IMG/VR virus record: IMGVR_UViG_3300027282_000090
Span: 1-36,975 of that record
Strand: one strand, 5' to 3'
DNA: 36,975 bases
DNA from: a virus
Taxonomy: Duplodnaviria > Caudoviricetes
Below the pieces are notes generated by a model, which saw only the letters and a list, made by a program, of their open reading frames with translations, made no database searches and had not been told where the DNA came from. This document shows, piece after piece, positions 1-36,975 of this stretch (position 1 is the stretch's first letter; each line of letters begins with the position of its first letter). A program made the position numbers and the translations under genes.

Positions 1-1227
1 ATGGCAACAATTTTAAAGAAGCAGAAAAATAATAAAACATCATACCAGGCAATCATCCGGAAAGGAAGATACCGCAATAAACCAATTACTCGCACCTTTG
101 CTCTGAAGAAAGATGCTGAAGTATGGGCCAGAGAGCAGGAGCACTTGATCGACATGAAACGTCATCAGGATCCGCGACTCGCTGAAATGGTAACTCTTGA
201 GCAGGCACTGAACAAATACTTCAGAACCATAGAGTCTCCTGGGCCAAATTTCAATGAGCCAACGACTGTTGAACGTAAGCGAACTTGCGCGATCATATTA
301 AAAAGATATCTCGGCAGGGATATTTCGCTTGCCGAAATCACACCGAGAGTGATGTCGGAGTTTCGAGACCGCCGATTGAGGGATGATAAACGATCGGGGT
401 CCACAGTCCGCCAGGAGCTCTCATTGATTTCACATCTTTTCACCATTGCAATGCAGGAATGGGAATTGCCGGTATCAAATCCGATAGAGCGTCTGGCACG
501 GCCGAGACCTGCGGCAGGACGTATCCTCGCTCTCACTGACCTGCAGGCTCGGGTCATTATTACGGAAAGCAGGAAAGCCAGGAATGCTCTTTTCCCGGCC
601 TACCTCCTTGTACTCATGCATACCGGCATGAGAGCAAGCGAGGCGGCAGGTTTGCGGAAGAGAGATGTGAATCTGAACAATCAGACGATCATTATCAAGA
701 AGACGAAATCCAAAACACCAAGGACCGTATCGCTTACGGATGCCGCCACAGCCGCTTTAAGGAACATTGATACAGATAACTTTTTCTTTCTGAAGGATAA
801 GGACTTAAGCAGGTCCAATATAATGAATCGGCCGGCCCAGATCTTTCGCGAGAGTTGGGAGGCGACCAAACGCAGGGCTATAGCTGTCAATCCTTCCATT
901 CCTGCAGACCTTACTCTTCATGATATTCGCCATTCTGCCGCCACTTACCTGATTGAACAAGAAGTCCCTCTACGCACGGTGGCAGATATCCTCGGACATA
1001 AGACTATCCAGATGACAATGCGTTATACCCACCCCTCAATGGAGCACAAGGCGGAGATGATGCAGCGTATCGAGGGGTACGGTGTTGATATTCAAAAAGA
1101 AGTATCGGAGGAAAGAAAGGCGTTGCGGGAGCTCTTGGCGGAAGCGATCAAGATTATCGGCAGCAATGGACTGGATGAGGAATTGAATAAGGTTATCAGA
1201 GAAATATCGACCTATTCGACCGTGTGA
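1..1227 (+). CDS. int: Tyrosine recombinase / phage integrase
   Basis: Catalytic motifs HTGMRASE (R), KTK (K), HDIRH (HxxR), LGH and MTMRY (Y); N-terminal arm-binding-like YQAIIRK...TF..KKDAE.WA. Confidence 0.95.
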   Translation: MATILKKQKNNKTSYQAIIRKGRYRNKPITRTFALKKDAEVWAREQEHLIDMKRHQDPRLAEMVTLEQALNKYFRTIESPGPNFNEPTTVERKRTCAIILKRYLGRDISLAEITPRVMSEFRDRRLRDDKRSGSTVRQELSLISHLFTIAMQEWELPVSNPIERLARPRPAAGRILALTDLQARVIITESRKARNALFPAYLLVLMHTGMRASEAAGLRKRDVNLNNQTIIIKKTKSKTPRTVSLTDAATAALRNIDTDNFFFLKDKDLSRSNIMNRPAQIFRESWEATKRRAIAVNPSIPADLTLHDIRHSAATYLIEQEVPLRTVADILGHKTIQMTMRYTHPSMEHKAEMMQRIEGYGVDIQKEVSEERKALRELLAEAIKIIGSNGLDEELNKVIREISTYSTV

Positions 1228-1235
1228 GTCTTTAG

Positions 1236-1273
1236 AAAAAAATTTAAGGGTGAGATCTTGATTTCACCCTTAA
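1236..1273 (-). terminator. Intrinsic terminator between the convergent integrase and endolysin genes
   Basis: Inverted repeat TTAAGGGTGAGAT (1244-1256) / ATTTCACCCTTAA (1261-1273) with a 4-nt loop; the A-run at 1236-1242 gives a U-tract on the - strand. Confidence 0.7.
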
Positions 1274-1306
1274 TAACACGCGCGCAGGATCAGGCAGAAT
1301 GTCGTT

Positions 1307-1792
1307 TTATGCGATCAATGAATTCCCTCCAGGCTGTCCGCCTGCAGCTGTGAACGTGGCAATGAGATTGTTGATAGGGTGCTCACGCTGCCCATAGCCC
1401 GCTCCAGGGAGCGATGCCCATATTTTTCTTATTTTCTGAATCGCCTCTATTATTCTTCCTGCTTTCACATCTTCTGCAGCGCCTCGCTCCTTAATCAGCC
1501 GAAGGGCGATTGCATCCTGGGATGCCGGCGAAAAATCGGACAGGCGTAGAACCTTCCTGTAATGATCAAAAGTTCGTTTAAGGATCTGATATCTGCCGGC
1601 AGCGGTGGATGAGAGCTTGTCGTTGATCCGGATCAGTTGGCGAGGGTGATCAGAATAGTCATGGAATAACTTTACCCGGCCGGGGAGTGACCCGACTAGG
1701 ACATTATAGCCGTTGTCCGACTCATCGATAAGTTGCCGGCCAAGTTCAGACCAGGCAAGCATGTCGAGAAAGGCTTGTTCGTTTCTTGTCAT
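1307..1792 (-). CDS. R: Lambda R-type endolysin (lytic transglycosylase)
   Basis: AFLDMLAWSE (catalytic Glu), F.DYSDHP, STAAGRYQ, DFSPASQD and WASLPGAGYGQREH match lambda gpR; start placed at MTRNEQ (1792), which forms an ATGA overlap with the upstream stop. Confidence 0.93.
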   Translation of the reverse strand: MTRNEQAFLDMLAWSELGRQLIDESDNGYNVLVGSLPGRVKLFHDYSDHPRQLIRINDKLSSTAAGRYQILKRTFDHYRKVLRLSDFSPASQDAIALRLIKERGAAEDVKAGRIIEAIQKIRKIWASLPGAGYGQREHPINNLIATFTAAGGQPGGNSLIA

Positions 1793-2184
1793 TTTTCCAC
1801 TTTCTCCTCGAGTACGGTTACCCACGTTGTCAACTGGGCAACCTGGTCGCCGCACTCCTTGACTCGCTGGGTGTTGGTGTTCAGGGCAGCAGTGACGTGG
1901 CGGAGCTCGGCTGTTATGGCTTCGTTCGCTCGCAGGCAGATATGATCATGGGCTTTGAAAGACACGAGTCTCGGTTCTCCCTCCGGAGTGAAGAATTTTC
2001 CATCTATTTTAGAGAGTTCAGTACGAATATCGACTATCTCCCTTGCTTGAATATTGATTATATCGTCGCTGTTTTTGTTGATTTTGGCAGAGAGACGGCC
2101 ATAGGCAACGCCGACGGCGAAGGCGTTAAGAATTAACGTACCGATAAAACCGGCTATGGTGAGAAACATCGCGTCGATTTGCAT
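1789..2184 (-). CDS. Putative holin (one N-terminal transmembrane segment plus a helical soluble domain)
   Basis: Hydrophobic stretch MFLTIAGFIGTLILNAFAVGVAYG; directly upstream of and overlapping the endolysin start. Confidence 0.5.
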   Translation of the reverse strand: MQIDAMFLTIAGFIGTLILNAFAVGVAYGRLSAKINKNSDDIINIQAREIVDIRTELSKIDGKFFTPEGEPRLVSFKAHDHICLRANEAITAELRHVTAALNTNTQRVKECGDQVAQLTTWVTVLEEKVEK

Positions 2185-2185
2185 G

Positions 2186-2581
2186 TCATGCCTCGTGAAC
2201 TGTTCGTGTAAATTTTTTTGAGCCCTTGCCGGTCATGTACCAGCGGATCGCCAGCATCCGCCACCGGGCTCGCCGCCACCACATCTTTTTTTTGACGCAA
2301 ATCGCATAATACTCCTGGTCGATGATCGGCTGCAGTTCTGCCGGCAGCAGCCCCAGGTTGACGTAGTCACAGAGCACGTCATGGACGCAGGAGGCCTCCA
2401 TCGATGAGCGGGTGTCGATGCATGGCCCGCTGTTGCCGTCCCAGGGATAGCCGCGGCGGATAGTCAGCTTGCCGTCCGGCTGCAGATCGGTGTGATCGTC
2501 GCTGACGGTAAAACCTTTGACCGAGGTCTGGGTCGTGAAGGTTTCGGCCACGACGTATTTATAGCCGTCCCAGTATTTCAT
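2186..2581 (-). CDS. DUF1353-like phage protein
   Basis: G.PWDG.SGP...ASCVHDVLCD motif resembles the DUF1353 pattern (DGAS.P...A.VHD.LY); GGAGG ribosome-binding site upstream. Confidence 0.7.
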   Translation of the reverse strand: MKYWDGYKYVVAETFTTQTSVKGFTVSDDHTDLQPDGKLTIRRGYPWDGNSGPCIDTRSSMEASCVHDVLCDYVNLGLLPAELQPIIDQEYYAICVKKKMWWRRARWRMLAIRWYMTGKGSKKFTRTVHEA

Positions 2582-2582
2582 T

Positions 2583-2690
2583 CTATCGACCTCCAGCCGA
2601 TATCAGTTTTCTCACAGCGACCGGCCGCACTTGGGACAGCGGCAGGCCTCTCCATCCTTGATTTTCACAACCGCAGTCAGGACAAGTCAT
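2583..2690 (-). CDS. Unannotated small ORF (35 aa) starting MTCPDCGC; probably a frameshifted zinc-ribbon mini-protein
   Basis: ATG at 2690 overlaps the upstream stop (ATGA); the +1 frame continues IKDGEACRCPKCGRSL* with a stop at 2612-2614. Confidence 0.45.
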   Translation of the reverse strand: MTCPDCGCENQGWRGLPLSQVRPVAVRKLISAGGR

Positions 2691-3283
2691 GGCTGTGGCA
2701 AAATGTTTTCGGTGTTTGTCACCGGGCCTGTACCGTCGCCCTGGTTGTGAGACTGGTTGAACTGCACATCACCATTGTAGCGGTTATCCGGTTTGCCGAC
2801 GGCAGCTGAGAGAACGTTGTCGGCGGCATTGATTCCCATGCCGATAATCGTTCCGTCTTTAATGTCACTGGACACACTGCGAACAGTTTTCCATACCGGG
2901 TGCTCGCTCGGCTCGGTGGGCAGCTTCTGATCAAAACGAGCCTGCTCGCGATAGGACACTACCGGCAGATATTCGGTGGTAGTGACTGGGGCGATCATCC
3001 CGGGATACTGAACGGTTTTGACCACCGGCTGCCAGCTCATGGTCATGCCGGATTTCTCGTGAGCCTTGCGGATGGCATTGTCCCTGTTGCGAAGGGTATC
3101 GTGGATTTCATGCTCCTTGGCAACCGAGGCATCGGCCGTATATCCAGCGGTATTTTTCACGACCTCACCGGCCTCGTTTACCATGGTATCGGTGAGCGGG
3201 ATCAGCCCGCCTTTACTCCCGCATCCGGACAAAAAGAAAACAGATAACAGACAGGCAAATAACACGAATAACGATCTGATCAT
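2687..3283 (-). CDS. Predicted lipoprotein of unknown function
   Basis: Signal peptide MIRSLFVLFACLLSVFFLSG-C with lipobox LSGC; GAGGT ribosome-binding site just upstream of the ATG at 3283. Confidence 0.75.
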   Translation of the reverse strand: MIRSLFVLFACLLSVFFLSGCGSKGGLIPLTDTMVNEAGEVVKNTAGYTADASVAKEHEIHDTLRNRDNAIRKAHEKSGMTMSWQPVVKTVQYPGMIAPVTTTEYLPVVSYREQARFDQKLPTEPSEHPVWKTVRSVSSDIKDGTIIGMGINAADNVLSAAVGKPDNRYNGDVQFNQSHNQGDGTGPVTNTENILPQP

Positions 3284-3284
3284 T

Positions 3285-3515
3285 TCACACCTCAATCTCA
3301 AAATGTTGCAGGTTTGGGGCTTCACCAATGATCGCCCCGTCTTTGACATAGGCTTTTTTCGGGGCGGCAACGGTGGTCCCCAGGACCCGCATGGCGCCGC
3401 CGCCGGATGTGGTCACCGTGCTTGTACCGTCGGAGTTGACCGAGATCACAGTGACTACGATCATCGGACTGCCGGGCAGCAGGCGCTTGAATCTTGCCCA
3501 TAAATTAGTTGCCAT
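3285..3515 (-). CDS. Small tail-associated protein (76 aa)
   Basis: NLWARFKRLLP followed by short beta-strands; GAGG ribosome-binding site; lies at the end of the tail-tip cluster. Confidence 0.7.
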   Translation of the reverse strand: MATNLWARFKRLLPGSPMIVVTVISVNSDGTSTVTTSGGGAMRVLGTTVAAPKKAYVKDGAIIGEAPNLQHFEIEV

Positions 3516-3532
3516 AGTGGTGCCTCGGATTC

Positions 3533-3948
3533 TTACGCCGGATTCTCAATCGCGTTTATGGTGATCTTGGCCGTTACATAGTTCGCTGTTTCAATCGAAC
3601 CGTCATTGGCTGCAGTCGCCCGGGCAAATATCTGCGCGGTTTGATCAGTGGCTGATACGTCCATATTTGGCAGAACAATAGATTCCGCCCACCCGGCTAA
3701 GCCGTCTTCACTCAATTCCCAAACGATCCCGGCATCTGCGCCGGTGATTGCCACCTCTATATTTGAATAGCTGTCGATGCTGCCGGTATCATCGCTCGCC
3801 CAGATGAAAAGGTCAGTTGCCGGGCTTGCCGTGACTGTCGAAGGGATGCCGGTGCCGTTGAGGGTAAACGATACGGCACCGGATCGGATCCGTCGCCGGA
3901 GGAGTATGCATCCGGAGTCGCGGTGTTGTCTTTTGTCAGTTGGATCAT
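3533..3948 (-). pseudogene. Beta-rich virion-type protein (~138 aa) split by a one-base frameshift near 3877
   Basis: GAGG site plus ATG at 3948 gives MIQLTKDNTATPDAYSSGDGSDPV; protein-like sequence continues in the -1 frame as AVSFTLNGTG...AIENPA*. Confidence 0.65.
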
Positions 3949-3956
3949 TTACGCCT

Positions 3957-5996
3957 CTAATTGCCGTGATATCTCTCGACATCGATTGTTTGTCTTACCT
4001 TCAGGCCATCACGGCCCCTGGGGGATGTAACCGAAACGGCAGTGACAAAGCCCTTCCATGATGATACTCCGAGGTTGTACTCGATGATACTGCCCGGCTG
4101 TATGATCCCAGGGACGGCCGGGGCGGCAAAGACCGGAAGTTCGATCCGGTGTTTCGACCATTTCCCCGATGCGCCGAGTACGGCAATGCCGAGGGATCTC
4201 GCCGCTTCGGTTGCGGTGATCAGCCGATTGGTGATCATCGGGGCGAGCAGATCCCCGGCTGAACCTTCGCGGGTGACGGTGGCCGAGATGCCGCCAGCTT
4301 CGCCGGAAACAAAGCAGGCATTGAAGAACGGCCGTTCATCCCATTCGCCGTCAATTCGTGCCGCCATCGAGGCCGGAATCATCAGATCGGGAACCGCGCT
4401 GCCGAGCTGCCACGGTGCAACCTTGTAGCGGGGCTTGATGGTGATGGTCTGATTGACCATGTCGGTCTGGACGATGGCCCGGCAGGTATCGACAATGGCT
4501 TTAATTACCTGCATCGGGGTTTGGTCCTGGTAGCAGTGGATATTTGCCGGGACCAGCCAGTCATCGAGCCCCTGGAAGGATACGCTCCAGCCGGTATTCT
4601 CCAGTTCGTAGGCCATGAGCTGCTGGGCGGTTCTGGCCTCGGCCTCCGTGTACGTCCTGATTTCCGCCATCGGTGTGCCGAGCTGGGCGGAGATCGAGCG
4701 GCCGTCAATCGACCGTCTCCTGTTGCCGAAGGCCTCGCCCTTTGCCCAGCGGTCGACCTGGAACTTCCAGAGGTGGCCGTTGATCGCCGCCTCGACCAGG
4801 ATCGGCCCTTCTTCGGTCGGCTCCAGGAGGGCAAGGCTGGCGTCGCTGCCGATATTTGCCTTGAGCGTCCAGTAGAGACTATCCCAGTCGGTGCCGATGG
4901 TCATTCCGGTGATATCGATCGGCGTCCTCTCCGGCAGCCGGGTAAGATACGCGGTGTTTAGCATGGTATACACCGAGGCCCAGGGGCCGGTCGGAATAAC
5001 GCCAGGCTTGATGTAAAAATAGGCATCGCGCCAGCCTGAAGGCTCGCGATGGCTGCACCGACGGTCATAGGTGAACTGGTCAAAACGGAACCGAATGTTG
5101 TCACCATCATCGACCAGGGTGATCGGTACATGAATATTGAAATCGAGGCTGTTGCCCGGCTGCGGTTCATAGCGCCGCCAGCAGATCTCCTGATAATATT
5201 CCTTGCCCCAGACGGTTCGGTGCAACTTGTCTTTCGGCGGAGGGTTTCCCCAGGGGATGTCAATAGCTCCAAGATCGAGGATCCTTTTGGCATCATGAAG
5301 TATCGAGATGAAAACTTCTTTTGCAGGCGGCGAAATGCTTTTACTGCCGTGATCCACATCGATTGCATTGAGCAGACTCCAAGATATATTCCTGTCATGA
5401 TCGGCTGCCGTCTTGTCTCGCCATCGCGAGTTGGTGCTTCGGTTGATTTTCTTGGGACAATCATTCCAAGACGCACGCTTTGAATTATCTTTTGCGCCTT
5501 TGTCAATCCAGCTCGCCGAAGTTTTGGCCTCGACAATAAGCCGTTTGATCCAGCCCATTCCGATTGAGGTTGTGAGTTGCCGACAATCCTTCCAGCCTGA
5601 TTTCGCCCGATTGTCGAGAGCAGGGAACTCTCCCCAGGGAACATCGAAATCAGGCTTTGCCGGTTGAACAGTGACGGTGATTGCCGTGCTGGTATCTGTC
5701 GATATTGCCCTGATATTGCTGACTGTAGCTTTGACGTCGAAATCTGCCGTGATCCTGGCATAAGTGGTGATTGTCGCTTTAGTATCAAAGAAGGCTGATA
5801 GCGCATTGCCGATTGCCGCCAGGCTGTCTGCAGACAGCAGTCTCTGATTGCTGACTGCTCCTTGCAGGTCAAAGTGGACGGTGATGGGTGTGCCCGATAT
5901 CGGTTCGCCGAAAACGATGTGTGCGCCATCAGGCGGAACGTAGGCTCCGGACAGGGCCAGAATGATGTTTGAGCCGATCTGCGGATCATAGGCCAT
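3957..5996 (-). CDS. Tail-tip / hub-like protein with a repetitive N-terminal half
   Basis: 679 aa in the tail cluster; C-terminal RTAQQL...GW...DWLVPA...TPMQVI..I pattern typical of siphophage tail-tip proteins; 14-residue Trp periodicity in the N-terminal half. Confidence 0.75.
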   Translation of the reverse strand: MAYDPQIGSNIILALSGAYVPPDGAHIVFGEPISGTPITVHFDLQGAVSNQRLLSADSLAAIGNALSAFFDTKATITTYARITADFDVKATVSNIRAISTDTSTAITVTVQPAKPDFDVPWGEFPALDNRAKSGWKDCRQLTTSIGMGWIKRLIVEAKTSASWIDKGAKDNSKRASWNDCPKKINRSTNSRWRDKTAADHDRNISWSLLNAIDVDHGSKSISPPAKEVFISILHDAKRILDLGAIDIPWGNPPPKDKLHRTVWGKEYYQEICWRRYEPQPGNSLDFNIHVPITLVDDGDNIRFRFDQFTYDRRCSHREPSGWRDAYFYIKPGVIPTGPWASVYTMLNTAYLTRLPERTPIDITGMTIGTDWDSLYWTLKANIGSDASLALLEPTEEGPILVEAAINGHLWKFQVDRWAKGEAFGNRRRSIDGRSISAQLGTPMAEIRTYTEAEARTAQQLMAYELENTGWSVSFQGLDDWLVPANIHCYQDQTPMQVIKAIVDTCRAIVQTDMVNQTITIKPRYKVAPWQLGSAVPDLMIPASMAARIDGEWDERPFFNACFVSGEAGGISATVTREGSAGDLLAPMITNRLITATEAARSLGIAVLGASGKWSKHRIELPVFAAPAVPGIIQPGSIIEYNLGVSSWKGFVTAVSVTSPRGRDGLKVRQTIDVERYHGN

Positions 5997-5997
5997 A

Positions 5998-6306
5998 TCA
6001 TGCCGTTACCTGTGAAATATGATCGGCAACTTCGGAATTATACGCCCCTGTGTCGTCAATAGCCAAGACGAGCAAATCTCTTTCGCCGTATTCTTGTATT
6101 CCGTCTATCTTCCATGATCCGTCTGGCAAAGACCTTGTGATCGCAATAAGATTTAGAGTGTAACGGTGAAAAACTGCTACACGCTGCAATGCAGTAGCGA
6201 CGCCATCTACGCTAACAGACCCGCCAAGGACATGGCGATCCGTGCGGGGGGCAAGACTATATGGAGCTGGTAGTATAAGCAGCTCATCATTGATATTTAT
6301 GCTCAT
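5998..6306 (-). CDS. Small tail-fibre-associated protein (beta-sandwich-like)
   Basis: GSVSVDG...RVAVFHR.T..LIA.TRS.PDGSW...AYNSEVAD.I; ATGA overlap with the upstream gene at 6303-6306. Confidence 0.65.
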   Translation of the reverse strand: MSININDELLILPAPYSLAPRTDRHVLGGSVSVDGVATALQRVAVFHRYTLNLIAITRSLPDGSWKIDGIQEYGERDLLVLAIDDTGAYNSEVADHISQVTA

Positions 6307-7259
6307 TCTCGCCAACCTGTTGTAATTTCAACCGCCCATGATTGGACATACTGAGCACTCCCCTGCATCCCACCAAAAATCAGAAATGTCCTCCCGCCAT
6401 AGGTGACCTCAGATAAGTATGGGAACACCGTGGGGGTATTGCACGGAAACCATAGACCGGGAAGGTATCCCCGCATGGTGTACGCCGCTCCCTCGTTTAC
6501 GTATGGACGGGCAAACATATACCCATAGGTTGCCAGCGTAAATCCTTGGGAAACCCCCCCATGATCAGTGCCAGCACATGGGCCTGTATTTGCGATTTGC
6601 GGCTGAAACGGGCCATACGTGCCTAACGAGTTTCGTGACACCCCGTTGTGGACATTAGTGGTGCTTGTATGGTTGCCAAAATAGAGATTTCTGCTCCAGT
6701 AATAATAAGTAGAAGTCTCGGCCCCCAACATGCAAAAATTAGTATCGTCGCCTCTTATCGGTATTCCATCGCCAAAGAAAAGTGCCTTTATTGAATTGGT
6801 AGTACTGCTTACGCAGTTTGCCGCTGGATTAAAGCTACCCGCTGTTACATTAGGCCATACGGTCAGAATGAAAAACCTGTCGTCGGCTATTAAAACCCAG
6901 GGCCTTGCAGTGGTATTGGCGGCAGTGCTTTCCATTGAATACAGGGTTGTGTTTGAGAATTTATTGACACCAGTAATATGATCGGTCATATCCTCGTATC
7001 CCTGCACAATCGAAGTGGCAAGTGCTGTCGAGTTGACTTGCAGGTATCTCCCCGTCCCAGTCACGGGGTTGTTGCGGAAAACCCCTATACGTGGATTAAC
7101 GGTGCCGTCATCATATGGCATTGTCCATCCAGCAGCTGCTTTACTACCATAGCCATCCACCAGACATGCTTTAAGTAGCTGCACTAAGGTGTACCCTAAA
7201 GCCCCTGCAAGTACCGGAGCATTGCCGTCATCCCATCTGTAAACTATCGGGGCCGCCAT
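6303..7259 (-). CDS. Putative tail fibre / receptor-binding protein
   Basis: N-terminus with the conserved-looking APVL.G...LLKACLVDGYG.K.AAGWT motif; Tyr/Gly/Thr-rich C-terminus; base composition visibly AT-richer than flanking tail genes. Confidence 0.7.
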   Translation of the reverse strand: MAAPIVYRWDDGNAPVLAGALGYTLVQLLKACLVDGYGSKAAAGWTMPYDDGTVNPRIGVFRNNPVTGTGRYLQVNSTALATSIVQGYEDMTDHITGVNKFSNTTLYSMESTAANTTARPWVLIADDRFFILTVWPNVTAGSFNPAANCVSSTTNSIKALFFGDGIPIRGDDTNFCMLGAETSTYYYWSRNLYFGNHTSTTNVHNGVSRNSLGTYGPFQPQIANTGPCAGTDHGGVSQGFTLATYGYMFARPYVNEGAAYTMRGYLPGLWFPCNTPTVFPYLSEVTYGGRTFLIFGGMQGSAQYVQSWAVEITTGWRE

Positions 7260-8887
7260 TATTCCGCATCTCCTCGTATCTGAATGGTAAATTGATCATT
7301 CGGCTCAGTGACCGGTCCCTGCAAGGTGGTTCTCGCAATCCACAAGGGGCCGATCGGGCCATCGGTGTTGAACCGGAGAGCATTATTTGCCGCCCAGCCT
7401 GAACCCCAGCCGCGATAGTCGATGAAGAAATACGGTTGATTGGTTGCCGGATTGATTGGCGCGCAGTCCTGGGTGATATAGCCGCTGCCGATGATCCCGA
7501 GCTTTTCTTCGATGATGTCGAAGGCTGTTTCGTCGGTGAATTTCAGGCACCACCTGCCATTGATCCCGCCTGCGTTGGTGACGATCAGCGGATAGTTGAC
7601 CTCATTGTATGAGGCGTTGGTGGCATCGCCGATAAGGTTGTTCGACCAGACAGAAGTCCAGGTTTTCTGATCGAACAGGCCGTAGGCTCTGGCCTGCAGA
7701 TCCCCGTATAAAAGAGCGGAAGAGACATAGGTGCCTTGCACCGGGTAATTGTTGGTGAGGCCTGACCCGACGATGATCTGGCCGTTGATCTGGACACCGG
7801 AGACAAGAGACATGTCTTCGATCCGGTGCATGGCGATAAGCGGCTGGGTGTATTCGCTCAGATCGAGCGGATCCGCCATGGTGAGTTTTTGCGCGTCTTT
7901 ATCCCAGTTGTAGAGCGTTGACGGCACCCGAACCGGAATCGGCTCGGAGGAATCATATAACTCGACATGGACGATGTTTTCTCTCGGCAGGGTCAGTACC
8001 TGCCCAGCCGACAGGGGATTGGCAAGCTGTGTGGTCTGGGTGTTGTGAATGACAACGACATCGCCGGTTCTGACGATCGGCACCCGGCCGTCACTCGGCA
8101 GCCGAACAGGATCAAGGCCGATCAGATCGGCGTTAAGCGGAATATACGAATAAACCACGCAGGCATAGGTGAGGCTGTCGGCAAAGACCGGCACCGGCTT
8201 GAAGGTCTTGCCGTCTCTTACGTCATCTTCGTGATACCAGGGCTCATCAAAGTATGAGCCGTCATCGGTTACCCATTGCCCGAACTTCAACCAGACGATG
8301 CCTTTTTCATAATCAACCACACCGCCTACCAGTGAGCCGGAGATAGAACCATCAAAGTTGCTGGTGCCGGAAACGGCTGTACCGTCCAGGGCCACGCCGC
8401 TGATCGAGATCGAGCCGGGGCGAAGCGGTGCGCCGGGTGTCCGGAAGGTGGCATCGGTCAGCAACTGTCTGCCGATTCTGGCAGAGAGAGAATGAACGAT
8501 AATGGTATTGCTGCCACCGTCATAAACGGTGAGCGTTGCCACGCCGGTTGAATAATCGATCGTTCCGGCCTCAACACCAAACCCTGTTTTCGGGTCGACA
8601 TTGCGATAGAGCTTGCCGAGGCGGTCAACATACCGGACCCCGCTCCACGAGAAGGAAACCGATCCGGGTAGGATGGTGTAGCCGACATGGTTCTCGAGCA
8701 GGTTGATGACAAAGGGTTTAGCCGGGATGATCTCGTCGGCTGTTTCCGCCCCAGCAGCCGTCAGTGAGTAGGAAAAATTAACCTGCCCGACGAAGGAGTC
8801 CGCCCAGGCAATGATCCGCGTCTCCTTGTCGTAATACTGAATATTTTTGGAGCAAAACCCGAAGGCCGATCCTATTGCTGTGCCCAT
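7259..8887 (-). CDS. Tail/baseplate structural protein, C-terminal part (in frame with 8897..10909)
   Basis: Shares the P..PGS...G.IDY.TG repeat with the upstream ORF; GLDPVRLPSDGRVPI and APINPAT..PYF.....GWGSGW motifs. Confidence 0.75.
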   Translation of the reverse strand: MGTAIGSAFGFCSKNIQYYDKETRIIAWADSFVGQVNFSYSLTAAGAETADEIIPAKPFVINLLENHVGYTILPGSVSFSWSGVRYVDRLGKLYRNVDPKTGFGVEAGTIDYSTGVATLTVYDGGSNTIIVHSLSARIGRQLLTDATFRTPGAPLRPGSISISGVALDGTAVSGTSNFDGSISGSLVGGVVDYEKGIVWLKFGQWVTDDGSYFDEPWYHEDDVRDGKTFKPVPVFADSLTYACVVYSYIPLNADLIGLDPVRLPSDGRVPIVRTGDVVVIHNTQTTQLANPLSAGQVLTLPRENIVHVELYDSSEPIPVRVPSTLYNWDKDAQKLTMADPLDLSEYTQPLIAMHRIEDMSLVSGVQINGQIIVGSGLTNNYPVQGTYVSSALLYGDLQARAYGLFDQKTWTSVWSNNLIGDATNASYNEVNYPLIVTNAGGINGRWCLKFTDETAFDIIEEKLGIIGSGYITQDCAPINPATNQPYFFIDYRGWGSGWAANNALRFNTDGPIGPLWIARTTLQGPVTEPNDQFTIQIRGDAE

Positions 8888-8896
8888 GATTCTCCC

Positions 8897-10909
8897 TTAC
8901 CCTGCGCAAATTCTAAAAGTATACGGCTCTTGCCAGGTCTCCAGACCTTCAACATTGGTCAGATCGAACTGGCAGACGCCGGTGATATAATCAATCGTGC
9001 CGGTGATCCCGTTGGCCTTGGTGTTTCCCGGCCATGAGGTGTGCGATACCGGCACCGGGATATCCCAACCAGGTGCGGAGAGATTACCGGCTCCATCATC
9101 GCGCAGAGCATAGACGTGCTGGTAACTGGAAAAAGCGATCAGGGCATTGATTGACACGCTGCCCGGTTTGATCGGTGTCTGCGGCAGGGTGATGGTGCAC
9201 AGGCCGTTTTGGTTGGCCGTTGTCGCCCCGGCCACCAGTGGGTATTTTTCATAGTCGATGGTGTATTCACCACCGGCAACCGGCAGAGCCGTCGGCCTGA
9301 AGGCAAACTCGCCGGTGGCGTAGTTGATCCAGCCTGTTGCGTCTCCAGTGAGATACCCGAGACCATCATCGGTAGACGTTCCGGTGCCGCCCGCAGCGAC
9401 CGGCCAGGTCATTGTAAATGAGCCTGGGGCGACAGGCTTATGGGCCAGCGTGTGGCTGATCTCCGCAACGTCGATTGATACCTCTCCGGACAGGTCGACC
9501 GTTTCGATCGGGTTTGCCCAGTTGAAGATGATCGCTGTCTCCACATCGGGCAGCGCTCCGCAGGTAAGGATGATGCTGCCGGTCGCATAGTTGACCGTCC
9601 CGGTCCCGGTATTTGCGATATCCGGGATGAGGACGCCGTTGCCGTTATCGCGGAGCCGGTACCATTTGCCCTGGGCCATGTAATCGACCCAGATGCTTTT
9701 CGGGATCGGCAGCGGATCCAGGATCGCGGTGTAGTTGTAGCCTCGATTCGACAGCTCAACATATTTAAAAAGGGTGTTCGGCACCCTTGGCACCTCGACA
9801 CCGACGACAGCGGATACCGACATGTTTGCCGTATATCCGGCGCTGATATTGGAAAAGGTCACGGTGCCGGTCGAATACTCGACTATTCCAACCTGGCTTG
9901 ATCCTGCCATCAGGATCCCGTTGCCGTCATCGATGTAGGTGTGGGTTGAGCCGATGACAGTCAGAGTCTTTGGCTTGATGCCTCTGCCGAAGTGGAGTTG
10001 GGCGTTGTTCGCGACGGCAAAGGAGGCAACCGTGAAGTTATACGCTGATCCGCTGCCGATAACCGGCCCGGCCTCACCGACATTTAAATCCACCATCGGC
10101 GCTTCGCCCTGGGCGGACGGTACAAGGTGGGTGAAAATCGAATCGACATTGATCTCGATGTCGCCTGCGGTGATCTGTTCTGTCGGCAGCATTACCCCGT
10201 AATACTTCGAAGCATCGGAAACTATGGTGGTATAAACGTTGGTTGGCAGAGAATCGTTCTTGCTGATTTCAACGCCGGGGAACGTATCGCGCAAGGGATC
10301 ACCAATCTCCACCTTGATGATATCGCGCCTGAAGGCCATGGCCGTTGCCCCGTATTCAGAGCTTTCAGAAGTTGCATTAAACTCGGCGCTTGTTGCTTCA
10401 ACCTTTGTGACCCGTACAAACTGCTGAACCTCGTTGGCCAGGCCCTTGTCTTTATACAAACAGAGTACGCTGCCAATATCGGGGATCTTGGTCCCTTTAA
10501 TCTGGAACATCAGCAGGGACCTTGATCCTGCAGGCTGATCACCCCAGAGCCAGCCCTGATACCTGGGGCCGACCGTGACATAGGATTCAAGGCGGTTGCG
10601 TGCTGCCGTCCGTTCATCATTCGGATCGCCGGTCGAGAACATGCAGACCGAAACATTCGGATCCTTGGCCGGAAGCGACAAAATAACATGAGCGCCGGAA
10701 TAGGCGTCGGTATCGGCGGTCTGGACTGAGACAAAAGCTTTACGCAGGCTCACCCGGCCATAGACGCGGTCAAGGCGTGAGATATCCGGAAAGAGGTTAT
10801 TGACGTTGCCGTCGACAATCTCCACGCCGGTCATGCGGCCGCCGCCGTCGTCATTGTCGGTGAGGCGCTGCGAGGCCATGAGTTTTACATCTTCGGTTAA
10901 AATCGGCAT
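8897..10909 (-). CDS. Tail/baseplate structural protein, N-terminal part
   Basis: N-terminus DVKLMASQRLTDNDDGGGRMTG.EIVDG..NNLFPDIS.LDR.YGRVSLRK; four P..PGS/DDG.G/G.(I/V).Y.TG repeats; position after the tape measure gene. Confidence 0.8.
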   Translation of the reverse strand: MPILTEDVKLMASQRLTDNDDGGGRMTGVEIVDGNVNNLFPDISRLDRVYGRVSLRKAFVSVQTADTDAYSGAHVILSLPAKDPNVSVCMFSTGDPNDERTAARNRLESYVTVGPRYQGWLWGDQPAGSRSLLMFQIKGTKIPDIGSVLCLYKDKGLANEVQQFVRVTKVEATSAEFNATSESSEYGATAMAFRRDIIKVEIGDPLRDTFPGVEISKNDSLPTNVYTTIVSDASKYYGVMLPTEQITAGDIEINVDSIFTHLVPSAQGEAPMVDLNVGEAGPVIGSGSAYNFTVASFAVANNAQLHFGRGIKPKTLTVIGSTHTYIDDGNGILMAGSSQVGIVEYSTGTVTFSNISAGYTANMSVSAVVGVEVPRVPNTLFKYVELSNRGYNYTAILDPLPIPKSIWVDYMAQGKWYRLRDNGNGVLIPDIANTGTGTVNYATGSIILTCGALPDVETAIIFNWANPIETVDLSGEVSIDVAEISHTLAHKPVAPGSFTMTWPVAAGGTGTSTDDGLGYLTGDATGWINYATGEFAFRPTALPVAGGEYTIDYEKYPLVAGATTANQNGLCTITLPQTPIKPGSVSINALIAFSSYQHVYALRDDGAGNLSAPGWDIPVPVSHTSWPGNTKANGITGTIDYITGVCQFDLTNVEGLETWQEPYTFRICAG

Positions 10910-10925
10910 GTGTTTCTCATTCTTC

Positions 10926-11318
10926 TTAGTTTTCCGACAGGATCAGAAAGCGCAGGGCTTTCAAGAAATATTTTTCATCGTCCGGCGGCGGAATGGTCCG
11001 GAAGACGGGATCCGCCTCGATCGGTTTTTCATTCTGTCTAAACATCACCTGAAAGGACCGGCTGCCGATGACAAGGGTCATCTCTTTGCCCGGCACGGCG
11101 GCTAGTGCCATAAGATCAAGCACCGTCTTTCTCGTAGTCCAGGCCTTGCCTTCTTCGCCGGTAAGGGTGATAGGTCGCCCGGCCTGTTTCGTGGCAATAT
11201 CGATCAGGAGCGCACCGGTAGTCGAGTATTCCACCGACTGTTCGACCGGGGTCCATTCCGTTTCGTCTTCCCACCAGAGGTCTTTCGGCAGGGTGATGGT
11301 ATCGAGCGTGATCATCAT
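10926..11318 (-). CDS. Distal-tail-like protein
   Basis: 130 aa, overlapping the tape measure stop; LPKDL.W.DE..WTPVEQ...S.TGALLI.....AGRPITL. Confidence 0.65.
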   Translation of the reverse strand: MMITLDTITLPKDLWWEDETEWTPVEQSVEYSTTGALLIDIATKQAGRPITLTGEEGKAWTTRKTVLDLMALAAVPGKEMTLVIGSRSFQVMFRQNEKPIEADPVFRTIPPPDDEKYFLKALRFLILSEN

Positions 11319-14300
11319 GCGCTTAGCCCCGCCTGCTCCAAGGCTCTGAAGAATGCTTCCATATCGTCCCCACTGCCGCGCAGGGCGCCGTCTTTGAATT
11401 TCAGTTCATGGACTTTGGCGACCTGGTCCTTGCCTTGGTCCTTGCCCTGGCCCGTTGCTATTGACGAGATTTTGCCGCGGATCCCGGAGGTGAGATCGCC
11501 GAACAGCTCGGCCACTCCAGGCGGGATGGCAAACATTGCCTCTTTGGCGGCGGCGCGTTGTTGCCTGCCGGCGATATCAATCCCCAGCTCTCCGGTCGAT
11601 CCGATCCCGCGCAGGGCCGTCCGTCTTGCCTGTTCCGCAGTGATGCTGCCTGCCCCGCTTTTCAGCGAGCTGTACAGTTCCCTGGCCTGGTCGGAAAGCA
11701 AAAGAGCCTTATCGAGATCGCCGGCTTTCATTGCTTCCCGAGCGGCCTTCTCGTACTCCTTGGCCTCTTTGGCCTTCCTTCGCCATTTCGATTCGGGCGG
11801 AGTTTTGATGTCGAGTTCATCCATCTCCCGGGCAAGCGACTTCTCGCGGCCGGCAATATCATCCTGCAGCGACCGGACCTTATCGGCGTATTTCTGAAAG
11901 GCGGATTTGGCATTTTCGGTGGCGGTTGCTTGTGCTTTCACCCATTCTTCGGCTGAATCCTTGCCGGCTTCCGCCACCGACTCATGGACCTGTCGCATCC
12001 GCTCTTCATATTCTTTCGCGTTTGCCAGGCTCTTTTGCCACTCCTCATCATTGCCGGCGGGACTAAAGGACTCGGCGACCAGGTCGGCCTCCTTTCTTTT
12101 CTTTCGTTCGTCTTCGGCTTCGTGCTCCCGGGCGATCCGCTTCTCTTTTTCCCGGGCCAGCTGTCCGGAACGTTCCCTGGCAAGAAGTGAAGGCTCGAAG
12201 TGAGCGTCCGGAATTTCGACCTTCTTCTGTTCCAGTTCGACAGCAGCCTTCTTTTCCTGCTCCAGCCGCTTTTCCTCTTCCTTCAGGGAGTCCGGTTCTT
12301 TTTCGAGCTCTTTTTTTATCTCCGTCTCAGGACCCGCGGCAGGAATCTCCTGCTTTCTTTCCGCTCGCCATTTCTCCAGGGCCTTCTTTCGATCTTCCGT
12401 CAACTTGTCCGGATCCCATGAATCCATGGCTTCGAGTTCTAAAAGAGTGAAGCCGTCGATGGAGTCGTCTTTCTTCTTTTCATCCGAAGGCAGCTCTTCC
12501 TTCGGCGGTAGTTCTTGTTCGGGCGCTTTTTCTTTTGGCTTGTTTTTGCCTGCGACTTCCTTGTCGATTTCTTTCAGCCGCTCTTCATACGCCTGTCTTG
12601 CGATCTCGATATTCTTGTCGATCTCGGCGGTATCGCCGCCGGTGAGCGCCCGCCACATCTTACGGGCACCGAGCTGCAGCCGGTCAGCCCAATAGATTAA
12701 AGTGGTCATGCCTTTCTGGACGATGCCGAACTGATTCAGCAAGGTGCCGATTTCCCAGCCCACAGCCAGGGCGGCAAAGATTCCACCGAGGCCTCTGATA
12801 ATAGTGCCGAGGCTTTTGGCAGAGGTACCGATCTTGCCGAAAGAAGCGGTCGCGCCGGTGCTGAGAGTTTCCGCGCCTTTGCCAACCTTGCCGAAAGAGG
12901 CGAGAGATTCGGTACCGAAGAGGGTCGCGGCATTGCGCAGCATGTCGAAGATCTTTTTCACGCCGTTCAAGATTATCGCGCCACTGACAAAAGCGACTAT
13001 CGCACCGGACAGCTCCGGAAACCTGGCGGTCAGATCGGCAATGGGTTTCAGCAGGGCCGTCAGCCACTCCGCGCCTTTCTGCACTGCAGGCAGCAGCCCT
13101 TCGCCGATATTGCGGACAATCTCGAGCACTGCATTTTTCAAGAGGATCAATTGATTGCCGGTGGTCTCCGACTGTTTCTTGAATTCCTCATTCATCGCCC
13201 CGGCATAACTCGAAGCGTCAGCCACCTGGCTGAGAGCATCCTTATAGGTCTGCATGCCGTTAACCAAGGTGGCGATATCGTCCTGGTATTCGGTGCCGAA
13301 CAGGCCGGTAAGTACCTCGCTCTGCGCGCGTTTGTCGAGCTCGGCCAGGCTGGCGAGCAGATCTTCGATCGCCTTCTGCGGATCTTTCGCCACCGACTCG
13401 GCCATTTGCTCCGCACTCATGCCGATTTTTTCCAGGGCTTCCTGGAAGGGTCCCGCCTGCATGGTCGCGGTCTGCATTTTGTTGAGCATGGCGTTGATGC
13501 CGGTAGCCGCCGTCTCGGGCGTCTTGCCCAAAGAGAGAAAGGCGGCGGCAAGGGCCGCGGTCTTATCCCGGGCAAGACCAAACTGCTGGGCGGTACCGCC
13601 GACCCGCAGCATGACCTCGACGATGCTTTTTTCATTGGTGGCCGTGGTATTGCCGAGCTTGTTGATGGCGTCGCCGAAGGTCTCCACCTCGGGAATGCTC
13701 AGGTTGAAGATGTTCTTCAGCTTGCCGATCGCGTCTCCGGCATCATCGGCCGTCATATCGAAAGCTGTTCCCATCCTTGCCGCGACATCGACAAAGGATT
13801 GAATATCGCCGACAGCAAGACCAAGGGAACCGCCGGCCGCGGCGATGGATGCCAGTTCGGCGGCATTCATCGGGATCCTGCGGGTCATCTTCTGCAGGCC
13901 ATCGCCAAGATCGTCGATCTGCTGCCTGGTGCCGTCGACAACTTTTCCCACCTTGGCCATGGCGGTCTCGTAGGAAATAGCCTCACGAACGGGAAAGGCG
14001 GTGCCGGCGATCGCCCCGCCGATCTGCAGACTCTTGCTGCCGATACCGTCAAAGGCGTCGCGCCAGGAGAGAGTTTTGCTTCGCAGCTCGTCAATCCTTT
14101 TGCCCATGGCGAGCTTTGCCAGGGTAAGTTCTCGCATGCTGGCCTTGCCGGAGGCAGCAAGCGTCCGATACGCCTCCTTGACCTTTTTGATCTCGGCATC
14201 AGTGCCGCTAAGACCAAGGATTTTCCTGGCGTTCTGCATCTTCGGCGGATTTCCGATGGCGGCGTACAGCTCGCGCTGCTTTTTGCGCAGGGCTTCAAGT

Positions 14301-14824
14301 GCTCGGACCTGGTCCTTTGACGACAGGGTCCCGGCGGCAGCGGCATCGCGGTAGACTTTCGTGAGCCCGGCCATCTCCTGGCGTACTTCGCCGATAGTTT
14401 TTACCCCGAGCAGGTTGCGCATCGCCTGGATCTTGGAAAGGCCGTTGATCGACTGCTTCAGCCGGTCGTACTCGCCGGTGAGGTTCTTGAGGTCGAACCC
14501 GGCGGTACGCATGGTTGAACGCTGGCCGTCGATGACATCCTTTTGTTTACGGATCGCCGTTCCGAGTTTGTTCACTGCAGCAACGGACTTCTCGTACTCA
14601 CCGGCCATCGCCTCATTGCCGGGCTTGGCCATCTCCGCCTTGAGGCCGCGCATCTTTTCTTTCGCGGCGACAAACTGATCGTTCAAGCCCTTGAACTTGT
14701 CCAGCATGGCCTGAAACGATTCAACCTGCTTCAGCGACTTGAGATCGTCGCTCAGCTGCTTGACTTCGCCCCGGCCGGTGTAGGCGGCCTGGATCTCGTA
14801 GACTATCTTGCTTGCGGTGGTCAT
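11315..14824 (-). CDS. Tail tape measure protein (TP901-family-like core)
   Basis: 1169 aa, Ala/Gly-rich and helical; AISYETAMAKV.K...IPM.A.ELA.IAA.GG core and E.AATGIN; follows the tail chaperone. Confidence 0.93.
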   Translation of the reverse strand: MTTASKIVYEIQAAYTGRGEVKQLSDDLKSLKQVESFQAMLDKFKGLNDQFVAAKEKMRGLKAEMAKPGNEAMAGEYEKSVAAVNKLGTAIRKQKDVIDGQRSTMRTAGFDLKNLTGEYDRLKQSINGLSKIQAMRNLLGVKTIGEVRQEMAGLTKVYRDAAAAGTLSSKDQVRALEALRKKQRELYAAIGNPPKMQNARKILGLSGTDAEIKKVKEAYRTLAASGKASMRELTLAKLAMGKRIDELRSKTLSWRDAFDGIGSKSLQIGGAIAGTAFPVREAISYETAMAKVGKVVDGTRQQIDDLGDGLQKMTRRIPMNAAELASIAAAGGSLGLAVGDIQSFVDVAARMGTAFDMTADDAGDAIGKLKNIFNLSIPEVETFGDAINKLGNTTATNEKSIVEVMLRVGGTAQQFGLARDKTAALAAAFLSLGKTPETAATGINAMLNKMQTATMQAGPFQEALEKIGMSAEQMAESVAKDPQKAIEDLLASLAELDKRAQSEVLTGLFGTEYQDDIATLVNGMQTYKDALSQVADASSYAGAMNEEFKKQSETTGNQLILLKNAVLEIVRNIGEGLLPAVQKGAEWLTALLKPIADLTARFPELSGAIVAFVSGAIILNGVKKIFDMLRNAATLFGTESLASFGKVGKGAETLSTGATASFGKIGTSAKSLGTIIRGLGGIFAALAVGWEIGTLLNQFGIVQKGMTTLIYWADRLQLGARKMWRALTGGDTAEIDKNIEIARQAYEERLKEIDKEVAGKNKPKEKAPEQELPPKEELPSDEKKKDDSIDGFTLLELEAMDSWDPDKLTEDRKKALEKWRAERKQEIPAAGPETEIKKELEKEPDSLKEEEKRLEQEKKAAVELEQKKVEIPDAHFEPSLLARERSGQLAREKEKRIAREHEAEDERKKRKEADLVAESFSPAGNDEEWQKSLANAKEYEERMRQVHESVAEAGKDSAEEWVKAQATATENAKSAFQKYADKVRSLQDDIAGREKSLAREMDELDIKTPPESKWRRKAKEAKEYEKAAREAMKAGDLDKALLLSDQARELYSSLKSGAGSITAEQARRTALRGIGSTGELGIDIAGRQQRAAAKEAMFAIPPGVAELFGDLTSGIRGKISSIATGQGKDQGKDQVAKVHELKFKDGALRGSGDDMEAFFRALEQAGLSA

Positions 14825-14827
14825 CGT

Positions 14828-15016
14828 TCAGCGTTTCCTGGCCTTGTGGTCTTCAAGGAGTTCTTCGAGCAGCAAATGAAAAAAGGAATAGCCGTACTGG
14901 CGGACATCGTAGCCGGCAATGATCATTCGGCAGACGAGTCGCCTGAACCGCTCTCGGTCGAAGCTTCCGAAAGACCCAGGATGCTTTCGTACCGGCCGAT
15001 CATTTTGGACAAAAAA
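14828..15016 (-). CDS. gpT-like -1 frameshift extension of the tail assembly chaperone
   Basis: Slippery heptamer T TTT TTG at 15016-15010; the -1 frame is open to TGA at 14828 and encodes ...LVCRMIIAGYDVRQYGYSFFHLLLEEL... Confidence 0.7.
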   Translation of the reverse strand, partial: FFVQNDRPVRKHPGSFGSFDRERFRRLVCRMIIAGYDVRQYGYSFFHLLLEELLEDHKARKR

Positions 15017-15270
15017 TCGTTCACCCGGGCGGTCGCCGCCCAGATATCGTTCAACCCGCTCGGGGAAAACTTCGTGTTCAGCTCTTCGGCGCCAAGACCG
15101 GTTGCCGCCGTCACCACCTCGATCGGGATCGGCGAGTCGATCAGCCGTTCCGCCAAGGTTGCCTGCCGGTCAATGGCAAAGGAAGCAAACAGCTTGTCGA
15201 TCTCGGCCACGGTCAGTTCCCGGACGTCGATATCGATACCGGCGACCTTTATTTTTTCTTCTTTTATCAT
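14923..15270 (-). CDS. Tail assembly chaperone (gpG-like)
   Basis: Lies between tail tube and tape measure genes; I.VRELTVAEI...PS.L..IW.....VNDF; start at MIKEEK (15270). Confidence 0.8.
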   Translation of the reverse strand: MIKEEKIKVAGIDIDVRELTVAEIDKLFASFAIDRQATLAERLIDSPIPIEVVTAATGLGAEELNTKFSPSGLNDIWAATARVNDFLSKMIGRYESILGLSEASTESGSGDSSAE

Positions 15271-15287
15271 CGCGTCACTGTTGATCC

Positions 15288-15323
15288 TGGGGGAAGAGGA
15301 GCGAGCGGCCAGGAGAAACCGCC
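15288..15323 (-). other. GC-rich hairpin just downstream of the major tail gene (mRNA stabiliser, attenuator or processing site)
   Basis: On the - strand GGGGCGGGCGGTT-TCTCCT-GGCCGCTCGCTCC can pair fully using G-U pairs; no clear U-tract follows. Confidence 0.45.
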
Positions 15324-15348
15324 CGCCCCAGGGGGAACACATCGTCTC

Positions 15349-16119
15349 TTACAGCGGAATGCCGTTGATCTTGCCGGGGGAGGTCATTCCTTCCGGCGTC
15401 TCGAACGTCATGGCGAACGGCAGCTTCTCGTAATCCGATTCGGGTTCCGAGATGATGCCGATCTCGCTGCCGGAAGCGAGCACCACCGAATAGAACTCGG
15501 CATCGATCTTCTCGCCGGTGTACTCATTCTGGCCGTCGACCATGATCGCTACCCGGATGAGGGTGTTGGTGCCGATGTCCACCCGGTAACCGGATTCGGC
15601 GGCGTAGGAGTAGGAGACATGCAGGGTTGAGCCGTCCGCGATAGTCCCGGTGGAAAGAACCTCGATCATGCCGAGGTTGGCGTTGACCGTGTAATCGGTG
15701 CCGACATCGTAAGTGGTTGTATCGGCCTCGTCTTTGACCACCACGCTCGATACCTTCTTGTTGGCAAGGCGAACAAACTGGTCATGCACGGCAACGATTG
15801 CTTCCGGAGTTCCCGCGTCAACCGTCCCGGCTTCGGCGGTCATGGCGGTTGCCCCGCCGGACAGCCCCCAGGCGAGCGTCTTCGCCAGCCATTGATGGAT
15901 ATCCATGTTGCCTGTGATCGACTTCAACCGGGTCAGGGTATCGAGGGTCTGACCGAAGTTTTCGATCTGACGGGAGATCTGCGATTTCTGCTCCGTCTCG
16001 ACCTTTAGTTTCAACGGAAAAACGTTGCCGACCTTGAAGTAGCCGCCGACAAGTTGCTTGTTTGCGTCGAGCAAACCGAAATAGACGGAGCCGACCAGGG
16101 AATATGCTTTTGAGCCCAT
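15349..16119 (-). CDS. Major tail tube protein
   Basis: 256 aa upstream of the chaperone; G.VY...VGNV..LKL start and internal YDVGTDYTVN..LG.I Ig-like insert; GGAGG ribosome-binding site. Confidence 0.85.
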   Translation of the reverse strand: MGSKAYSLVGSVYFGLLDANKQLVGGYFKVGNVFPLKLKVETEQKSQISRQIENFGQTLDTLTRLKSITGNMDIHQWLAKTLAWGLSGGATAMTAEAGTVDAGTPEAIVAVHDQFVRLANKKVSSVVVKDEADTTTYDVGTDYTVNANLGMIEVLSTGTIADGSTLHVSYSYAAESGYRVDIGTNTLIRVAIMVDGQNEYTGEKIDAEFYSVVLASGSEIGIISEPESDYEKLPFAMTFETPEGMTSPGKINGIPL

Positions 16120-16123
16120 GTAA

Positions 16124-16591
16124 TTATCCTCCGTGCCCTGATGGCACTATGAATTGCAGTTTCATCGTCAGCCAGTAATAGGGGTGAGGCTGCAGGCCTT
16201 CACTCCCTTGCTCCGGGCTGCCGATAGTAAATGGTACTGGGGTTTCCAGCCGGTAAGGCGGAAATGAGCGGTCGTTTGCGATACGGCCGAGAGCCAGTGC
16301 CAGTGTGGTGATATCCCTGGTCCCGGCAATGATGTCGCCTGAAGTGTAGATTCCGGCATGGAGAATGATCCCAAACGGGGCAGGTCGCATAAAATCAAAC
16401 CCGCCGTTATGAATCGCCCAGCGAACCAGAGGAAACTCCTGGCCCTCCTGATGGTCATGACTTTTCGGCGGCAGCATGGTTTCAACGATCTGCGGCGCCC
16501 GGGCGACACCTGAGGGTTTATGCTCAAACCGGAGACTGCCGGTAAGCTCGGCAAGCCGGGCAGTGAGAATAGAGGAAAATTGTTCATTCAT
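16124..16591 (-). CDS. Putative tail terminator / completion protein
   Basis: Size and position between the gpZ-like gene and the tail tube gene; ATGA overlap. Confidence 0.55.
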   Translation of the reverse strand: MNEQFSSILTARLAELTGSLRFEHKPSGVARAPQIVETMLPPKSHDHQEGQEFPLVRWAIHNGGFDFMRPAPFGIILHAGIYTSGDIIAGTRDITTLALALGRIANDRSFPPYRLETPVPFTIGSPEQGSEGLQPHPYYWLTMKLQFIVPSGHGG

Positions 16592-17205
16592 GCTTTTCCC
16601 CCTTTGACGTTGACCTGGTAGTTCAGTTCCTGCATGAAAACCTTTTCAAATTCTCTGGCCAGAATTTCGCCATCCTGGCTGATGACATCGCGGATCACCG
16701 AGTCGACTGGCACCGCCGCCCTGACCACCGGGAACCGGCCGCGGTGTTCGGTCCAGCCCCGATCACCGGGCCGGTGCCTGGTCGGGTAGAGTTCCGGGCT
16801 GTAGTGTTTCGAGTGGAGGCGGATCCATACTTTCTCTTCAGTGGTATATATTTTGGCGAGGAAGGCCCCGGGATAGAGCCGCCTGCCGACTCGGACCCCG
16901 CCCGATTTTCCCGGAATGCCATAGACTGCAGGAGAGCCGATCGAGTAGGGCGAGATGTCCCATGTACCGATCCAGACTCGCAGGGTGTCTGCTCCAGGCT
17001 CGAGAGAGGTGGAGAAGAACCGGCCTTCAAGGGCTTTTTGCGGAATCCGCAGTGACTTGGCCGCCCGCCTTTTGATATAGGTTTCAATCCTCCTGCGCAT
17101 CTTTCGAAGAGTCGAGGTTCTCGCCGCTTCGGCTTGGAAATCTGCGGCTCCGGCCATCTTCGCCAGGTGGTCAAGGAGGCTGTGGTCAATCGTCAATTGC
17201 AGCAT
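16588..17205 (-). CDS. Lambda gpZ-like tail completion protein
   Basis: Basic 205-aa protein; IPQK.L..R, GV.VG.R.YPGAF.A, R.PV and F.QELNY patterns; position in the neck region. Confidence 0.75.
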   Translation of the reverse strand: MLQLTIDHSLLDHLAKMAGAADFQAEAARTSTLRKMRRRIETYIKRRAAKSLRIPQKALEGRFFSTSLEPGADTLRVWIGTWDISPYSIGSPAVYGIPGKSGGVRVGRRLYPGAFLAKIYTTEEKVWIRLHSKHYSPELYPTRHRPGDRGWTEHRGRFPVVRAAVPVDSVIRDVISQDGEILAREFEKVFMQELNYQVNVKGGKA

Positions 17206-17528
17206 CAGGAGATAAACCTCGTGAGCGTAATGCGCAGGAGGATGCCGATCTCTCCCACCTGGCGGATATCATAGTCTGCCCCGTCGATCTTCATCCTGCC
17301 GCCGACCACCGGCTGCCAGCTCAGCTTGTTACGGTCGACCGTCAACCGGATCCCTTCGATCAGCAGGCCGTCCGCCCCAAAGTGACCGCCGGCAAAGGCC
17401 TGGGCTTCTTCCTGGTTGAGACCGGTTTTGACCGCGTCGACGGCAAAACCATCAATATCAACCGGCCGCCCCAGTACTCCGGAAGAGGTGGCGGCGGCAA
17501 GGTCGGCAAGGGCTTTTTCGATGGTCAT
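17205..17528 (-). CDS. Head-tail joining protein (gpFII-like)
   Basis: 107 aa after the capsid gene; P.VGG.M.IDG.DY.I beta-barrel pattern. Confidence 0.6.
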   Translation of the reverse strand: MTIEKALADLAAATSSGVLGRPVDIDGFAVDAVKTGLNQEEAQAFAGGHFGADGLLIEGIRLTVDRNKLSWQPVVGGRMKIDGADYDIRQVGEIGILLRITLTRFIS

Positions 17529-17537
17529 CGCGGCACC

Positions 17538-18557
17538 TTAATTAATGAGGCCTTTTACCAGCAGCCCAGGGCGGCGACAGAGCGGCAGTGGGTTTGCTTC
17601 GGTGAGGACATCGATCCGTTTGCCGTTCGCCGCCATGACCTGCTTGGCATAGAGCGGCAGGCCGTAGGTGTTGACGGTTTCAAAGTAGTTGGCCGGCGCA
17701 TGGTGGATCTTGAAAGTTGACTGGGTGCCTACGGGGAAGAAGTGGGAATCCTCGTCACCGATGAACTGCCGGACATTACCTTCCGCGTCGGAAGCCTTGG
17801 CCCTGTATTCCTCAAAGGTGATGCCGCCAAACGAAAAACCCTTCCGCGGATCCTGTCCGCCGCCGGCAAGCTCGATAGCCTTGGCATGGTTAAGGAAGAA
17901 CTTCTCGACCTTTTCATGGCTGATGAGAGTATCGAAAAAGGTTGGGCCGCAGAGGCAATGGACTCCGGTCATAACTTCGCCGAGAAGGTTGTCCTCTATA
18001 TGACGGATCACCGCCCGGCATTTGGCGGTCACGTCCGTGGCACTGTTGGCGAGCGCAAAGGTGATGGACTTCATGATGATTCCGAACTCATCATAGAGGT
18101 TGTTGAGTACGGTCCCGTCGGCATCGAGAATGATCCCCTTCAAGGCACCAACCATCAGATATTCTTCGGTAATGGCATGGGAGGCCCGCATCTCGAAGAG
18201 CCGTTTGGTCATCTCGGTGTTGAGGGCTTTGGGATCAATCGAGCCCGCTTCACGATGTCCCTGCAGATCAGACGGCAGAATCACATCGTCATAGGGGATG
18301 TGAGGAATGATGAAAGACCTGGTTTTCGCCTTGGCATGTTTCTTCTTCGGTGCCGGGGAACCTACGGGCTGGGATTTCAGCAGGGTGATAACGCCGTTGG
18401 TCTCGTCGAGGATGACTGTACGGGTACGCACCGGATCGGCCGTGAAAAGACCCAGCTGCCGAACCCTGCCGTAGGTGTTGGGGATAATGTTGATCGCCCT
18501 GGTCATGGTGGCCAGGTCATATCCGGACTCGTCGAACGGGTTGATGATCAAATCCAT
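17538..18557 (-). CDS. Major capsid protein (lambda gpE family)
   Basis: 339 aa; T.AIN.IP..YG....LGLF, IPHIP.DD.I.P.D.QG, T.EYL..GALKG.ILDADG, NPLPLC.RP; AAGGAG ribosome-binding site. Confidence 0.93.
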   Translation of the reverse strand: MDLIINPFDESGYDLATMTRAINIIPNTYGRVRQLGLFTADPVRTRTVILDETNGVITLLKSQPVGSPAPKKKHAKAKTRSFIIPHIPYDDVILPSDLQGHREAGSIDPKALNTEMTKRLFEMRASHAITEEYLMVGALKGIILDADGTVLNNLYDEFGIIMKSITFALANSATDVTAKCRAVIRHIEDNLLGEVMTGVHCLCGPTFFDTLISHEKVEKFFLNHAKAIELAGGGQDPRKGFSFGGITFEEYRAKASDAEGNVRQFIGDEDSHFFPVGTQSTFKIHHAPANYFETVNTYGLPLYAKQVMAANGKRIDVLTEANPLPLCRRPGLLVKGLIN

Positions 18558-18601
18558 AATTGACTCCTTGTTTTTTATCGGGTCCTTGGTCCCGGAAATG
18601 T

Positions 18602-18976
18602 TTATGCCAGACCTACGGCCTTGATACCGAGGGCTTCAAGTTCGCCGATTGCTGCAGTTTTCTCCGGTGCGGTGATACCTGCCGGCCAGACCAGATTGTC
18701 CATAGCCACGAGAGCTTCACGCTCAATGATGACGCCTTCCTTGTCGGCAGCGGTCGCATCCACCGCACCGATCATGATGCCGGCAGCCGCTTCGGTGCCG
18801 TCTGCTGCCGCCGGATTAAGAGGAGCGTACTTGCCGCTTGCGGTGATCTTGCCGACGACTTCGAGCAGGCTGACGCTGTTGCCGCTTGCGATCGTTATTT
18901 TCCTGCGGGAGTAGTCGTTGTCTTCCTCCCACTTAATCCCGTCGCCCAGGCTGTTTGGTTCTGTTTTTACTGCCAT
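18602..18976 (-). CDS. Head decoration protein (gpD-like)
   Basis: YSR..ITIASG...V.GKITASGKY...PAAADG.E.AAGI; lies between protease and capsid genes; AGGAG ribosome-binding site. Confidence 0.9.
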   Translation of the reverse strand: MAVKTEPNSLGDGIKWEEDNDYSRRKITIASGNSVSLLEVVGKITASGKYAPLNPAAADGTEAAAGIMIGAVDATAADKEGVIIEREALVAMDNLVWPAGITAPEKTAAIGELEALGIKAVGLA

Positions 18977-19009
18977 GTCATTCTCCTTTTGATTTCATGA
19001 TTGATTGCA

Positions 19010-19363
19010 CTACTTCGCCAGCTTCTCGCAGGAAGCGATGAGTGGATGTTTGTCGTCGCCGGACAGCGGAGTGACGGTGGATTTGATCATGCTTTTCTGG
19101 GATTTTTCCGCCCTCATCTTCTGGATGGTTTCCCGGGCATCGGTCACGGTCGCGGAGTTTTTCAGCAAGCCCACGGTTTGATCGATCGAAAGATTTCCGA
19201 GCTGGCAGAGTTCGGCCACATCAAGCATCTCTTTCTTTGCCATCTCGCTTGCTTCGGCAGACTTTGCCGCGATCTCTTCCGTCTTGACATAGCCGAGCTC
19301 GGCAAGGGCAGCCGGGCCGTCTTCTGCGGTCAGGAGTTTTTCCATTCGTTCTTTGGTGGTCAT
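19010..19363 (-). CDS. Nested in-frame scaffold protein (Nu3-like, 117 aa)
   Basis: Internal GGAGG followed after 7 nt by the ATG at 19363, in frame with the protease; charged helical product MTTKERMEK... Confidence 0.7.
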   Translation of the reverse strand: MTTKERMEKLLTAEDGPAALAELGYVKTEEIAAKSAEASEMAKKEMLDVAELCQLGNLSIDQTVGLLKNSATVTDARETIQKMRAEKSQKSMIKSTVTPLSGDDKHPLIASCEKLAK

Positions 19364-20266
19364 AGACGCGCCTCCATATATTGTGGTTGATTGTTGTTCT
19401 TCTATCTCTGCGGCCAGCAAGGCCACTGCCTCGTCAAAACCGGCGATTCCGTCTGCAAGGCCCGCTTCAATCGCCTGTTCGCCGTAGTAGACGCCGGCGT
19501 TCATGGAGAGCACCTTTTTCAAGTCAAGACCACGGAACTCGGCGACGGTTTTTGCGAACTGCATTCCCGCCTGGTCGACACTGGCCTGAAGTTTTTTCTT
19601 CAGGTCGGCGGAGAGCGGTGCATGCGGTGAAAAGTCGTTTTTCTCGGCACCGAAATAAACGGCGGTGTAGGTGATGCCGTCCATCTCGTTTTTCAAGGAC
19701 TGGTCGCGGTGGATGGCAATGCAGCCAATCGAACCGACTCCTGCGGTCTGATCGGTGAGCAGAATTTTACGGCAGGCGGCGGCATTGTAGTAACCGGCGG
19801 AAAAGCAGCTCAGATCGATTACCGCATAAATCGGTTTTACCGCATCGGCCTGCCGGATGAACCTGGCCAGCCGCTCACAACCGGCATGAACGCCACCATA
19901 GGTGTCGAAGTCGATGATCATTCCGGCGATCTCCGGATCGTCAAGACAGGCCTGGATATCCTTTTGCATATACCGGTAGGAGCGCAGGCCCGAGCCGTCG
20001 TCAAACCCATGGTTGCGATGGACCAGGCTGCCAAGGGCGGAGACCACCGCGATTGTCTCACTTCTGGTCTGGTTGACCGGGCGGGCCTTGGCCTGGACCG
20101 AGCCGTTGTTGCGGTCGCTGCCGATGGCCGGGAGCAGGTCGGAAAAATCGATGCTGATCGGATGGTCCGCCTTCTTGTTCAATACACCAAGAATAACGTT
20201 CAGCTTATCCGGAGTGATCAGAAGCGGCCGGTTGAGAATTTCAGTAAGGATGTGTTCTACGCCCAT
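19010..20266 (-). CDS. S49-family capsid maturation protease with C-terminal scaffold (gpC-like)
   Basis: D.DT.GG, FSAGYY (catalytic Ser), VGSIG, G.EK, F.KTVAEFRG, G.QAI.AGLAD. Confidence 0.92.
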   Translation of the reverse strand: MGVEHILTEILNRPLLITPDKLNVILGVLNKKADHPISIDFSDLLPAIGSDRNNGSVQAKARPVNQTRSETIAVVSALGSLVHRNHGFDDGSGLRSYRYMQKDIQACLDDPEIAGMIIDFDTYGGVHAGCERLARFIRQADAVKPIYAVIDLSCFSAGYYNAAACRKILLTDQTAGVGSIGCIAIHRDQSLKNEMDGITYTAVYFGAEKNDFSPHAPLSADLKKKLQASVDQAGMQFAKTVAEFRGLDLKKVLSMNAGVYYGEQAIEAGLADGIAGFDEAVALLAAEIEEQQSTTIYGGASMTTKERMEKLLTAEDGPAALAELGYVKTEEIAAKSAEASEMAKKEMLDVAELCQLGNLSIDQTVGLLKNSATVTDARETIQKMRAEKSQKSMIKSTVTPLSGDDKHPLIASCEKLAK

Positions 20267-20273
20267 GTTGCAC

Positions 20274-21791
20274 CTATTGAGTTTTGGCAGAGTCGATGAC
20301 GATCTGTTCCTCGACCTTTTGCAGGGTTCCTGACTGGGTAGTCTGGGATGGATAGCAGTCGTAGATCAGGCCTCGTTCAGCGGCCTTTTTCTGTTCGGCC
20401 TGGTTCTGCCTGTCTACCCGATCAATATTGCCGCCGCGTTTGGCGATCTTCTGGCCTCGTGTTTCGATGCCGTTTCTGATATCCATCAGTTCTGCCACCC
20501 GGTCCTTGACCGGATCAGTGAAGTCCCAGCCGTCGAGATGCCAGTCGACCCGGTGAAAGAGTCGCGGGTTTTTCAGGTAGTGGGAAACAGAAATGGTTTT
20601 TGTCGCACCGTTAAGGACTGCCGTCTTGATCCACCGGTTGATGTAGGGGCGGCAGTACTGGAAGACGAGGGTCCTGGCGATGATGGTTTCGCAGAGTCGG
20701 CGGAACTCGATGAGGCCGGCCCGGAGTGAGGTGTAAGTGACCCCAGCCAGGTCGCCGGTGAGCTGCTCATAAGTGATGCCGAGGCCGCGGGCGATGATCC
20801 GGAACTGCAGCTTCATGAAGTCGAGGTAATTGTTGCCGACATCGGCGGTCTCTGTGAACGCCACCTTCTGGCCGTTGCGCAGGACAGGGAAGGTGCCAGG
20901 TTCCAGCCGCATCGACTGGACGCCGTTCTCACGTGATAGAGGCTTGCCGCCCATCGTCCGGTCGGTGATCGGATTGTCCGAATAGATGAACCCGCCCCAG
21001 AGGGCAGACGCTTTTTTGCGGACCACTTCCGCATCGTCGTAGACATCGATCTCATGCAGCTTGACGATGATCGGGGCCAGCCAGCTTACGCCGCGGGCTT
21101 GTCCGGCGCGAAGCGGTCTGAAGACATGGGCGATATCGCTTGCGTCGACCGCGATCCGGCTGAGGTCGGAAGAGGTGAGAAATGTTTCTCCGGGATGGTC
21201 GGCATACAGCCAGTACTTGTAACGCCGGCCTTTCCGCCATTCGATCCCGAAGCGGATCTCGTTGCCTTCCGGGCTGATGTCATTATATCCGGCATCAAGG
21301 TGGTCTGATTCCAGGAGTTGCACCTGCAGGGGGACAATCAGGCCGAAATCTGGATCCACATCGTGAAACCGGCCGAGTACTTCACCGTCCCGGACCACGG
21401 AACGGCAGGCGATTTCCTGGGTACCATAGAAATCGGAGATCCCGTAGAAGTCCGCCTCGAGCTGGCTGTCGTCCCAGAGCTGCTGGAGTTCGTCCTTCTG
21501 ATCCTGGTTGTCTAGGTTCCAGCTGGGTGAGATGTCGGTTCCGACCAGGTTGGCGACAAAGGAATCAATGCCGCCTTTAGCGGTGGGATTGTTCCGTTCG
21601 AAATCCCGGCTTCTTTTGCGCAGGGCGGTGAGGTTCCGGAAAGCGGCAGCGTTCGGTCCGGCCGAAGAAAGTCCCCAGTCTCCAATACGATCGGCGGTCG
21701 ATGCTCCTTCGTACAGCGGCGAAGCGGCAAGCCCGGCCGAGGGAAGAGGTAAGCCGGTTCGGTCAAGGATGGTGCCGGGAGGAAAGTTCAT
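20274..21791 (-). CDS. Portal protein, lambda family
   Basis: YEGA, LRKRSRD..RNNP.A, DGEV, PLQVQLLESDHL, RAGQARGVSWLAP, YEQLTGDL..V.Y.S.RAGL.EF. Confidence 0.95.
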   Translation of the reverse strand: MNFPPGTILDRTGLPLPSAGLAASPLYEGASTADRIGDWGLSSAGPNAAAFRNLTALRKRSRDFERNNPTAKGGIDSFVANLVGTDISPSWNLDNQDQKDELQQLWDDSQLEADFYGISDFYGTQEIACRSVVRDGEVLGRFHDVDPDFGLIVPLQVQLLESDHLDAGYNDISPEGNEIRFGIEWRKGRRYKYWLYADHPGETFLTSSDLSRIAVDASDIAHVFRPLRAGQARGVSWLAPIIVKLHEIDVYDDAEVVRKKASALWGGFIYSDNPITDRTMGGKPLSRENGVQSMRLEPGTFPVLRNGQKVAFTETADVGNNYLDFMKLQFRIIARGLGITYEQLTGDLAGVTYTSLRAGLIEFRRLCETIIARTLVFQYCRPYINRWIKTAVLNGATKTISVSHYLKNPRLFHRVDWHLDGWDFTDPVKDRVAELMDIRNGIETRGQKIAKRGGNIDRVDRQNQAEQKKAAERGLIYDCYPSQTTQSGTLQKVEEQIVIDSAKTQ

Positions 21792-22018
21792 AATCCCTTG
21801 CCTCCATGAATCCTGAAGGCAAAGATGACATTAGAGGCTGGATCCGCGGCGGAGAGTTCGGCGGCGATCTCGTTGCGCAAGGCACGGAGCTGAGGCAGCT
21901 CGATCGGCGAATATTGGACAACGTTGCCGTCGATGACAAATTTAACCGGCCGCTTGTTGGTGGCGAGCTCAATGATTGCTTGTTCTATGTTGGTAAGATC
22001 GGCCTGGGTGAATGCCAC
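21788..22018 (-). CDS. Head completion protein (gpW-like)
   Basis: FTQADL..IEQAI...DGNVVQYS...L..LR; true start probably the GTG at 22018, 5 nt after GGAGG. Confidence 0.85.
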   Translation of the reverse strand: MAFTQADLTNIEQAIIELATNKRPVKFVIDGNVVQYSPIELPQLRALRNEIAAELSAADPASNVIFAFRIHGGKGL

Positions 22019-22028
22019 TGGTGCCTCC

Positions 22029-22114
22029 GTCATGAAAAACAGAATTATTTTTCATGACTGTACACCCTGTTTTTGGGGATTTTCTTCTATGATCACGTAT
22101 GACCTTCTATGACC
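22029..22114 (-). promoter_or_regulatory. Candidate activator-dependent late promoter for the head/tail/lysis operon
   Basis: Three tandem 10-bp repeats (22085-22114); -10-like TACAGT at 22062-22057 with no good -35; perfect 11-bp inverted repeat at 22029-22058. Confidence 0.55.
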
Positions 22115-22144
22115 GTCCAAGTGGTGTTTTAATGCTTGACAGGG

Positions 22145-22169
22145 GTTTCGTTTGAGGTGGAAACGAAAC
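22145..22169. repeat. Perfect 9-bp inverted repeat at the left edge of the AT-rich insert
   Basis: GTTTCGTTT-gaggtgg-AAACGAAAC. Confidence 0.6.
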
Positions 22170-22211
22170 TGGGTAGCGATTTAAAATCCTGAAAGCGCGG
22201 ATTCTAGTTTA

Positions 22212-22240
22212 TTGACAATGGTGCATATGATTGTTAGATA
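22212..22240 (+). promoter_or_regulatory. Sigma70-like promoter for the accessory gene
   Basis: TTGACA (22212-22217), 17-bp spacer ending in TGn, TAGATA (22235-22240). Confidence 0.5.
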
Positions 22241-22440
22241 TTAAGAATATGTACAAGAAATACATTATAAATAATCACTCTGGACTGTCTTTGATTTATT
22301 TCTATAGAAATTATTTAACCATTTGAAAATTCAGATATTTTAATAATCAGACGAGCGCAATATCAAGGATTTCATAAGCTCTTTTCTCCTTTTCATAAAT
22401 TATCTCCCTTAGGTAATATAGGAAATCGGAGGTGTTACAA

Positions 22441-25308
22441 ATGGGTAAATCTTGGACTGAAACAGAAAAGAGAGTGTGGAGTTGCCTGACTATCGGAGAA
22501 ATAGCTGATCTTCAACCTGGAAGCATCGTCAGGGCTAGCTTCATCAAGCAGTTATGTACTGAGCCGAACCTGATCTCCAACCTTCAACCACATGGGATTC
22601 GCGTTCGCGGTAGCAACATCGAAGGTAGTCTAGATTTAAGGTTACTCAACATCCCCTTCAACCTTTCTCTCACCCAATGTTCAATTCCTGATACGCTTGA
22701 TCTTCGACATGCTGCTATTAAAGCATTGGATTTATCAGGATCAAAGACAGACAGTATAGACGCTGACGGTTTAACAGTTTTTGGTAATTTTCGGCTGGCT
22801 GATGAATTCTCAGCGGCTGGATCTGTCTGCCTCATGGGAGCAAAAATTGAAGGAGATCTCATTTGCACCAGAGGGTGCTTCGATAATCAGAATAACCAAA
22901 AGTTTGACACACAGAAAACCAATTGTGGGGGATCTAATACCACAACCAGTTGTGGAGACTGCAGAAAAAGCACTTTACACAGCTACTCTCTAGTTCTTGA
23001 GAGAGTTTACATTAAGGGCAGTGTCTATCTCTGCGACGGTTTCTCCGCTTTTGGCGGAGTGCATCTCGGAGATAGCACCATCAATGGTAATCTTAACTGT
23101 ACAAATGGCAAATTTATTAAAAGAAGTGGTTGTCAAAAGGAGCTATCGAATGGTCGACGTCTCACCTGTTATTCGGAAGCAGAATTCCATGATGCCTGTG
23201 CTTTCAACGGGGAAGGGATGCATGTTAAAAGGAACATGATATTGAACGATATTAATGTCGAGGGTGAGATTCGCTTGACAGGTGCGCTTATTGAAGGAGA
23301 CTTGGATTCTGCTGGAGGGAAGTATAAAAACAAGGGAGCCAACGCGATCTATGGCGACCGGATGCACGTCAAAGGCAATGCTTTTTTCTGTGACAGATTC
23401 GAGGCCGAAGGAATTATACGATTCCCGTGTGCCAGAATTGGTGCAGATATCAGTTTTTATAATGGAATGATGAATGGCTCAGATGATAATGTCCCTGTTC
23501 TCTACTGTGAAGGCATAAAGGTTCAAGGGACATTTTATCTTAAAAAATTTGAGACTAGAAAAGGTTACATCAACCTTTCACACGCCACTATTAGTGGAAA
23601 CCTTGATTGCACAAACAGCAAATTCCTGAATGAGGGTGTCTTTGCCATCAATGCTAAAGGCATGAGTATAAGTGGGTCAGTTTTCCTGCGTAGCTTTAAA
23701 GAAAAAAATCTCGAAGATTTCGACAGGAATATATTCCTTGCCAATGCCTTCGTTTGTCTCACTGGGTCAAAATTAGGTATGGATCTTGTTTGCACTGGAG
23801 GACATTTCAAGTTAGGAAAACCTTGCACTCTTGAAAACCCATACTTTGATTCTATTCAAGCGGGCAACATGTCTATAGGTGGTAAAGTAGAAATGGATGA
23901 GATCGAGACAGAGGGGGGTGTCAGAATCAGTGATACTCGAATAGGAAGTTACCTTAATTGCAACCAAAGCAAAATCAGTACCCCCACACATGAAGGAGAT
24001 CATGTCTATGCGTTCACTGGAGGGAAATTGCATGTCGGTGGGAGTCTTTATCTCGGTGATGGATTTACTGCCAAGGGTGAAGTTATGCTCAATGATGCAT
24101 CAATCGGTCGAAACATTTATCTAAATTCAGGAACTATTAAAAACGAAGGAGATTTCTCCCTGAGAGCAATGCAAATGCAGGTTGCAGGTAGCATTATTTT
24201 TAAGAACTTGATATCGCATGGCGAGATCAAAATTGATTTTTCTGTAATTGGAGGAAATCTTGATTGTTCAGGAGGTGAGTTTTTGAACGATAAATCTAAG
24301 ACGGAGAGACGAAAAAAAAGAGATTCTCCAGATGAAGAATTAGAACGTCATTATGCTTTTCGGGCGATTGGGCTAAAGACGGAGGGAAGTGTTTGGTTTA
24401 AGGATTTTAAAGTTGATGGTGCAGTTTCCTTTCAAGGGGCTGTTATAGGAAGAAATTTTTATTGGAAAGGTGTCAAAGATTCGCAAAAAGTTTCACTTTT
24501 CCTTGATGCGGCAAAAGTCGAGGTCTTGGTTGACGATATTGATAGTTGGCCTAAACAGAATAACCTCCAAATTAACGATTTTGAGTACCAGTTCATAAGA
24601 GATCAAGGCCCAGAAGAATTAGAAAAACGTAGAGAGAAATGGTTGTCTTTATCTAAGGATTTCCGGACACAGCCTTACGAGCAACTCGCCAAAGTGCTCA
24701 AGCGGAGTGGTCACTTAGAGGAGGCTAAATTGGTTCTTATAAAAAAACATAATCATCAGAGTGGTAACAACTCGATGAACTTCATAATGAAAAAAGTAGG
24801 TCCAAAATTAAGAAAGAAGCTAGCTTGGTGGCACAATTTTCTCGTTGGATATGGATACAAACCTTTTCGGGCAGCTGTGATTGGATTGTTTATTGTTTTG
24901 TTTGGTTCTTTCATATTTTACTCTGGATTCCACTTTGATCTTATGGTGCCAAGTGAGTATAAAGGAGGGTATCAGGTAGCTAACCTATCGGAACCAGAGC
25001 AAGTTCAAACAGTTCAGGTGGCGAACTTCTTGGGCAGGAAATGTAAACCTAACAGAAGAATTACAGACACATCAGGTTTCTACTATTTTTTTTATTCTTT
25101 AGATACTTTTTTACCCATTGTCGATTTTCAGACAGCTGCTTACTGGTTGCCAACCGCTTATCCACAGGTTGAAAATGGAGATGAATGCAGTGGAAAGTTT
25201 AGTTTGTGGGGCTGGATATTGTGCGTTTTCCGCTGGTTTGTCATTATCTGCGGTTGGATTGTCACATCCGTTTTTATAACTGCTTTGAGTGGTGTTGTTC
25301 GCAAGTAA
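22441..25308 (+). CDS. Accessory (moron) membrane protein with ~10 beta-solenoid-like repeats and a C-terminal two-TM channel-like module
   Basis: GGAGGT followed after 7 nt by the ATG at 22441; repeat pattern (L/I)xxxxhxVxGxhxL..F...G.V.L..A.I.G.L.C..G.F.N; PYEQLA.VL...G..EEA; GYGY.P-TM1, YSLDTFLPIVDF, TM2; AT-rich and opposite to phage transcription. Confidence 0.85.
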   Translation: MGKSWTETEKRVWSCLTIGEIADLQPGSIVRASFIKQLCTEPNLISNLQPHGIRVRGSNIEGSLDLRLLNIPFNLSLTQCSIPDTLDLRHAAIKALDLSGSKTDSIDADGLTVFGNFRLADEFSAAGSVCLMGAKIEGDLICTRGCFDNQNNQKFDTQKTNCGGSNTTTSCGDCRKSTLHSYSLVLERVYIKGSVYLCDGFSAFGGVHLGDSTINGNLNCTNGKFIKRSGCQKELSNGRRLTCYSEAEFHDACAFNGEGMHVKRNMILNDINVEGEIRLTGALIEGDLDSAGGKYKNKGANAIYGDRMHVKGNAFFCDRFEAEGIIRFPCARIGADISFYNGMMNGSDDNVPVLYCEGIKVQGTFYLKKFETRKGYINLSHATISGNLDCTNSKFLNEGVFAINAKGMSISGSVFLRSFKEKNLEDFDRNIFLANAFVCLTGSKLGMDLVCTGGHFKLGKPCTLENPYFDSIQAGNMSIGGKVEMDEIETEGGVRISDTRIGSYLNCNQSKISTPTHEGDHVYAFTGGKLHVGGSLYLGDGFTAKGEVMLNDASIGRNIYLNSGTIKNEGDFSLRAMQMQVAGSIIFKNLISHGEIKIDFSVIGGNLDCSGGEFLNDKSKTERRKKRDSPDEELERHYAFRAIGLKTEGSVWFKDFKVDGAVSFQGAVIGRNFYWKGVKDSQKVSLFLDAAKVEVLVDDIDSWPKQNNLQINDFEYQFIRDQGPEELEKRREKWLSLSKDFRTQPYEQLAKVLKRSGHLEEAKLVLIKKHNHQSGNNSMNFIMKKVGPKLRKKLAWWHNFLVGYGYKPFRAAVIGLFIVLFGSFIFYSGFHFDLMVPSEYKGGYQVANLSEPEQVQTVQVANFLGRKCKPNRRITDTSGFYYFFYSLDTFLPIVDFQTAAYWLPTAYPQVENGDECSGKFSLWGWILCVFRWFVIICGWIVTSVFITALSGVVRK

Positions 25309-25508
25309 TGAAAGATCGAATGTCGACCACACAGCCCCCAGAGGACTTGCTGGTGCCATTTTGCTTTTCCATTTATGATAAATGTCATTTTCTCTGCATT
25401 TTCCTTTCAGTCTCTTTGGTAAATCCGTCACTTCCAACTCTTGAGACATGAAAACCTCACCGCGAGGGAGTTCATCCAAATAATGATAGGGGCTGGTGAT
25501 AATCAGGC

Positions 25509-25709
25509 CTAAATCGTGAGCATAGTCATCGTCTCAATCCGGCGCCGCTGCCAGTTGTCGACCAAATCCGTGTTTGATTCCCACCGGCCGTCGACCTTGG
25601 TTGCCGGGAAGTTGTCATCCTCGACCCATTTCAGGATGGTGTTCTTGCTCCGGCCGGAATAGGCGGCTATTTCTTCCAGAGTCACGAGTATTTTTCCGCT
25701 TTGTTTCAT
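25509..25709 (-). CDS. Small winged-HTH DNA-binding protein (AlpA/Xis-like); candidate late activator
   Basis: LEEIAAY.GRSKNTILKW...NFPA.K.DGRW; GGAGG ribosome-binding site; directly after terL. Confidence 0.75.
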   Translation of the reverse strand: MKQSGKILVTLEEIAAYSGRSKNTILKWVEDDNFPATKVDGRWESNTDLVDNWQRRRIETMTMLTI

Positions 25710-25711
25710 GC

Positions 25712-27721
25712 TCAGCCTCCCATGAATTGTGAATCTACCACAATGATGCTTTCGTCTTCGATTTCGATGTCGCCCTGATCGGCGGGATTGATCCGGTGTT
25801 TGATCCCGAGATAATCGGCTAGGCAGTTGATGGCGCACCAGTTGTCCCAGTAGTGATTTGCCCGGCTACCGATCTTCATCCAGTTGCCCTTTTCATCCCG
25901 GGCTTCGGAAATGAGCTGCTTGCAATATTCCTCTCCCGCATCCCGATAAAGATGAATACAGCCGGGAGTGTCTGGCTCAAGCGAGAGTTTGATGGCCATA
26001 TTGTCTTTGTAATACCTGGTGTTCATGCGGATGGCCCGGATCCCGCCGCCCGGGAGCGGTTGATCAGTACCCGGCATGTATTCCCGCTGGCTGAAGGCAT
26101 AAGGCTGGGTCATCACCCGGGCTGAGCCGAACACCGGAGTGATCAGCCCTTCATACTGGATGCAGAATTCAAGAACCTCCCTTGTCCGGTGGCCCAGCAT
26201 GTCGATGAAAGCATGTTCGATGATATGCCGCTGGCCGTCAGCATCGTAATATTCCGATCCCCAAAGAGTCTCGGCGATGGCCTCGAAGGAATTGAGCGGC
26301 CGGGCCAGGACCAGCCACTGCTCGTTTTTGAATCCCCAGCCGACCGCCCAGATGGAGAGATAGAACAGATCGTTGTCCTGGGTATCGATCGCCGTCAGGA
26401 GCGAAGCCACCCGTTCGCCACCGGGTAAAGTCCCTGCCGGGCGGTCATCGCGGAAAGAAAGGATCTTGTCGACCGGCTGAGCCTGCAGCTCAACTTTCCA
26501 TGGCAGGGAGCGGTGAGCGTTCTGGAAATCCTGATAGGCGTTGAATTGTTCCTCGGGACTCAGGCTCTTGTCCTTGCATTTGAGATAGGCACTGGCCACC
26601 TCGGAAAGCGAGACAAAATAAGAGGTCCAGGAAGGGACGATAAAGCCGATCGACTGCGGCCGCACCCTGTTGAGGTAATGAAACAGCTCCTCACCTTTGC
26701 CGCCATTCTCCATCCGTAACCGCCAGCCGCTTTTCATCGCCAGCTTGTTGGCGGTATGGCGGGCATCGTCGTCCCACATCCTGCGGCAGGAAGATTCCCG
26801 GCAGATATAACGGGCCAGCTTCTTAGCTTCGATCTCCTTGCGGTCAAGCGAATGGCCGTCTTCGCCCTTTGGCCACCAGAAGGTGTCGCTGGTGAACTCC
26901 ATGAGCTGCTCAGTCAGGCAATACGGGCAGATCGCCCAGTAAACGAAAACAGCCTGAGTTTCCTTGGTGATTTCGGTCCAGATGAAACCGTTCTCAGTCG
27001 AGGCGGAGGCCATGACCAGGATTTTCCGGTTTCGGTAGGAGCGGGTCCTGAGTTTGGCCAGATCGATGGTACTGGCTTCTGTTTCACTCGGCCGTTCGTT
27101 GTATTTGTCGACCTCGTCGAGCAGCAGGTACTTGATTGATCGATGAGCAAGCGAAGTGAGCGATCCGGCCCAGGCGACCCGGTGGTACATGGTGCGCAGC
27201 CGCAGCTTGTGTTTGGAGACGTCGTCCTTGCGGCCGGTCATCAATCGCTTGAGCTGGGGCGACTGTCTGTAGGACCGCTGGATCCGCTCTTCCATGATCT
27301 CGACCCCGGAGGTTTCCGTCGGATAGACATACAATGCCGGTCCCGGCTCAAAAACCGAGGACCAGGCAAGAGCAATAAGGCCGAAAGTTGTCTTGGTTGT
27401 TTGCGGAGCGGCACAGACGCCGATCTTGCGGACGAAGGGCAGGGCGTAAGCGTCGAGCATCCCGGCCAGGTGCGGTGTGATGTCCAGGTTGAAGAAGCTG
27501 TCTTCGAACGGACCGGCCGGGACCTTCATGCTGACCGGCGCCCACTTGGAAGGCATGATCTTTTCCCGCCGGCGGAGCACCTGGCGTTCGGCCGGCGAAA
27601 AGCGGAAACGATAAGTGGAGTTGTGCAGCAGGTGTTCCACCTGATTGCCGTTGCCGATAATTTTCCGGAGTGATCCGCGGCATCTCCGGATTTTTCCTGG
27701 TTCCTGGGATTGCAGTATCAT
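25712..27721 (-). CDS. terL: Terminase large subunit (lambda GpA family)
   Basis: TPHL, Walker A variant PQTTKTT, YVYPT, Walker B YLLLDEVD, CPYC, AIDTQD and NHYWD nuclease motifs. Confidence 0.93.
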   Translation of the reverse strand: MILQSQEPGKIRRCRGSLRKIIGNGNQVEHLLHNSTYRFRFSPAERQVLRRREKIMPSKWAPVSMKVPAGPFEDSFFNLDITPHLAGMLDAYALPFVRKIGVCAAPQTTKTTFGLIALAWSSVFEPGPALYVYPTETSGVEIMEERIQRSYRQSPQLKRLMTGRKDDVSKHKLRLRTMYHRVAWAGSLTSLAHRSIKYLLLDEVDKYNERPSETEASTIDLAKLRTRSYRNRKILVMASASTENGFIWTEITKETQAVFVYWAICPYCLTEQLMEFTSDTFWWPKGEDGHSLDRKEIEAKKLARYICRESSCRRMWDDDARHTANKLAMKSGWRLRMENGGKGEELFHYLNRVRPQSIGFIVPSWTSYFVSLSEVASAYLKCKDKSLSPEEQFNAYQDFQNAHRSLPWKVELQAQPVDKILSFRDDRPAGTLPGGERVASLLTAIDTQDNDLFYLSIWAVGWGFKNEQWLVLARPLNSFEAIAETLWGSEYYDADGQRHIIEHAFIDMLGHRTREVLEFCIQYEGLITPVFGSARVMTQPYAFSQREYMPGTDQPLPGGGIRAIRMNTRYYKDNMAIKLSLEPDTPGCIHLYRDAGEEYCKQLISEARDEKGNWMKIGSRANHYWDNWCAINCLADYLGIKHRINPADQGDIEIEDESIIVVDSQFMGG

Positions 27722-28524
27722 TGCGGTATTTCCTCGTCTTCAAAGAGCACTTCGAATTCATCGGTGGCGGCGAAGGTGTTGAGCAGGCCGTTCCAGATCT
27801 GGTTGATCAGATCAAGGAACTCCGCCAGCCGGGAAGAGTCTCCCTTCACTGCAGCAATGAGGGTTGCGGCTTCCATGTCGATCATCTGGCGAAAGCCGTT
27901 GTCGAGGGCAACTGCCCGCGCGGCCATCTCCAGGTACAGAGCTTCCCGCTCGATGAGCTGGGCCTGTTCCTTTTTGAACTTGAGGTTTGCGTGTTGATTG
28001 GAGATCCGCAGCTTCTCATTTTCAAGCCGTTGTTTTTCGACGGAAAGGGCCATGTCAGGCCCATCGGCGTCGACCGGTTCGCCGGTGCGCATGATGCCCT
28101 CGGCCTCGATATACTGCTTCACCAGCCGCCGGGAGTAGAATCCCAGGGTATTCACCCGGCACTTGCCCTGCTTGCAGTGCCGGTAAAAGGTGCGCTGGGT
28201 GAGGTCATAGCCCATGGCGATCAACTGGGCGAGCACATCGGCCTTGACTTTGGTTTCCCGGAAATCCCGCCATTCCGGCACCAGGGAGGAAGTGTCCTCG
28301 CTTTCGGGATCCTCCTGTTCGTCCGGCAGATATTTCAGGGCAAGGCGGTCCAGGGTTTCCTGGTAAAAAGCCGAGGCAACCTCATAGTCCTCTTTCGATT
28401 TTTTGCCCGGCGTGGAGGTGTAAGCCCGCATCGCGCTGATTTTGCCATTGTTGGCTACCGACAGTTCCGCCTTGTCTTCACGGCTGGCTAGATCGAGGAT
28501 TCTATGCAGCATGTCCTGAGTCAT
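27718..28524 (-). CDS. Putative terminase small subunit
   Basis: ATGA overlap with terL; HTH-like GYDLTQRTFYRH...G followed by coiled coil EKQRLENEKLR...QLIER, as in gpNu1-type proteins. Confidence 0.7.
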   Translation of the reverse strand: MTQDMLHRILDLASREDKAELSVANNGKISAMRAYTSTPGKKSKEDYEVASAFYQETLDRLALKYLPDEQEDPESEDTSSLVPEWRDFRETKVKADVLAQLIAMGYDLTQRTFYRHCKQGKCRVNTLGFYSRRLVKQYIEAEGIMRTGEPVDADGPDMALSVEKQRLENEKLRISNQHANLKFKKEQAQLIEREALYLEMAARAVALDNGFRQMIDMEAATLIAAVKGDSSRLAEFLDLINQIWNGLLNTFAATDEFEVLFEDEEIPQ

Positions 28525-28538
28525 TGGTATCAGCCTTG

Positions 28539-29018
28539 TTATGCGCCGGTTTCCGGCGGAAATTGATCCATCTCGATCGCATCGGCCCAATCAACTTCTA
28601 TTTCAAAGCCGACGCTGGCGTTGTATCGACTAGGCTTGAGCTCATGACAGACGAAGGGCAGGCCCATCTTTTTCGCAAGCTTCAGCTCGTTGGCGGTGCC
28701 CTTGCTTTCACCGTCGTGAATGAAGATGGCACAATCGCAATCGTCAAAAACGGATCGGCTTCGGTGTTCGAATGCCCCACGAAGATATCGGAAATTGAGA
28801 AAATGCAGTTTGAGCGGGATCGCCTTTTCCTTGCAGAGCTTTCGAGCGACTTCGCAGACTCCTTCAGGTTCGGCATGGGTGACGATCTCGGTAATTCCTT
28901 TATCGTCGATCTCTTCGAGTAGAATGATTTTTACTCGTTCGTCATCAAGGGTTCGGCTGCCGCAGACGGCGAGGCGTTTTCCGGATTGCGAACTTTGCGG
29001 TTTTTCTGTAGATTCCAT
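28539..29018 (-). CDS. YspA/DUF2493-like SLOG-family protein
   Basis: RLAVCGSR...EIV...EG....A...K.IP...D.AIFIHDGESKGT.....A...G.P; GGAGG ribosome-binding site before MESTEK. Confidence 0.75.
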   Translation of the reverse strand: MESTEKPQSSQSGKRLAVCGSRTLDDERVKIILLEEIDDKGITEIVTHAEPEGVCEVARKLCKEKAIPLKLHFLNFRYLRGAFEHRSRSVFDDCDCAIFIHDGESKGTANELKLAKKMGLPFVCHELKPSRYNASVGFEIEVDWADAIEMDQFPPETGA

Positions 29019-29054
29019 TTTTCCCTCCGCGTTGCTCAATTTGTTATATGGCTG

Positions 29055-29087
29055 TTGATAAAACGTTATAAAATGTTATAATTTTAT
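29055..29087 (+). promoter_or_regulatory. Toxin-antitoxin promoter and operator
   Basis: TTGATA (29055-29060), 16-bp spacer, TATAAT (29077-29082) preceded by TGn; palindrome ATAAAAT-N6-ATTTTAT at 29068-29087. Confidence 0.7.
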
Positions 29088-29346
29088 GAATGAAATAGTC
29101 TGGCACAACCGGGCACGTAAGCAGATCAAGAAGATACCGGCGCAATATCGTCAGGCAATCATCGATCATGTTGGTAAATTGGAAGATTTTCCAGAAAATC
29201 AAGGGCTTGATGTCAAGGAACTCAAAGGGCACCAGTATGGATTCCGGCTTCGAGTCGGCCGGTATCGCGTGCTTTTCGATCATGATGGTGGCATCAGGAT
29301 CGTAATGATCCAGGAGGTAAAAAAGAGAGATGAGCGCACATATTGA
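29086..29346 (+). CDS. Type II toxin, RelE/ParE superfamily (RelE/HigB-like)
   Basis: A.KQIKKI...VKELKG...FRLRVGRYRVLF...I.I.EVKKRD. Confidence 0.92.
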   Translation: MNEIVWHNRARKQIKKIPAQYRQAIIDHVGKLEDFPENQGLDVKELKGHQYGFRLRVGRYRVLFDHDGGIRIVMIQEVKKRDERTY

Positions 29347-29674
29347 ACCGCAGATAATTAAAATCAAAGGCAAGCCTGCTTTTGCCGTCATACCCTGGCA
29401 GGAATACCAGAAGCTGACCGGCAAGACGGAAGAACCGGATGAAGCTGATGTATGGTTTCCGCATGATGTGGTAGCCGCCAATGTCCGGGGTGACAGCCTG
29501 GTCAAAGCATGGCGGGAACATTTCGGTCTCAGCCAGACCGAGTTGGCGGAACGAGCTGGAATGAAACAGTCCGCATTGGCAAGGCTCGAAACTGGAGCAG
29601 TTGCCCCGAGACGTACAACTCTTGCCAAACTTGCCAAAGCCATGGATTTGGATGTAGACCAGTTGATCGACTGA
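29330..29674 (+). CDS. Cognate antitoxin with an Xre HTH (HigA-like)
   Basis: GKPAFAVIP..EY N-terminus; AWRE..GLSQ.ELA.RAGMKQSALARLE.G...P...TL.KLA; overlaps the toxin gene. Confidence 0.92.
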   Translation: MSAHIEPQIIKIKGKPAFAVIPWQEYQKLTGKTEEPDEADVWFPHDVVAANVRGDSLVKAWREHFGLSQTELAERAGMKQSALARLETGAVAPRRTTLAKLAKAMDLDVDQLID

Positions 29675-29675
29675 T

Positions 29676-31124
29676 TCACGCCACCGCCTCCCCCCGCCGG
29701 ATGTACGCCCCGGCAAAAACTTCCTTGAAGTCTACCGTCAACAGAGCGGCCTGTTCCCGTTCCGTTTGACTCATCGTCTTGCAGGCCGCCTGCAGGCGTT
29801 CCAGTTCCAAGTCCGAGAAAACAACCATTCCCGCATCGGTTAATTCGTTCCACAATTCACGGCTGTCGGTGATGTGGCACTCCCGGCCATCGGCCAGGGT
29901 GAGGATCCGGTGCTGGACTTCCGCTTCAACAGGTTCGGAGGCTTCAGGAGTTTTTTCCGGCTGTATCTGTTCGGTCCCTTCTGCCTTGATCTCATTCTCC
30001 GGCTTGCTGTCCATCCGTCTGGCAAGACCTACAGGCAGTCCACTGAGGATCCACGAGCGAATGTCCACACCTTTGCCGAAGGCCTCGCCGGGATCCTTGG
30101 CCACCGGTACCGGCCACCGCTTGTTGCGTCGGAAGGTCCGCATCCACCAGTCCTGCTCGTTCGTTCCGGCCTTGTCGAAATCAAGAGCATTGAGGATGCA
30201 ATGTGACTTCTGCAGGATGGCGGTTGCCCGGCTGTCCGGCTTGGCGGCACTGTTCCAGGTGGTCACCGCTCCCAGTTTGCCCTCGAACCGGCTTGCAATG
30301 AGGATCGCGTCGAATCCCGATTCCACCACGACATGGGCGAGGGACTCCGGATGCAGAACCATGGTGGCGAGCGACGAACCTTTGACCACCAGGTACTTGA
30401 TGTTCGGCATGAAGGTCTCGATGTCCTCATCCCGGCGGCGGATCCGCAGCTGATGAACGGTACCGTCCGATCCAAACATCGGGATAACCCAGCCACGAGG
30501 CAGCCAGAGCTTTTTCTCCCTGCTTTTGCCGCTCTTCTCCGCAGCCAGCCCCCATCTCGACATCGGTCGGTATCGGTCCTTCCCCTGGGAGGATTCGTTG
30601 TAGCCGAGTTGGTAATCCTTCACAGCCTGGAGATCGATCCCCCGTTTGGCCAGCCAGTCAAGCGCATCCGGCCGGTCAAGCAGCCGGGCATGGCAGTCGG
30701 CAAGAAAGGCGGTGGCCCGTTCCGACCAGAGCGCAGAAGGCGGATCGTAGATTTTCGGTTCGTGCGTATTCCCGAGAGCGGGCGGAATTTTCGGTGTGGA
30801 AAACTTTTGCGGAGAAACAAAGCTTTTGGCGTCCGGCAGGTGGATCCCCAAAAAGGCGCAAGCCTCGCGGAAGTTCATCCTGTCGAAATCGATAAGAAAC
30901 TGGATGGTATCGCCGTTTTTGCCGCACTGCCGGCACCAGAACCGGCCCGGAGTCCTCCCGCTGCCGCTGGTTTTCTCGGGCCAGACATGAAACCGGTCTG
31001 AGTTCCGCCCCTTCCCACCGTCACCGCAACCAGGGCATGCGGAATGATACTCGCCGCCATGGGCACTTGATGCCCTACGCCACGAAATTCCTTTTTTATC
31101 GAGCAACGTCAGTAAATTATTCAT
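29676..31124 (-). CDS. DNA primase (zinc ribbon plus TOPRIM)
   Basis: CPGCG...DRF...FWCRQCG.NGD zinc ribbon; AL.WL.KRGI; TOPRIM VVESGFDA and LDFD.AG; KDPGE. Confidence 0.9.
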   Translation of the reverse strand: MNNLLTLLDKKGISWRRASSAHGGEYHSACPGCGDGGKGRNSDRFHVWPEKTSGSGRTPGRFWCRQCGKNGDTIQFLIDFDRMNFREACAFLGIHLPDAKSFVSPQKFSTPKIPPALGNTHEPKIYDPPSALWSERATAFLADCHARLLDRPDALDWLAKRGIDLQAVKDYQLGYNESSQGKDRYRPMSRWGLAAEKSGKSREKKLWLPRGWVIPMFGSDGTVHQLRIRRRDEDIETFMPNIKYLVVKGSSLATMVLHPESLAHVVVESGFDAILIASRFEGKLGAVTTWNSAAKPDSRATAILQKSHCILNALDFDKAGTNEQDWWMRTFRRNKRWPVPVAKDPGEAFGKGVDIRSWILSGLPVGLARRMDSKPENEIKAEGTEQIQPEKTPEASEPVEAEVQHRILTLADGRECHITDSRELWNELTDAGMVVFSDLELERLQAACKTMSQTEREQAALLTVDFKEVFAGAYIRRGEAVA

Positions 31125-31274
31125 ATTTTCTTTTTTCTTTTTTTCTTTTTTTTATACGTAGGGGATAGAGAGGAAAAAAAGATAAAAAAACGCGCGCGCG
31201 ACCATACCCCGCTTACATTAAAACTTTGTCAACCAATCCTCTTATCCCCCCTTCCCCAGGGCGAAAGCATCCCG
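31125..31274. other. Candidate phage replication origin
   Basis: Intergenic T-tracts (31126-31153), A-tracts (31174-31190), (CG)5 at 31191-31200 and an imperfect inverted repeat 31161-31174 / 31237-31249, between helicase and primase. Confidence 0.55.
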
Positions 31275-32912
31275 CTAATCCTCCGTAAGCCCTGCCGCAG
31301 CAAGGATTTTCGCGTGATATTCGGCCGTCAGGTCAAGGTCATGATAGAAGGTCCGGCCGTTCGAGACGGTCACCCCGAATTCCTCTCTTGCCTTCAGTTT
31401 GGTGCCGAACATCTTCTGTGACGGCGTGAACCTTTCCTTCTTGTTAACGGTCTGCTGGTACCATAGGGTAAAGGCAATATAGAGGTCGGTGGCGTTAACC
31501 CTGGCCCCTGACTGGCGGAGACAGGCGGTTTCGAGGAACTGACCGATATAGTCTTCTTCCTTGCGGTATTCCTCCGTCGACTTCTTCACCGATTCCGGCG
31601 GATGCAGGAGCTTTGCTTCCTGCCATTTCAGGCAGCCTTTAACCAGCCAGGCCAGAATCGCCGGGCCAATCTGTCGTAGTTTTTCCGGCAGCAGGGTATC
31701 AGCTTTTCGTTCGTTTTCGGTGGCCGGATCCCGGTTTACGAAGCTGATCAGGTGGCGTATCAGAAAGCATCTTTCCCAAAAGGCCATGTCGCCGACAGGT
31801 GCCCCCGGTTCATGGTTGGTCAAGAGCAGAAGGAGATGAGTCGGCTTGAACTTGGTCGGGTGTTTGTCATACAGTCCGCGGGCGGTGATGGTATCACCGC
31901 CGGTCAATCGTTTGACGGTCGATGCTGAAAACTTCCTCCCTTCATCAGTCTCTGAGGCGATGGCGATCCGCAGGCCCTTCAGGGCCATGAGTTCCGGGTT
32001 CGACTGGTTGGCATTGTTCGGCCGGTTGCTGTCGAGGAGCAGCTCCGGCGGAACGACACTTGCGTAATCGCCCATGACATGGGTGATGGCCTCGACCATT
32101 ATTGATTTGCCATTCCGGCCCCGGCCGATCAGGACAGGAAAGACGTGCTCGCTGACGATGCCGGTGATCCCATAGCCGAACAACCGCTGCATAAAGGCGA
32201 TCATGTCTTCGTCGTTGTTGTAAATCTGCCTGAGGGTATCCTCCCAGAGAGACTGGTCGACGTCGAGGCCCAGGTACTCGACCCCGCACCGCTTCAACAC
32301 GTAATCTTCCGGCCTGCCGTCTTCCACTTCGCCGGTGACCAGATTAATGACGCCGTTCTGGCAGCCGAGCAGCCACGGATTGAGATCGAACTCGGTGCCG
32401 GCGATCGCCAGCTGGTTCACCGGATTGGTATGGGCGAATTTAAGGCAGTTGCTCCGGCCGGTGTCCTTGCGCAGGCCGCGGATCCGCGAGGCGATCTTTT
32501 CGATCTGCTTGTTGACTGCGGCGCTCACCTGCTTGATGTGATCATTGTCCCCGGTCTTCACCGCCTTGGTGATCTTCTCCTGGAGCAAGGGAATTTCGGC
32601 CGCATACCTCTGGGCCACCGCTTCGACCGAGGAGACCGCCTTATCCAGATCGTCCCGCCGCCAGGTGTGCCGATCCCAAACAAACCACTGCGCGGAATTC
32701 TTGGCGTAGACGATTTTGCCCTTGTGTAAGGCGGCATACAGGATGCCGTCGCCGAGCTGCTCGGACTGCAGGCACTCCATGACGAATTCCGACGTAATCT
32801 CATCCGTCGGCGGTTCTTTTTTCCCGTTTACCCGCTGGGCTCTTTCCTGCAATACCCGTTGGTCCACCTGACTTCTGATAGATTCTGTGTCCTGCATGCA
32901 TGCGTTTTCCAT
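31275..32912 (-). CDS. SF3 helicase, D5 / P4 primase C-terminal family
   Basis: D5_N-like WFVWD..TW..D and NGVINL.TG; Walker A GRGRNGKS; L.GLR.AIASE; VKRLTGGD.ITAR.LY; TNH.P. Confidence 0.93.
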   Translation of the reverse strand: MENACMQDTESIRSQVDQRVLQERAQRVNGKKEPPTDEITSEFVMECLQSEQLGDGILYAALHKGKIVYAKNSAQWFVWDRHTWRRDDLDKAVSSVEAVAQRYAAEIPLLQEKITKAVKTGDNDHIKQVSAAVNKQIEKIASRIRGLRKDTGRSNCLKFAHTNPVNQLAIAGTEFDLNPWLLGCQNGVINLVTGEVEDGRPEDYVLKRCGVEYLGLDVDQSLWEDTLRQIYNNDEDMIAFMQRLFGYGITGIVSEHVFPVLIGRGRNGKSIMVEAITHVMGDYASVVPPELLLDSNRPNNANQSNPELMALKGLRIAIASETDEGRKFSASTVKRLTGGDTITARGLYDKHPTKFKPTHLLLLLTNHEPGAPVGDMAFWERCFLIRHLISFVNRDPATENERKADTLLPEKLRQIGPAILAWLVKGCLKWQEAKLLHPPESVKKSTEEYRKEEDYIGQFLETACLRQSGARVNATDLYIAFTLWYQQTVNKKERFTPSQKMFGTKLKAREEFGVTVSNGRTFYHDLDLTAEYHAKILAAAGLTED

Positions 32913-33020
32913 TCATCAATTTTCCTTATAATTCGAGTTAAAAAGGATCCTTGCATAATCTAGCCGCCCCGCTTTCCCCCCGAGCTCTGGACATGATCTG
33001 GTCCACCTGGTCGGGGTCGG

Positions 33021-33124
33021 GAAATTGCCGGAATTGCCAAGTTGCCATCGAAACAAAAACTTCACAGCCGTCCAAGCGTCGCGGTGTCCCTGCCCGATAG
33101 GGGTCGACCTCTGGAAAGGACCCG
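33021..33124 (-). other. Lambda-like cos packaging site (cosQ, cosN and cosB-like elements)
   Basis: - strand reads CGGGTCCTTTCC, 17 nt, GGGCAGGGACAC, CGCG; compare lambda CGGGTCCTTTCC...GGGCGGCGACCT-CGCG; three TTGCC repeats at 33025-33046. Confidence 0.7.
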
Positions 33125-33277
33125 CCGGTCCGGGGGGTGGTTGTCGTCTTTGCCGGGGTCTTCCCGGGGAGAGGGAGAGAGGGGAGGCGGAACGCCACGG
33201 TCGTCTTCCGAAGCAGACAGGGCAGGCGGCAAACGAATGCTGTGGTCACCAATCCAACACCCGACGTGTATCTGAAC

Positions 33278-33622
33278 TCATCTCGATCTCTCCAGCAGGC
33301 CGGGACCGGCCAGCTTGTCGAGGTTGTGCTTTCTCGTCTTGTCGCCCAGGGCAGATAAGGAGGTGGTCTTCTTCGGGGCTGGTACGGAATTCTGCTTCTT
33401 CGCCCGAAAGGCCTTAAACCGATTCTGCGCCAGAATCTCCGGGTTGCTCCAGTGCATTCGAGCGAAGCGGGCACGCATGGCCTCGGGTGATACCTTGACG
33501 ACCTGGGCCAGATCCCGAAGGAAGTACCAGATCCCGTTGTCGCAGAGTACCATCAGCTCCGTACCCGTGGGAGTCTTGGCCAGCACCGGTGGTTTGATGA
33601 TTCGTTTCGGTTTGGGGATCAT
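33278..33622 (-). CDS. Hypothetical basic protein, possibly DNA-binding
   Basis: 114 aa starting MIPKPK; LRDLAQVVKVSPEAMRAR is HTH-like; tightly packed in the early operon. Confidence 0.55.
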   Translation of the reverse strand: MIPKPKRIIKPPVLAKTPTGTELMVLCDNGIWYFLRDLAQVVKVSPEAMRARFARMHWSNPEILAQNRFKAFRAKKQNSVPAPKKTTSLSALGDKTRKHNLDKLAGPGLLERSR

Positions 33623-33626
33623 TGCG

Positions 33627-33875
33627 TTACGCCGTGCGACCAGTACCGTTGCAATCCCGGCATTTCGGGTTGTGGCTATGCACCCGCTTTGTTCCACCGC
33701 AGGTATCGCAAACGACATGCAGGCGAGCCTCAAGTATTGGCCGCAACACGCTTTCGACAGCCTGTCGCATTTCCTCGTCCAGAGTGATATCACCATAATC
33801 AGTGCTGATGGTGTGAGATGTACCTAGCTGTTTTAACAGACAATATCGTATTTGATTTTCGTGCATAACAATCAC
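33627..33875 (-). CDS. Small protein with a DnaJ-type zinc finger
   Basis: CDTCGGT...CRDCNGTG (CxxCxGxG-type pair); GTGA overlap with the upstream gene. Confidence 0.7.
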   Translation of the reverse strand: MIVMHENQIRYCLLKQLGTSHTISTDYGDITLDEEMRQAVESVLRPILEARLHVVCDTCGGTKRVHSHNPKCRDCNGTGRTA

Positions 33876-34186
33876 TCCAACTGACCCGGAGAAACAGCGG
33901 TGATATTGGCCGAGTCCGTGGCCGGTCCGCCGAGTTTGTCGTTATCCTGTGCATGCCATGGTGAAGAAAACCCCGATGCCGCCCTGCTTGCGATGACTGC
34001 GGGCAAAGGGGTTTGAGGGCTTGAGAGGAGGGTGTAAGGAGCGTCAGATAGGGCAGGATTAAAACCGGCCGGTGCAGCAGGGTCTGACACCGACTCGGCG
34101 AGGGTAATCATGAAACTGATGATCATTGAGGCAAAGATCACGAGAGTAATCAGCGACTGCAGCCACTCGACAATAAGCTTTTTCAT
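33872..34186 (-). CDS. Hypothetical membrane protein
   Basis: N-terminal hydrophobic helix LITLVIFASMIISFMITLA followed by a Pro/Ala/Ser-rich tail; 4-nt overlaps with genes on both sides. Confidence 0.55.
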   Translation of the reverse strand: MKKLIVEWLQSLITLVIFASMIISFMITLAESVSDPAAPAGFNPALSDAPYTLLSSPQTPLPAVIASRAASGFSSPWHAQDNDKLGGPATDSANITAVSPGQLE

Positions 34187-34509
34187 ATGACGGTTACCTG
34201 TCGGCCTCTGTACGGCTTTTTCTGGTAGCCGGCGGCGACAAATTCACGCAGGTGGCGGCGCAGGATCCTGATATCGCCCTTTGGATTGTCACCAAGCCGG
34301 GTGAAAGGGATAAACTTCTTGATAACCACCCAATCCCGCAGAGTGTGGTAATTGACCTTTATTTCATTGGCGGCTTCCTTGATGGTAAGATATTCGTCCA
34401 TAGGATTGGCTTTGTTGGCGATCTTCACTCCTGAGGATTTGATAAGCGCCTCGAGGAGGTTGACGATCTCGGGGGTAGGCTCGATTTGGATGATGATCTT
34501 CTTGTCCAT
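34183..34509 (-). CDS. Excisionase-like HTH protein
   Basis: EYLTIKEAA.EIKV.Y.TLRDW...IPF.RLG....IRI.R..L.EF. Confidence 0.8.
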   Translation of the reverse strand: MDKKIIIQIEPTPEIVNLLEALIKSSGVKIANKANPMDEYLTIKEAANEIKVNYHTLRDWVVIKKFIPFTRLGDNPKGDIRILRRHLREFVAAGYQKKPYRGRQVTVI

Positions 34510-34519
34510 GATGTCCGTC

Positions 34520-35035
34520 CTATCGGTCGTTGGTGTGGGCTTCGATCCAGATCTTGAGCTGCACCAGGGCGACGATCGCCTCGTCTATCTCGGCAGCGCA
34601 ACGGGAATGCTCCTTGGCGGTGATCTTGCCAGGCGTTTTTTCAAACCAAGCTTTGCGGGATGCCTCTATGGCATCGCCGGTTTCACGGAGGACCTTTGAC
34701 ACCTCCTGCAAGATTCCGGCGTCAGCTGCAGGATGATGAACCGGCAGGGGAACAAACACACCGGAAAGGAGATCTGCGATATACCGGCCGATCGGATAGG
34801 CCCGGTCGGGTTTGCGATCGTCTTCGCGGATCATCGAGATTAGAGTCCGGAGCCGGGCAAGCGGGCCGAACTTACCGGTGGCGAATTCGTCATCGGTTTC
34901 CGGTGAGCGGCACCATGCTCGGACAAGCTGGGGAGAGATGGACAGCAAACGGGCGAGTTCACCTGAATCGCCTCGCTGGAGAACCATGTCCATAACTTCG
35001 TAGTCACGGGGGAGTTTCGTTTCTCTCTGTATCAC
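34520..35035 (-). CDS. CII-like phage regulatory protein
   Basis: N-terminal HTH (ELARLL.IS..LV.AW), GVFVPLP, V.RE.GD...GKIT..E......EI.EAI..L; downstream of cro; TAAGGTG site before a GTG start. Confidence 0.75.
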   Translation of the reverse strand: MIQRETKLPRDYEVMDMVLQRGDSGELARLLSISPQLVRAWCRSPETDDEFATGKFGPLARLRTLISMIREDDRKPDRAYPIGRYIADLLSGVFVPLPVHHPAADAGILQEVSKVLRETGDAIEASRKAWFEKTPGKITAKEHSRCAAEIDEAIVALVQLKIWIEAHTNDR

Positions 35036-35111
35036 AACTTCACCTTAGGCAGAAAGTTGATCATTATGTATGCGGTGTAGTGCCATCTAATTCATTTACC
35101 TTGCTAAAACG

Positions 35112-35184
35112 CCCGTCCCCCTGCTAGGGTGTGCAGTGCCACCTGTAACGCCCCAACTATGTCCGGGGGACGGGACTTTTTTTT
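35112..35184 (+). ncRNA. Long stem-loop with U-tract between cro and cII (antisense RNA or terminator/attenuator)
   Basis: CCCGTCCCCC (35112-35121) / GGGGGACGGG (35165-35174) enclosing an inner stem, followed by a T8 run. Confidence 0.45.
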
Positions 35185-35440
35185 ATTTTCTCTCTTCCTT
35201 CCTTTCTGGCCGGTTCGGGCCTTTTTGCAATTTTTCCGGCATTACGCCGTAGACGCCGCAGCCGAGATGGTTTGCGATATCCTGCAGGACCTTTTTGTTG
35301 CGACGATGGCCGTGGATATGAAGGCTGATATATGGTCGTGAGAATTTGGTCTGATCGGCAAATTTGGCGATGGCGCCCAGGCTGTCCTTGATCAGGAAGG
35401 CGTGGACTATCTGTTCCGGAGTTGTGAGGTTTTTGGGCAT
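35183..35440 (-). CDS. Cro/Ner-like HTH regulator
   Basis: Divergent from the repressor; IAKFA.QT.FSRPYIS..I.G.RRN.KV...IA..LG. Confidence 0.75.
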   Translation of the reverse strand: MPKNLTTPEQIVHAFLIKDSLGAIAKFADQTKFSRPYISLHIHGHRRNKKVLQDIANHLGCGVYGVMPEKLQKGPNRPERKEERK

Positions 35441-35452
35441 CTCAGTCACCAA

Positions 35453-35561
35453 AAGTCTTAAGTGAAGTGGGTGAAACGTTATTAAGCGTTTCGGCTAGGG
35501 TAGCTGAAAGCGTACCTAAGCGCAACATTAAAAACGCACACAATCGGACGGTACAGGAACG
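35453..35561. promoter_or_regulatory. Lysis/lysogeny switch region with candidate operators
   Basis: Palindrome GAAACG-N8-CGTTTC at 35473-35492 and five AA(A/G)CG motifs between the divergent cro-like and cI-like genes. Confidence 0.55.
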
Positions 35562-36026
35562 ATGCTCGATTTTAGTGAAAGATTGCAATACGTTATGGAT
35601 CAAAAAAAAATGAACCAAAACGAAGTTGCAGAAGGAATAGGGGTTAGCAGGTCAAGAATTAGTGATTGGCTAAATGCAAAGGTTACAGATCCAAGGCGCG
35701 GGACTCTGCAAAAACTTGCCGATTTCTTTGGCTGTAATATTGAATGGCTTGCAACTGGGAAAGGTGAAGCCTTTCCATCCACATCAGTGGCCAGACACCA
35801 AGAAGCTGCTGATCAGCTTGAAAGCGAATCACAAATCACAGAAATAGAACTTCAGGTCTTGAGAGCATACCGAAAGCTGGCAAAACTGGATTCTGACTTC
35901 CTTCTCGAATTACAAACCTGGATAAGCGAAGAGGAAGCAAAGCGACCAGGCTTCCCCGCATGGTTCAGGCTCGAATTCGAGAACCGCTTTCCCGAATTCA
36001 TAAAGTGGAAAAACGAATTTTTTTGA
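35562..36026 (+). CDS. CI-like Xre repressor without an S24 peptidase domain
   Basis: FSERL...MNQ.EVA..IGVSRS.IS.W...P....L.KLA.FFG.NIEWLATGKG; divergent from the cro-like gene. Confidence 0.88.
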   Translation: MLDFSERLQYVMDQKKMNQNEVAEGIGVSRSRISDWLNAKVTDPRRGTLQKLADFFGCNIEWLATGKGEAFPSTSVARHQEAADQLESESQITEIELQVLRAYRKLAKLDSDFLLELQTWISEEEAKRPGFPAWFRLEFENRFPEFIKWKNEFF

Positions 36027-36153
36027 ACTAAAATGAAAGATTTTTGAGTAATCAGCAATTTAAGCGCGTCAATTGTAATAAATATAAAATTAATAAATCC
36101 CAAGCGTTATCAACTAATAAACAATCATCAACGATAATTTCCGGAGGAACAAG

Positions 36154-36975
36154 ATGATCAAGTGTTTTCTTTCTCATAGTAGTGAGGATAAGGGATTATA
36201 TGTAGAGATAGTAGCATCCAAGCTTGAAAAAGAAAGCATCATTTATGACACAAAATCTTTTGAAGAAGGAATGCCACCTCTTGATGAAATTCTTAGAGGT
36301 TTAAACCAAACAGGAATATTTGTTTTATTTCTTTCTGACAGCTCATTAAACAAAGAATGGGTTAAGCGTGAAATCATAGAAGCGAAAAAGTTACATGAAA
36401 ATGGGAAAATTAAGCAGATATATCCAATAATAATTGATAAATCAATTGATTACAAAGATCCTAGGATTCCTGATTGGCTGAGAGACTCATATAATCTAAA
36501 GCAAATATTGAGACCAACTGTTGCTGCTCGAAGAATTAAACAGCGAATGCGGGAATTAAGTTGGGATTTTCATCCTAGACTTAAAGAGCGGGAAGATATT
36601 TTTGTTGGAAGAAATGAATTAATTTCATCCTTTGAATTACGAATAGATGATTTCGCAAAAAAGAAACCTAATTGTATTATTGCTTCGGGTATAGAAGGTG
36701 TCGGGCGGAAAGCATTCCTTAAGAGAGCTTTCAAAAAAAGTAATATTATTAACCCTTCTTATGAATTTCCCTCAATCTTTCTTAGTCAACATGAAAGTAT
36801 TGAGGATTTTTTGATAAAAATCTATGATTTTGGATTTTCTATAGATTTAGATTTAACTAGTGCCTGGCAGAAAACCCACAATTTTCAAAAACTCCTACCA
36901 CCGCAGACACCTTTAATGTGTAAGGTTTATTCTCCGGCAGCTAATTTTGAATTTTATAGGCTTCCAAAACAATAA
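36154..36975 (+). CDS. TIR-domain protein with the start of a STAND-like P-loop NTPase; probably 3'-truncated; candidate anti-phage gene
   Basis: CFLSHSS.DK, FVLFLS..SL...WVKRE (catalytic-type Glu); then FVGR.E and SGIEGVGRK; GGAGG ribosome-binding site; AT-rich. Confidence 0.85.
   Translation: MIKCFLSHSSEDKGLYVEIVASKLEKESIIYDTKSFEEGMPPLDEILRGLNQTGIFVLFLSDSSLNKEWVKREIIEAKKLHENGKIKQIYPIIIDKSIDYKDPRIPDWLRDSYNLKQILRPTVAARRIKQRMRELSWDFHPRLKEREDIFVGRNELISSFELRIDDFAKKKPNCIIASGIEGVGRKAFLKRAFKKSNIINPSYEFPSIFLSQHESIEDFLIKIYDFGFSIDLDLTSAWQKTHNFQKLLPPQTPLMCKVYSPAANFEFYRLPKQ
36857..36975. mobile_element. Possible insertion-sequence end or other junction interrupting the TIR-NTPase gene
   Basis: CTAG (36857-36860) followed by TGCCTGGCAGAAAACCC; base composition shifts and the translation stops looking like an NTPase domain. 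Confidence 0.35.

Follow-up and report, generated by a model that had tools for sequence, protein, structure and literature searches.

What does the large gene do that a lambda-like prophage (56% GC) carries as extra cargo, encoding a single protein of 955 aa? Within the DNA analyzed (36,975 nt; referred to as the window), the GC content between 22140 and 25500 was 40.5%, whereas the sequences on either side had 55.8% and 55.6%. Similarity to the DNA of sister prophages ended at ∼22143–22174 and resumed at ∼25549, which gives the insert a size of ∼3.3 kb. Both observations agree with the sequence-only reading of this locus, which had described an AT-rich insert between the terminase/HTH genes and gpW, opposite to lytic transcription; the gene runs against the head genes (Table 1). 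Translation could start at GTG 22432 or at ATG 22441; because GGAGGT precedes the ATG by 7 nt and overlaps the GTG, ATG 22441, from which the 955 aa are counted, is the likely start, which matches the ribosome-binding site that had been claimed. The claim of a promoter alongside it is weak. There are TTGACA copies at 22136 and 22212, but at a spacing of 16–18 nt no −10 sequence matches more than 3/6 positions, and neither copy was called in a promoter scan, which returned nine sites versus 7.8 ± 2.9 expected by chance. The copy at 22136 was rejected as promoter of the 955-aa gene because it is part of a motif invariant in 7/7 aligned prophage loci, and hence of a phage element, which forms the left edge of the variable site.

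Table 1. Features of the insert, its flanks, and the encoded protein (positions within the window).
Feature	Position	Strand	Basis
gpW-like head-tail adaptor, left flank of insert	21788..22033	−	PHROG 75
Phage element, conserved, upstream of gpW; CATA(G/C) repeats between inverted CCCTGT/ACAGGG arms; contains the first TTGACA	22061..22144	−	Alignment of prophage loci
AT-rich single-gene cargo insert, variable site between HTH gene and gpW	22175..25505		GC, similarity break, other cargo in sisters
Shine-Dalgarno sequence GGAGGT upstream of ATG 22441	22428..22433	+	Sequence
955-aa beta-solenoid/helical linker/2-TM pore-loop protein (predicted)	22441..25308	+	ORF, AF2 model
Predicted parallel beta-helix, ∼residues 50–719, ten repeats	22588..24597	+	AF2 pLDDT mostly >90; repeat anchors; fold matches
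C171-x-x-C174, first half of four-Cys loop pair	22951..22962	+	Close-relative conservation; invariant in one alignment
G238-RRL-x-C243...C253, second half of four-Cys loop pair, with basic patch	23152..23199	+	Alignment
Helical linker (QPYEQLA motif) and amphipathic helix before TM1, ending GYGY	24610..24861	+	AF2 model, alignments; aligns weakly with HalA
TM1, residues 808–831	24862..24933	+	Hydropathy, model helix
Pore helix 881–890 and re-entrant filter-position loop P892-I-V-D-F-Q897	25081..25131	+	Model, conservation, tetramer contacts
TM2, residues 922–950, conserved G938-W939	25204..25290	+	Hydropathy, model, conservation
HTH_17 gene, right flank of insert	25509..25709	−	Pfam; found in 6/6 fully spanned sister prophages

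The site itself is a prophage defence hotspot. All six sister prophages in which it was fully spanned carry different cargo between terminase-HTH and gpW, and in five of them this cargo comprises defence or toxin-antitoxin genes, including a full AbiL pair and PifA. Related prophages do hold defence genes at the same position, a point that the sequence-only reading had proposed to check.

The protein had been read as about ten repeats of ∼50 aa, followed by a linker, TM1, a pore-helix-like segment, and TM2, and the AF2 model (pLDDT 89, pTM 0.81), hydropathy, and fold matches to pore-loop cation channels all support this arrangement. Ten repeat anchors, 48–78 aa apart, were found between residues 136 and 669. 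The solenoid matched triangular beta-helices (Z up to 23.6) and pentapeptide-repeat (RFR) proteins (Z 14–18), with Pentapeptide_3 scoring 17.4 bits, below the Pfam cut-off of 27. Its CxxC (C171/C174) is present in 16/16 close relatives and in 0/104 others; the four-Cys loops, possibly a metal site, and the ten repeats are additions of a close subfamily within a wider family. The first 45 aa contain no hydrophobic stretch, consistent with the absence of a signal peptide noted before, and the two hydrophobic segments of the protein (scan windows starting at ∼806–818 and ∼918–936) correspond to TM1 and TM2. When the C-terminal part of the model was compared with known structures using VIA, all 50 matches listed were cation-channel chains or HalA; NaK was matched with a Z of 8.7 (rmsd 2.2 Å over 80 residues), a Z that lies inside the tool's background for helical proteins, and NaK-type pores in general superposed with 1.9–2.2 Å over 77–80 residues. 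Residues of the pore helix are highly conserved among relatives (Y/F885, 100%; D/E888, 98%), as is the proline that follows it (P892, 99%). The K+-type TVGYG filter is indeed missing, as had been pointed out: TxGYGD was found in 0/119 and 0/84 aligned relatives, which rules out a K+-selective channel, there being no TxGYG(D) after the pore helix. The GYGY motif was considered as such a filter and rejected, as it precedes TM1 and lies outside the pore. The protein very probably combines a solenoid with a pore-loop channel module.

An oligomeric pore had also been envisaged. Prediction as a tetramer narrowly passed, with a score of 0.44 just over the mark of 0.42 (best of three controls, 0.00), a mark that is reached by 20/30 solved pairs and 1/23 single chains in a calibration unlike the tetramer job. 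At least 43% of the contacts agreed between runs, pLDDT was at least 48 (∼49), and the subunits touched each other through the filter loop, loop-to-loop contacts included, and through TM2; the pass may reflect likeness to channels already solved. The prediction is a four-subunit membrane channel beneath a long repeat "antenna".

Searches of Pfam, PHROG, NCBIfam, and PADLOC returned no match above cut-off for the 955-aa protein, nor did NCBIfam return a relevant family for 46 relatives. Foldseek gave no match at E ≤ 0.001 and none against viral models. A literature search of mostly openly accessible papers turned up none in which these proteins are described as channels or as a means of defence. 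The closest known system, which the sequence-only reading had missed, is HalA (PDB 9NYI), which serves as effector in the anti-phage system Hailong (Tan et al. 2025, via the reviews PMC13434031, PMC13276650, and PMC13586616); HalA is reported to be toxic unless held shut by oligo-dA made by HalB. Among the 50 matches listed by VIA, HalA was the only one spanning residues 1–276, the whole length of the C-terminal model (Z 8.7, again at background level for helical proteins; rmsd 5.1 Å over 199 residues), and it was found with the full-length protein by Foldseek at a probability of 0.95 and an E of 0.077. A profile-profile comparison with the HalA alignment scored 37.6, whereas 20 column shuffles scored 18.1 or less, but the probability of the link varied with the alignment (8, 45, 26, and 70% in four comparisons). 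With family profiles as queries, no significant sequence match was obtained in the PDB, and 9NYI was missed, which says little because a query with E. coli HalA failed to retrieve it as well; used as bridges, three further proteins (L147, L151, and L146) did not hit HalA in the PDB either, and the HalA alignment had no match in IMG/VR. Remote kinship to HalA is predicted, running through the linker, the GYGY motif, and TM1, with a weak link in sequence. Taken as a whole, there is a high probability that the relatives of the 955-aa protein constitute an undescribed family of HalA-like channels.

With 10,179 clusters at 50% identity (E ≤ 1e-10), this is a very large family. It is named "Membrane-associated oxidoreductase" in UniRef and "oxidoreductase" in RefSeq hypothetical proteins and some plasmid records, as the sequence-only reading had stated for similar proteins. 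The label looks wrong: a membrane-associated oxidoreductase has these names in its favor, and the CxxC of the close subfamily, but solenoid, linker, and pore account fully for the confident model, no cofactor-binding catalytic domain was seen in it or among the fold matches listed, which need not be exhaustive, the CxxC is absent from 104/120 relatives, and no paper backing the label was found among those listed in the literature search. We consider this reading hardly credible. Barely more probable, and still very unlikely, is a genuine Hailong effector that either has lost its HalB or has it encoded elsewhere. The domain order is that of HalA, but no HalB-like gene was found in insert, window, or genome (motif, tblastn, and PF14540; single-sequence and motif tests of limited sensitivity), and a conserved partner gene was rejected since none recurred around 93 loci of relatives. 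An NTase motif was not seen there either, with a test that does recognize E. coli HalB. One locus had a convergent neighbour with a weak Polbeta match. PF14540 had no match above cut-off in 401 genomes, a weak test given that its detection of real HalB is not established, and a HalB profile could not be built because a search for HalB in plasmids gave no match. The filter argues against a Hailong effector as well, being unlike the TTMxTLGA of 28/28 HalA relatives (one HalA subfamily, E. coli-type).

In relatives, the filter position reads P-[LVI]-[VI]-[DKN]-[LF]. Because this loop is hydrophobic and glycine-free, conduction is not assured, and the pore module might merely anchor and tetramerize the solenoid at the membrane for binding protein or DNA, for example, in superinfection exclusion that blocks DNA entry or as a DNA mimic of the pentapeptide type. 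The matches to pentapeptide-repeat proteins would fit, as would a solenoid that makes up three quarters of the protein, but pore-helix residues, P892, W902, and G938-W939 are 94–99% conserved among 119 relatives, which is beyond an anchor's need and makes this option improbable. A less remote, if still somewhat unlikely, alternative is a channel of ordinary physiology, gated by ligand or stress (ion, pH, metal, or redox balance), carried as a prophage fitness gene in a hotspot that takes any cargo. The hotspots of the sister prophages do include genes without defence annotation, and a role in metal or redox sensing is conceivable for the four-Cys loops. The broad family sits mostly alone among housekeeping genes; in family f25, its position is conserved in four genomes, with trp genes and the gene for a 2-oxoacid oxidoreductase subunit as neighbours. 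Across the family, the median GC offset of the gene from its locus is only −0.022 (below −0.05 in 19/68). The proposed enrichment of homologs in defence islands was not seen, PADLOC matching 8/141 adjacent genes versus 7/140 genes at least five away in the same loci (E ≤ 1e-15; Fisher p 1.0). The housekeeping context named beforehand as evidence against a defence role largely applies to the broad family. Against ordinary physiology stand a very patchy distribution in the class of the host (5/400 genomes, and 0/37 of the same genus), a repeat number from about 1 to 11 in relatives, as expected of sensors under selection, and the fact that a defence effector is the nearest structural relative to share the domain order. 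Among relatives with full context, the closest (45% identity) is located next to an IS-split GmrSD in an F-type conjugative element, in line with a defence role. Counting against such a role, no relative was found in 50,697 phage records, nor, in motif-limited scans, in IMG/VR beyond the prophage itself.

The best single reading, which we hold tentatively, is that the gene is a lone hotspot cargo and a putative one-gene abortive-infection device. As no partner gene adjoins it, whereas HalA needs the oligo-dA made by HalB to stay closed, the resting channel would be shut. Some product of the phage, either a nucleic acid or a protein, would bind the solenoid, perhaps where the basic four-Cys loops lie; the bound solenoid would pull on the linker helices, TM2 would open at its conserved glycine, and the open channel would depolarize the cell, so that infection stops. 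More doubtful, but still a possibility to be taken seriously, is the wider proposal that the more than 10,000 clusters form an unrecognized branch of the pore-loop channels whose filter is led by a proline and lacks glycine. Its members would be kin of HalA, each a sensor-channel encoded by one gene with an expandable solenoid as sensor, and the copy in this prophage would act against phages on its own. Even without a defence role, a very large, widespread, and mislabeled family would be reassigned to the pore-loop channels, offering a filter sequence unlike known ones. If the prophage copy protects against phage, the architecture of the Hailong effector works without a DNA-making partner, which would hint at the gating of such guards. 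For the discovery of defence genes in a little-studied phage group, the terminase-HTH/gpW site also offers a usable hotspot.

With 2-TM pore-loop channels (NaK, KcsA, MthK, Kir; Pfam Ion_trans_2), the 955-aa protein shares TM1, pore helix, re-entrant loop, and TM2, as well as the conserved glycine in the middle of TM2, which acts as a gating hinge in these channels. It differs from them in lacking TxGYG(D) and any Pfam channel match, and in having an N-terminal solenoid as putative gating domain instead of RCK or CNBD. Proteins combining pentapeptide repeats with Ion_trans_2 (e.g., L147, 323 aa) have the same domain order, and in one genome their linker region was reached by the family profile (E 1.6e-5), but, unlike the 955-aa family, they retain a recognizable Ion_trans_2 pore and canonical pentapeptides. 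A protein of this type was also an Atlas neighbour at 0.89, which is a lead only. HalA and the 955-aa protein have in common a cytoplasmic beta-solenoid, a helical linker, GYGY before TM1, a 2-TM pore-loop module, a predicted tetramer, and their occurrence on mobile elements. HalA is much smaller, though (∼280–350 aa), with a short pentapeptide array in place of the ten ∼50-aa repeats and TTMxTLGA in place of SLDTFLPIVD at the filter, and it has neither the long loop after TM1 nor the four-Cys loops. Finally, Hailong is a two-gene operon in which the HalB nucleotidyltransferase is encoded next to its effector, whereas the gene of this prophage is a single-gene insert.

The window holds a lambda-like prophage with integrase, tail, capsid, portal, terminase, primase and CI genes, and a tRNA-Leu(CAA) gene adjoining it (~200 bp before the integrase gene) is likely its integration site. 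Between gpW and an HTH gene after terL lies a 3.3-kb insert of 40.5% GC (compared with 56% in the flanks), as had been noticed from the sequence alone; its single long ORF is preceded by a good ribosome-binding site, also in agreement with that reading. The promoter of its own that had been claimed for this gene is weak: neither TTGACA copy has a matching −10 element, and the first lies inside a motif invariant in all seven aligned prophage loci. The conserved element upstream of gpW (CATA(G/C) repeats ~11 bp apart, flanked by inverted CCCTGT/ACAGGG arms) may act in packaging, or as a late promoter to which the conserved HTH_17 protein would bind. Adjoining the CI repressor gene, in DNA of 30% GC, the window also encodes a TIR protein (36154–36975, +), which aligns with positions 1–231 of the 824 in TIR-NLR of PADLOC, a set of defence-gene profiles (E 1.8e-79), and stops at 273 aa, ~470 nt short of the contig end; its gene is a second defence site of the prophage, possibly truncated.

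Features of the prophage, the 955-aa protein and related loci
Feature	Location	Strand	Description
tRNA-Leu(CAA)	G000:C70:37650-37736		before integrase gene
Conserved element	22061-22144	-	upstream of gpW; 7/7 aligned prophage loci
Single long ORF of insert	22441-25308	+	955 aa
Long beta-helix	up to ~residue 720		AlphaFold model
Helical linker	between beta-helix and TM1		AlphaFold model
TM1	residues 808-831		AlphaFold model
Pore helix	residues 881-890		AlphaFold model
TM2	residues 922-950		AlphaFold model
GmrSD-like gene	L016:5731-8913		split by IS3-type element; adjoins close homologue in F-type conjugative element
Hotspot cargo	L169		AbiLi + AbiLii
Hotspot cargo	L167		full-length PifA
Hotspot cargo, 11 kb	L163:3440-14600		kinase, Vsr, C5 methylase, McrBC-like pair, ParA-like protein, unannotated 175-aa ORF
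Hotspot cargo	L164		BrnT
Hotspot cargo	L168		AAA_15/21 ATPase, partial defence matches
Hotspot cargo	L161		only DUF5131, a PADLOC candidate

No curated family scored above its cut-off for the 955-aa protein. Its AlphaFold model (pLDDT 89) and two hydrophobic segments near the C-terminal end of the ORF bear out the pair of TM segments and the pore helix proposed earlier, and ten repeat anchors, spaced 48–78 aa, correspond to the ~10 repeats of ~50 aa; the count varies from ~1 to 11 across relatives. The solenoid fold is matched both by triangular beta-helices (Z up to 23.6) and by pentapeptide-repeat proteins (Z 14–18). In the fold search against two-TM channels suggested with the sequence-only reading, all 50 VIA matches listed for the C-terminal model were cation-channel chains or HalA, the channel effector of the Hailong anti-phage system (PDB 9NYI). 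NaK aligned with an rmsd of 2.2 Å over 80 residues (Z 8.7) and HalA over 199 residues (Z 8.7, rmsd 5.1 Å), HalA alone among these 50 jointly covering solenoid end, linker and pore. A VIA Z of ~8.7 lies close to the background level that helical proteins reach with this tool, and no Foldseek E-value was significant (HalA: probability 0.95, E 0.077), so the weight rests on the consistency of the match list. A tetramer prediction (four copies of residues 706–955), suggested likewise, reached a score of 0.44, where the best of three controls had 0.00; this is just over a mark of 0.42 that 20/30 solved pairs and 1/23 single chains reached, and the pass may be owed to likeness to solved channels. 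The runs had at least 43% contact agreement and pLDDT of at least 48, with confident inter-subunit contacts in the 892–897 loop and TM2. A pore-helix motif with an almost invariant terminal proline was found in 112 of 119 relatives and a K+ filter in none, consistent with the missing TVGYG-type filter remarked on before. Cysteines at residues 868 and 916 (window 25042 and 25186), in predicted outside loops and common to the two closest relatives, possibly form a disulfide.

The first search found 139 relatives; among 120 listed were 15 close ones (43–58% identity) and a broad set at 22–32%. A four-Cys loop pair (C171xxC174; GRRLxC243...C253) occurred in 16/16 close relatives and 0/104 others. 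Among 1.84 billion representatives, the linker and membrane profile matched 13,153 clusters at E ≤ 0.001, 10,179 of them also at E ≤ 1e-10; the best 80 of 503 confirmed GTDB matches came from Planctomycetota, Verrucomicrobiota, cyanobacteria, Alphaproteobacteria and others. Several homologues (L133, L135, L139, L171) appear to be split over two frames, through frameshifts, decay or assembly errors. The gene was present in 0/37 same-genus genomes and 5/400 in the class, and no relative apart from this prophage was found among 50,697 phage records or by motif-limited scans of IMG/VR. One close relative (G017) lies inside an F-type conjugative element beside a GmrSD-like gene; the contexts of others (G309, L154) were unremarkable or cut. 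Among 33 plasmid records with a family match, three were hand-picked and are anecdotal: one homologue has caspase, CU044_2847 and integrase genes around it, and another lies three genes from a DprA/ComF pair.

The insertion site proved to be a hotspot. Searching 187 genomes of the family with the portal gene yielded seven others (nine places, of which seven were taken, two with the portal cut by the contig start being left out) and one IMG/VR contig. Six of these eight sister loci span the site and two are cut; none carries the 955-aa gene. All six spanning prophages hold differing cargo of 1.2–11.2 kb with GC below the rest of the locus. The check whether related prophages hold defence genes there returned an AbiL pair, PifA and others (27 ORFs scanned by PADLOC and 31 by Pfam, of 42 called; short ORFs left out). 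Unannotated hotspot ORFs (L167:9117-10520, L168:7513-9641, L166:239-1102, L165:4243-5428) are candidates for new defence genes.

Since there is no signal peptide and seven K/R precede TM1, solenoid and C-terminus are predicted to be cytoplasmic. We tentatively favour, at somewhat short of even chances, a channel that would be shut at rest and, once the solenoid binds a phage product, would be opened via the linker, depolarising the cell in a candidate abortive infection; the TM2 glycine presumably has a role in gating. Rather unlikely, but next in order, is a physiological channel carried by the prophage as fitness cargo. Bearing on this are the 161 immediate neighbours at 93 loci of the broad family (genes called by a simple script; Pfam run on all, PADLOC on 141), which were mostly housekeeping genes (tRNA synthetases, recA, dnaJ, ruvB, transporters), with no recurrent partner family around these loci. 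The defence-island enrichment of homologues suggested earlier as a check did not appear: at E ≤ 1e-15, PADLOC matched 8/141 adjacent genes and 7/140 genes five or more away (p 1.0), controls drawn from the same loci, so that the comparison is not against genome background. Rates were low in both sets, and generic domains made up about half of the matches in either. In four genomes of family f25 (L138, L141, L143, L150), the homologue holds a constant position, with the gene of a 2-oxoacid:ferredoxin oxidoreductase subunit on one side and trp genes on the other, possibly a domesticated subfamily. A non-conducting membrane scaffold is improbable. Some relatives bear the database name 'Membrane-associated oxidoreductase', a function that is hardly credible here.

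That the protein is an orphan Hailong effector is very improbable as well. Reviews describe HalA as a tetramer that forms a channel, has a crown in the cytoplasm and is toxic unless oligo-dA, the product of the NTase HalB, keeps it closed (PMC13434031; PMC13276650). An alignment of 28 HalA sequences, built on the first gene of the E. coli P4 locus (a copy assayed in PMC13586616; the second gene there is matched by HalB in the PDB, E 1.1e-4), aligns with the family of the 955-aa protein in the linker helix, GYGY motif and TM1. With both alignments trimmed, the probability was 69.5% (score 37.6 vs ≤18.1 in 20 shuffles), and 8, 45 and 26% with other alignments; on this sequence evidence, remote kinship is likely. 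By single-sequence and motif tests, no HalB was found: the insert has a single gene, no NTase motif was seen in the window or in genes around the 93 loci, and the best E-values were 0.89 (phmmer) and 0.38 (tblastn in the genome). The linker profile also touched pentapeptide-repeat membrane proteins (L147:9532-10503, with Ion_trans_2, L146, L148, L151), whose scanned neighbours included no NTase; it may be common for HalA-like proteins to occur without HalB. In the part of the literature that was searched, no description of the family as a channel appeared. The filter of the 955-aa protein also differs from HalA's; the protein is HalA-like in its predicted architecture but stands outside Hailong.
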